NCBI GenBank assembly: GCA_951406725.2
Contig: OX597833.1
Span: 66,030,001-66,094,000, forward strand
Length of the DNA: 64,000 nucleotides
Source of the DNA: Octopus vulgaris
Taxonomy: Eukaryota
Direction: 5' to 3'
The translations under genes were made by a program, and so were the position numbers. The notes beneath the pieces are model-generated. The model did no database searches. It was not told where the DNA came from and saw only the letters and a list, made by a program, of their open reading frames with translations. Shown here in pieces: positions 1 through 64,000 of this stretch (position 1 is its first letter; every line of letters begins with the position of its first letter).

Positions 1-204
1 GTAATCGCTGGTACTCGCGAAAGAGCTGTAGCAGCAGAAGCAATGAAGAGCTTCGTTTCAGGGTCCTCTTGCAGCTAACTACCTCCCTCGGTCTTGTTTT
101 CTTTTCCGATTTTTCCTCTCCAGAGCAGAATACCTCAGAGTGATTTAGAGTGACCTAGAGTGACCTTGAGGCCATTTAAGGTCATTACATCTGTTGTAAC
201 TAAT

Positions 205-452
205 TGCACTCCGTCGGTTACGACGATGACGAGATTTCTAGTTGATCCGATCAACATACCAGCCCGCTTGTAAAATTAACGTGCAAGTGGCTGAGTACTC
301 CGCAGACACGCTTACCCTTAACGTAGTTCTCAGAAAGATTCCACATGACACAGAATGTGATGAGGCCGGCTCTTTGAGTTACAGGTACGAATCATTTTTC
401 CCAGATGTTTGGACTGGACCAACATGAAATAAAGAGTCTTGTTCAAGGACAC
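205..452 (-). mobile_element. SINE fragment related to SINE-C in its 5' body, with a different tail
   Basis: TCATTTTT.CCAG....TGGACTGGA.CAAC.TGAAAT.AAG.GT.TTG.TCAAG.ACAC matches about 53815-53875. Confidence 0.6.
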
Positions 453-619
453 ATAGTGGATTGTTTAGTTTGGGTTGTATTATTGAACTGTCAGTTTCGC
501 ATAGGATGTGGAGCTGATCCTAGCAAGGCTATTTTTTATTGTATATTTTATTGTATTTTGTATTATTGAGGATCCACGTTATTATTATTATTATTGTTGT
601 TGTTATTATTATTATTATT

Positions 620-911
620 GCCTTTGCACAGCTTCTGACGCTGGAGATGTACTACGGTGTCAGCTGTTCACTACCAGTGAATTATGGTAACACCTCTTAT
701 TTTTCGAGCACCTTCAGGAATATTCGAGCAGTTCCAAGCAGTGCTGTTTTCTGCAAGTGGTCCACCCTTATTGCAGCCCCTATTTGTTCCACTTACTTCT
801 CGAGATTTTGCTCACTGTTCCCAAAGCTCCGACAATTATTGGTACTACCACTACCTTTTTCATCGACTACCACTGCTTAACTTTCCAAGCTAACCTCTCA
901 TATCTCTCGAC
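620..911 (-). mobile_element. R4/Dong-like (restriction-like endonuclease) LINE 3' fragment
   Basis: Minus-strand translation gives KKVVVVPIIVGALGTVSK...LQKTALLGTARIFLKVLEK*. (ATT)n lies on both sides. Confidence 0.8.
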
Positions 912-1022
912 ATTATTATCATTATAATTATTATTATTATCATTATTATTATTATCATTATAATTATTATTATTATCATTATAATTATTATTATTATAAT
1001 TATTATTATTATCATTATTATA

Positions 1023-1079
<57 letters not shown>

Positions 1080-1141
1080 GTTGTTGTTGTTGTTATTGTT
1101 GTTGTTGTTGTTGTTGCTGCTGCTGCTGCTGTTATTGCTAA

Positions 1142-1184
<43 letters not shown>

Positions 1185-1195
1185 GCTGTTGTTGT
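912..1195. repeat. Compound (ATT)n/(GTT)n/(GCT)n microsatellite
   Basis: Directly visible. Confidence 0.97.
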
Positions 1196-1390
1196 CAAGA
1201 CAGCGAGTTGGTAGTATCCTCAGTGCGCCAGACAAAATGCCTTACAACACTTCGTCCGGTTTTGAAGCCATGAGTTCAATTTCTGCCGAGGTCGAGTTTG
1301 CCTTCCATGTTAATCAGGGGCCATAAAACAATTACCAGTGAAGTTCTGGGGGGGGGTCGAAAAATCACTGCTCCCGTCCCCAAAAAATCT
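1196..1390 (+). mobile_element. Degenerate SINE-A
   Basis: GAGTTCAATTTCTGCCGAGGTCGAGTTTGCCTTCCAT matches the SINE-A B-box and core. Confidence 0.65.
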
Positions 1391-1452
1391 GAAGCCATTG
1401 CTATCATTATTATTATTACAACTACCGTTCTTCAATAAAATTATTGAATCAC

Positions 1453-1502
1453 GATGGACATGATGGTGATGATGATGAAGATGATGGTGATGAAGATGAT
1501 GG

Positions 1503-1552
<50 letters not shown>

Positions 1553-1652
1553 GTGATGGTGATGGTGATGGTGATGATGATGATGATGATGATGATGTTC
1601 ATGATGATGATGATGATGGTCATGATGACGACGATGACGATGAGAACGATGA
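1453..1652. repeat. (GAT)n microsatellite
   Basis: Directly visible. It is the source of the poly-D and poly-M ORFs. Confidence 0.97.
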
Positions 1653-2605
1653 CTTTAAAATACGATAAAAGAAATCGAAACTAAAAGCCATTCAGATGTA
1701 AATCAATATGAACAATTCCTATATTTCGTTGTGTGTTACTCACATATCGATTCTTTTTATTTGTTCACTTATTTGTTTGTTTGTTTATGTATTTATTTAT
1801 TTATTCATTTATTGTTCATCCGCCATGTTTGATATTTCTATATTGCAAATGTTTCTCTAGCGAGGCTATCAAACAGATTTCTTTTTATTAAATAGACAAT
1901 ATATAGTTTATAAACAATAGCTGGATGTTATAGGTGTGTGGGGGCGGGGGGGGCGGGGCGGTATGTGAGAGTGTGAGAGAGAGAGCGAGAGCATGTATAT
2001 GCGACTGTGTGTGTGTGTGTGTGTCTCTGTGTGTCTCTGTGTGTGTGTGTGTATCTGAACCTCTTCAAAGAAACTTAAACAGTTTTACAAGAACAAACAC
2101 ACACCACTTCATATATTCATATATAGATAGAAAAATAGATACATACAAACATACATACATATATACATATATACATGCATATAAATGTACATATATTTAT
2201 ATATATACATATATACATACATACAAACATGCATACATGCATATAAATGTACATATATTCATATATATACATATATATATATATATATGTATGTATGTAC
2301 ACACACACAGATGCATATACATATATATAAATATATACATACACATATGAGTATGCATTCGTGAGCAAATATATCTACCAATCTATGTATCATATATATA
2401 TATAAATGTGTATATATATATAAATATAGATATATACTTATTTATTTATTTATGTATATATATATATGACCATTCCGAAATATAACAATATATATATATA
2501 CTTATTTATTTATGCATGTATGTATGCGAGTATTCGTGTATACCTGTACGAATTTGTGTAAATAGATTCTGATGAAATTTGAAGTGTATATATAAATATA
2601 TATAC

Positions 2606-2659
<54 letters not shown>

Positions 2660-3783
2660 CGCACAAACATCCACATGCATACATACATACATGCATACAT
2701 ACATGCATGCGTACATACACATGCATAGGCATGCATATATATATATATATATTATATAATACTTGAGATTCTCAACAAGTTCTGAATTCTCTCTTTTCAC
2801 CTTACACGCCAGATTTCAGTTAATTAAGTTATCTTCAAATATTTTTGTGAATTAATTTATATTAAAATATTTTCTAGATTCATGATGTTATGAATAAAAC
2901 TTTGTTCGATTTTTATCATGTTTAATTAAAATACTACTAAACACTAAATGAGTATTTGATTAAACATAATTATATATAATAAAATTAATTAATAGCAGTA
3001 TATTTTGTATCGTCTACCATTTGGTAGATATAAAAATACAATTTTTCATTTTCTAGCGCCGAACGTTAATTTAGATTTTGAACGCTAACAAGATTCGTTT
3101 AAGTGTTATTCTAGTCATTTATTCACAACAAATTCTATAAATTGAAATATAAAATTTTGATTTTAACTCTTTCATCTTTTGGCTGTTCAAGTTACTGGTC
3201 GGCGGCCATCATGGAGCACTGTTTTCCATTTGTTTTTTTTATCTTTTTAGCCGAACACATCACTCCCTTTAGTATTTTTGGTTTTGTTTTTAAAGTTTGG
3301 TATTTTTTCCATCAGTCCTTTTTGCCGAACCACTGAATTGCAAGAACGTAAACAAACCCACACCGGTTTCCAAAGCGGTTGTTGAGGACAAACACAATAA
3401 ACAAATACACAGAAATGTGTGTGTATGTATATAGATAGATATACATAGCCTAGACATACGGTTGCACCTTGGGATTACAAGAGCGCCACTGTGTCTCTTG
3501 TTCCCCAGGTACTTTGTGGCAATCTCCTGTTCCTGGAGTGCAAGCGCATAAACTTCAAAGTGTGGTGTGACGTAGTGGTGTTGTGTCCAAGAGAGATTGC
3601 GCTTCGTGTCTTCAAACTTCCGGCCATGGTCTTTTCTTTTTTTTTTTTTGTATGCTGAGTGCTTTCCATCCAGGTCTTCCCTGAGGTAAGAGAGCCCAGC
3701 TGTTTTGGGGCTGCATAGGACCTCATCAGGAAGAGAGTGTTTCTTGTTTATTGCATGTATGTATATATGCGTATATATATATA

Positions 3784-3996
3784 GTAAATCCAAACAAGAA
3801 AGCACAAAAAAAAACACAACAACGCGGGGACGTGGAACGAATATAGTATTATTGGATGCTCAGGGAAGAAAGAAAGAAGGAGGGTTTAACGCTTCGAGCG
3901 GAGTTCTTCGTCGGAAACATAGGAGAAGGAAAGATCCAGAGAAGGGAAGACAGAGGAAAAAAATCGCCAACGGTACACGCGCGGTCACATTTTGAA
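3784..3996 (-). mobile_element. P1 copy with mutated hammerhead
   Basis: Reverse complement of 50405-50618. GAAA is changed to GAAG and stem II has a mismatch. Confidence 0.7.
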
Positions 3997-3997
3997 T

Positions 3998-4077
<80 letters not shown>

Positions 4078-4100
4078 GTAGATAAGTAGATAGATAGATA

Positions 4101-5707
4101 TGTTTCTTTATTAGCCACACAGGGCTGCACACAGATAGAACAAATTACAAGGTAGAGCTTTTCTTTTGAAGGTTTAAGAAAAAAAAAAAAAAAAAGAAAA
4201 GAAAAGGAAGGGGGAGTTTCGATCAAAAGGGATCGTAAAAGGAGAGAAAGAGGACAAAAAAAAGGGGGTTTAAAAAAAAAGGGGGAGGAAAAAAAATTGA
4301 TCAATAGGGATCGTTATCACAGAAATGTCAATATGAAGTGTAAAGGGGAGGACAGGTGAGGTTTACCCGTGCAAAGAAAAGCCTACGGAAAAGACCACGG
4401 TAACCTCGGTCAATGATGTCACATTTTATATTTCTTTTTTTTTTTTTTGCAAATAAGCAACTCTCTGTTTTCGATTTCTGGGTTCATAGGACTATGCTCA
4501 AGGTGGCTTCGTCATTCATACGTGCCATTCTTGCTACATTCACCCATCTTTTTTAAAACATTCGCTAGACAAAACTTGCCTCTCTACTCTCACTTTCCTT
4601 TTCAAGTGGTACTTGAAGAAGTTGATGAGAGATTGACCAGAGAGGAAAGTGTTTGTCTCCAATCCTTTCAGACGCGTCCACCAGATACATTCTTTCGCCA
4701 TAGCCACAAGGATGATGAAAATAGCTCTTCCTTCCCGTTTGAAGGAAGGAGGCGTGACAATATTGACGATAGACTCAGCTGATAAACCGACTCGTCCCAC
4801 ACGTGACAGCAGTTGTTCGACATAAGCCCACAGGTCGGAAATTGTTGGACACTGAACGAGTGCGTGCAGAACGGTTTCGTCGCTCTGACCGCATCTCGGG
4901 CAGGTCGGCCCCGTGTTTCTCGAGCCGTGTCTGTAGAGCTTATCCCGAACGGGTAGCGCTTCTCGGTAGCACTGCCAGGCCAGGGATCTCTGGAAGTTGT
5001 CCATGGGCCCTGGCCCGAAAGTCGTCCTGAACAGGCGGGTCAGGTACTCCTCGTCGACGTCCAGGTTCGCCCCGAGCTCGTCGTCGTACCTCCCCTCCAC
5101 TAAACCCCTATAGAATGCTTTGGTTGTGTTGAAGTCACTTAAGGTCGACCCAGGACGGCAGAGTTGCTTGAGAGCAACGCGACACTCGCGGTGCCATTCG
5201 CCCTTCCTCGGCCTCTTTTTGATCCACGACTGCAGTTCGGTCATGGAGACGAGCTGCGGGAAAGCGTGCCTCACAAACGGCGACCACACCTGTTCACCGT
5301 CGTCTACATAGAGCCAGAGATGCCGCAGTCTCAGCGCGTGTCTGCGCATCATCAACCACGGCATGCCCAGCCCTCCTTTTAACGGGTGTTGACAGCAAAT
5401 GGATCGCCTGACCATCGGGACGCATCCTTTCCACAAGAAGCGAAAGAGGATGCGTTGTAGTTTGGTGATGGTAGGGTCGGGACAAGGTACGACGGTCAGG
5501 CGGTAGTAGATGACGGACGCGATGTACGTGTTCGCCACCTCCGCTCGACCTTTTAGGGACAGTTTCCTCTCGGCCCATTGCCGGGCGAGAGTGACCACCC
5601 TACTCGTTATCTCGTTCCAGTTCTTCTCCACTTGGAGGTCCGGACCAAACCAGACCCCGAGCAACTCAACCGGGCCGTCGGTCCAGCGTCCCACGACGGA
5701 GGCGCTG
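4101..5707 (-). mobile_element. 5'-truncated non-LTR retrotransposon (L1/Tx1 clade), 3' part of ORF2 plus 3' UTR, inserted in a (TAGA)n array
   Basis: GC-richer island containing ORF 4540..5694. The 3' UTR ends ...GCTAATAAAGAAACA, and (TAGA)n arrays abut both ends (about 3998-4100 and 5708-5910). Confidence 0.9.
4484..5707 (-). pseudogene. LINE ORF2 C-terminal fragment (RT thumb region and zf-RVT CCHC finger)
   Basis: Motifs LLGVWFG, W..RKLSLKGR, FRFLWKG, GGLGMP, LPVRDKL and CPRC...ETVLHALVQC are typical of L1/Tx1 ORF2. A probable frameshift lies in an A-run near 4550, and the alternative frame RWVNVARM...IVL* ends at 4484. Confidence 0.85.
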
Positions 5708-5830
<123 letters not shown>

Positions 5831-5831
5831 G

Positions 5832-5911
<80 letters not shown>

Positions 5912-6059
5912 CAGATGAATATGGTACTTAAGTTGAGGCACCAGAATTTAGTACGGTATTATCCATACAATTTCAAAGTAAGGTGATTAAAATCAAAATA
6001 AGCAACAAGGATATCCAGGGGATAAAACAAAGCTATTTTATTCCACACGGGTATAAATG

Positions 6060-6245
6060 TAGGAAAAATAGAAGTTGAATATGCACTGAGAATAGTTCAA
6101 ATATTTTTTTTATTAATATATTAAATGCTTTAACTGGATTTACAGTTTGAAAATCCGTATAAACTGTGAAACCGGTTAAAGCTTCGAATATATTAATAAA
6201 ATATTTTAAATGTTCTCAGTGCATTTTTAACTTCTATTTTTCCTA
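6060..6245. repeat. Imperfect fold-back, arms of about 85-90 bp
   Basis: TAGGAAAAATAGAAGTT...ACAGTTT versus AAACTGT...AACTTCTATTTTTCCTA. Confidence 0.88.
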
Positions 6246-6263
6246 TACATGTGTGTGAGGGGG

Positions 6264-6316
<53 letters not shown>

Positions 6317-6423
6317 GTATGTATGCATGTATGTGCGTGTATGTATGTATGTATTCATACATAAATACGGATATGTACATGTATGTGTATATACATCTAT
6401 GTACGTATGAATGTAGATACATA

Positions 6424-6900
6424 CAGGTGTTGGACAAAATAATGGAAACATCTAACATCATAGCATCATAATTTTGAAATATCAATAAAACCGTCAAAAG
6501 CTTGTTTATTTTTATGTTTTTTTTATTTATTATTAGTGTTGCTTAATATGTTTTGCTAAAATAGCTGTTTTTCTTTCAGATATCATCAGAAAAAGGTAAT
6601 TAAAATTCATTAAAATGACAGATCTATCGGACTTTCAAAGAGGTCAAATTGTTGGTGCTCGTATGGCAGGTGCTAGCGTAACGAAAACCGCCGAAATGTT
6701 TGGTGTATCAAGAAGTACTGTCTCGAAAGTAATGGCAGCCTTTGAGAAAGAGGGAAAAACCTCTTCGTCGAAACAAAACTCCGGAAGAAAACCAAAACTT
6801 TCAGATAGGGACCGGTGGACTCTTAAGCGAATTGTTAGAAACGATCACAAAAGTACAACTCCCAAAATCACTGCAGAGCTTAATGACCACCTCGAGAACT
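6424..6900 (+). mobile_element. Tc1-like DNA transposon, left end and transposase N-terminus (truncated)
   Basis: Starts TA|CAGGTGTTGGACAAAATAATGGAAACA. ORF 6615.. MTDLSDFQRGQIVGAR...GVSRSTVSKV...SGRKPKLSDRD is a Tc1 paired-like HTH with a GRPR-like motif. The catalytic domain is absent and a SINE follows. Confidence 0.85.
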
Positions 6901-6935
6901 CAGAATATTTGCTGTAGCCCATCTTTTATACCTTG

Positions 6936-7077
6936 ACGTTCTGAGTTCAAATTCCACCGAGGTCAATTTTGCCTTTCATCCTTTCGGGGTCGATAAATTA
7001 AGTACAAGGGAAACACTAGGGGGTCGATATAATGCGACTCAACCCTCTCCTCAAACTTCAGTCCTATATTAGAGAGG

Positions 7078-7121
<44 letters not shown>

Positions 7122-7372
7122 GACGACGACGACGACGACGACGACGACTACTACTACTACTATCAAGGGGCGAGCTAGCAGAATCGTTAGAATGCCGGGC
7201 AAAATGCTTTGCGGTATTTTATCTGTCTTTACGTTCTTCGTTCATATTCCTCTGAGGTCGTCTTTGCCTTTCTTCCTTTCGAGGACGATAAAACGAGTAC
7301 GAGTTGAGTACTGGAAGTTGATGTAATCAACTCCCACCCCAAAATTGCTGACCTTGTGCCAAAATTTGAAAC
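6936..7372 (+). mobile_element. Two SINE-A copies (tail type 2) separated by (ACT/ACG)n
   Basis: Core motifs at about 6960-7030 and 7255-7330, with CCTTGTGCCAAAATTTGAA-type tail. Confidence 0.75.
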
Positions 7373-7407
7373 TAATGAAAATGTGTATGTGTATCTATAT
7401 GCATATT

Positions 7408-7445
<38 letters not shown>

Positions 7446-8104
7446 AGTGTGTGAGTGTGTGTTTGTGTGTGTGTGTATATATATTAAACTTCACAGCAGG
7501 CTTTTACGCTGTCTCCGTCTCCGAAATTCCAATCAGAAGGTCACAAGGTTATCATGGAAGGCGCTTACTCAAAGTGCTACAAAATGCTTTCATCTCCACT
7601 TCCACACTCTTTTGCGAGACCCTATTTTTAAATAAGCCACATATGCAATCGTTTACAGCCGCCATGTTCCTAAGTTAATTCCTATTCAATCTTCAACGAA
7701 TTTCCTTAAAAATGACAATGGCAGCAATTTGCACAGTTCGACACCGGTAACCTTTTTTGCAAAGATTCTTTATGATTCAGCGCCTTAAGATACACAAATT
7801 CTTTGATAAAAATAAAAGCTATGAAGCCAACGATGAAAATTATACAAAATGGAGTCAACGAGAGAAAGACATTTCGCAGTTATTTAACCTGGTTAAAATG
7901 GCATTTCTTAATCACCTTAAAATGTTACCCTAGATTCTTAAATAAAGACAGATACAAAATCAGAAAATTCAATCTCTCAAATGCAGCGTGATGTTTACGA
8001 TTGAAACACCTTTTTTTGTCTTAGCTAGCTGTTCTTAATCCTCTTAGAATGTTACCCTAGTGTCTTAAGCTTTGTTACCATATTCCTGTTGAAATACACT
8101 GATT

Positions 8105-8352
8105 CATCATCATCATCATCATCGTTTAACGTCCGTTTTCCATGCTAGCATGGGTTGGACGCTTCAACTGGAGTCTGGGAAACCAGAAGGCTGCACCAAG
8201 CCCAGTCTGATCTGGCAGTGTTTCTACGGCTGGATGCCCTTCCTAACCCCAACCACTCCGTGATCGTAGTGGGTGCTTTTCACGTGCCATCTGCACAGGT
8301 GCCAGACGAGGCTGGCAAACGGCCACGATCGGATGGTGCTTTTTACGTGCCA
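8105..8352 (-). mobile_element. RTE-tailed SINE or RTE LINE 3' end
   Basis: (CAT)n tail and a GGATGCCCTTCCTAAC..CAACC motif typical of RTE-type 3' ends. It appears nested in an older TTAA-bounded repeat (about 8065-8545). Confidence 0.55.
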
Positions 8353-8623
8353 TTAATTGTTTCAATTAATTTTTAAACTAATGAAGAATTTGGTAGAATA
8401 ACTTTGTCATTATTACACTGGTGTTTGGAAGATAAATTAACTTGAAGTTTTCATGGAGAGTTTCTATTTAAACCACTTTATACCAGAAAGAGTTTTATCA
8501 TAGAATCAGAGGCAGTCTTAGATGGATTGACATCAACATTGTTAAATAAAGACGGTTACAACATCAGAAAAATTATAACTTTGGAATTCGACGTGATGAT
8601 ATAAGATTGGAACGCCTCTGGAG

Positions 8624-8821
8624 TTGTGGTTCTCAACGTTTTCAATATCCAGAACAGATCCCAAACCAGGGATTTTTTTAGGGGGCCGTACTACAAAAAA
8701 GCAAAACAAAAATCAGTTAAAGAAAACTTTATTATATTCAAAGAGGGAAAACCATCAGGGGCTACCGGAAGAATGCTCGAGGGCCGCATGCGGGTCTGGA
8801 AGCCGTGGTTGAGTACCGCTG
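8624..8821. mobile_element. hAT (Charlie-like) MITE, degenerate
   Basis: Ends TTGTGGTTCTCAAC and GTTGAGTACCGCTG resemble CAGTGGTTCTCAA-type TIRs. The 8-bp flanks are CTCTGGAG and AGCTGGAG. Confidence 0.6.
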
Positions 8822-9065
8822 AGCTGGAGGCAAATAACAACAATGTGTAACGTCAAAGCTAAAGAGGATCGCATTTGATATTGGGGAACCTGAAATAAAA
8901 AGAAGATAAAAAAGTGATTGAGGTTTGTCTAAGCCTCAACAGTAAGCAACGGCAACAAACAGGATGGTCGTAGCTGGAACGCCTTTTTTATCATAGATCT
9001 CCATGGTTGAGGCTTTAATTAATAAATAAATTAATTAATAAATTTTACCCTTCTATTATTAATTT

Positions 9066-9154
<89 letters not shown>

Positions 9155-9224
9155 AAAAGACGAAGACAGGTGAAGGAACAACAAGGAGATGTATTAGTTT
9201 AATGCTCAGAAAGAATGGAAAAGT

Positions 9225-9260
9225 CTTTGACGTTTCGAGCCTATGTTCTTCGACAGAAAG
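9225..9260 (-). ncRNA. Minimal hammerhead-like motif (variant core) in a P1-related repeat (about 9152-9315)
   Basis: Reverse complement CTTT-CTGTCGA-A-GAAC-ATAG-GCTC-GAA-AC-GT-C-AAAG. Stem I is CTTT/AAAG and the triplet is GUC, but the core has A6U. Confidence 0.55.
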
Positions 9261-10162
9261 GATTAAGAGAGAAAAATACGAAGAGAGAATGAAAAAACAC
9301 GGAGAGAGGGAAAATATATATATGACGGGCTTTCACACAGTTTCCATCTACCATCTACCATATTTACTCACGGGGCATTGACTGGCACTGGGCTATAGCA
9401 GAAAGTGCTTTCTCGAGGTGCCACGCAATGGGACTGAACTCGAAACCATGTGATTGCAACGCGAGTGTGTTAACTACACGGACATTCCTGCAAATATTTC
9501 TAACTATTATAAGATGTTTGAGTCTCGTTTCAACAAGCATCTAATGTTTGGAATTAAATTGGTTGCTAAGAGCAGCAGAAAATTCTTCAAATTTTAATCA
9601 GTCAGTTGCGATGTCGCTCTGTATTTTTATCAGTTTCGTGAATAAAAATGTTTGTTCACATTTCTTCATCATTCCGAAAATGACAGATGTAACTCTGGGC
9701 GAATTTCATTAATTTTGAAATATGTTTACAGGGTACTGACAGCATTCGGATTTTGAGAAAAGCCCAACAAATTCATTTTCAATAATGAATTTGTTTTCCA
9801 GCCAATAAGCTGTTTGCATGTTACTAAGTATTTTCATAATTCTTTGTTCACTAAATGAAAATGGGGTTTCACGCAAGTATGAAGATAAAGATGAAGCAGT
9901 CATCATTTTTATCAGAATCACGAACACGACATTGAATTCATTGAATTTGCAATCATCTAATATTTTGTAAAAGTCACTTAATAACCGTCAGCAAATTCAC
10001 TCTGGTTCAGTTTTTCTTTTTCAGTGTAGAACCTGATTCGAAATTTCGTTTTCTGAGATTCAGCGCAGGCGTGGCTGTGTGATGTGATAAGAAACTTGTT
10101 TTCAAGCCACATGGTTCTGAGTTCAGTCCCATTGCGGGTCACCTTGGGTATGTGTCTTCTAC

Positions 10163-10351
10163 CTATTTCTTTTACTACCCACAAGGGGGGGGGGCTAAAC
10201 ACAGAGAGGACAAACAAGGACAGACAAACGGATTAAGTCGATTACATCGACCCCAGTGCGTAACTGGTACTTATTTAATCGACCCCGAAAGAATGAAAGG
10301 CAAAGTCGACTTCGGCAGAATTTCAACTCAGAACGTAACAGCAGACGAAAT
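10163..10351 (-). mobile_element. SINE-A, 5'-truncated, adjoining a SINE-B head (10063-10160)
   Basis: Core and tail type 1. The 5' end lies at ATTTCGTCTGC, within a few nt of the trimer junction point. Confidence 0.85.
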
Positions 10352-10387
10352 GTGTGTATATACATACATACATATATATATATATAT

Positions 10388-10552
10388 GACGGGCTTCTTT
10401 CAGGTTCCGTCTAGTAAATCCAATCGCAAGGTTTTAGTCGACCCAAGGCCATAGTAAAAGAGATTTGCTCCAGGTGCCACACACAGTAGGACGGAATCCG
10501 AAACCACTTGGTTGAGAAGCAACCTTCTTACCACACAGCCACGCCTGCGCCT
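10388..10552 (-). mobile_element. SINE-B 5' part (tRNA-derived)
   Basis: Reverse complement begins GGCGCAGGCGTGGCTGTGTGGTAAG. Related copies at 9323-9492 (-), 10063-10160 (+), 7497-7575 (-) and 38192-38240 (+). Confidence 0.8.
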
Positions 10553-10899
10553 ATTTTGTAGAATTTTCTTCATCTTGTCATATGTGTCTGATAAGGTTTT
10601 TTTGTTTTGTTTCTTTTGTTTTTCGGTATCTTTTGTTATTGTTTATCGTTTTTTTTTTCCTTCTTTGAAACGACTCAAGACCGACAAATTCTTCAAAGAC
10701 GCAAAATCTGTCATCAGTTCCTCTTATAAAAAAAAAAAATATTTGACCAAACCGCATCAGAAATGGCGGTAGATTAGTTCAAAGATAAAGAAAAGTAGAA
10801 ACATGGAGGATATCTTGTCAGTTGATCAAATATGACACAGCCAGAATAATTTTTTCGTTGTCTCTTGTAGATGTATGCATTGACAACACATTCCATTTA

Positions 10900-10957
<58 letters not shown>

Positions 10958-10981
10958 ACTTATATACATAAATATACATGC

Positions 10982-11045
<64 letters not shown>

Positions 11046-11057
11046 CATAAATATACA

Positions 11058-11125
<68 letters not shown>

Positions 11126-12293
11126 TATATATTTATATATATATTCACATATATATATATAAATATATATTTATATATATATTCACATATATATATACAT
11201 ATAGAAATATATATTTATATATATATTTACATATATAAATATATAAATATATATATATATACATATAGAAATATATATTTATATATATATATACATATAG
11301 AAATATACATACATATATACATACGTACATATATATATACATATATATATATACATATATATACATATATATATCATCAAACGATCGTACAAATATCAGG
11401 AGACAAGACTTTGCATTTATTTTATTATTTCTATTTATTTTATTCTTTTATTTTATTCTTTTATTTTTTTTTTTTTGTCTTCATCAGAGAAAAACTTCGG
11501 TGTTTTCGGCAAACGCAATGGCAAATTCATATGACGCTTGCTTCAATACCAAACTTCCTCGTGAGTTCCTTAACCAAATATTCTTATTCTCTTCGCTTGA
11601 TTTCTTCCTTTTCTTAATCGCGTATTCTTACTGTAACACAAATACAAGCTTCAGCTTCAGTTTTTTCCACCTGTTCTACATTTTTACTCAGACGTTTCTC
11701 TTTGCACTGTCTATTAAGATCATGTCTTTGATAACGTAATAAACTAGTTCTACAAACAGCACACAACGGTAAGACTCATCGTAAATATTAGCATATTTTG
11801 TTCCTTCGTTGAGTGCACGCTTATTCTAACTTCCTGTTTCTCTTTTGCGCAGATTCTTTTGCATCCTGTTGGCAAAGTAACAAAAAATGGCTTAATTTTC
11901 TAGAATTTGCAAATGTTCCTAACTGACAGCTCAAAGTACAACTCCGAAACTTAGATGTGTCAACTGTAAACAGAGGCTCGAAATCTTGCCATGGAGAGGT
12001 TTTGCCTGCCATCTTGGGATTGAACGAGCGTCAAAACGTATCGAACAAACATGGAGGGTTTTGCAAATGCAGCAGCACTAATCCGTCAATGCGACACTTT
12101 TGGCGCATGCGCCATATATTGGCCGTCTCTGCTCTGCGTCGTTCAACAATCAGCTAGAAATAGAAGCAGACTTTCTCGGGTAATGAAGTCCTATTTGCAC
12201 AAAAAGAAATATGAATGACTGAGAAAGGTCTAAATATATTACATCATAGCATGTCGGGAATGATAAGAACAAGAGGCGAGAAAATACATATGC

Positions 12294-12324
<31 letters not shown>

Positions 12325-12333
12325 TATATATCT

Positions 12334-12414
<81 letters not shown>

Positions 12415-12735
12415 TATATGCATGCATAGGTACATATATACATACATTCATACTTCTGTGTTGATAAGCGGATCAATGAACACGTGTGTAAACACGTATG
12501 TAAAAATAGCAAGTTACATATGCAGGTATGTGTGTGTGCGTGTGTGCATGTGTGTGTATGTGTTCGTGTGTACGCGCGAGTGTTTGCATGCGTTTGTGAG
12601 TGAATGAATGCGTATATCTCCAAATATGTATGTCGATATATGTATATATATATATATATTCATATGTACACACATACATACTTTGAACCCATACATATAT
12701 TTAAGCATATAAATATCAATATAGGCATAAATATT

Positions 12736-12784
<49 letters not shown>

Positions 12785-13019
12785 CATATATATGTGTGTG
12801 TGTCAGCATATATATATGTATTTCTCGAAAAAAGCTATCACATCGTATCCCTTTGATATGAATGCATCAAAAAGAATTACGTCAGATGAGGCAGAGCGTG
12901 TGAAAAATGGGGGTTTAAAATAGAAGATAGGGGGTGTGTACAAAGGTCATGTTATACATACAGGAATACATACACAGACACACAGATGGGCAGACATAGA
13001 CACACGAATAAATACAAAT

Positions 13020-13060
<41 letters not shown>

Positions 13061-13796
13061 AGGAAAGAGAAGTACGAAACACATATATGAACACATAAAT
13101 ATACATATGTAGGTATGTATGTATGTATGTATGTATGTATGTTTGTATGTATATATGCATTTGTGTATAGATGTTTGTATGTATGTATGTATGTATGTAT
13201 GTATGTATGTATGTATGTGTGTGTATGTATTTATGTATGTATATGTATGTATTTCTGTATGAATGTATTCATTTATGCATGTATGTATATATGTATATAT
13301 GTATGAATGTATTTATGTATGCATATATGTATGTGTGTGTATGTATGTGTATATGTTTGTATGTATCTGTGTATATATTTATGTATGCGAGTATTATATG
13401 TGTGTGAGTGTGTAAGAAATATGTATCTGTATATACCTATATATCTATGTGTATGTATATGCGTGTATATAATATGTACGTATATACATGTATATAATAT
13501 ATATCATATACTTTAATATATAATAAATAAACATATAATTCATGTGTATGTATATATATTTGTATATGTATATATGTATATATATATATATAAGCATATG
13601 TGCATATAAACTTGTTAATGTATGGATAAAGATATTCTTTCAGAATATATGTATGTATAAGAACGTGTTGTGTATATATGTCACAGTGTATATATAGAAT
13701 AACCTTTCCCCCTTCCCTATCTTCTATTTTCAACACTCATATTTTACACGCTCTAGCTCATTTGACGTAATCATATATATATATACACATACATAC

Positions 13797-13869
<73 letters not shown>

Positions 13870-13953
13870 GATATATATGTACCTGTATTGTAAATATACT
13901 ACACACATATATGCATATATACATACATGCGTATATACATATAAAGACAAATC

Positions 13954-13985
<32 letters not shown>

Positions 13986-14398
13986 TGTACATGCATATAC
14001 ATTAGTGAGTGTGTGTGTGTGAGCGCATGCGTCGAAATGTGAACATATCTGCAAATGGAGGAAGCAACAAAGGAGAGGAAGGAAGGAAAGAGGATAAAGC
14101 ATGTGTGACAAGCTGGCTGGCTGGCTGGTTTGTTGGCTGGCCAGGTGGCTGACTGGCTGGCTGGCTGGCCTGGTGGCGGGCGGGCTGGCAGCTGGTTGCC
14201 TGGCTGGCTGGCTGGCTGGCTGGAAAGGTTGGATGCGGTGAAGAGGGAAAAAGGTAATATTAAACTATCATGAAACACGTATCTTTTTAACAGAATCTAC
14301 CGCTTCGCTTCAGATCGGTAAATCAAAGAAGGAAACCATATTTTATTAAATCTCTCCCTCTCTCCCTCACTCTCTCTGTCTCTTTTTCTCACTCACTT

Positions 14399-14430
<32 letters not shown>

Positions 14431-14562
14431 ACTCTCTCTCTCTCTCTCTCCCACTTCTTTCTCTGTAGCTCTACCTCGGTGAAGATACATGCACAAATAT
14501 ACACATGTCTTTATATGTATGTGTATGGGGAATAATATATACAATTACGTAACACATACATA

Positions 14563-14624
<62 letters not shown>

Positions 14625-14946
14625 CACACACACAGACACACGCATCTCTCTGTCTTTTTCCATATGTGTGTGTATGTGTGAGGGTGTTTTCGTTTGGATT
14701 ATGTTAGTCATATATACACACATTCATGCATTCATTTTTGTTATATATATAGGCAAGTGTATATGTATATATGGATGTATATATGCATGTATGTATATAT
14801 ACAAAACATGTGTATATGTTCTTCATTTCACTGATTTTACAGATATGTGTGTGTGTGTATCCAATTATATATATGTGTGTATGTATAACAACTATATTAT
14901 GTGTATAAATTTCATATATATATATATATTTGTATGAATATATATG

Positions 14947-14977
<31 letters not shown>

Positions 14978-15026
14978 GTATATATATATGTATATATATA
15001 TATGTATAAATATATATATATATATG

Positions 15027-15117
<91 letters not shown>

Positions 15118-15430
15118 TACATGCTGATATCTGTACATATATGTGTATGTGTATGTGTATAATCGTATGTGTGTTTATTTATATTCTATGGAGAGACAAA
15201 GAGAGAATACGAGACTGGAGAGGGTGAAACGAGATTACGTGTTTGAGAGCGATGTAAAGAGAGTGGTAAGAGGCTTGACAAAATATTTTTAAAAACTTCT
15301 GCTGTTTGTGTATTAACGTGAAAATATTTCAGTACACAAGTCGTTATGCTAAATTGCCTAACATATATCGTTTATGGTCGACATTTTTTCAATCAAAATA
15401 ACTTTAATATGTAGATAGATAGATAGATAA

Positions 15431-15462
<32 letters not shown>

Positions 15463-15898
15463 GTGCGTGTGGGGGGTATGTATGTATGTGAGTATGTATG
15501 CATGTCTATGCATAAATGTGTTTGAGATATATATAGATACGAAGACTGATAAATAGATATGGATATATCGGTGTAGATATACGTATGAATATATGTATGT
15601 GTATATATATATGTGTGTGTGTGTATGTGTATTTATATGTCAAAATGTATTGACATATATGCGTGTGTGTTTGTGTGCGTGCGTGTATACATATGGAATT
15701 AACGCTACAGATACGCTGCGATACAGAAGTAATATGTGTAAGTGTGTGTGTATGTGTATATATATATATATAATAAACGAGGCAGTATTGATGAAAAAAT
15801 TGGCAGATAAAAGAGAGGTAATAAAAATAAAATTGTTATTTTAAAATCTTGCGGAAAGCTGAAGAGATATTTCCGAAATATTCATATAGACGTGTGTA

Positions 15899-15961
<63 letters not shown>

Positions 15962-16822
15962 GTGTGTGTATAGATACACAGATATATACACATATACACT
16001 AAGCCAACAATTGTTTATGGAAGACATTCCGGATAACTTTGGATAAGAATTGTTTTGAATTAATTAATGATTTAGATTACTTTATATCAACTAATTATGT
16101 AATCATAGAATTAATTATGCTTATTCTTGCTGAAACAGCTGTTGAACTTATTGCCTTTGAATAATCTATGTTTTTTTAGGACTTTTTCTGATCACTTAAT
16201 TTCATATATGAAACCCTTTCCTATGTTATTGGTTGCTGGGGAGCTTCAGTTTTTAGGAATTTCAACCGTATTTCGTGGTCTGCTACCACAATAGCTCCTT
16301 TATAGGATCCAGTTAGCTCAAGACATTATCAGGAGGAACCACGTCCGGTTTCGGCCCTTACTCCTCTACCGTTTTTACGTGGAGCCTCCCCCCCTTTCGG
16401 AGGTGTCTTCAGCTCTGATGTTTGGTGCATGTCTTCTTCTTCTTTCTTCTGTTCCCTGGCCTCTTCGATGTAGCGTCAACGAGTGTCAGCAGGCTTGTCA
16501 AATTTTTTCCCTTTAAATACCTACTGCTAGGCTCCAGCAAGTTGTCACGTGTCAACTTTGACTGACCAATGAAGGTGCGTAGTCTCAGCCCACGCATTCT
16601 CTAAACGACTGTCACCTGTCAATCAGCGAAGCTAATTCAGTGTCAGCTTGTCTCACCTTGTGATGTTATTTTCCTGTCGGCATGTTATGACTTTCAACCT
16701 ATGACTTTGTTTCTTGTAGGAGGACCACAGCAGACAATATTCACGATGAGTACCGACGAAGAGAGAGAAGAGAAGTTGCGTCCCTGGGCTGGAAGATCTT
16801 GAGGGCGTGTATTTAATATACT

Positions 16823-16860
16823 TATTTCTTTATTACCCACAAGGGGCTAAACACAGAGGG
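16823..16860 (-). mobile_element. Tail-only SINE-A insertion
   Basis: Reverse complement of CCCTCTGTGTTTAGCCCCTTGTGGGTAATAAAGAAATA, flanked by 11-bp TSD TTTAATATACT (16812-16822 and 16863-16873). Confidence 0.8.
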
Positions 16861-17218
16861 TGTTTAATATACTGTTTCTACGTAAACCATATCTAAATTG
16901 TTTTTAAACATTTTTAAGACAGCAAAAAGGTGATTTCGAGGGCGGTTTGACGGCTGTTATGTCTAGAATGCCGAACGACCCTCTAGAAGGCTCCTCATTG
17001 CCTCGTTTTCAATCAGTTTATTAGCCAATGTGAAGCGTTAATATATTGTCAAAAAAGAGGCAACGAGAAAATCAATGTAAAGAGCCGAGGGATTCCATTG
17101 TCATTATGTTCAAGGAATGATTAATGTAAAAGGTATTCTAATTTGTATCGCAGGGGTAATAGGAATGGTAATGGCACTTACATACACACATATACACATA
17201 CATACACATATACATATA

Positions 17219-17263
<45 letters not shown>

Positions 17264-17392
17264 GTGTATTGTTTATTACATATAATACACAACATATATA
17301 TATGTATATGTATGTGTGTGTGAGTAGGAAATGCATCAAATCTTTATATACATATATAGTAGCTCATGCATGCATAGCATAATACACAGCAC

Positions 17393-17428
<36 letters not shown>

Positions 17429-17443
17429 TCATGTGTTGTGAAT

Positions 17444-17501
<58 letters not shown>

Positions 17502-17722
17502 ACAGATACACATACATACACAGTAACTCGTGCACACACATACACAAAGTACGCACACACGCACAAACATGCTTACGCACGCGGCGTACACTCTTATATC
17601 TCTGTATGTTTATGTATGTGTATGCGCATGTATATATGTATGTGTGTCTGTGTGGATGTTTGTATGCATCTATATATGTATATATACACACACACACATA
17701 TGTATACAGTTATTGAATTTGC

Positions 17723-17822
<100 letters not shown>

Positions 17823-18381
17823 ACATGTGTATACAAGCATGTATGTACATATATGTTTGTGTGTGTTTGTATGCGTGTATGTGCATGTGTGTGTGTGCGT
17901 GTGTGTAATTTAGGTGCATGTGTAATCGTGAGTATTTCTGCGTGGTTTTTGTGCGAGTTGCTTTGTGTGGAAAGAGGAAGTTCAGTACAACGAACGAAAA
18001 TACCTTCCGGAATTTTAATCATACTTGGTTTTTCTTTTGTCTCCTAGCGAAATCAATACAATGAACACCGAACGAAGCATTAGAGGCAATATGGCCGATT
18101 AAATGGCAACAAACCTGTAAAATATAAAGCTTTATATACATCTATCCATATGTGCGTGCATGCGTGTGAGTGCGTGTGTGAGTGCGTGTGTGCGCACGCT
18201 CTGTGTGTGTAAATTGACTGGATAAGATGTTTATTCTATTCGTCGACAGCCGTTTCGTAATCTGTGTCAGTTACATCATCTGCCACACATGTATGACGAT
18301 ACATATGAATATATACGTATATATTCATATGTCTATTCATTATATACGGATATAATACATGTATATTCACATATATATGTG

Positions 18382-18447
<66 letters not shown>

Positions 18448-18546
18448 TATATATATTATATATATAATACATATATAATATATATATATATTATATCTAT
18501 AGGTGTACATGTGTGCGTGTATGCGTGTGTGTATGTTGTTATTAAC

Positions 18547-18633
<87 letters not shown>

Positions 18634-18821
18634 CATAGCTGACAAAGAAGCAAGGAATTATGCAATAAACTTAATTAGCTTATAGCTGTTTCTGCCCTGA
18701 AAAATGAAGTACACACAGTGCTCAGTGCTTATGCAACACCTTATAGCTTCTTCAGAGCTATAAATGTATTTATAGTGCAATATACATCGTTTAGGGAATA
18801 ATTCAAAATGCAAAGCACATA

Positions 18822-19191
18822 TCTCTCTATATATAAACGGCAGTTTGTCTGTCTGCGTGTCTGTGTGTCTGTTAGGTTGTACCCTCAGCCTGACCACGGC
18901 TTTCAACCGATTCTGATGAAACTTGACACACACATAGCCCAATGTCATAATTCAAAACTAACGCAGCGAAAATTTTGAAAAGTTCCCCCAGTTCTGAAAA
19001 AATCGATAAATTCGACATGGGGTCGAGAATCAGAAACACAAACCACAGACTGTCTAGGGGATGCAACTCGACCTTTTTAACTCTCAAAAAAATTACTATC
19101 ATTTTTTTCCCATTTTTTGGCTATAACTATCTAAAAATGCTTTATAATTATTTCCCTTACAAACCCGAGCAACGCCGAGCGATACTGCTAG
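18822..19191 (+). mobile_element. Non-autonomous Helitron
   Basis: 5' end A|TCTCTCTATATATAA followed by (GTCT)n. 3' end has an imperfect GC-rich hairpin (CCCGAGCAACGCCGAG) then CTAG|T. It is inserted between A and T with no TSD. Confidence 0.85.
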
Positions 19192-20031
19192 TTATTAATA
19201 AACTTAACAAACGAGAATACAGTTTAGCCGCGCTGTAGAAAATCAAATAAAATATCGACACCAGATTTTACAAAGTTTATGGGTCACTGGGCCAAGTAAG
19301 AGTGTCTCTGGTAGTTTCTGGTTTTTGCTAGATCCATCGCGCAAGTCTGAGGAGACAAGGAAATTGTTAGGCTGATTTCTGTTCCTGTTTTCGGAAATAT
19401 AAACAAACCGGTGCAATCGTTTGTATAATTTTCACAAGAAGGCTGTGTTGTGTGTTTATTGGAATGATATACCGTAAACGTGAATTTTTATCCGTGTGTA
19501 TGTGTGGATATATATAGGTGAATATATATGTATCTATATGTGTGCGTGTGTGTATGTACATATATATCCATACATGCACTCACACACACATACACACATA
19601 CAAACATACACACACATATATATAAATGCATGCACATATAAATATATATATACACATACATATATATAAATATATATATGCGCACACGTAGATATATAAA
19701 TATATGTGTTTGTGTGTGTCTGTGTGCATGTATGTATATTATGTATATATGTATGTATATGTATGTATACATATGTGTATATATATTATATACACACATA
19801 CATGCACATGTGAGTATACAGACATACATATATACATACTCACACGCGCACGAACATACATATATACACATATATACATGCGTGCGTGCGTGCGTGCGTG
19901 TGTGGTGGTGGGGGGTGTAGCTCTGCAAAAGTTCATGAGAGAGAGAGAGAGAGAATGAACGAGTGAGAGAGAAAGGAGAAAAGCAAAAAGAAAGAAAGAA
20001 ACAAAGAAAGAATCGAAGAAAGAAAGAAGGA

Positions 20032-20103
<72 letters not shown>

Positions 20104-20915
20104 AGGAAAGGAAGGGAGGGAGAGAACTACACAAAAGTGCGCCATTATATAAATAATGATCAAACTTTGTTAGAGAAACAACGACAACAACAACAACCAC
20201 AACAACCACAACAACCACAACAACCACAACAACAATATCAACGGCAATAACAACGGCATAATAACATAAATTTTCAATATAACTAATTGGACGTTCTTCC
20301 ATTAGTTCGTACGATTTCTGGCTCTGTTTCCTTGTTTAATTACATATATAATTACCAAGTTAATTTACAGTGAGGCGATCAAGAATCGTTATTAATCATT
20401 GTTGTTCGTAGTATTGTTGTTGTTGTTGTTGTTCTTCTTCTTCTTCTTCTTCTTCTTCTTCTTCTTCTTCTTCTTCTTCTTCTTCTTCTTCTTCTTCTTC
20501 TTCTTCTTCTTCTTGTTTTACGTTCGACGAATAATGTGCTTTAATTTCCTATATAAATGCCAATGCATTAGATTTTAATCAAACACTTTGATACATTGTT
20601 GTTGTTGTTGTTGTTGTTGTTACTATTTGTTATTATGGTTGTTATTGCGGTTCCTGTTGGTGGGGTGTGGTGGTGTTGTCGTTATTCTTTCCGCCTACAG
20701 ACAGATAATGTTCAAAGGTGTGTACATTTACATGTATAAGCATATAAGTCTAGGCATGCAGAAATACACACACAAACGTATTTATGCATGTGTATATGTG
20801 TATGCATGTGTGTATGTATATATATTCATAATATGTATATAATATATATATATATATGTTCATATATATGTGTATATATATATATATAAATATATATATA
20901 TATTTATACACATAC

Positions 20916-20960
<45 letters not shown>

Positions 20961-21081
20961 TGCGGAGCTCTTCGTCAGAAACATAGGAAAAGGAGAGATC
21001 CAAAGAAGGGAAGACGGAGGAAAAAATCGCCAACGGTACACACACGGTCACATTTTGAATGACCGGAAGGGAATGGGTGAA

Positions 21082-21130
<49 letters not shown>

Positions 21131-21233
21131 TTCAGCAAAAATTTAGATTCAGATGAATATGGTACTTAAGTTGAGGTACCAGAATTCGGTACGGCATTAT
21201 CCATACAATTTCAAAATAAGGTGAGTAGAATGA

Positions 21234-21335
21234 AATAAGCAACAAGGATATCTAGAGCTAATGCAGTACGATCGTTTATTGGAGTTGCGTGAAACGATCG
21301 TACTGTATTACCTCTGGATATCCTTGTTGCTTATT
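21234..21335. repeat. Hairpin with 44-bp arms and 14-nt loop
   Basis: AATAAGCAACAAGGATATC...GTACGATCGTTT versus AAACGATCGTAC...GATATCCTTGTTGCTTATT. Confidence 0.92.
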
Positions 21336-21345
21336 AGATAAATAT

Positions 21346-21643
21346 ATATTGTTATATTTCGGAATGGCCAGTTTAGCCAATAAAAACACACGCACTATAT
21401 ATTTGGTGTTATTTTGCTTCAGTGTTATTTATTTTTTACATTAATCTTAATCTTATTTCGGCCAGAGTTCTTTCGTCACATTTCTGTGACCGCATCAGTG
21501 GTCCTTTGTTTTTTCTTAATGTAAAATAAATGAAGATTAATGTAAAAAATAAATAACACTGAAGCAAAATAACACCAAATATATAGTGCGTGTGTTTTTA
21601 TTGGCTAAACTGGCAAAATGACCATTCCGAAATATAACAATAT
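21346..21643. repeat. Inverted repeat, arms of about 100-110 bp
   Basis: 21346-21448 versus 21533-21643, near-identical apart from one short indel. Confidence 0.92.
21462..21501 (-). ncRNA. Hammerhead-like motif in the loop of an inverted repeat
   Basis: Reverse complement CCA-CTGATGC-G-GTCAC-AGAAAT-GTGAC-GAA-AG-AA-CT-C-TGG, with A9C in the core. Confidence 0.55.
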
Positions 21644-21697
21644 CTGTTTCAACACACGACTTCACATAAAAAATCTTGCACAACAAATATATAAACG

Positions 21698-21772
<75 letters not shown>

Positions 21773-22421
21773 GTAAATGTCGAACAATGAGAATGCGTGC
21801 TCAACACGCCATTGGTGGATGAAGATTTTTATTTGTGTATTAACGCTGCAATTGATTTCATGTTAAAAAAATATCTTAGGAATTTAAGAATTTTTCGTAT
21901 CGATCACATGGCAGAATTGTGTTCGTCCATGTTCCAAAATAGAGACGAACACCATTCCTCCAAGTGATCGGTTTCAAAAATTGTTACGATATTAAGATAT
22001 ATTTATTTAACTCACAATACATGTATAAATATATTCTGAAGCATTGAAAAATTCCGCCTATTCCTGATTGATTTAACAACTTTCCAACCTTAACATTTAA
22101 GGTCTAAGGAAGATAGTTCTTTTACCTTTTTACATTTTAGTTTCTAGTTTTCGTTTTCCATTTTTTGTTTTCCGTTGTTTACTGTCTGCATTTTCTATAT
22201 GCTGTTTTTTTTTTCTCGTTTCTTCTAATATTCAATTTTCTAATTCGTTATGATTTGTGGTTTGCGCTTGAAGAATATGTTTGAGTTCTTTCAACATATG
22301 AAACTATTAGTAGCGCTTTAATACATGTATTGTGACCTTTAAATAAATAATATTTATCTCTCACCAAATGGAGTATCTATTTTTTGTTGAATTTTCTATC
22401 ACGGATCAGCACATTATACCC

Positions 22422-22454
<33 letters not shown>

Positions 22455-22458
22455 TGTC

Positions 22459-22496
<38 letters not shown>

Positions 22497-22500
22497 TGTC

Positions 22501-22532
<32 letters not shown>

Positions 22533-22538
22533 TCTGTC

Positions 22539-22569
<31 letters not shown>

Positions 22570-22629
22570 CTGTCTGTCTGTGAGTGTGTGTGTGTGTGTG
22601 TGTGTGTCTGTGCGTGTACACTTAATTAA

Positions 22630-22822
22630 TATTGGTTTCAAATTTTGTCACGAGGGCAGTAATTTTGGGGCGGAGGATAAGTCTATTACATCGACCCTAG
22701 TGCTTGACTGGTACTTATTTCATCGATCCCCAAAGAATGAAAAACCTTGGTGGAGCACAAAAACGGACTAAATGCCGCCGAGCATTTTGACCGGCGCTCT
22801 AACGACTCTGCCAGCTCGCCAT
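22630..22822 (-). mobile_element. SINE-A (tail type 2), internally deleted
   Basis: Head CTGCCAGCTCGCC and core TACATCGACCC..GTGC...ACTGGTACTTA. Confidence 0.75.
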
Positions 22823-23138
22823 CTTACATACTAAATTAATATTGAATGATTGAAAGTCTGGCGTGAAATACGTCTGATTGATTCTGTTGTTTACTTGTTT
22901 AATTTGTTTTAATTTGTTTTAATTTATTTTATTTCATTATTGCAATTAACACATTCATTAATGGTAATTAATGTATTTGTTTAGAGTGTCAAAGTGCTAC
23001 GTGTTCGAAGTTTATATAGACATACACAAATACATATACGCACACATTATGCACATACATATCTACACATATATATTGTGCGTAGATATGTGTGTGTATA
23101 CCTCGATACATGTATATATATGCATGTGTGTGCGTAGG

Positions 23139-23283
<145 letters not shown>

Positions 23284-23294
23284 TATATATATAC

Positions 23295-24200
<906 letters not shown>

Positions 24201-24920
24201 CTTATTTCTTTAAGGGAGATAATTTTCTTCTCAGTAGTCAGTTTTTTTTTTTTACAGTTCGTTAGTGAAATAAGTTTAATTTTAATCGAATGAAGTATGT
24301 ATATGGTACCATATAATTTCTCTACATCTATTTAATTATTTATTTTCTTTGTAACTGTAAAGTGTTAATGCTAGTATAGAAAATATAATCTTTTCGGTAT
24401 GAAGGAACAAAGGGTTTGTTAATTACATGAAATCTTCTAAACAACAGACGGCGAAAATATTTGAAAGGAAGAGTGATGGAAAAGATAAATGGAGAGAACA
24501 TTTTCGTAAAACAATGTTGTTTTCGTTCACACTTTATTGTTCATCACTTGTATAGAAAAACGATAAATATCTTGGATTTTGAATTTACGCAGCTGTTCGA
24601 ACAGTTTCCATTCATTTTTTTTCAATGCAAAACTAACATTTACAGCGCAGATGTAAAAAAATATCTACAGTAATCTCGTAGGCTGTCTCTCAGTTTTTAT
24701 TAGAAATTTAGTTGCAGGCGTTTTAAGCAGAGCGGCTAAGCACGTGATCTTTATAAATGTCCGACTGAACAGCTCTTTGCTATGTGCTCATGAATGCTTG
24801 AAGAGGGAAAAGTAAGAACACCTGTTTGATCTGAACGTTATTGCGTCTGCTATAGGTTGAGCGAGCCACCTAAAAATCCTTGACCACCTAAAAAAGTGGC
24901 CCTACGATAAATTGGTTATA

Positions 24921-25117
24921 CAGCAATCCCACGACTATCGCGGGTGTTACGTTCCAAACCCTACCGCGAGAGATGAAGATCCGCGAAGTAAAAACAGTAC
25001 TGTATATTTTTTTTTTTATAATTTGTATATATTTATTTTATTATAGACGCAAAACAACACCACAAAGGAATCGACGTAAGCTTAAATAATAAACCGCGAT
25101 AAGGTGAGAGATTATTG
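24921..25117. mobile_element. Tigger/pogo-like MITE
   Basis: TA|CAGCAATCCCACGACTATCGCGG ... CCGCGATAAGGTGAGAGATTATTG|TA, an imperfect TIR with TA TSD. Confidence 0.7.
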
Positions 25118-25216
25118 TACTTCTTAAATACGCAGAGTATTTTAACATTTTTTTTACAGTTCCTAATGATATTTAATTACAAAAATATAATTGGATCTTT
25201 TAATATATGTTGAATA

Positions 25217-25445
25217 AGGTGACGAGCTGGCAGAAGCGTTAGCACGCCGGGTGAAATGCCTTGTGGTATTTCGCCCGCCGCTACGTTCTGCGTTCAAATT
25301 CCGCCGAGGTCGAATTTGCCTTTCATCCTTTCGGGGTCGATTAAATAAGTACCAGTTACGCACTGGGGTCGATGTAATTGACTTAATCCCTTTTATCTGT
25401 CCTTGTTTGTCCCCTCTATGTTTAGCCCCTTGCGAGCAATAAATA
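25217..25445 (+). mobile_element. SINE-A monomer (tail type 1)
   Basis: Near-identical to 62716-62946. Confidence 0.88.
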
Positions 25446-25618
25446 ATTTTATATATGTTGAATGGCTATGGAGAACCAATAGAATAAAATGGGAACCAAA
25501 GAACTCCATGGGTAAAAAATGGTTAAGACACACTGACTGGAGTGGATTAAACCTCAAGACTTCTGAGGCAAACTTTATTAGGAATCAAATACCAGAAGAG
25601 ATTTAGATATATTTAGTA

Positions 25619-26130
25619 CCGTAAATCCTCGAGTATAATCCGCTTTTTTTCCCCAAAATTTAAAGGGCAAAATACCTTGTGCGTACTATATACGCGGTTA
25701 AAAATGAAAAATATTTTCTAAGCAATGTCCGAGTCTCTATTTACTGTCCAGCAATGTTTATTCAGACGCATTTTGTGATGTCGGGCACGAAAACACATTA
25801 AGCTAAGCCTGAAAGCAATGAAGTCATAAAAGAATCATCCATAACTTGCAGTAAGCAACAGTTATTAAACGTTATTACTGTTATTTCTTTATTTTCTGCT
25901 AACAAAATGTACAAAAAAGCTACAAGTTTGCATTATGTTATATATGCAATAACAATAAAGAACATTACAGTATACATTTTTACAAACAAAGGACGTTATA
26001 TAGACCTCCTTGACTCAAGTTAGAGAAGGGGTGCGTATTATACACAAGGTTTAGGTTTTTCAGAGGTACAGCCCCCTAAAAATCCACTGCGTATTATACT
26101 CAAGGGCGGATTATACTCAAGGATTTACGG
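25619..26130. mobile_element. Tc2/pogo-like MITE
   Basis: TA|CCGTAAATCCTCGAGTATAATCCGC ... GCGGATTATACTCAAGGATTTACGG|TA, a 25-bp TIR with 1 mismatch. Internal GCGTA(T/C)TATA repeats. Confidence 0.88.
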
Positions 26131-26521
26131 TATTACCAATTAGTAAAAACATGTTTGTACACAATTCCGACACCTACTCTGATGATGATAACATGAATCA
26201 GTTCATTTAATGGCGTCATGTGATTCGAAAACTGTCGCAGAATATGAAATAAGACCTACACTAGCGACAAAGCTTCAGACCGACTGTATTTTATTTTAAT
26301 TTAATTTATCGATTATTTATAACAGAATATTATATAATTATATTTATTGTATTTTATTGATTATTTATCCGTTTCTGTGTTCACAAATTCATAGGTTTGC
26401 TTCTTAATGTTTTCCTAGCCGTGTATTCCTACCTTAATACCTGCAAGATATATATATATGCAGGTGGATGCATGTGATGTATGTGTAAGTGTGTATATGT
26501 ATGTATATATGTATGTGTGTA

Positions 26522-26579
<58 letters not shown>

Positions 26580-26967
26580 TGTTTTTCTGTCAAGTTTTAT
26601 ATAAAAGCAATTTAATATTAAACCGCGGGATTACTCATTACTTTATATTTTTTTTCCTAGAATACATATTTACTTTTTCATATAAAAGATTTATAGTAAC
26701 TTCGAAGCTTCGCCTTACCACTGCACTGCGTGATGACGGCGGGAAATGCCAAAATTTCAAAGACGTAAATCCTTGTATGTGTGTGTATGTATGTATGTAT
26801 GTATGTATGTATGTATGTATGTATGTATGTATGTATGTATGCATGCATGTATGTATGTATGTATGTATGTATGTATGTATGTATGCATGTATGCATGTAT
26901 GTATTTATGTATGTATGTGTGTGTATACGTATTCACATGCATATATAAATACGTGCATATACATATA

Positions 26968-27066
<99 letters not shown>

Positions 27067-27403
27067 GTATATACGTTCTATAATTTTTCATATCAAAAAG
27101 CACGAGTTAAATATTGAATGAATGGGAAACTAATTCTTTAATATAAACTGCAACTGGAGGGGAATAAAAACATTCTGAATGTGAAAATATGAATAATTAA
27201 CGTTGTGTGTAGACATTTGGAGAATGATTAATTGAAAAAAAAAATATGGCGGCTAGACAACGAATAAAATATCATACATAACAAATGTAATAGGCACATG
27301 AATGTAAATGAGTGGAATGTAAACGAGAGGTATGTGTGTTTGTGTGAGTATAAAAATATACAGATGCATAAGTAAAATGTAGGAGTATGACTATAAATAT
27401 ACA

Positions 27404-27464
<61 letters not shown>

Positions 27465-27546
27465 CAATATGAACAACTTTATATTTATATTTATTATAGA
27501 AACGTAGCGTACATACATATATATATGTGTATGTATATGTTTGTGT

Positions 27547-27608
<62 letters not shown>

Positions 27609-28019
27609 TTTTATATTTACATATGTACCGACATTTATGTAAACATGAATGATAATACTGTCTACGTGTGGATACATGTCTGTTTGTACAATATATATGT
27701 ATGTATATATATATATGTATGTATATATGTATGTATGCATGTAAGTATGTATGATGTATGTATATGTATGTATATATGCTGTTAAGCATGCCTATACGTG
27801 TAACTTATTTATTGAAAGATAGAATGCATATACGTATTAATCAATGGGTATATGTGTGTACACATGTACACATATGCAGGCGTACACGCAAACATATATG
27901 CATATATATATATATAAACATATAAGCGTATTCATATACATATATTCGTATATACATATAAACACTTACACACACACACACATATATATATAGGTATGTA
28001 CATATAGACATACATATGC

Positions 28020-28058
<39 letters not shown>

Positions 28059-28064
28059 TTTATA

Positions 28065-28102
<38 letters not shown>

Positions 28103-28748
28103 GTATGTATTTATATATGTATATACTATATATATGCATATATACATATGTAATACACACAAATATTCCATGATTTGATTTGATTTGAAAATATGAGGTT
28201 TAGTCTTACAATAAAACTACAACAGCACCAACAACAACAACAAACAAACAAACAAACAAACGAAGAGCGGCAATTTCCAATCAACAAATATACAAAAATA
28301 AAATTATTTGAAATTATGAGTTTTATACATACGACTGAAACAACAACAACAACAACACAAACAACAACAGCAACAATAACAAACACACAAACAACGAATA
28401 TACACAAATAAAAAACATAAACCAAACCGTCCATAAACGCTTCTAAATCATGAAATCCAACCCAAACAAAACATGATCAATCGATTTGAATTAATATTGA
28501 ATGATCGAACGTCTGGCGTCAGACATGTCTGATTGATTCGTTTGTTTATTTATTGATTTTGTTTTTTTTTTGTTGTTTAATTTTATTTTTATTTTTATTC
28601 TTATTTCATTACATTTTATTTTGTTATTGCAATTAATACATTCATTAGTGGTAATTAAAGTATTTGTTTAGTGTCGAAGTGTGACGTATTTAAAGTTTAT
28701 ATAAGTATAAACATATTTGAGTGTGTGTGTGTGTATGCTTATATGTGC

Positions 28749-28813
<65 letters not shown>

Positions 28814-28888
28814 TATATACACGTACATATTATGTAGACCATATAAATATATATATATATATGTATATATCTATACATATATATATAA

Positions 28889-28952
<64 letters not shown>

Positions 28953-29109
28953 CACGCACATACATGTTATGAACATATATATGTATACATACTATATGCA
29001 AATATACGTATTCAGACGCATATAGTGTATATAGATAGACTGATTGACAGAGGGATAGCGAGAGAGAGGAGAGAGAGAGATATGCATATATTTATATATA
29101 ATATATGTA

Positions 29110-29215
<106 letters not shown>

Positions 29216-30102
29216 TGCATGTATAATGCATATATGTGTGTATCTGAATGTATGTACGTACACACACAGGAATAAATAAATATATATAGATATATAGATA
29301 TATAGATATATATAATATACGCATGTATATGTATGTGTGCGCGTATGTGTGTACGTATAATATGTGTGTGTGTGGTTGTAGTAATTTTTGTCAGTGTGTA
29401 TACACCTTAGCTTACAACGTGATTAATTCATTAATTCAATAATATGGGATATTGCTTTAGATTTATTTGTTTATTTTTTGTATTCTTCTCATTAAAGATG
29501 TGAGATAGAAACTGTCAGATTGCTGATACATAATCAAATAGAACTAAACGGAATTAAGGAATTTATCTCTTTATCCCGTGTAATTGAAATTTCGTTTCTC
29601 ACACCACTCTTCCAAAATTTGCCTTTATGTACCGAAAATTCTCTATGTTCTCAGTACATAGTGAGGAAGTCATACTTAAAAGGACAACCCGTGAAAGACC
29701 ACCCTGAAGATATAAAACAATTTATGAAATTGTTTTATGTCCTGAAATAACCAACAATACAGAAAAACAAAAGATCCGATATATTCTCTCCCTGTCGACA
29801 CCGGCAATAATTCATATATTTATAAATATTATATCATCCGCATTAACAAAATGTTAGACGTTATTTTCCGCATTCTAATAATATAATATACGAACCATTT
29901 CTTTTACTTAAGATGAAAATGTGCAGTTCGAGGGATATTTTGATGCCATTTCTAACATGTCAAACAAACTTGTAGAAGTTCACATTTTAAAAGTGTACAT
30001 AAAAGATAAGAAAAAAGAGAACTGCTAATGTTTCCAGCAAGTTGACTTTCGAACAATAAATCGAAATACAGTTTATTCATTATATATATGTGTGTGTAGA
30101 TA

Positions 30103-30164
<62 letters not shown>

Positions 30165-31457
30165 TAATGTAGGATAAATATTTTTCGAAAAAAAAAAATT
30201 TTATCAATGGCCAGCATATTAAAAAATACCTTTAAAGGTTAAATTTATAAATAACTTATAAAATAAGGGCAAAAGAAAAGTTCTAATGCCAAATATGCCG
30301 AAAATAGACAAATTGTCAATAACCATTATAATTTATGCGTCTCAAAACAAGTCGAAAGTAATTTCTAAAAAAATTCCATTATTACCGTATTGCTTCTAAT
30401 TTCAGAGTTAATTCACAAGAATTTTCTCCTCCTCAGCGATAAATACGTAAGACATAAATGAAATACTTACTCATGCCCATGGAAAAAGCAAGCAATAACT
30501 CCTGAGCAGACCTAAGTACCCCAAATATATCTAAAATAGAAAATATTCAGTACATCTCGAGACACGTGTGATTCGAACTAGAAACTTTCACAGAGTGAGA
30601 GAGTCCGGAAGTAAACACTATTAAATTTACATCTAATGAAGGATAAAATTTTTTCGTAAAAAAAATGTTATCAATGGCCAGCATATTAAAAAATAGATAG
30701 ATAGAGAGCGTGTGTGTGTATATAGGTATGTGTATGCAAGTATGTGTAGCTGCATATTAATTATATACAAATAATAAGATTGAGTTATATTCATATTATA
30801 TATATATGATACCGTATGTTTCACTGAGTAATATTTCTTAAGAGGATGTGCCGTGTAAGCATATTCGTGAGTATGTCTGTGTATAAGTATGTTTGTACAT
30901 ATATGTATGAATATACGCATAAATACATATCTGTGTATACATATATATGCATGTATATATATATATACATATATATATAGATATATAGATATATATATAT
31001 GCATATATATACACAAAACACACACGCACATATATATTGAAATACATTTATAGATACAATTACATATATTTGTGTGTGAGTGTGTGTATATGTGCTTCAT
31101 TATGCGTATATTACAGTATCATCTTTAATTATATTTGTATATTTGTATATACACGTGCATATATATATGTGTGTGTATGCGTGTGTGTGTATGTCTGTAT
31201 ACATATACACATATATATGTATATATATACATACATATATATATATATGCTTACATTTATACATACATATATATGCGTACGTATAAATGTATATATATAT
31301 ACATACATATATACATATATACATATATATATACATATGTATTTATGTATGTATGTATGATATATACAAATATATTATGTATGTATATACAATTTATATA
31401 TACATATATACAATATATATATATAGATAAGCGGTTATCATGCATAATGTGTGTATG

Positions 31458-31604
<147 letters not shown>

Positions 31605-32196
31605 GCAGACAGACAGACAAACAGACATATAGTTAAATAGCGATAGAGAAGGAGTAGATAAAGAGGGGTGAGACTTATAAAACTATGCGGAAATGAAATT
31701 ATTCGAGTATCAAAGCCGATATATCGATTCCTGACGTCAGATTACAAAGAGACATTTAAAATCTAAACCAAAAGGCAACAACATAAACAACATCAATACC
31801 ACAATATATATATGTATATATATATATGTATGTATGTATTAAATTGTTGTAGTTTTTTGTGGGTTTTTTGTTGCTTTTTTGGCAGAGAAAGTGGTCGTTG
31901 GGAATCTGGAGTAATTATATTTAAAATATAGACAATTTTCGAAGCACTAAATTTATGAAGAGGAATAGGGGAAAAAATATTACTTCGGTTGTCATTTATT
32001 AAATCAGGGGAGAATAAAATTTGAGAATTTAGTGGATGAAGTTCAAAGTTGAATTTTAATATAGATTGCTTTAATTTCGAGGATTAAATCTTAATCTAAT
32101 TTAAGTAGCTAATTTTGACCAGCCTCATTTCGTATTCACATAAATAAAAGTTACACAATTTAAGGAGTTGGTAAGGATAAGAATGAGGGAATTTTA

Positions 32197-32266
<70 letters not shown>

Positions 32267-32405
32267 ATATATGTATATATATAATGTACAAATATATAAA
32301 TGTATGTATACTTATATATGTAAGATATATGTTTATATATATACATATATATTCATATATATACATATAGATGTATACATATATATTATATATATATTGG
32401 ATGTA

Positions 32406-32439
<34 letters not shown>

Positions 32440-32736
32440 CATAGTAATATATTGCATATATATTATATATATATATGAACCTTTATATATAATGTATACA
32501 TATATAAATATACTCACATGATTGTACATGCGTGTGTATGTGGGTATCTGTGTGTATGTACACGTATATGTGTGCGTATGTGTATACATGTATATACGTA
32601 TATATGTGTGTATAAATGTTTCTGTTTATATGTGTGTATATTTATAGATGCATACATGTGCGTGTGTGTATGTGTGCATGTCTATTTGTGTGTGTGTGTG
32701 TGTGTCTCTCTCTCTATATATATATACATATATTGC

Positions 32737-32778
<42 letters not shown>

Positions 32779-32785
32779 CATGGAG

Positions 32786-32828
<43 letters not shown>

Positions 32829-32846
32829 GATAGATAGATAGATAGG

Positions 32847-32919
<73 letters not shown>

Positions 32920-33128
32920 GATAGATAGATAGATAGATATAACAAAATTTCCATGAATCCCTGATGATTTAAATAATGAATCAAATACACTTGTGAAATT
33001 ATCTATTAATAAATTAAAACCGAATACTTGAGTTATTCGAGTTACGAAGCATTCAGGTATAATAATCCGTGTTCACACATGTAAGTGCATCTTAATTACA
33101 CACATACGCACACACACACGCACACACA

Positions 33129-33199
<71 letters not shown>

Positions 33200-33220
33200 A
33201 TGTGTGTATGTATGTATATA

Positions 33221-33297
<77 letters not shown>

Positions 33298-33551
33298 ACG
33301 GTTGTGTGTATATATATAATTATTGTATTTACTTATATCGGAGCGCGTTGTGTGATGTATAAATGTTAGATGTTGAAAATATTTTAGGTATGTTAAACAT
33401 TTATTAAAATCTCATCTGATTTGAAACTCGGTACGAAATGTTGAGTCAAAATTCATGTATATTTCCAGTACAGCATAAATATATTCGTCTCCCATTCACA
33501 AAGGGAAAATGTAATAATAATCTTGATGAACTGCTACGTCGAAACTTGTGA

Positions 33552-34640
33552 GTATCAGATCATCCCAGAAGTTCTGTTCGATTTTACCTTTGTCAAAATT
33601 GAATGAAATTTAATAGTATTTTAAAATGTCTGATGGAATTCAAATTTATTTTTATGCATTTGTGTACATATAAACTAATTAAATATTATTTTACAGAATA
33701 ATAGAATTAAAATTTCTTTGATTAAATCCCTTTCTAACATGAAAGTATCCAAAGAGCATTTAAGGCACATAATGCTTTATGAGTTCAAAAAAGGAAACTC
33801 TGCAGCCGAAGTGACTCGAAACATACACTCAGCTTATGGGAAAGAATGCTTGAATGAAAGAACTTGCAGAAGATGGTTTGCAAAATTCAGAAGTGGAGAT
33901 TTCAGCCTTGAAGACGAAGATCGAACAGGACGTCCAGTTGAGTTTGATGATAAGCTCCTTGAGGCATTACTTAAAGTAAGTCCTGCATTATCAGTTGAAG
34001 AATTGGCAATAAAGCTTAGTTCTAACCATACAACTGTTCATCGTCATCTTCATCAACTTGGAAAGGTTCCAAAACTTGGAAAATGGGTGCCTCATGAATT
34101 GTTCGAAAGTAACCTCAAATCTGAGTTGATATCTGCTCTTCTCTCCATTCTCACAAACTCATTTCACCCTTTTTGGGTAGACTTGTGACTGGTGATGAAA
34201 AATGGATCTTCTATCGAAAGGTTAAATGTCGTAAACAGTGGCTTGGTGAAAGGGAAAAAGCGCAACCACAATCAAGAAGGTTCTTCTCTCTATCTGGTGG
34301 GATTGCAAAGGAGTAATTCACTTTGAATTGTTACCACTTATGCAACAATCAATGCTCAAGTCCACTGTCAGCAATTAGAGCGTTTGAACGAAGCTTTGAA
34401 GAAAAAAAGACCCTCTTTTGTGAAACGAAAAGGAGTGGTGTTTCATCAGGACAATGCGCGACCCCAAACTGCAAAGATCATATCAGAGAAGATCGAAGAG
34501 CTTGGTTGAAAAAAATTTCTCATCCACCTTATTCTCCCGACCTTGCTCCTTCAGACAACCATTTGTTTCGTAGTTTACAGAATCATTTGGGGGACATAAC
34601 TTTCGCAAGCCGGGAGGAGGTCCAGACTGACAATTCAGCT
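33552..34640 (+). mobile_element. Mariner (Mos1-like, DD34D) element, degenerate and lacking its right end
   Basis: Transposase remnants described in the next feature. The 5' boundary is approximate. Confidence 0.85.
33739..34640 (+). pseudogene. Mariner transposase pseudogene (frameshifts and deletions)
   Basis: MKVSKEHLRHIMLYEF, RRWFAKFRSGDFSLED..RTGRP, WVPHEL, VTGDEKW (about 34184), FHQDNA (34441) and HPPYSPDLAPSD.HLF occur in different frames. Confidence 0.92.
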
Positions 34641-35587
34641 TTTATTCAAGACTGGTTCAACCGATGCCAATGTTATAAGCAAAGCAGGATCGAACTCAGA
34701 ACCGCATTTGATACGAAGCTAACATACGACCACACACCCATACCTACACCCTTTAATCAAAGTAGACGGGAAGCAAAACAATGACAATAACAACAACAAC
34801 AATATAAGCAAGACATCAGTGAATGGTCTACATACTGCAATTATATATGTGAATGGTAAAAAGCGGTGTCCTTTGTCTATTGTTCCGTATGAAATTGAGT
34901 GCCGTTCGTATGAGCTGTCTGAAATGACCGGATTAAATATTCATGTATTGATATGTAAATGTCATATTTCAAACGAACTGATTATCTATATACTTTAAAG
35001 GGCTCGACAGTGTTCAAATATGTATTGTGTGTGTGTGTGTATGTGTATGTGTGGGAGGCGTATGTGTATGTGTGTGTGTGCGTGTGTGTGTGTAAATATA
35101 TATGTATGTACATGTTTATGTATATATGTATATAGATAGATGTAAAGAAAGATAAATAGATGTACGTGCATGTGATGCACGTGCCCATACATATATACGT
35201 GTGTATATATAGTATATGTATATGTGCATGTATATATATATACATACATACATACATACGTATGTGTACACATATATATACATACATATATGTGTGCTCA
35301 TATATATTGAGGGATGTACATGTATATATATATATATACATATGTATGTATGTATGTATGTATGTATGTGTGAGTACAGATATATTCACATATCGATATA
35401 TGAACATGAAAGCATTATATATGTGTATGTGTGTAAAGTGATTTCTATACATATACATGTATATATATATATGTTTGTATGTACTCACACATACACATAT
35501 ATATATTCATATCTACAAATGTATACATATAAATATACATACACACACATATGTGCATATATATATATAAATATACATATATATATG

Positions 35588-35636
<49 letters not shown>

Positions 35637-36258
35637 GTATATACATACATACATATATATGCATATACACACACAAACGTACACATGTATGTACATTCCT
35701 ATATTTGCCCACACACACACACATTCACTCACATACAGTCACGTGTATGGGCGCGTGTCTGTGTTTGAGCGTCAGAGTGTGAGCGTGTTATTCATGGAAA
35801 TTCTTTATATGAATTGAGATCTCATAAAAATTTTTCGTTGAATCTCATTAAATATTAACGTAAATCTAAATCTTAACAGATTTCGATTTGCTTTCAGTTC
35901 ACGTTTGAAATATCTTCACAGCTAAAGACATTGAAAGAGTATCGAAGCGGAGTTGTTGGCGTGAGCAGTGGAGGTATTTAAATGAAATGAAATTTGGTAT
36001 TCGTACCATTAGGTGAGGATGTTCGTAGTCGGAACATGAGACTTTGTACGTTTTAAACAGCAGGTCTGCTTTACCGTTTATATTGCACTATCTTAATAGT
36101 GGATAAAATTTTTAAGAAGCAATCCTGATGCGATTTTTCGAAGATCCAATCCGGAACTTTATTCGCAGTCTGCCTTGTTTGAAAAACCTAGAATGAAAAA
36201 GACGTGGCTAGAAGATGTTAATTATTTGTTTGCAGTGAGCTTCTAGAAATTAAGATTG

Positions 36259-36570
36259 CTAAGATGGCGAACTGGCAGGATCGTTAGCAAAGCATTTTTT
36301 TCCGGCGTCCTAAAGATTCTGCCAGCTCGCCGCCATCTTTAGTTCCTCATATTCTTTTCTACTCTAGGCACAAGGCCCGAAATTTTGAAGGGAGGGGCTA
36401 GTCGATTAGATCGACCCCAGTACGTAACTGGTACTTATTTCATCGTTCCCCAGGAAGGCTGAAAGACAAAGTCGACCTCGACGGAATTTGAACTCAGAAC
36501 GTAAAGACGGACGAAATGCAGCTAAGCATTTTGTCCGCCGTCCTAACGATTCTGACAGCTCGCCGCCATC
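36259..36570 (-). mobile_element. SINE-A (tail type 2, about 36350-36568) preceded by inverted head fragments
   Basis: Full minus copy. 36259-36341 contains two head fragments in opposite orientation. Confidence 0.8.
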
Positions 36571-37902
36571 TTTAGCTCCTCTTATTAACAAAAAAAAAAG
36601 AACAATGGTTATTATTCTTGGTTCGGGATACGTTGAATAACGAATTTCTTCGTATAAAGAGTCTGATTTTCTTTGTTTTGCACAGCATGGTCAAACAACT
36701 ACATCAGTTATCTTCGACTCGGGATACGTTGCAATGCTAATTTCTTCGTATGAAGGTGATTCTCTTTTCTTTTCTTTTTTTGTTTTTTTTTTTTGTTTTC
36801 TGTTTGCCCATCATGGCAACATGACAATATCAATTAGACAATGTCCTTACCGATATTTACACACTATTAAACAACCTGTTCCCATTTCTCATGCTAATTA
36901 TATCTATGTCAAACGTAATAAATTGCCAGGTGTAATCTGTGTAACATCTTAATGAAGGGCGATACGTAGTGCTGCACTTCTGATACCATTGAAAACTCTT
37001 CGACCCATCATTCTTGTCAATTCGACTTTCAATCATATCATCTCTCTTCCATCATCTCTGCTATTATTCATCGCAATCGTTGCTATACGAAGGATTAATT
37101 CTCTGATTAACCATCTTTGAAATTAATCACGCAGCAATTATCTTGGTACTTCACAGAAAAATATTCGTTTTCCTTTTATTACCAATGAACAAAGCCCAAC
37201 AAAATAATTGAGTGATGTGCAACACGAACACGTCTAATTAGTCTTGTTTAAATGAACATATGTACTATTTAATAATAGTATTGTTATAACAGTCATTATC
37301 AATACTGTTTAGTTATTCAAGCTTCACAATGATTTTTGTGACATGAAACAGAATTTCGTTGAAAGGATTTCCAGATCAAAACAACTTCTTTCTCTTGTCA
37401 TATTAGACAAGTATTGTTTTTAGTTGTAGCTAAAAATACCACGTTGAATTCAGAAAATGTTACATTCTATTGTGAAAATATTAAAGAGTTCTTTCTCTCA
37501 CTTCCTCTCTCATTCTCTCTCTCACCCCGCGTATGTGTGTACGTGTGTGTGTGTGTTTCTTTCTCTTGAGAAAAGGAGTGAGAGACAGAAGGGGAAATTA
37601 AAACTTGGAATTCTAATTAAACAGCAAATCAATAGTTTTATTTTTCGTTATCTGGTTTGTTTGTTATTTTTTTCCATACAAACAATAACAGAAGTATCGT
37701 CTGCCTATCACTAACTTACGTATAAACAAAACAGTTACTTTTAAATCATTGTTAACATAGAGATGATATGTTTAATGGAAAGAATATAAAAGACTTACGA
37801 GAATAATTATTCGGTGTGGAAATACATATTCTGATTAAAGTAAAAATCAGCGGTTGTCGTTCGGGATTCATATTAGATTTGGATGTGCAATAAATTGGCA
37901 AT

Positions 37903-38146
37903 GGCCGACTTTGCCTTTCATCCTTTCGGGGTCGATCAATTAAGTAGCACTTGCGTACCGGGGGTGATCTAATCGACTGGCCCCCTCCTCAAAAATTTCG
38001 GGCGCATTTATTTATTATTAAATGTGAAGATAAAGGATCTACAGAAATTAGTGTTACTTGGAACTGCTCGAATCCTCAGCAAAGTTCTCGATATCCAATT
38101 GTTACTACTCATCGTAGAGCAGACCTTGATGGTGATGGTAGAAAAG
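37903..38146 (+). mobile_element. SINE-A (tail type 2) carrying a captured fragment of about 140 bp
   Basis: Core at 37905-38002 and tail end TAGAAAAGAAT at about 38139. TSD AATAAATTGGC (37889-37899 and 38147-38157). Confidence 0.75.
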
Positions 38147-38398
38147 AATAAATTGGCTATAATTCTACAATATACAAAATATTTTTATTACAGGCGCAGG
38201 CGTAGCTGAGTAGTAAGATGTTTGCTCCCACCAACCATATTGTCGACCTCTGTAGCATTTGAACTCAGAACGTAAACAGTTGGAAGAAATGCTGTTTAGC
38301 TTTTTTGTCCGATGAGAATGACACGTAAGACTCTGCAATAAGCAAAAGCGAAGAATCGATCCCGCCATTTCTCTGATTACTCAGTTCTTGAAAAATCC

Positions 38399-38503
<105 letters not shown>

Positions 38504-39029
38504 CGGTGAAACAGTGGTGTTTATTACGCAATAGGAAGATTCTTCGAAACACTTCAAAAGTACTGAGAATAATTCGTGTAGATTGGCACCAAAAATGGTG
38601 TATGACAATTATCTGGCTACAATAATTTGGGATGCGTCCAGATATCATAATGAAAAACGAGAATGGAATTTGACGCCATCTCATAGATCGTCTCCGTCTA
38701 TTCTCACACAAGAAAAGACCATAACAAGATGAAGATAAGATCCCCGAGTATCTTACAAAATACAATAGGAGAGTAAAGATTGGTAGCAATGACAATCAGT
38801 GAGTTATGAATGATATAAAAGAAGTTATGAAAAGAAAGTTTTTTTTTAGAAAATAGTCTTACGGAAATCAAAGCAATGAGCGAGCATCCGCGTAGTCACT
38901 AAACCTCCGAGAAGTAGCAACCAAATCTCCCTCAAATAACATCGAATCTTCTTTAGAATGAACATTGACGTGTTCGTTTTAATGGGATTCTTGTTTCCCT
39001 GCAAAGATGGCAAATAAAGACCACGTTTA

Positions 39030-39657
39030 AGGCGGCGAGCTGGCAGAATCGTTAGCACGCCGGGCGAAGTGCGTAGCTGTATTTCGTCTGCCGTTACGTT
39101 CTGAGTTTAAATTCTGCCGAGGTCGACTTTGCCTTTCATCCTTTCGAGGTCGATAAATTAAGTACCAGTTACGCACTGGGGTCGATAAATTAAGTACCAC
39201 TTGCGCACTGAGGTCGATGTAATCGGCTTAATCCATTTGTCTGTCCTTGTTTGTCCCCTCTGTGTTTAGCCCCTTGTGGGCAGTAAAGAAATAGGTATTT
39301 CGTCTGCCGCTACGTTCTGAGTTCAAATTCCGCCGAGGTCGACTTTGCCTTTCATCCTTTCGGGGTCGATTAAATAAGTACCAGTTACGCACTGGGGTCG
39401 ATATAATCGACTTAATCCGTTTGTCTGTCATTGTTTGTCCTCTCTGTGTTTAGCCCCTTGTGTAGTAAAGAAATAGGTATTTCGTCTGCTGCTACGTTCT
39501 GATTTCAAATTCCGCCGAGGTCGAATTTGCCTTTCATCCTTTCAGGGTCGATTAAATAAGTACCAGTTACGCACTGGGGTCGATAAATTATCGACATAAT
39601 ATGTTTGTCCTTGTTTGTCCCCTCTGTGTGTAGCCCCTTGTGGACAGTAAAGAAATA
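39030..39657 (+). mobile_element. SINE-A trimer (one full unit and two 5'-truncated units)
   Basis: tRNA-like head (TGGCAGAATCG and GAGTTCAAATTC boxes), Meta-like core GTCGACTTTGCCTTTCATCCTTTCGGGGTCGA, and 16-bp TSD AAATAAAGACCACGTT (39012-39027 and 39658-39673). Confidence 0.9.
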
Positions 39658-40232
39658 AAATAAAGACCACGTTATTTAGCCTACTTATTTTCAAGGATAT
39701 AAGATGTTTCTGTGAAAGATTTGGTTGTTAAGCCTTGACAGGTTAGTCACGGTAGGATTGTTTCTGACTCTGTATCTGTCCGATCAGTGAGTTCTGTGAA
39801 ATCATGTCCTACCATTTAAGAAAAGGACACATTTAGCAATATAGACCTAGATACACAAGGCAGGTGGCATAGTCACAACTGGAACAACTTTAGTTCCTGG
39901 AACTACTCAGCCAGAACTGACCTAGGGTTAAACAGCAACAATACAGAAGCCTATATGCGGTCGCCCATCATGCTAGAAATTGAAATGAGTCTCCCTCAAA
40001 TAACATCCCATCTTAAAAATAGACACGTTGCATAAGGGAATCCTTGTTTCCTAGCACATACGGAAAGACAGAAAGGTCATGGTTGGACCGCTTTTCATTA
40101 TATATCTATAGGTCTATTTGATTAGAGAATTCTCAGAAACAATCTTTTGCCCTTTACAAAGAGGAGGTATTTAACAATATTGCCCTAGATGTAAAAAATA
40201 AAGGCAGGATCGCCACAAGTGGAACATCTTTG

Positions 40233-40340
40233 GCATTTTGGGCAAGTGGCTTCTGCTATAGCCCCGGGCCGACCAATGCCATGTGAGTGGATTTGGTAGA
40301 CGGAAACTGAAAGAAGCCTGTCGTATATATGTATATATAT

Positions 40341-40374
<34 letters not shown>

Positions 40375-40585
40375 TTGTCCCCCCAACATCGCTTGACAAC
40401 CGATGCTGGTGTGTTTACGTCCCCGTCACTTAGCAGTTCGGCAAAAAGAGACCGATAGAATAAGTACTGGGCTTACAAAGAATAAGTCCCGAGGTCGATT
40501 TGCTCGACTAAAGGCGGTGCTCCAGCATGGCCGCAGTCAAATGACTGAAACAAATAAGAGAGTAAAAGAGTAAAAGAGAGTAAGA
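40233..40585 (+). mobile_element. SINE-B body, internal microsatellite and 3' tail
   Basis: TTGGGCAAGT...GGATTTGGTAGACGGAAACTGAAAGAAGCC, then (TA)(TG)n, then tail ...CAGCATGGCCGCAGTCAAATGACTGAAACA. Tail homologues at 3170-3430 (-) and 50660-50895 (+). Confidence 0.8.
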
Positions 40586-40811
40586 GATGAACTGGTGTTA
40601 AATAGCAACAATAGAGAAGTCATCTATGAAGTAACTCGAACTGCTAGAATTAACAGTCAAATTCTCTTTAATCATAGCTTTCCACATAAAAACCCGCAGC
40701 TTCAAACGGCAATGTACAAAAAGACCGCCGACTAGTGGCTGGTACGCCGTTCGTAAGAGCACATTAGTTCCCGACTGACCAAGGGTTTAACAACAAGAAA
40801 TCAAACTGAAT

Positions 40812-41267
40812 ATTGGCTCCAAATTTTGGCACAAGGCCAGCAATTTCGGAGAAGGGGAAAGTCTATTGTATTGAGACACACCTCCCTGTGCACAACAGAT
40901 ACTTAGTAGATCGGCCTTGAAAAGATGAAAGGCAAAGTAGACCCCAGCGGAATTTGAACTCTGAACTTAAAGACGGACGAAATGTCGCAAAGCACTTCGA
41001 CCGGCGTGGTAATGATTCTGTCATCTCACCGCTTTACATCAAACTGATTATCGTTTTCAAATTTTAGCACAAGGCCTGTACTTTCGGGGTGGGGGGGAGG
41101 CAAGTCAATTACATCGACCCCAGTGCTCAACTGGTGCTTATTTTATAGACCCTAAGAGAAAGAAACGTAAAGTCGAACTTGGCGGAATTTGAACTCAGAA
41201 CGTAAAGCCGAACGAAATGTCGCTAAGCACTTTGACCGGCGTGCTAATAATCCTGTCAGTTCGCCGC
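40812..41267 (-). mobile_element. Two adjacent SINE-A copies (tail type 2)
   Basis: Two units of about 220 bp, each with the AATTTGAACTC B-box complement and CACAAGGCC tail. Confidence 0.8.
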
Positions 41268-42153
41268 TCTTTATATCAAAGTGAATATTAACTTCGTTAA
41301 TCTCATCTTGTTCTTACATCTCCCACCATCCTTCCTTCTTTCCTTCCTTCCTGCAGTCTTGGAGAACTTGAGATGTATATGGCCACAGCATCCTCATTCA
41401 CAATTTCACTAACAAATTGTAATCTCTCTTCCGGATGGTTTGTTACCTTCATCAGGATATCGAGAAGTTTCGTTCAGACGAAGTTGAACTTATTCAATAG
41501 AAGTTGCCTTTCTAAAGATGGCGCACCAAATTAATTCATCGCTCGGCTTTTGAAAAACGTCGCTCAGAAAAGTCCTTTGTAGATATTTATACTTAAATAT
41601 AAATCTATATGGAACTAACTTTTAAGAACTCTTGTAGAATTCTCACAGAACTGATTACATCGGCTTTCAAATGTATTATCCATGTATAATTAATCATTAG
41701 AAGCATTCTGTGGCTCTTTTAGTTAAATCTGGCAGATAATTTAAAATACAATTAATTCTTTACCAATTACACCAACAATGGAGTATAACAAATTCATACC
41801 TTCATACATACATACATACGTGTGTATATATGTGTGTGTATGCGTATTTATAAATGTATGCGTTCGTTTCCAACGGTCTTTCTTTTCTCTTAGCAAAGCT
41901 GCTGCGGCCGTCGTTGAATGCTTTGAGAAAGCCAATTCTTTTGTAAGCCACGCATCGTTACATCATTGAAAAGTCGCCCCTCTTTCTCCATAAAGATCGG
42001 TAATCGATTAATAAATTCTTTGACACACAATTACTTGAGTGAAGTTTTTAAACACCGCTCGATATGTACATACACAATAGATTAATAAAGACATTGTCAG
42101 CTTTTCATATTAATTTGTCTTTATCTATGAATCAATCTACATACAGACATACA

Positions 42154-42230
<77 letters not shown>

Positions 42231-42427
42231 ATCTGTGTGTCTACTTCTGTCTACCTCCATCTAACCATCACCTTCTATCGTACTCTCTCTAACTATCCAA
42301 CCTTGTCAATATAGCGCTATCTGTTTTTATATCGCTATAGCGCCTCTCCAAAATTCTGCCTCTCTATCTATCTAATTACCTATCTAGCTAGCTATATGTC
42401 TGCCTGCGTATTTATCTATCCTTATAG

Positions 42428-42467
<40 letters not shown>

Positions 42468-42579
42468 GTAGATATATACATATATATAAATATATAAATA
42501 TATATGTATATACATACATATATACAAATATATAAATATATATGTATACATAATACAAATATATATATATATATATATG

Positions 42580-42626
<47 letters not shown>

Positions 42627-43138
42627 TCATTGATATCTCCTCTCTAATTTTTCCTCTCTCTTTCAATACATATATATACACATATGTATATATACATATA
42701 TATATATACAGATATAGATATTCATATATGCATGTATGTATATATACATACACACATATGTATATATATCACGCTCTGCATCTCCTTTTCTTGATATATA
42801 TATATATATACATACATACATATTTTCTACAAGGTAGATATCTAATTTAATATCCGGAATACTCGTCTACCCGAAGTAGTTTTGTCATAGTCTATAAAAC
42901 AAACTGAAAGATGCAAAGGTAAGAATAAAATATTTAGTATGGAGACAGGAACCGAATTATGTAATCCTGCTAATAGAAACTACCAATATTCCCAACAAAG
43001 GTTACAACTATCACCACCACCACCACCACCACCACCACCACCGCCGCCGCCACCGACGCCGCTTCAGCTGCCGATTCCATGACTACTATTGCTATGACTA
43101 CAAGTGCTACTGCTGGTTCATAATTGGTTGGTATATAT

Positions 43139-43182
<44 letters not shown>

Positions 43183-43199
43183 CATATATTCAAAAGATA

Positions 43200-43725
43200 A
43201 AATCAGTGAAAATGGCCGTCGACAATATAGAAAATAACAAAGAAAAAAGGCAAGCCTGTACACGACCAATATCCTGCAAGAATCGGCTGAAAGGAAGTAA
43301 GTCAGAATGAATGCCAAACAATGGCTGAAAAGCTGCGAACTAAAAGCAGAAACTGAAGGTTGGGTTTGATTTTTGGTTTGTCTTTTTGTGTGTGTTTTCT
43401 TTTTTTTTTTTTTTGTAGATTACTTTTTTGTTATGCCTGCAAAGTATCAATGCTTAGCCATATATAAATAAAATTCTATAACAAAAAAGTAAAAAGCATA
43501 AAATAATGAGCCTTCTTTCTACTACCATTCGTAATCGTAGACTGTAGACTATACAATCAACAGAGTCTACACAAAGAAACAAATGACCGCTTATTGATCT
43601 ACGTTGTCCCGTTCCTTGCAAAGACAAAATACATTCAAAGACATGTTTGGGTAGACAACTATGTCTATTGGGCGATGTGCCAGCAATTCAACATGAAAAA
43701 CTGAAAAAACATGGTTATAAGCTTG
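43200..43725 (+). mobile_element. R4/Dong-like LINE internal fragment (post-RT region and CCHC finger), degenerate
   Basis: Translates as QWLKSCELKAETEG (about 43320-43360) and CPFLAKTKYIQRH....YVYWAMCQQF (about 43605-43690), matching the R4/Dong WL..G.LK.ETE and Y..RH..V...IHW.LC pattern. Confidence 0.7.
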
Positions 43726-45082
43726 CACTGAAATTTGTATCTGACAATGACCCGGCTGCGAGAATTTGGAACGCACCCTTGTGCTAAAATCAATGATGAG
43801 ATGTAAAAAATATTGATCTCCTCAGGAAGACAATTTGATTTATTCTTATCAAAGTATGATATAGCAGGGAATCGATCATCATTTGCGAAAGATTCTTTTT
43901 CTTCCCCTCGTCATCACAGCCACATGATTTCAATTAATTAATTGAGGTTTTCATGAATGTTAGTAATGAATACAATCGCGGTTACAAGCGGCCAAAATTG
44001 AGTTTATTCGAAGAATCACTGGACTAGCATTATTCAATGTGATGCGTAGCTGGTGGATCAGGAAGCCTTACCAAGACGAGCGGATACGTCTCTTAATTCA
44101 GGGGTCACAGCTCTGGTCCTACGGATATGCGTTTAGAATGTCGCAGAAAAGAATCGGAAGAAGGATTCCGCAACCCGAGCCAACCGATAGGAGGACCTAG
44201 GGGTAAACGAAAAACAAGATTGTTGGATAATATTCATTTGACCAGTTGGTCACGCTTGAGAATTGAACCAGAAACATCTAAGTATGATTGCTTCTGCTAG
44301 GGCGCTTTGAAGGAAGTGCTTGAGACCTCTGCTCCCACGACCTTCCCTGGAATAATGGGCAGAGAAAATGGATGTATATTAGGCTTCTTAAAACCAGAAA
44401 GTAGAAAGCTAATTGGAAGATTACAGATCCAACCCATCAGTGGAATTGTAAAAATCTGTAAAACTTTACAGAAGTTTATCATTTAAATATATATGAGCAT
44501 GTCTAGATATGAGGATACATACATAAAACATGCAAATCTGCACATACACACATACATACAAACGAAAATACCCTGTTATTGATGTTGAAATTCCAATGAA
44601 GGAGCCTTGACTCTAGGTTAGAAACCGGTTCTTTCTCTATTGGCAAGAAATCTTGAAGTAAAATTGAACAATGACATACATGCACGTATGCCTGTATACA
44701 TACATACACACACATACATACATACATACATACATACATACATACATACATACATACATACATACATACATACATACATACATACATAAATACATGCATG
44801 CATATATATACTCAGACACGTGATTTTGAACATCGAAGGAAAAGATCGCAAGGCGGATTTTTTTCAAGCCGAGCCAATTAGTAGAAAACCTAGCGATAGA
44901 CCAAGGATTAGATAGTTCTATAATATTCATAGACTCTGTTGGTCACGCTTGAGAAACCAACCGGAATGTTAAATGAGGGATGTTCCCGATAAGACTGTAC
45001 GGAAGGGATATGTAAGGAATCAATCCCGATAACTCTTCCAAGTATAGAGAGCGGAGATTATAGCTGACGAGCTTGATGGCTG

Positions 45083-45441
45083 GCTGATTGGCTGGTTGGC
45101 TGGCTGGCTGGCTGGATGGATGGATGGATGGATGGATGGATGGAATTGGATGGATGGATAGATGGATGGATGGATGGATGGATGGATGGATGGATAATTG
45201 GATGGATGGATGGATGGATGGATGGATGGATAATTGGATGGATGGATAGATGGATGGATGGATGGATGGATGGATGGATGGATGGATAGATGGTTGGCTG
45301 GATGGATGGATGGATGGATTGATGGATAGATGGTTGGCTGGTTGGATGGATGGATCGATGGATGGATAGATGGATGGATGGATAATTGGATGGATGGATA
45401 GATGGATGGATGAATAGATGGATGGATGGATGGATGGCTAG

Positions 45442-45475
<34 letters not shown>

Positions 45476-45884
45476 AATTGGATGGATGGATAGATGGATG
45501 GATGGATGGATGGATGGATAATTGGATGGATGGATGGATGGATGGATGGATAATTGGATGGATGGATAGATGGATGGATGGATGGATGGATGGATGGATG
45601 GATGGATGGATGGATGGATGGTTGGCTGGCTGGATGGATGGATGGATGGATGGATAGATGGTTGGCTGGTTGGATGGATGGATGGATGGATGGATAGATG
45701 GATGGATGGATATGGATTGGATGGATGGATAGATGGATGGATGAATAGATGGATAATCGGATAGATGGATGGATGGATGGATGGCTAGATGGATGGATGG
45801 ATGGATGGATGGATGGATGGATGGATGGATGGATGAATGGATGGATAGATGGATGGATAGATAGATGGATGGATGAATAGATAG

Positions 45885-45920
<36 letters not shown>

Positions 45921-46007
45921 ATAATTGGATGGATGGATGAATGGATGGATAGATGGATAGATGGACGGATGGACGGATGGATGGATGGATGGATAGATGG
46001 ATGGATA
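45083..46007. repeat. Long (GGAT)n-based microsatellite with GGCT, AGAT and AATT variants
   Basis: Directly visible tetramer array of about 920 bp. Confidence 0.97.
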
Positions 46008-46321
46008 AGATTTTCTTGGCTCACAGTACTTGGTGTGTTATAAACCCAGCTGACCAGCTAGATTTCATGCAGAGTGTATTCATGGATATCACAACCCATC
46101 CACCCGTTCACCCCAGTACCCAGTACCTATTATAGCAACTTGAGATAATCTTATAATCTCCCTCTATCCATGCGCCTATATATGGTTACAGATTCATTCT
46201 GCGATTGAAAGACGGTGTGGAAGTAATTATAGAATATAAAGAAATGGAAACAACTTTGGATGTTCCAAGACATTTCTTTCATTTTGCTTCTCATATTTTC
46301 CTCTCCTGTATCTATTTCGCC

Positions 46322-46411
<90 letters not shown>

Positions 46412-46465
46412 CTGTTTGTGTGTGTGAAATATTCTACGTATACATATATGTGTCGAAAATGCATG

Positions 46466-46500
<35 letters not shown>

Positions 46501-46552
46501 ATATAAGCTATATATATACACAAGTATTTTTGTATGTATATTTGTATATATG

Positions 46553-46599
<47 letters not shown>

Positions 46600-47159
46600 C
46601 GGATGTATCTATATATGTATATTTCTATATATACTGTATATATATATATATATGTATGTATATATATATATAATATTTGTATGGTGGGGTGTAGTGTATG
46701 TGTACAAAACAGAGTAAAGAAACCAAAAGTTAATTTTAATGTTATTTACATCAAATATATGTAAATGATTAAGCTGCAAGATGTATATATATGTGTGTGT
46801 GTGTGTATTATATATATATACATATGTATGTATACACATATATATATGCATATATATTTATATATATATGTATATATTATATATATATACATTTATATAT
46901 ACAAAGATACATCCATATATATATATAGAGTGCCTACAGACGTGATCTGCGTATGACAGCAACTAAATGCCATCTTATTCTTCTTTCGTGGTGTATTACT
47001 GAACACACTGGTGATATTATACACACTGGAAAGGTCAATAGATTCTCCGAAAATACACAATGTTCGCCTGTTTTGTTGTATACACACATATTTGCACATG
47101 TACATATATGTATGTACATTTCACGTATAGATATCTGGTCGATCTTGCTCGGACAACTT

Positions 47160-47210
<51 letters not shown>

Positions 47211-47238
47211 ATGTATGTATGTATGCAAATGTATGTGC

Positions 47239-47327
<89 letters not shown>

Positions 47328-47526
47328 CATATGTATATATATTTACATATATATGTAAATGTATGTGTGTATGTATATATACATATATACATGTATATTC
47401 GTGTGTGTGTTTTGTTTCTATGTGTGTGTAACCTTACACACACATTTGTATACGTAATTGAATGAGGTAAAAATAGACATTGGGAAATAGGAAAAATTCA
47501 CAAAATATAGGCGTACACATGTGGAC

Positions 47527-47627
<101 letters not shown>

Positions 47628-47707
47628 CATATTTAGAACAAATATATATATATATACAAATAGATATCAATATGTCTCTCTTTCCCTCTCTCCCTCTCCC
47701 TCTCTCC

Positions 47708-47738
<31 letters not shown>

Positions 47739-47877
47739 AGAATCCCTTCGGTCACGATTGACCATGGGATTGCACCTAGAAAGTTAACCTCCCAGGCACA
47801 AGTTCGGGCAAGGTTGTTTGTGGAAGACCAGCAGTCACCCATGCATACCAGACTCCCCTCAGTTAATAATAATAATA

Positions 47878-48562
47878 AATTCTTTATTGCCCACAAGAGG
47901 CAATAAAAAGGGACAAGCAAGGACAGACAAAGGGACTTATTTAATAGACCCCGAAAGAATGAAAAGAATGAACTCAGAACGTAGTGACAAGGAAATACCA
48001 CTAAGCATTTCGTCCAGCGTGTTAACGATTCTGCCAGCTCACCGCCTGAAATTAACAACTAATTATTTTAGGACTTATTAAGGCAGTGAGGTGGCAGAGT
48101 ATCATTACCGCAAAGCAGCGAGCTGGCAGAAACGTTAGCCTGCCGGGCGAAATGCTTAGTAGTATTTCGTCTGCCGCTACGTTCTGAGTTCAAATTCCAC
48201 CGAGGTCGACTTTGCCTTTCGTGCTTTCGTAGGTCGATAAATTAAGTACCAGTTGCGTACTTGGATCGATCATATCGACTGGCCCCCTCCCCTAAAATTT
48301 CGGACCTTGTGCCTAGAGTAAAAAGGAAGAGAATATTATTACGGCACCGGGCAGAATGCGTAGCGACATTTCGTCTGTCCTTACGTTCTGAGTTCAAATT
48401 CTGCCGAAGTCGACTTTACCACCGTTCATCATTTCGGGTTCGATAAAACAAATACCAGTTGAGCACAGGGGAGTAGTGCGGGGGGGGGGGGTCAATGTAA
48501 TCGGCTTAACCCCCACCTCCTTCAAAATTAATGGCCTTGAGCCAAAATTCGAAACCAATATT
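47878..48562. mobile_element. Cluster of three SINE-A copies (47878-48046 minus; 48117-48322 and 48345-48562 plus)
   Basis: Head and core motifs recognisable in each copy. Both tail types are present. Confidence 0.78.
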
Positions 48563-48786
48563 AGGCCTTATATAAAACGTTTTACGTGAGAAATAGAGAG
48601 AAACTAGAGCTCGAACAATTCATCTGATCCCACAGATGATTCACCAAAATTGCGAGAGAAGTCTTTACGACTCATCGCTGACAGAGACATCTCTCTCTCT
48701 TTACTCTGTTTTCGTCTTTTGTCTTTACTCAGAGAACAGTTGAATATCTGAAGGATTTTTGACAATCATTCTGAATTCTTCTTACC

Positions 48787-49387
48787 TATTTCTTTACTAC
48801 CCACAAGGGGCTAAACACAGAGGGTACAAACAAGGACAGACAAACGGATTAAGTCGATTACATCGACCCCAGTGCGTAACTGCTACTTATTTAATCGATC
48901 CCGAAAGGATGAAAGGCAAAGTCGACCTCGGCGGAATTTGAACTCAAAACGTAAAGGCAGACGAAATACCTATTTCTTTACTACCCACAAGGGGCTTAAC
49001 ACAGAAAGGACAAACAAGGACAGACAAATGGATTAAGTCGATTACATCGACCCCAGTGCGTAACTGGTACTTATTTAATCGATCCCGAAAGGATGAAAGG
49101 CTAAGTCGACCTCGGCGGAATTTGAACTCAGAACGTAACGGCAGACGAAATACCTATTTCGTTACTACCCACAAGGGGCTAAACACAGAGGGGACAAACA
49201 AGGACAGACAAACGAATAAAGTCGATTACATCGATCCCAGTGCGTAACTGGTACTTAATTTATCGACCCCGAACGGATGAAAGGCAAAGTCGACCTCGGC
49301 GGAATTTGAACTCAGAACGTAACGGCAGACGAAATACCGCTAAGCATTTCGCCCGGTGTGCTAACGTTTCTGCCAGCTCTCCGCCTT
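48787..49387 (-). mobile_element. SINE-A trimer (one full unit and two 5'-truncated units)
   Basis: Same unit as 39030-39657, with 15-bp TSD TGAATTCTTCTTACC (48772-48786 and 49388-49402). Confidence 0.9.
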
Positions 49388-50032
49388 TGAATTCTTCTTA
49401 CCCTCATATTTTCACTCTTAGGTGCAATCACTCCCTTTTTTCTTTTTTTTTCTTTTTTGCTGTTCACACACATACATACACTTGGGCTTTTGGATTAAGT
49501 AACAGTGAAGTCTTTCGATGTTCCATGAATAACAAATTGATCTGCATATTTCATCGCTGTTTTTCCATCCTATTTTATTGACTGTGTAAATTTTTTCCTG
49601 ATGCTGGAGCGTCAATAAAATAAATAAATAAAACAATTCTGTTACATATTTTATATCTCACTTAACTTTGATATTTCGTACATATTTTCCTTTAAATAAT
49701 TTGCCTTATTTTTCCAATGCCGAAAAGAACGTGTGAATTTACGTAAGAAATCAGAAACGATTACGCTTTTCTACAAAAAAATTCTAGCAGAGTAAAACGT
49801 GTTTTGCAGGGTTCTTCGTTGTACACGGGAAAAGGTCGTACATTAAAGCATCATTTAGTTGTTACTTAAGCAGAATAAGATTCTTTTAAAGCAGAAAGTC
49901 AGAAACAATCGACTTGGAATTTCTGGTTGCCGCGAAAGACTTTTATGATTAAATTCTGCAGACATGCCATGAATCAGAATTGAGAAGTTTGCAGTTAAGA
50001 TTTACCAAAGAATTAGAAAGAAAGTAATGAGT

Positions 50033-50178
50033 ATTGGTTTTAAATTTTGGCAAAAAGACCAGCATTTCGGGGGAGGGTCAACTGGTGCTTATTTTATCGA
50101 CTAAAGGATGAAAGGCAATGTAGCCCACGGCGGAATTTGAAGTGAGAACATAAAGACGCACGAAATGCCGCTAAGCAA
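50033..50178 (-). mobile_element. Degenerate SINE-A (tail type 2)
   Basis: GGATGAAAGGCAA and CGGCGGAATTTGAA motifs. Confidence 0.65.
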
Positions 50179-50192
50179 GCTTCTTATCAGAC

Positions 50193-50227
<35 letters not shown>

Positions 50228-50404
50228 ATAAGAAAAACTGTCCGACGAACGGGAACGTGACACTCTGAGTAACAGCTTTTGTTATATTTCTGCTGCTTTT
50301 AAATAAAGCATATTACTCTACCTCTGGTATTTGAGTACTCGTTTCCCCACCTTCTTTCACATTTATGTGCTTACTCCGGTATATATATATATATCACTTA
50401 ACTT

Positions 50405-50618
50405 TCAAAATGTGACCTCGTGTGTACCGTTGGCGATTTTTTTCCTCTGTCTTCCCTTCTCTGGATCTTTCCTTCTCCTATGTTTCCGACGAAGAGCTCC
50501 GCTCGAAACGTTAAACCCTCTTTCTGTCCTTCTTTCCTGAGCGTCCAATAATACTATATTTGTTCCACGTCCTCGCGTTGTTGTGTTTTATTTTGTGCTT
50601 TCTTGTTTGGATTAACTT
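50405..50618 (+). mobile_element. Hammerhead-bearing short element, family P1 (Penelope-like terminal repeat)
   Basis: Repeat of about 210 bp also present at 3784-3996, 20962-21060 and 23413-23600 (all minus). Its 3' end runs into (TA)n and it contains a hammerhead fold. Confidence 0.7.
50482..50516 (+). ncRNA. Minimal type I hammerhead ribozyme (U4C core variant)
   Basis: GTTT-CCGACGA-A-GAGC-TCC-GCTC-GAA-AC-GT-T-AAAC: stem I GTTT/AAAC, stem II GAGC/GCTC, palindromic stem III ACGT. Confidence 0.65.
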
Positions 50619-51719
50619 TATATATATATATATATATTTATTTATTTATTTACATGCATACATATATTTGTGTGTGCCTGCGCCTTTGTGTTTGTGTTTG
50701 TGTTTGATTTACATAGCCTGACAACGATTGTTGGTTTGTTTGCGTCCCCGTTTCCCAGCGACTCGGCGGAAAGCGATCGACGGATAAATAGCAGACTTTT
50801 AAAGAAAGATAAATACCAGAACGATCTAACCTTCGAAAGCGGTTACTCTCCCAACATGGCTGCAATTCAACGAGCGAAACAAACAAAACAAGGATAAAAT
50901 AGTATCAAATATCGTTTTATATTAACAGCGTTTCCTTTTTTTTTTTTCTTTTTTTCCTGTAAAATTGAAAATATTATTGTTTTTCACAAACAGAGAAACA
51001 GCTATATATCAATTTTATGAAATTTATTAAAGCATTTCCAAATTTATTAAATTGATTCCCCTATTTCTTAATTTAATGCCAGTACTATGCGACCCATGAA
51101 ATTGTCTTAAATATTACCTTGTAAGCATCCAGCTAAGATATAAAATGCTTAAGGGTTGGCTAACAACTTATTAACAAGAATTTATCACAAATAATAGGAT
51201 AGGTTGGGGTCTTTTTGTTGTTGTTTGTTGTTTCTTTCTCTCGGTTTTTTTTTTTTGGTTTTTTTCTCTAAAACTTTTCTATTTAATACATTTAATTTAA
51301 TATTTTACAAAATGCTTTCCGCATTATATTTCTAATTAAATGTTGATTAATATTCAAAAATTGAATTTAATGAAATTAAAAGCGATAAAGGTTGAGCGTT
51401 TATAACATTACTGCGAGATGTTTCAATGGAAGACAGACATTGTTACGTTCCGTTAATAATAATTCGATCGAAGAATGAAATATGCGCCATAATTATAGAT
51501 TCTCCTTGTCGATGTTATTGTCATCGTCGTTGTTGCTGCTGTTGTTGTTGTTGTTGGTTGTTGTTGTTGTTGGGGAGGTGGGGTGGCTGTTCTTGTGTTT
51601 TGGCTACTGTATGACATTTTCAATGTTTTTCGGCTCACATTCTATAACACCCTCTCCTTCAGTATCTTTATATGAGTATATGCATGCGCACGCGCGTGTG
51701 TGTGTATACATACATACAT

Positions 51720-51754
<35 letters not shown>

Positions 51755-51885
51755 AGCATGTAGGTATGCATATATGTATATACATATATATGCATATATC
51801 TATATATATATATGTGTGTGTGTATACACATACATATTTATATATATGTAAGCATGTATTTATATATATGTATACACAAATACAC

Positions 51886-51948
<63 letters not shown>

Positions 51949-52079
51949 ATGTATGTATGTATATATATATATATATATATATACATATATGTATTTGTAT
52001 ATACATATATGTACAGAAATATCTTGATGTGTATGCATGTGTGTTTGTCTGTGTATGTCTGTGCATGCGTAAGTGTATG

Positions 52080-52113
<34 letters not shown>

Positions 52114-52618
52114 CATATATAGATAGATAGATACATACAAGCACATACATACATGTACTCATACATACGTACATACATGTGTCTATACATATACAGATAT
52201 ACATTTACATGCATATGTATAGATATGTGTACGTATGCGAGTTTGTATATATATATATATATACACACGCATATATATAAGTATATATATGCATGCATGG
52301 TGCGCAATATTCTATTGCTAGCCTGTTTCTGTGGTAGCTTGTTCCTGGTGGTATTTTTTTTAATTATTATAATTATTTCTTCCTGTATGAACTCAAGTAA
52401 CAGCACAATGAGCGTGACTTTGTAGTTAATGATCAAAGCGTGGTTGGTGGAGAAGGTTAAAGGGGAGATAATTTAAATTTAACTACTTGTTTATAAATGA
52501 ACTCAGAAATAATTAGAAACACATTTATAATAAAACAAAAGAAAAAAAACGTTATAATTTTAATTTTATTATCATTTCAATACCAAAACACCACTAACAA
52601 AGAACAAAAACAACATAC

Positions 52619-52680
<62 letters not shown>

Positions 52681-52755
52681 GGATATTACTGTTTATAATA
52701 ATGTCAGTGGCTTAGCATGCGCATAAAAACCATAAAGGTTATAATTATTAGTTAC

Positions 52756-52994
52756 TAATAAATGGTACTGCAGGTAGTACCAGCGTGCTAAAATAGCAGT
52801 CAAAACGACTCAGTCAAAACAAGTTTTCATTTTTACATAAAGATGAAGTCGGAGGAACGGGCAAAATTACTAAGACCAATAGCGAAATAATCGAAAATTG
52901 TAAAGTCAGACATTGTGAAAATGAAAAGTTATGGTTTTGAATCGTTTTGACTGCTATTTTAGCATACCATTTCTACCTGTAGTACCATTCATTA
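52756..52994. repeat. Inverted repeat, arms of about 57 bp and spacer of about 125 bp
   Basis: TGCTAAAATAGCAGTCAAAACGA versus TCGTTTTGACTGCTATTTTAGCA, plus the outer ATGGTACT.CAGGTAG match. Confidence 0.85.
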
Positions 52995-53043
<49 letters not shown>

Positions 53044-53046
<3 letters not shown>

Positions 53047-53277
53047 GGTTGTATACTGTCAATCTAACGTGAACGTGACAGTAGGGGGTTACACCACCGC
53101 TGTTTAGCCCTAGGAAGCATCGACGCCTACTGATGGCTTTGACACATTTTTCCTGTGTCCTTATATGTGAAAAATGTGTCAAGGCCATTAGGAGGCGTCG
53201 ATGCTTCCTAGGGCTAAACAGCGGTGGTGTAACCCCCTACTGTCACGATCACGTTAGATTGACAGTATACAACCATT
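53044..53277. repeat. Near-perfect fold-back (109-bp arms, 16-nt loop)
   Basis: 53044-53152 is the reverse complement of 53169-53277 with 4 differences counted by eye. Confidence 0.95.
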
Positions 53278-53559
53278 CTATCGCGCCACCACCGTACATA
53301 TCTCTATGAGAGATTTAGAAATTTAATATTTCTAATATATATATATATATATTTATATATACATATACATTACTAATATGTATATACCGACGTTTTTCAT
53401 CCCACCACGCCAGGAATATCTGTTCCTCCATTAGCACTGGTATGTTTTCAATTTCATGCCATATGTCTGTGCGTCTCTGCTAATAACAAGAATATACTTT
53501 AGTGTGTTTCGTCCAATGTATTAAAGCGTAAGTCTCCAAAATATAACGTCTGTTATGGC

Positions 53560-54532
53560 CTGTTATTCAAAGCAATAGCCATCACCATCAAGGTCTGCTC
53601 TATGATGGATAGTAACAATCGGATATCGAGAACTTTGCTGAGGATTCGAGCAGTTCCAAGTGACACTAATTTCTGTAGATCCTTTATCTTCACATTTAAT
53701 AATAAATAAATGCACCCTTTTTAAAGGCTAGCCAGGCTCGTGGTTCCGCTTTCCTGGTCTCTATGGCGTATGTGTTCCCAAGCTGGACGGGACGCCGGTC
53801 CATCGCAGCGTTACTCATTTTTGCCAGCTGAGTGGACTGGAGCGACGTGAAATGAAGTGTTTTGCTCAAGAACACAACGCGTCGCCCGGTTCAGGAATCG
53901 AAACCACAGTCTTACGATCATGATACTGACACCCTAACCACTAAGCCATGCGCCTCCAAATAAATGTGCCCTTTTAAAGCCTAACCAGGCTCATGGGCCC
54001 AGTTTCCCGGTTTCCATCGCGTATGTGTTCCCAAGCTGGACGGGACGCCAGTCCATCGCAGCGTTACTAATTTTTGCCAGCTGAGTGGACTGAAGCAACG
54101 TGAAATGAAGTGTTTTGCTCAAGAACACAACGCGTCGCCCGGTCCAGGAATAGAAACCACAATCTCACAATCATGATGCTGACACCCTAGCTACTAAGCC
54201 ACGCGTCACCACATCTTCACATTTACGCCTGTCTTTCCAATCCAGTTTCTGAGTTTCGTACTTTATATTTTCCGTGCTCAATAACAACACGTACACCGAT
54301 CCCTTTCTTCAATTACTAGAGTCCTTTCATCTCCCACTTCAATTTATCGCATAAGGTCCGCTTCTCTTCTTCTCTTCCCAATATTTTGCCATCGCCAGAG
54401 CACGCAATATCTATGATTAAACTGGTTTTTCCTCTTTATTCACAACCACAATATGCAGTTTCCAACTTTCAATTTATGATTAGTTTCATTAGATCTCATA
54501 GTTTTCTTACTTTGCTATTCTCGGTTACACCC
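53560..54532 (-). mobile_element. R4/Dong-like LINE 3' fragment interrupted by a SINE dimer
   Basis: Reads VTENSKV, IIDIACSGD and KDLQKLVSLGTARILSKVLDI. It is split at the 13-bp duplication ATCTTCACATTTA (53686-53698 and 54213-54225). Confidence 0.75.
53699..54212 (-). mobile_element. SINE-C head-to-tail dimer (tRNA head, V-SINE-like core)
   Basis: Two units of about 250 bp. Reverse complement shows A box TGGCTTAGTGG, B box GGTTTCGATTCC and CTGCGATGGAC.GGCGTCCCGTCCAG. A 13-bp TSD flanks the dimer. Confidence 0.85.
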
Positions 54533-54548
54533 ATTATTATTATTATTA

Positions 54549-55537
<989 letters not shown>

Positions 55538-55705
55538 CACCGGGGGTCGACTTTGCCTGTCATCCTTTTGGGGTCGAAGACATAAACACCAGTCGAACAA
55601 TAGCGGGGGAGTCGATGTAATCGACTTCCCCTCCTCCATCACCACTGCCACCACCACCACCACCACCACCACCACAAAAATATCAGTCCTTGTGCATATA
55701 TAGAA
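55538..55705 (+). mobile_element. SINE-A 3' half (tail type 2)
   Basis: GGTCGACTTTGCCTGTCATCCTTTTGGGGTCGA core directly after an (ATT)n array. Confidence 0.7.
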
Positions 55706-56109
55706 GAAAGAGATATTAATATTATTATGATTGTTATTGTTGTTGCTGTTGTTGTTGTTGTTATTGTTATTATTGTTTTCGTTGTTGTTGCTGTTATCAA
55801 ATTCTCCTGCACACTCTCCTGTGGATTATCAGGAAGAACACCGGAATATTTCCATCAATTTCAAATTGAAATTTTCCCTTTCCGTTTACAAAGGTAAACG
55901 GAAATTTCTCCTTTCCGTTTACCCTCGTATTTTCACCATTCGGAATATCTGCTAAATGAAAGGATCAATAAATAGATAGCTTATGTGATATGAACTGGTG
56001 CAGCATGTGAGATGTCATCAGTTATTTATTAGGGAGAGAGAGAGGTGGACGAAAGATATATATATATATATAAAGGAAGATATTGTGTATAAATAGATTA
56101 ATGAATGCA

Positions 56110-56239
56110 AAGAGAGAGAGAGACAGAGAAAGGTTGATTGATAGATAGAGAGAGATGGAGATAAATAGAGAGAGAGAAAGAGGGAGATAGAGAGAGAGAG
56201 AGAGAGAGAGAGATAAATAGATGGATGGATGGATGGATG

Positions 56240-56300
<61 letters not shown>

Positions 56301-56352
56301 GTAGAGAGGCATAGATGGATAGAGAGAGAGAGAGAGAGAGAAACAGACAGAA

Positions 56353-56401
<49 letters not shown>

Positions 56402-56456
56402 GACAGACAGACGGACAGACAGACGGACAGACAGACGGACAGACAGACAGTGAGGC

Positions 56457-56539
<83 letters not shown>

Positions 56540-56609
56540 ATAGATAAATTGACAGAGAGATAGAGAGAGAGAAACAGAGAGAAACAGAGAGACACACAGA
56601 CACACAGAC

Positions 56610-56708
<99 letters not shown>

Positions 56709-56710
56709 CA
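56110..56710. repeat. Compound (AG)n/(GATA)n/(GACA)n microsatellite
   Basis: Directly visible. Confidence 0.95.
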
Positions 56711-57359
56711 TATATGCACACATAATGGACTTTGATATGTATTATTTAAACGTAACAACATTGACTTATAAGAAAGCAGTAAAAACGTCTTTCCATTGAA
56801 GCATTATTCTCGCTCGCCTTTTATACAGAGAAGATTTGTAGCTGAAATCGAATATTTTATACCCTCCATTACTTTATACCCTCACGTTATCGAGTGCCCA
56901 CCCCGTTCTTCTTCTTTCCTCTTCGTTTTCAATCATGATGCCATTGTACTTCTGTTGTTATCTTGGTAAACCACATGTCTTCAATAATATAACTGACACA
57001 GAGAATGGTTATTAAGGGAACGGGAACGCGGAATGAAACGTGCTTTCAAGGAATTCTTTTAAATGTTGTTCGAATCAACTACAATGGACGCAGATAAATC
57101 CCGGCATTATTTTGTCGTTTTTGGTTTTTCCTTTTGAAGAAATGATTCTAGGGGAAATGTGGTTGTGTGTGTGTGTGTGTGTGCTTGTGTGTGTTTGTGT
57201 ACTTGTGTGTGTGTGGATTTCAAGGTAAAAGTCTTTGCGTTGGTAATAAAAATGATTGATTTTTGATATACTCTTACATATAAGAAGTTGAGGTTAAGAA
57301 ACAAAGACCCCGCATTCAGCCATACAGATATAGATATATATATACATATATATACATAT

Positions 57360-57416
<57 letters not shown>

Positions 57417-57567
57417 CATACATACATACATAGATTGATATATAGATAGATAGATAGATAAAACTATAGATATTTATGTATACATATGAACACATATGTG
57501 TAGGCTACATATATATGTATATCTATCTATATATATATACACACATATATATATGCATATATATATA

Positions 57568-57608
<41 letters not shown>

Positions 57609-57922
57609 GTGTATGTCTTCGTATACATTCTTGTGCATGTGTGTATGTATATATGTATGTGGGTATGTACCTATACAGACATATACATAAATACATATAT
57701 ATACATACATAAATATATACATATACATTTGTGTGCGTATGCGTGTATATGTGCGTGTGTGTGTGTGTGTGCGTGCGTGAGACTAAATGAATCCAGGGTC
57801 TTTGTTTCCTAACCCCAACTTCTTCCATAAAAGAGGTTGCCAGATATCAATCATTTTGATTACCGACGCAAAGGCATCTACGTTGAAACCCATCCACTTA
57901 GTATGCAATGCATACACATACA

Positions 57923-58022
<100 letters not shown>

Positions 58023-59527
58023 ATATGCATTAGTGACAAACTAGAAGAATGGCTTGATCTCAACACTATATTTACGTTGATAAATACAGATTTCCATTTA
58101 AATGAAAATGAATATCTTTTCTTTTATGGCAACACTTAGAAATCAGTTCTGCTCTTCTATTCAATGTGACGGTTGTTCAAATGACGACAAAGTATTTTTC
58201 ATTGTCACAGAGGTCACAGATATTTGAACTGGGGTACACTTCTTTCTAAAATGCAATATGAATTTGGAGGCATTAAAGTTACTAATGTTATGAGCTTTCA
58301 AGTACCATATGTAGCTTTATAATGCTGTGATATTTCTATGCCTGTATATCTAAATACGGTTCTATAGTATAAACATCGACACTTACTAGATTAGTAAGTC
58401 AGCTTTGCATAAGCTGTTTAATGGGTATTACACTGTATTTTTCCAGCTGTACTTATTAATTGAGATTGAGATTGGCGGGATGTGCTAATAACTGTTCTCA
58501 GATTTGACCGTCGGAACACAAGGATCACTAAACTTACTTAAAACATTTTTTGGATGGCATGGGACGTCTCTACCAGCATTGATATTCCTATAATAGCCAT
58601 GCAGCTATAACTAACTTTTATGGTATTCTGATTAAATGCTTTAGGACATGTATAATTTGTAAAGTAATGTTTCGTGTTCAGATATACAAAGCACATGATA
58701 ATCACTTGGCAATAGAAGATTGTACCAATATACTTGCATTTCAGTGACGGCTGCGGTTTCATTGGTTGGATCTTTCAGGTTGGATGTAAATTTCTCTTTC
58801 TTTATGCAGCAGCTATTCTCCAGCGCTTCGCTGTAATTCTCCCGAATTTTACTTTATCTTGAAATTCCGCCAATGTTGCTGAGCTTTCGCATTTTTGTCA
58901 ATATAAATAAGAATTTCATTTTATTTTATATTTTTATATTTTATTTATATTTTTTGTCAATATTCATAAGAATTTCATTTTATTTTAGATGTACCTAGTT
59001 CTCAAAACTACATGTTTTCGGAACTAAGGTAACGTCGACGAAATCAACTACTTTTATATATATAATTGCAATAATATGACGTCCTGTTACCTTAAAGGTA
59101 GAACTTAAGTTTCGTTTTATTTTACATAAGAAGTATCCGTACATATCTGTGTATACATAAGTATACATATATACATATATATATATATAAAGAGAGAGAT
59201 AATGACAGAGAGAACAAAGCCGTATGTTTAAAAGGCTTCCTTCGGAAAACATAATTTTCTGTTGCTTCCAGTCGAGTCATATCTTGAGAGGAATTGAATT
59301 GAACAAGTGAAAAACTTATAGAACCCCCTCGAACAGATTGTAGCTGTAATTCAAAGAAGCTACGGCCCTAATTCTACTGAAAATTACTTTAATGGTACAG
59401 GTAACTGTGGAATGATCATCCATATACGTATTAATTCAAAGGGCAGGTAATTAAACTGATCGGACAACTTAATCGACATTACTTATTAACGAGGTACATA
59501 CGTATATATGTGTGTGTGTGTGTGTAA

Positions 59528-59607
<80 letters not shown>

Positions 59608-59709
59608 AGGGATAGATAGATAGATAGATAGAGATAATTTGAGTGTCATCAAAAACAAATATCCACTAGCAACCGCATTCTTACAGGAATATATATATAT
59701 GTATGTATG

Positions 59710-59785
<76 letters not shown>

Positions 59786-59797
59786 TGTGTGTGTGTG

Positions 59798-59834
<37 letters not shown>

Positions 59835-59979
59835 ATGTATATATATACATATACATATATATATATACATACATACATATTTTTATCATATTAAGGGCAT
59901 TGCTACACGTATAGATTTTATCTTATAATATACGTGTATATATATATATATATATATATATAGTAATATATATATACAA

Positions 59980-60076
<97 letters not shown>

Positions 60077-60428
60077 CTCCAGTGTATTCCAGAGATGTTT
60101 TTCCACGTTGTATTTTTGTTGGCTGATGAAATAATTCTTGTACATGACTTCTACTTAGTTCTTCGGTACAAATTATACAGACCAGACTTTATATAACTAC
60201 CAATTCCATTGAAAAGGTACATAGAAATGCTGTTGTTAATTTGAGTCTTGCTTCTGGAGTTGCTTTATTATTATTGCCATTTTTTTTTCTTTTGGCTGAG
60301 ACAGAGAGAGAGAGAGAGAGAGAGAGTAGGAGAGCGAGGGAGAGGACAGGCGGATTTCCGGTGTATTTCATGCAGAGTCGGAAAATTCGGATAATTAACT
60401 GGCATGTACCCACATTTATGTATATCTA

Positions 60429-60470
<42 letters not shown>

Positions 60471-60581
60471 TATGTGTGTGTGTATGCATGGGTTCATGTG
60501 GGTTTGCGTGTATAAATATATATGTATGTGTGTGCATGTACGTGTGTATAAATGAATAGATATATGTGTCTATATATATAA

Positions 60582-60613
<32 letters not shown>

Positions 60614-60741
60614 GTATGTATGTATATATGTATGTATAGATAGATAGATTGATAGATATGTATACACATATAGGTGTATATGTAGATATATATATATATA
60701 TGTATACACATATAGGTGTATATGTATAAATGAATATATAT

Positions 60742-60791
<50 letters not shown>

Positions 60792-61130
60792 ATATATAGT
60801 ATATGTGCGTGTATATATATAAATGTGTGTGTATATATATATATATATAGAGGCATGAAAATGTATGTATAGAAACGGAGAGAGACAGACAGACAGACAG
60901 AAAGACAGAGACAGAGACAGAGAGACAAGGAGGCGGAGAAAGAGAAAGAGACATATATATATATATATGTAATCTCAAATCTCAAGAGTGTAATAAAGAC
61001 GCAATAGGTAAAAAAAAGAAATTGATAATTGAAATACAGCAAAAAATAAATGGGCAGCGAAACAAACGACGCACACACGCAAGCATACACACGCAAGCAT
61101 ACATACGCACCTGCCTACACTGATATACAC

Positions 61131-61295
<165 letters not shown>

Positions 61296-62168
61296 AATGA
61301 CATGGGAATTGTCTTTTTGGAAAGATTCCCGGTGGTTGTCAATTAGTTTTCAGCTATTGTTCAACTCACCGTTTAACCGGTCCGTTACCAACTTCTAGCA
61401 TCGTTATCAATGTACTACGCTTTTTCGAAACAATACACACCCACACATACATAAATACATACATACATACGTACATACGTACGTACATACATACATACAT
61501 ATATACATACATACATGCATACATACATATATACATACATACATACATACATACGTATATACACACACACATACATGCGTACTTATACATATATATACAT
61601 ACATATATACCTACATATATACATACATACGTACATACATACATACATAATACATATATACTTATATATACATGCACATATATTCACATATTCACTTATA
61701 TATATAGGTATATAACTGAATATATATAAATATGCATGTATATATACATACATATATATATACATACATATATGTGTGTGTGTGTTTGTGTGTGTGTGTG
61801 TGCGTGTGTTTGTGTGTGTGTGTGTCTGTGTGGGCATATATACATATATTAGTCATTAGCGGCAGAAGCACTAATAGTTCATAGTTCATAGTAGCAGTGT
61901 GCGTACCTTACTTAACGTGGATACATTGTAGAAAGCCATACAGCTGAGGTCTTCATCTCGAGACAGCACCTCGTATAGACTTATAGTGCTAAAAGGCACA
62001 TATGCATATCGGTAGAGTATCGGAATGACTAAATCTAGGCTTCTGTGTCCTTTCACGTCGTCAGTAGTAAGTATTAGTATCTGCCGTCAGCTGCTTACTA
62101 AGACAAACTTAACACCATTATTTACTTTTTTTACATTGGACGGAAATGTGTCCTCACTTTGTTGTTAC

Positions 62169-62210
62169 CACAACGTTTCGGCTGGTTTACTCTTCAGCCT
62201 TCATCAGGTG
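62169..62210 (-). ncRNA. Minimal type I hammerhead ribozyme with canonical core
   Basis: Reverse complement CAC-CTGATGA-A-GGCTG-AAGAGTAAAC-CAGCC-GAA-AC-GT-T-GTG: stem I CAC/GTG, 5-bp stem II, palindromic stem III. Confidence 0.78.
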
Positions 62211-62715
62211 TCCTGGTAGGATTCTGAACCCAATTCTGGATTCTCATTCCTAAGGTTTTTTTTAATATATTTTTAGCACTATAAATCGTTGTAGTGACAA
62301 CAAACAAGATGAGGACATATATCCGTCCAATGTAAATAATCTACAGAATTCCTCATCTCTAAAATATAGGACATCTTTAACACGTACTGATTTAGAATAA
62401 CAGTAGAGGCTATAGTTGTTTCTAAGCATGTGTTTTACAGGGAATATTAGCTACTGACGATCATAAAGATAGCAGAAATCAAGATTTAGCAATTTCACCG
62501 CAGCTGTTGGACACTTATCTTCTGCTATCGATTTGCTTCTGTGCTTTTTAGCACAAATAATGTTATACTTCAAGTTATATAATCCTTATGAAACAAAAAG
62601 GAGGACTAATTGTGGAGGTAAAAGAGTTCTGACTCGCCTTAACCAAAGTTACCACTTGTGACACTAAACTTCATATGGGGTACAGTGATATATCTAACAC
62701 GTTATATATATCTAA

Positions 62716-62946
62716 GACGGCGAGCTGGCAGAATCGTTAGCACACCGGGCGAAATGCGTAGCCTTATTTCGCCTGCCGTTACGTTCTAAGTTCAAATTCC
62801 GTCGAGGTCGACTTTGCCTTTCATCCTTTCGGGGTCGATAAATTGAGTACCAGTTACGCACTGGGGTCGATGTAATCGAATTAATCCGTTTGTCTGTCCT
62901 TGTTTGTCCCCTCTATGTTTAGCCCCCGGTGGGCAATAAAGAAATA
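62716..62946 (+). mobile_element. SINE-A full monomer (tail type 1)
   Basis: Complete head, core and tail, with 17-bp TSD GATATATCTAACACGTT (62687-62703 and 62947-62963). Confidence 0.9.
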
Positions 62947-64000
62947 GATATATCTAACACGTTTTTGCTTTGCTAATGTTTACCAGCCGAAGGATCAAGC
63001 AATCCCTTCTAACTGAACATATGAACAGGTTCCGTAGCCGGACTGACGAACCCAGAAAGATCTTCAACAATCTATTCCCCCATTTTCGAAAACCCAATCC
63101 TTTCTGCTTTGATGTTCAATTCTAGCTCGCTAAAATTTTCTAATTTTAATGACTTCTTTCATAATCCCAACAAAAAACCTTCTACGTCTATTTATAATTC
63201 TCTAAAGCTAAAATTTATATGAAGCATTGTTAAACGCATTGTTTGGTGTAATATATTTTGTGTTCTGTTTTGCGTTCATCTCTTCTATAGTTAGTTTGAC
63301 TCATCGAATAAACTTTATGAGTTGTTTGTGTATTTTTAATGGATGTAATATCTGACGTAATCGTTGTGATGTATTTGCGTTTGTATTGTTCGATTGTTTG
63401 GTGAATTGGTTTGTTAAAATACCCGTTATTGATTAGCCTCTGTTTTATTGTATGGATTTCTTTTATCTAAAGCTTCGTTTGTGGGCGAGAATTCAAATGC
63501 TATCTTTCAATCTAAGGATTTTTATATCTGTGTGGAAATCATTCGTATCTGTGTGGGCAGTCGTAGTTTCCATGGAAGTATGCGTATTTGTTTGTATCTT
63601 AGAAGTAAAAGTACGTGGTGCAGAATATCTTATTTTCTTTCTGAAAATTATATTAAAAAAACGGATTCGTTGTATCGCTAAGAGTTTATGTTTCCTGTTC
63701 TATAATACAGAATAGACGAACACATCAAAAACGTCACAAAGACCATAAAATACCTTATACCAAATCATAAACCACAGTAATAATATACGACAAATGCATT
63801 AAAATTAACAACCTTATTAATTACAAACAACAAGCCTGTAAAATCGCTGACAAACCACGATGAATGATGAATGTGATTTATGAAATTTGATTGCCAGTAA
63901 TGCTGTTCTAAATTTTACTACTCCAATTATTATATCGGCCAAACAAATACAACACTCTCTCGTCGACTACTTATGCATTTACAATAATTAATGACTGCCG

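What the first reader, a model, noticed from the sequence alone, without database searches (positions are those of the whole stretch)
4103..4144. Dominant SINE shares its 3' tail with the Tx1/L1-type LINE: candidate SINE-LINE partnership
Seen: the LINE 3' end (reverse complement) TTTGTTCTATCTGTGTGCAGCCCTGTGTGGCTAATAAAGAAA aligns without gaps to the SINE-A tail TTTGTCCCCTCTGTGTTTAGCCCCTTGTGGGCAATAAAGAAA at about 32-33 of 42 positions by my count, and both elements end there. SINE-A copies have 11-17 bp TSDs. Established: SINEs borrow the 3' end of their partner LINE (well known for CR1, L2 and RTE), whereas mammalian L1 recognises poly(A). Inference: a Tx1-type LINE with sequence-specific tail recognition mobilises this Meta-like SINE.
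Basis: partly seen in the sequence, partly recalled or inferred. Interest (0 to 1): 0.8.

Follow-up and report, generated by a model that had tools for sequence, protein, structure and literature searches.

The report
Octopus SINE shares L1-type LINE tail
In an octopus-like genome, a common short jumping element ends in nearly the same 42 bases as a high-copy L1-type retrotransposon family, so that family or a close sister likely copies the short element by recognising a predicted small RNA hairpin rather than a poly(A) tail as mammalian L1 does.

Summary
Observation confirmed. The last 42 nt of a 5'-truncated LINE (4103-5709, minus strand) match seven SINE-A tails at 30-34/42 without gaps, above all shuffles, and both elements end there. 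Public contigs from three species labels show that this tail is the family's normal end. Many LINE copies carry letters closer to the SINE than this copy does (about 34-35/42). The LINE is of the L1 superfamily; Tx1 is likely but was not tested by a tree. SINE-A target-site duplications (11-17 bp, 5 copies) fit L1-type enzymes. Three tail types on the same SINE body keep a 4-bp stem with a CUUGU loop and swapped C-G/G-C pairs; the LINE has a similar hairpin with one more loop base. Against: the LINE sits in (GATA)n microsatellites, while 0 of 7 SINE-A insertions do, so a sister family may be the real driver. The direction of tail transfer is not shown. 'Meta-like' is not supported. I found no animal SINE with an L1/Tx1-derived tail in the papers searched; Repbase could not be checked. 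Verdict: a likely new variant of a known SINE-LINE pairing.

The parts
4103..4144 (-). 42-nt 3' terminal tail of the LINE, shared with SINE-A; holds a predicted 4-bp hairpin (4113-4126) followed by AATAAA (4107-4112); no poly(A)
   Evidence: depth and variants in public contigs
4103..4483 (-). LINE 3' UTR, about 380 nt
   Evidence: stop codon of the corrected frame at 4484-4486 (sequence)
4484..5709 (-). C-terminal part of LINE ORF2 (after the RT core, with zf-RVT), 5'-truncated at 5709; a one-base frameshift at the A-run near 4548 breaks the last about 20 codons in this copy
   Evidence: tblastn 71% to P0002; length variant at 4548
4001..4100 (.). (GATA)n/(TATC)n tract at the LINE 3' junction
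5709..5911 (.). (GATA)n/(TATC)n tract at the LINE 5' junction
   Evidence: other truncated copies also abut GATA repeats (tables 5c, 7)
62717..62946 (+). Full-length SINE-A monomer (tRNA-like head with A and B boxes, body, tail 62903-62944), 17-bp TSD
25217..25447 (+). Full-length SINE-A monomer, more diverged, 13-bp TSD
39030..39657 (+). Trimeric SINE-A (one full unit, two head-truncated units), one outer 16-bp TSD
48787..49387 (-). Trimeric SINE-A, same unit junction, one outer 15-bp TSD
16823..16861 (-). Tail-only insertion with SINE-A letters (about 39 nt), 11-bp TSD
10160..10351 (-). 5'-truncated SINE-A with an expanded C run in the tail, inside another repeat
47879..48047 (-). Diverged, internally deleted SINE-A, no TSD found
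36352..36568 (-). SINE-B1: same head and body, different tail with a G-C swapped stem around the same CUUGU loop (another copy at 48114-48330, +)
40815..41269 (-). Two SINE-B2 copies: same head and body, third tail type, same loop motif (others near 7166 +, 22630 -, 48512 +, 50028 -)
20960..21255 (+). Paralogous empty site: both flanks of the LINE locus (about 91% identical) joined by about 90 bp with (TA)n and no LINE or GATA tract

Best explanation
SINE-A shares its last 42 bases with an L1-superfamily (likely Tx1-type) LINE family, and it likely took this tail from that lineage and is likely copied by the ORF2 protein of this family or a close sister, which would recognise a predicted short hairpin with a CU(G)UGU loop just before AATAAA. 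Shown: shared end, tail at family level, L1-type protein, 11-17 bp TSDs, hairpin-compatible swaps between SINE tail types. Inferred from known stringent pairs (L2, CR1, RTE, plant L1): Pol III makes the SINE RNA, ORF2p binds the 3' stem-loop in trans, nicks the DNA and reverse-transcribes from the exact 3' end (target-primed), giving the TSD and 5'-truncated copies such as the tail-only insertion at 16823-16861. Also inferred: SINE-B1 and B2 tails come from other members of the same LINE lineage by tail swapping. The sampled LINE favours (GATA)n sites and SINE-A does not, so I put a sister family with looser targeting at about even odds with this exact family.
For: Tail identity above all shuffles. 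(4 of 20 holder runs laid, 85% likeness): mean depth over the tail bin 4078-4132 was 2.63M, 2.12M and 0.46M in three DNA-type runs of three species labels, against 1.06-2.44M, 1.07-2.25M and 0.24-0.73M over ORF bins 4518-5672. Depth at 4137/4139, away from the microsatellite, was about 2.0M, 2.1M and 0.34M. The SINE letters at 4137 and 4139 make up 40-52% and 44-62% of depth in all 4 runs. The third SINE letter (4136) is not among the 40 rows shown, which points to LINE copies rather than SINE contigs as the source. Loose ends at 4135 (48 and 44 contigs) read nine SINE-identical letters and then resemble the LINE 3' UTR (16 of 21 letters by eye in one run) rather than the SINE body (7 of 21). 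The RT of a 71%-identical relative is closest to human L1 ORF2p (E about 1e-50) against R2 (1e-16 to 1e-24). TSDs of 11-17 bp, 3 of 5 at 15 or more, fit the L1 range (7-18) better than RTE (7-15, mostly up to 13) as quoted in PMC6007223. Stem covariation across 18 tails: 84.7% of cells paired, 16 cells changed on both sides, 0 of 500 shuffles as high, all slid registers lower. SINE-A units are 91.7-97.8% identical to their majority and most LINE contigs are 90% or more alike to this copy, so ages roughly overlap.
Against: 0 of 7 SINE-A insertions lie within 850 bp of a GATA tract, while the LINE here and other truncated copies abut GATA repeats; SINEU in crocodilians does share the target preference of its Tx1 partner (PMC4494074). 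The hairpin is not stable beyond chance on its own (z -0.3 to -0.9 for nine 42-mers), and only 3 of 8 SINE-A 42-mers had it in the minimum-energy fold. The LINE loop is one base longer, so the LINE row fits only part of the SINE register. The covariation rests on three related tail types, and I chose the structure after seeing them. Even the closest LINE variant differs from SINE-A at about 7 of 42 places, most of them in and around the hairpin. No genome was available, so LINEs of other clades (RTE, CR1, R4-Dong are abundant in octopus, PMC13282606) were not screened. Contig depth is not copy number, and 230 variant rows and 3109 loose ends were not shown.
Confidence: 0.68

Rival explanations
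1. Reverse direction: a master LINE copy picked up a SINE-A tail as its new 3' end (read-through to the SINE's AATAAA, or a template switch). SINE-A is moved by another LINE, and the shared tail says nothing about recognition by this protein.
For: SINE insertions are dense (about 20 head/body or tail loci in 64 kb). Homology starts abruptly at the 42-mer. The hairpin motif is present in all three SINE tail types. Target sites differ.
Against: TSD lengths fit L1-type enzymes. The three SINE tails replace each other at one point after the shared body, as expected for LINE-derived modules swapped onto a SINE (tail swapping described in PMC4824008). The LINE carries only the last 42 of about 62 tail-specific bases. 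LINE-to-SINE transfer is the usual direction in the published table of pairs (PMC3747384).
Confidence: 0.17
2. Relaxed mobilisation: the tail is homologous but only serves as a polyadenylation or end signal. The LINE protein needs no specific sequence, and SINE-A is moved through an A-rich end or by several LINEs.
For: AATAAA sits in both tails. The hairpin is weak. SINE-B tails match the LINE at only 15-20/42 yet spread in the same genome.
Against: No poly(A) follows either element. Many SINE-A copies have AGTAAA. The match holds without the A-rich end. Stem pairs are swapped in a compensating way around a constant loop.
Confidence: 0.1
3. The 42-mer is the target, not the tail: the LINE inserts into SINE-A just before its tail.
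For: Tx1 families often target other repeats (PMC4494074); earlier scan notes raised this reading in other genomes.
Against: The 5' junction is (TATC)n followed by a non-SINE repeat, and an empty paralogue joins both flanks with no SINE. Other truncated copies abut GATA repeats, not SINE body. The tail keeps LINE-specific letters at family depth.
Confidence: 0.03
4. Chance or low-complexity match.
For: The sequence is short, with TG-rich and A-rich parts.
Against: 0 of 20,000 dinucleotide shuffles reach 32/42 or 23/32. The match is end-to-end in the same orientation. LINE variants move towards the SINE letters.
Confidence: 0.02

Closest known systems
L1-clade SINE/LINE pairs: maize ZmSINE2 and ZmSINE3 with LINE1-1_ZM; Chlamydomonas SINEX-3_CR with L1-1_CR (Ohshima 2012, PMC3472496, part 1 of 3 read; table in PMC3747384)
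   Same: tRNA-type SINE sharing about 45-80 terminal bases and a predicted hairpin with an L1-clade LINE
   Different: Those are plant and algal and were the only 3 such SINEs among more than 800 L1-clade families in that survey. This case is an animal (mollusc), likely the Tx1 branch, with no poly(A) or poly(T) end and with a microsatellite-associated LINE.
Crocodilian SINEU with Tx1-Mar (Kojima 2015, PMC4494074, passages read)
   Same: SINE likely mobilised by Tx1-type LINEs
   Different: SINEU has snRNA heads; the link rests on shared target and heads, and no LINE sharing the SINEU-1 3' end was found. Here the link is a shared tail, and the target is not shared.
Microsatellite-targeting Tx1 families Kibi (TC)n, Koshi (TTC)n and crocodilian (TTCC)n/(TTTC)n families (as described in PMC4494074)
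   Same: L1-superfamily LINE with both junctions in a simple repeat
   Different: Repeat unit here is (GATA)n; a search for Tx1 with GATA and microsatellite found 0 papers.
Stringent L2/CR1/Nimb pairs, including mollusc CORE, V, Meta and Deu SINEs (PMC4176376 passages; PMC11481361 section 13)
   Same: 35-61 bp shared ends at 72-95% identity; loop-specific recognition of a 3' stem-loop shown for zebrafish L2; tail swapping on one SINE body
   Different: Partners there are CR1, CR1-Zenon, L2 and Nimb; Tx1 is not mentioned in the main text of PMC11481361 (0 hits).
Octopus tRNA-derived SINEs OK, OR1, OR2 (Ohshima and Okada 1994; seen only as a citation; the name OK is recalled)
   Same: tRNA-derived octopus SINE; SINE-A may well be one of them
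   Different: Could not be compared, no sequence was available. SINE-A lacks the CCTTGGG motif of CORE SINEs such as OR1/OR2.

Membership tests
Stringent SINE-LINE pair | Shared 3'-terminal sequence, same orientation, both elements ending there | tested here: met
Stringent SINE-LINE pair | Tail is a family trait of the LINE, not of one copy | tested here: met
   depth at tail equals ORF depth in 3 DNA-type runs; SINE-like variants joined to LINE UTR; contigs only, no full-length copy seen
Stringent SINE-LINE pair | Conserved 3' stem-loop with compensatory changes | tested here: inconclusive
   covariation between SINE tail types, but folding energy not beyond shuffles and LINE loop one base longer
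Stringent SINE-LINE pair | Shared insertion signature | tested here: inconclusive
   TSD length fits L1 type; GATA preference not shared, 0 of 7
Stringent SINE-LINE pair | Concurrent activity | tested here: inconclusive
   SINE-A units 91.7-97.8% to majority (9 units); LINE contigs mostly 90% or more alike; no real age profile
Stringent SINE-LINE pair | Tail required for mobilisation by the LINE protein | not testable with these tools
   needs a cell assay
L1 superfamily of LINEs | APE endonuclease + RT + C-terminal zinc knuckle; RT nearest to L1 | tested here: met
   zf-RVT in the window copy; EN, RT and zf-RVT in relatives; human L1 ORF2p best among solved structures, which hold only L1 and R2 as LINE references
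Tx1 clade | Position in an RT tree with named Tx1 and L1 references | not testable with these tools
   no named reference sequences could be fetched (searches gave no clade names)
Tx1 clade | Target preference for repeats or microsatellites | tested here: met
   both junctions in (GATA)n here; further truncated copies abut GATA; few junctions were shown, share not measured
MetaSINE | 66-bp Meta domain directly after the tRNA head | tested here: not met
   two motifs from BivaMeta/BivaMD alignments have no hit in any SINE body at 2-3 mismatches; full Meta consensus (a figure) not available
CORE-SINE | Conserved CCTTGGG core motif | tested here: not met
   no hit at 0-1 mismatch in SINE-A; the best hit (10142) lies in a different repeat; partial 3' CORE likeness not tested
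tRNA-derived SINE | [quoted passage not shown] | tested here: met
   A-box-like and B-box motifs read directly from the sequence, TSDs and copies; ARAGORN and Rfam found no tRNA match

The most novel reading that the evidence does not exclude
The octopus SINE boom was driven by Tx1-type LINEs that read a CUUGU-loop hairpin: one SINE body swapped among three tails, each taken from a different Tx1 family. This would be the first animal case of stringent tail recognition in the L1 superfamily, supporting the idea that poly(A) recognition by mammalian L1 is a derived loss. It would also show a microsatellite-targeting enzyme placing its SINE passenger outside its own target, so that target choice depends on the RNA end.
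Probability: 0.35. Interest if true: 0.8.

Novelty: new variant of a known kind. Interest (0 to 1): 0.6.

Why it matters
SINEs make up about 11.6% of the Octopus vulgaris assembly (PMC13282606), and none of the papers I found names the LINE that moved them. A named partner makes this testable. Whether the ancestral L1-clade protein was 'stringent' or 'relaxed' is an open question resting on three plant and algal SINEs (PMC3472496). An animal Tx1-type pair with a defined 14-nt hairpin gives a direct assay, and a comparison with solved human L1 ORF2p structures. The mismatch in targets between LINE and SINE offers a natural test of how much the endonuclease and how much the RNA end decide the insertion site.

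Tried and rejected
No own genome was held, so there was no genome-wide tail search. Relatives were sought in prokaryotic, viral and metagenome collections with the protein, an alignment and a degenerate tail pattern: nothing confirmed. No RNA holder was listed; one run guessed to be RNA was laid and says nothing on expression. Extension of homology upstream of the 42-mer was rejected. No second LINE fragment was found in the window (tblastn; Pfam on 56 of 69 ORFs of 75 aa or more, leaving out 13 that overlap the LINE or SINEs, found only Tc1/mariner pieces). Clade names were sought in the ESM atlas, cluster members and representatives without success. ARAGORN and Rfam gave no tRNA hit. 'Tail as target site' was rejected. 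Ten paper searches found no report of this pair or of an animal SINE with a Tx1/L1-derived tail. Supplements of SINEBase (PMC3531059) and PMC4494074 were unreadable; 21 of 33 supplement files of PMC10294476 and 1 file of PMC4758252 were not searched; Albertin 2015 was not held; Repbase, Dfam and the Zenodo library of PMC13282606 are out of reach. Any of these may already note the pair. Own-scan look-ups by sequence and place were empty.

Full report
Setting. The window is repeat-rich eukaryotic DNA. A predicted Octopus bimaculoides protein carries an 83%-identical piece of the LINE protein, and Argonauta hians encodes relatives at 62-64%, so it is most likely from an octopus. No whole genome was held.

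Observation. The 42-mer at 4103-4144 (minus) is as quoted. Ten SINE-A tails match it without gaps at 26-34/42, seven at 30 or more, against a maximum of 28 for 300 shuffled tails scanned over the whole window. Against the majority of 8 tails it scores 32/42, and 23/32 without the A-rich end; 20,000 dinucleotide shuffles reach at most 27 and 22. Upstream of the 42-mer there is no significant likeness. Both elements end at the same place.

The LINE. 4103-5709 is the 3' 1.6 kb of a LINE: 389 codons of ORF2 with a zf-RVT domain, a one-base frameshift near 4548, a stop at 4484-4486 in the corrected frame and a 380-nt UTR without poly(A). Longer relatives have endonuclease, RT and zf-RVT. The RT of the 71%-identical relative P0002 is closest to human L1 ORF2p (E about 1e-50; R2 1e-16 to 1e-24). 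Tx1 is likely: L1-Tx1 is the only L1-type group in the table of recently active O. vulgaris LINEs, with 13 families (PMC13282606, parts 1-2 of 3 read), and microsatellite targeting is typical of Tx1 (PMC4494074, passages). No tree with named references could be built.

Is the tail a family trait? Twenty of 24 listed runs, from 10 studies and 4 species labels, hold 78-95% of the LINE's sampled words. I laid four of them on 4078-5724 at 85% likeness. Depth over the tail bin was 2.63M, 2.12M and 0.46M in the three DNA-type runs, against 1.06-2.44M, 1.07-2.25M and 0.24-0.73M over ORF bins 4518-5672. That bin includes 25 bases of microsatellite, but depth at 4137 and 4139 was also about 2.0M, 2.1M and 0.34M. 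At these two places the SINE letter makes up 40-52% and 44-62% of depth in all four runs. The neighbouring SINE letter at 4136 is not among the 40 rows shown, so these are most simply LINE copies (34/42 to the SINE majority). A further 48 and 44 contigs break off at 4135, continue with nine letters identical to the SINE tail start and then resemble the LINE UTR (16 of 21 letters by eye in run X5, 7 of 21 to the SINE body; consensus agreement only 0.59-0.67). Such copies would match at about 35/42. Depth is not copy number, and 230 variant rows and 3109 loose ends were not shown.

Targets. Both junctions of the window copy are (TATC)n. Joints from 4241, 4249 and 4813 to the 5' microsatellite, and a loose end at 4824, show other truncated copies abutting GATA repeats. 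The locus lies inside another repeat whose paralogue at 20960-21255 joins both flanks with a (TA)n spacer and no LINE, GATA tract or SINE. This removes the reading that the 42-mer is a target, but leaves open whether the GATA tract was there before the LINE. None of 7 SINE-A insertions is within 850 bp of a GATA tract. This is the main result against direct mobilisation by this exact family.

The SINE. SINE-A has a tRNA-like head with A- and B-box motifs (read from the sequence; ARAGORN and Rfam found nothing), a body and the tail. TSDs are 17, 16, 15, 13 and 11 bp in 5 of 6 insertions examined. PMC6007223 (passages) quotes 7-18 bp for L1-clade and 7-15 bp for RTE-clade elements, with RTE-type SINE TSDs mostly up to 13 bp and starting with T; all five here start with a purine. 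Two Meta-domain motifs taken from the MetaSINE supplement (PMC4824008, sections 9-10 and supplement parts 1 and 3 read) and the CORE motif CCTTGGG (PMC5786205, passages) are absent from SINE-A, so its superfamily stays open.

Hairpin. The same head and body carry three tails (A, B1, B2). B tails match the LINE at only 15-20/42, yet they align without gaps around a CUUGU loop. A 4-bp stem is kept in 84.7% of cells over 18 tails; two C-G pairs of tail A are G-C in many B tails; 16 cells change on both sides; 0 of 500 shuffles and no slid register reach this. The rows are related and I chose the structure after seeing them, so this is a lead. The LINE folds the same kind of stem with a six-base loop, but folding energies are within shuffle range (z -0.3 to -0.9). 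In zebrafish L2, ORF2p reads the stem generally and the loop specifically (PMC4176376, passages), which is the model I apply.

Mechanism. Shown: shared end, family-level tail, L1-type protein, TSDs, a tail-only insertion with its own TSD (16823-16861). Inferred: the tail came from the LINE lineage, ORF2p binds the hairpin in trans and primes reverse transcription at the exact end. Confidence 0.68, split about evenly between this family and a sister with looser targeting. Rivals: the LINE captured a SINE tail (0.17), relaxed recognition (0.10), tail as target (0.03), chance (0.02).

Known and new. Tail sharing is a known kind of link. In the L1 clade the 2012-2013 survey found only three such SINEs, all in plants or algae (PMC3472496; PMC3747384 passages and table). 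The Tx1-SINE link in crocodilians rests on targets, not tails. Bivalve SINE partners are CR1, CR1-Zenon, L2 and Nimb (PMC11481361). Ten searches found no report of this pair. Other papers seen only as passages: PMC4758252, PMC8967140, PMC3531059, PMC10294476, PMC5804259, PMC9223172. Repbase, Dfam, several supplements and subscription papers could not be seen and may already hold it. Verdict: new variant of a known kind, interest 0.6.

Noticed in passing
window 39030-39657 (+) and 48787-49387 (-): Two independent trimeric SINE-A insertions, each with a single outer TSD; the second and third units start at the same place inside the tRNA-like head. Points to a multimeric source element or repeated template jumps.
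   Followed up: partly
window 36352-36568, 48114-48330, 55672, 40815-41269, 7166-7376, 22630-22825, 48512, 50028: Two further tail types (B1, B2) on the same SINE head and body; B copies often lie head-to-tail in pairs. Their partner LINEs are unknown.
   Followed up: partly
window 4001-4100 and 5709-5911: LINE associated with (GATA)n at both ends, also in other copies; may be an undescribed GATA-targeting Tx1 family, or the LINE may build these tracts, since the empty paralogue has (TA)n instead.
   Followed up: partly
window 3755-4000, 20960-21060, 23386-23602, 50404-50637 and 5912-6018, 21150-21255: Host repeat around the LINE, several copies at 85-93% identity, each beside (TA)n; Penelope-like by recall only.
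   Followed up: no
window 6060-6245: 186-bp imperfect palindrome (79% self-match on the opposite strand), MITE-like.
   Followed up: no
window 6600-6914 (+) and 33679-34185 (+): Tc1/mariner transposase N-terminal fragments (HTH domains; Mos1-type HTH_48).
   Followed up: no
window 10063-10162, 10385-10560, 9320-9490, 40231-40325: Another SINE-like family with a near match to the CORE motif at 10142; a SINE-A copy is nested in one of them.
   Followed up: no
protein P0012/P0179: A 65%-identical member of this LINE lineage is filed at NCBI under a Herbaspirillum MAG on a 1.8-kb contig, most likely host contamination; two O. bimaculoides gene models (P0007, P0023) include pieces of this LINE.
   Followed up: no
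window 62687-62716: About 13 extra bases repeating the start of the target lie between the 17-bp TSD and the SINE head, as expected from a template jump or slippage at the 5' junction.
   Followed up: no

Follow-up and report, generated by a model that had tools for sequence, protein, structure and literature searches.

Head-bearing SINE trimers enclosed by single TSDs and joined at a common position: a case for movement of the whole array

How do three copies of a short element come to lie head to tail within one pair of target repeats, the second and the third beginning at the same internal point? The question is raised by array A (39031-39657, + strand) in a 64-kb window, which here means the whole stretch of DNA analysed. 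As claimed in an earlier, sequence-only reading of this DNA, array A is a trimer of one head-bearing unit followed by two head-less units, and the whole lies within an exact 16-bp repeat (TSD). The features are collected in Table 1. Position 1 of the SINE is the first G of GGCGG, and in this numbering the restart is position 48. Both internal units open with GGTATTTCG, immediately 3' of AAGAAATA. An exact match of 16 bp has a chance of approximately 6e-10 per pair of places, and the TSD of array A has no further occurrence on the + strand of the window. Its right copy opens with five letters identical to the final five of the tail. The body of unit 1 contains an internal 32-bp tandem duplication (39146-39218), absent from the other units.

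Table 1. Features of the SINE arrays and of related copies in the window
Feature	Coordinates	Strand	Remarks
Array A, left TSD copy	39012..39027	+	16 bp, exact repeat
Array A, unit 1	39031..39293	+	263 nt; tRNA-like head, body, tail
Array A, unit 1 head	39031-39077	+	SINE positions 1-47
A-box-like stretch, array A unit 1	about 39041-39056	+	judged by eye against the consensus
Head hairpin region, array A unit 1	39061-39090	+	
B-box-like stretch, array A unit 1	about 39105-39115	+	judged by eye against the consensus
Array A, unit 2	39294..39475	+	182 nt, head-less, restart at position 48
Array A, unit 3	39476..39657	+	182 nt, head-less, restart at position 48
Array A, right TSD copy	39658..39673	+	16 bp, exact repeat
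Array B, 5'-side TSD copy	49388..49402	-	15 bp
Array B, unit 1	49155..49385	-	231 nt, head hairpin intact
Array B, unit 2	48971..49154	-	184 nt, restart at position 48
Array B, unit 3	48787..48970	-	184 nt, restart at position 48
Array B, 3'-side TSD copy	48772..48786	-	15 bp, opens with GGTA
Monomer, same family	62717..62946	+	older tail type, 17-bp TSD
Monomer, same family	25220..25445	+	older tail type, 13-bp TSD
Head-less single body	10163..10352	-	match from near position 50, beside microsatellite; tail, then GGTA

The repeated element is a SINE, that is, a short, interspersed, multicopy monomer of 231 nt, to which at least 497,828 contigs of sequencing run X1 align. Copies of the family have TSDs of 16, 15, 17 and 13 bp, and some are 5'-truncated, as after target-primed reverse transcription. 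The A- and B-box-like stretches were identified by eye against the consensus, and their spacing is approximately 19 nt wider than in tRNA. ARAGORN found no tRNA genes in the window, and Rfam gave no matches in the window at the gathering score. Within the window, the array tail has no match outside the SINE copies apart from a weak 42-nt match at 4103-4144.

The window is animal-like, rich in microsatellites, with a GC content of about 34%. Three tRNA-derived SINEs of octopus, OK, OR1 and OR2, are said to have been described by Ohshima and Okada in 1994. The repeat and its microsatellite-rich surroundings may resemble those of an octopus, and the SINE may be akin to these three. The literature searched, which left most subscription papers outside, held no account of this element or of SINE multimers in cephalopods, and none of four sequence motifs of the SINE occurred in it. 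Membership in the MetaSINEs, which carry a 66-bp Meta domain after the tRNA head, was considered but found no support by eye: the element appears unlike BivaMeta-SINE1 and BivaMD-SINE1 as given in the available part of PMC4824008.

The junction motif had no matches in a metagenome contig collection, and a body motif had none in a viral and none in a genome contig collection. A shorter body motif matched two metagenome contigs, one by a chance 20-mer (L001) and the other in a different SINE-like sequence (L002). In the latter, at 1050-1269, a different tRNA-like head precedes 51 nt that have 88% identity with the central domain of our SINE; thus this domain is common to a distant SINE.

Array B (49385-48787, - strand) is a second trimer. 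It is an independent insertion, its flanks and TSD being unrelated to those of array A. Its unit 1 is preceded by AA at 49386-49387, and read alignments stop there. All six units of the two arrays have the same tail end base as the 62.7-kb monomer. An nhmmer search with an array B unit as the query produced 26 rows in the window, including an older sister family. Eleven rows reach the tail end of the present family; in four of these the tail is followed by the position-48 restart, and the remaining seven are terminal. Most of the other rows belong to the older sister family, which has the head and the central domain in common with the present one and a different tail. No TSD was found on looking for one at the head-less single body.

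The window contains some irregular copies as well. Tandem pairs of the older sister family were observed at 41267-40854 (- strand) and 48116-48512 (+ strand). At 36266-36567 (- strand), a copy of the older family precedes a second occurrence of its own 5' flank, another head, which stops close to position 47-48, and a fragment of a head in inverted orientation. A 37-nt copy at 16823-16860 (- strand) consists of the family tail only, with an 11-bp flanking repeat seen by eye, and suggests that the tail alone is enough for insertion.

One possibility is that the arrays are nested, separate copies having inserted successively into position 47/48 of earlier ones. Sequential tandem insertion has been reported for SINEU-3 (PMC4494074), head-to-tail multimers of B2 and Dip are common (PMC8466645), both according to the available text of these papers, and a single event of this kind could have been the founder of the junction. 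However, the extra heads and internal TSD copies expected of nesting are absent from both arrays, the sole TSD encloses each array as a whole, and no stray fragment of positions 1-47 was observed upstream. Thus nesting is largely excluded at arrays A and B, and as a general explanation we consider it highly improbable.

The junction was described in the sequence-only reading as fixed. To see how widely it recurs, reads and contigs were aligned to unit 1 of array B together with 12 bases of the next unit (49143-49402). Four of 24 sequencing runs were aligned: X1 and X11, both DNA contigs, and X23 and X24, both RNA; runs X15-X22, having a small word share or none, were left out. X1 is from organism A, the one that matches the window best, with a word share of 0.91. 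X1 may come from the window's own sample and is a wider count, not independent support. X11 comprises DNA contigs of a related organism, E, and X23 and X24 are raw RNA reads of the same organism E.

At least 1027 contigs of X1 stop fitting exactly at position 48 (49338) and go on as tail. Six loose ends are listed for X1, and this is one of them. Among the 15 joints listed, eight fit the position-48 junction, two restart at position 15, and five have other forms. The junction seen in array A thus recurs in array B and in contigs of X1, and a second junction also exists. Among the joints listed, the position-48 joint is represented by 10 contigs in X1 and one in X11, and the position-15 joint by two and six contigs, respectively. 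The ratio of summed depth in the junction bin to that in the head bin is 0.154 in X1 versus 0.014 in X11, making the position-48 junction about ten times rarer, relative to heads, in organism E, and the tail to head ratio is 1.67 versus 0.37; all these are rough summed contig depths from partial counts and not copy numbers. The difference in junction depth is as expected of a subfamily burst. One variant of the read table, at 49258, was left out, since contigs that are short and have two changes near each other probably align less often than they should. An opposite-strand joint of position 64 to the 5' end was also observed, in at least 22 contigs of X1 and at least 19 of X11.

In the RNA of organism E the position-15 joint is the main one (1117 reads in X23 and 612 in X24), a dominance that a few expressed loci could yield. 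The position-48 joint is represented by 61 and 49 reads, respectively. Neither starts nor ends pile up in X23 and X24, and both strands are covered equally, hence these reads are uninformative on Pol III products or circles. Moreover, as the junction is present in the DNA of organism E, genomic junctions explain the RNA junction reads, which thus cannot demonstrate a circle.

What is special about position 48? The sequence-only reading placed the junction in the hairpin CGAAATGC-TTAGCG-GTATTTCG of the head. This hairpin is not present in the head of array A, which is mutated (CGAAATGC is absent from 39012-39673), but it does match the head at 49.35 kb, in array B. In this intact head positions 31-43 pair with positions 48-60, forming a 13-bp hairpin with a 4-nt loop (44-47). 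Pairing in the 3' arm begins with G48, the restart base, so the proposed restart at the 3' edge of the loop holds for array B. It had further been proposed that the tail can replace the lost 5' arm. The complementarity is real, the final six nucleotides of the tail being the exact complement of positions 50-55, and a 6-bp arm across the junction is given by only seven of 199 possible restarts (44-50). However, position 48 itself is unremarkable both by folding energy (rank 128 of 199) and by the number of cross-junction pairs (rank 97 of 199).

The ends of a head-less unit can pair with each other, with a probability of 0.6-0.84 in unit 2 of array B. The best linear folds of array B unit 3 and array A unit 2 lack this pairing, and its probability in the head-bearing monomer is 0. 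The second junction, with the restart at position 15 and a 217-nt unit, has no such pairing at all, so the hairpin is not needed for a fixed junction, nor is its loop the only possible break site. A cut by the tRNA-splicing machinery was also considered and rejected: in the usual tRNA layout, the canonical intron ends would fall near 40/41 and 59/60 and not at 47/48. The junction likely arose once, and the tail end, by pairing with positions 50-55 of a head-less RNA, likely helped it to do so. The predicted folds support the structural idea of the sequence-only reading as a way in which the junction might originally have been made.

Alternatively, the junction might be made anew at each insertion. 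The LINE reverse transcriptase would pause, or meet a break, at the head hairpin and switch, either in cis or in trans, onto a SINE RNA at its 3' end; it would do so repeatedly and finish on a full-length RNA. The end pairing of the head-less unit agrees with this, and LINE-1 ORF2p yields concatemers by template jumping in vitro (PMC10830420, available part). However, as just described, the pairing is inconsistent among units, is lacking in the monomer, and does not accompany the position-15 junction. Besides, the other 5'-truncated copies in the window begin at scattered positions (22, 28, 39, 55, 80, 81 and 194).

A circular template is another of the three mechanisms considered in the sequence-only reading. 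By analogy with retrozymes, an RNA would be cut in the hairpin loop, its 184-nt remainder ligated, and the circle copied by a rolling enzyme, which would then move to a full-length RNA to add the head. The restart at the loop edge, the exact end-to-start fusion with no shared letters, and the GGTA after the final unit are what such a circle would produce, and the unit length lies in the range of animal retrozymes, 150-300 nt (PMC7761336, available part). However, there is no Rfam match around array B even at E up to 5, in addition to the negative search of the window, and no hammerhead core in either array. The circular folds are ordinary, no better than those of shuffled sequences (z of +1.08, -0.40 and +1.03), with 56-61% of bases paired. 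Finally, units 2 and 3 of each array have different letters in alignment column 234, and those of array A also in column 264; both columns are sites of family-level variation. Thus the circle is disfavoured, and we regard it as improbable.

The tail and the restart have no bases of direct homology at the breakpoint. Therefore unequal crossing-over or homologous switching would not pick position 48 independently at many loci. This bears on the possibility that the arrays grew in place, a monomer being inserted and its last 184 nt later duplicated at the DNA level, as a seed of a SINE-derived satellite. There is a precedent in the SINE-derived satellites (sSats) of squamates (PMC10702118, available part), and the 32-bp duplication in array A shows that local events of this type do occur here. 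However, a homology-free breakpoint produced by such duplication should differ between loci, yet it is common to arrays A and B and at least 1027 contigs.

The sequence-only reading had expected that, after local tandem duplication, the units of one array would resemble each other more than those of different arrays, and had named this, or variable junctions across the genome, as refuting its view. Neither was seen here. Over about 180 columns the mean number of differences is 12.8 within and 13.2 between arrays. A linked pair of changes, at positions 125 and 128, occurs in both units 1 and in the 62.7-kb monomer and in none of the four internal units. A T at position 195 is found in both units 2 and in no unit 1 or unit 3; this T accounts for 28% of depth in X1 versus 4% in X11. 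Thus at two sites unit 1 of each array is unlike the units downstream of it and like unit 1 of the other array, contrary to growth in place. The same observations argue against switching at each insertion, since random draws from an RNA pool would be unlikely to favour in both units 2 a variant at about 28% of X1 depth, and the two changes common to the units 1 are missing from all internal units.

Other variants are shared by array and not by rank, namely those in alignment columns 68, 195 and 264 for array A and 123 for array B. These array-specific changes, common to units 2 and 3, agree both with switching at each insertion, as does the mosaic of family-level variants within arrays, and with growth in place. 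A single source could not explain them without conversion or re-copying. A tree of nine units has no supported inner branches out of six. In constrained trees, pairing by position costs 0.0 log-likelihood units, and grouping by array costs 11.0 and 6.9; the array clades have p-AU values of 0.14 and 0.21, so that neither is rejected, and each array is monophyletic in only 2% of bootstrap trees. To judge from the two arrays compared, the arrays appear to be mosaics leaning towards unit position. Duplication of unit 1 in place and rolling on one template are both disfavoured, as likeness within arrays does not exceed that between arrays and some variants track position; neither gives a simple fit, although the tree test rejects neither. 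We assign growth in place little likelihood. Of the three mechanisms named in the sequence-only reading, a multimeric source fits best, because variants mark unit 1 and unit 2 in both arrays.

The 3' ends provide a further clue. The terminal units of array B and of the head-less single body at 10.2-10.4 kb continue as GGTA, the four bases that open another unit. This continuation is seen in two of the three terminal units that have the young type of tail and in two of seven terminal tails overall; its chance is approximately 3e-5 for two of three and 1.4e-4 for two of six, in a test picked after seeing the data. Since terminal units continue in this way, the template RNAs probably extended into one more junction. 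An RNA ending in tail-GGUA(UUU) would also match a cDNA end at positions 48-54, as would suit switching at each insertion. With the evidence on both sides, we think that mechanism rather unlikely. In several LINEs priming is aided by pairing of the target with the 3' end of the RNA (PMC6007223, available part).

Runs of four T are absent from array A and occur once in array B, from a private change. Each unit has a single TATTT; it lies at position 50, two bases behind the junction. In mammalian assays this sequence halted Pol III in 42-50% of cases (PMC8466645, available part). By analogy, the TATTT of the junction may be a leaky Pol III terminator, perhaps setting the RNA ends and the number of units. 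It lies at position 50 of the head as well, where it would be expected to cost part of the transcripts, and TGTTT stretches occur in the body.

Taking all this together, we lean towards the following reading. The SINE is a young subfamily of a tRNA-headed family, composed of one head-bearing unit and head-less units of 182-184 nt joined at position 48; its arrays move whole, and the junction is inherited from multimeric source copies and not remade at each site. Pol III would initiate at the lone head and transcribe through the successive units, which have almost no T4 run. The leaky terminator would then yield RNAs ending in tail-GGUA(UUU) after one, two or three units. The LINE enzyme would prime on this end, aided by a few bases matching the target, and insert the entire array at once, leaving a single TSD. 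As such a ladder of terminators can only shorten arrays, some regrowth is needed. It would likely involve re-priming of the cDNA end (positions 48-54) on an RNA end of the same letters; unequal exchange at the source loci is an alternative.

This reading can be extended. The founding junction would itself be the Pol III terminator of the element, the RNAs would end in the letters that open the next unit, and the LINE enzyme would re-prime exactly there, time after time. The result would be a self-renewing SINE concatemer. Its 184-nt body would serve as a giant terminal repeat of the 3' end, acquired in the course of retrotransposition through template switching or a ribozyme-free circle, and this would have driven a lineage-specific burst. 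We offer this extension tentatively and consider it possible but doubtful.

Arrays of similar design are known, as far as the available parts of the cited papers describe them. Among published forms, those closest to ours are the TSD1-(SINE)n-TSD1 arrays found in the blood clam Scapharca broughtonii (PMC11481361) and the squamate sSats. The blood clam arrays, like ours, have one TSD, a full tRNA head first, and later units cut at a common point of the head. However, their first and inner units also lose the tail, and recombination is suggested by the authors (PMC11481361), whereas in the present arrays every unit has a full tail and the homology-free breakpoint is common to independent loci. 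The squamate sSats (PMC10702118) share with our arrays a unit shorter than the SINE and a longer, head-bearing leading unit. Their boundaries are common across loci within a taxon, and some units extend from the B box to the tail. They are regarded as DNA-level satellites, in many cases long, homogenised and subtelomeric (PMC10702118), with four or more monomers in the middle and homogenisation in the longer loci as defining features, and the words "TSD" and "reverse transcri" do not occur in the text of that paper. The present arrays, in contrast, are short, dispersed and bounded by TSDs. Homogenisation of the sSat type was not seen in the three units of each of the two arrays, the distances within and between arrays being equal.

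Complex SINEs, dimeric or trimeric, and the multimers of B2 and Dip (PMC3531059, PMC8466645) resemble the present arrays in that the multimer can be transcribed and inserted as one unit. However, in the available descriptions they have a fixed number of units or full-length units, whereas our arrays repeat a head-less unit and coexist with TSD-bounded monomers. Animal non-LTR retrozymes (PMC7761336, available part), too, are tandem units of 150-300 nt apparently spread via RNA. The present arrays, in contrast, lack a hammerhead ribozyme and a highly paired circle, and they are led by a head of the Pol III type. Thus the element works as a multimeric SINE and not as a retrozyme.

SINE arrays with a head and truncated units are therefore already known from bivalves and squamates, where they are ascribed to DNA recombination. 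Here, the TSDs, the common homology-free breakpoint and the 3' ends entering the next unit point to spread via RNA. If this is true, retrotransposition is directly linked to the birth of 180-bp tandem repeats. An abundant family of this kind would supply thousands of natural insertions for gauging how a non-LTR reverse transcriptase switches templates in vivo. It would be miscounted by repeat annotation that assumes monomers.

Other mobile elements were observed in the same window. A LINE-like reading frame with a zf-RVT domain (4540-5700, - strand; E 3.8e-8) is a possible partner of the SINE, and short frames related to it are located at about 3.3-4.3 kb and 23.4-23.8 kb. A broken mariner-type transposase with a Mos1 HTH domain lies at 33679-34784 on the + strand (E 5.6e-24).
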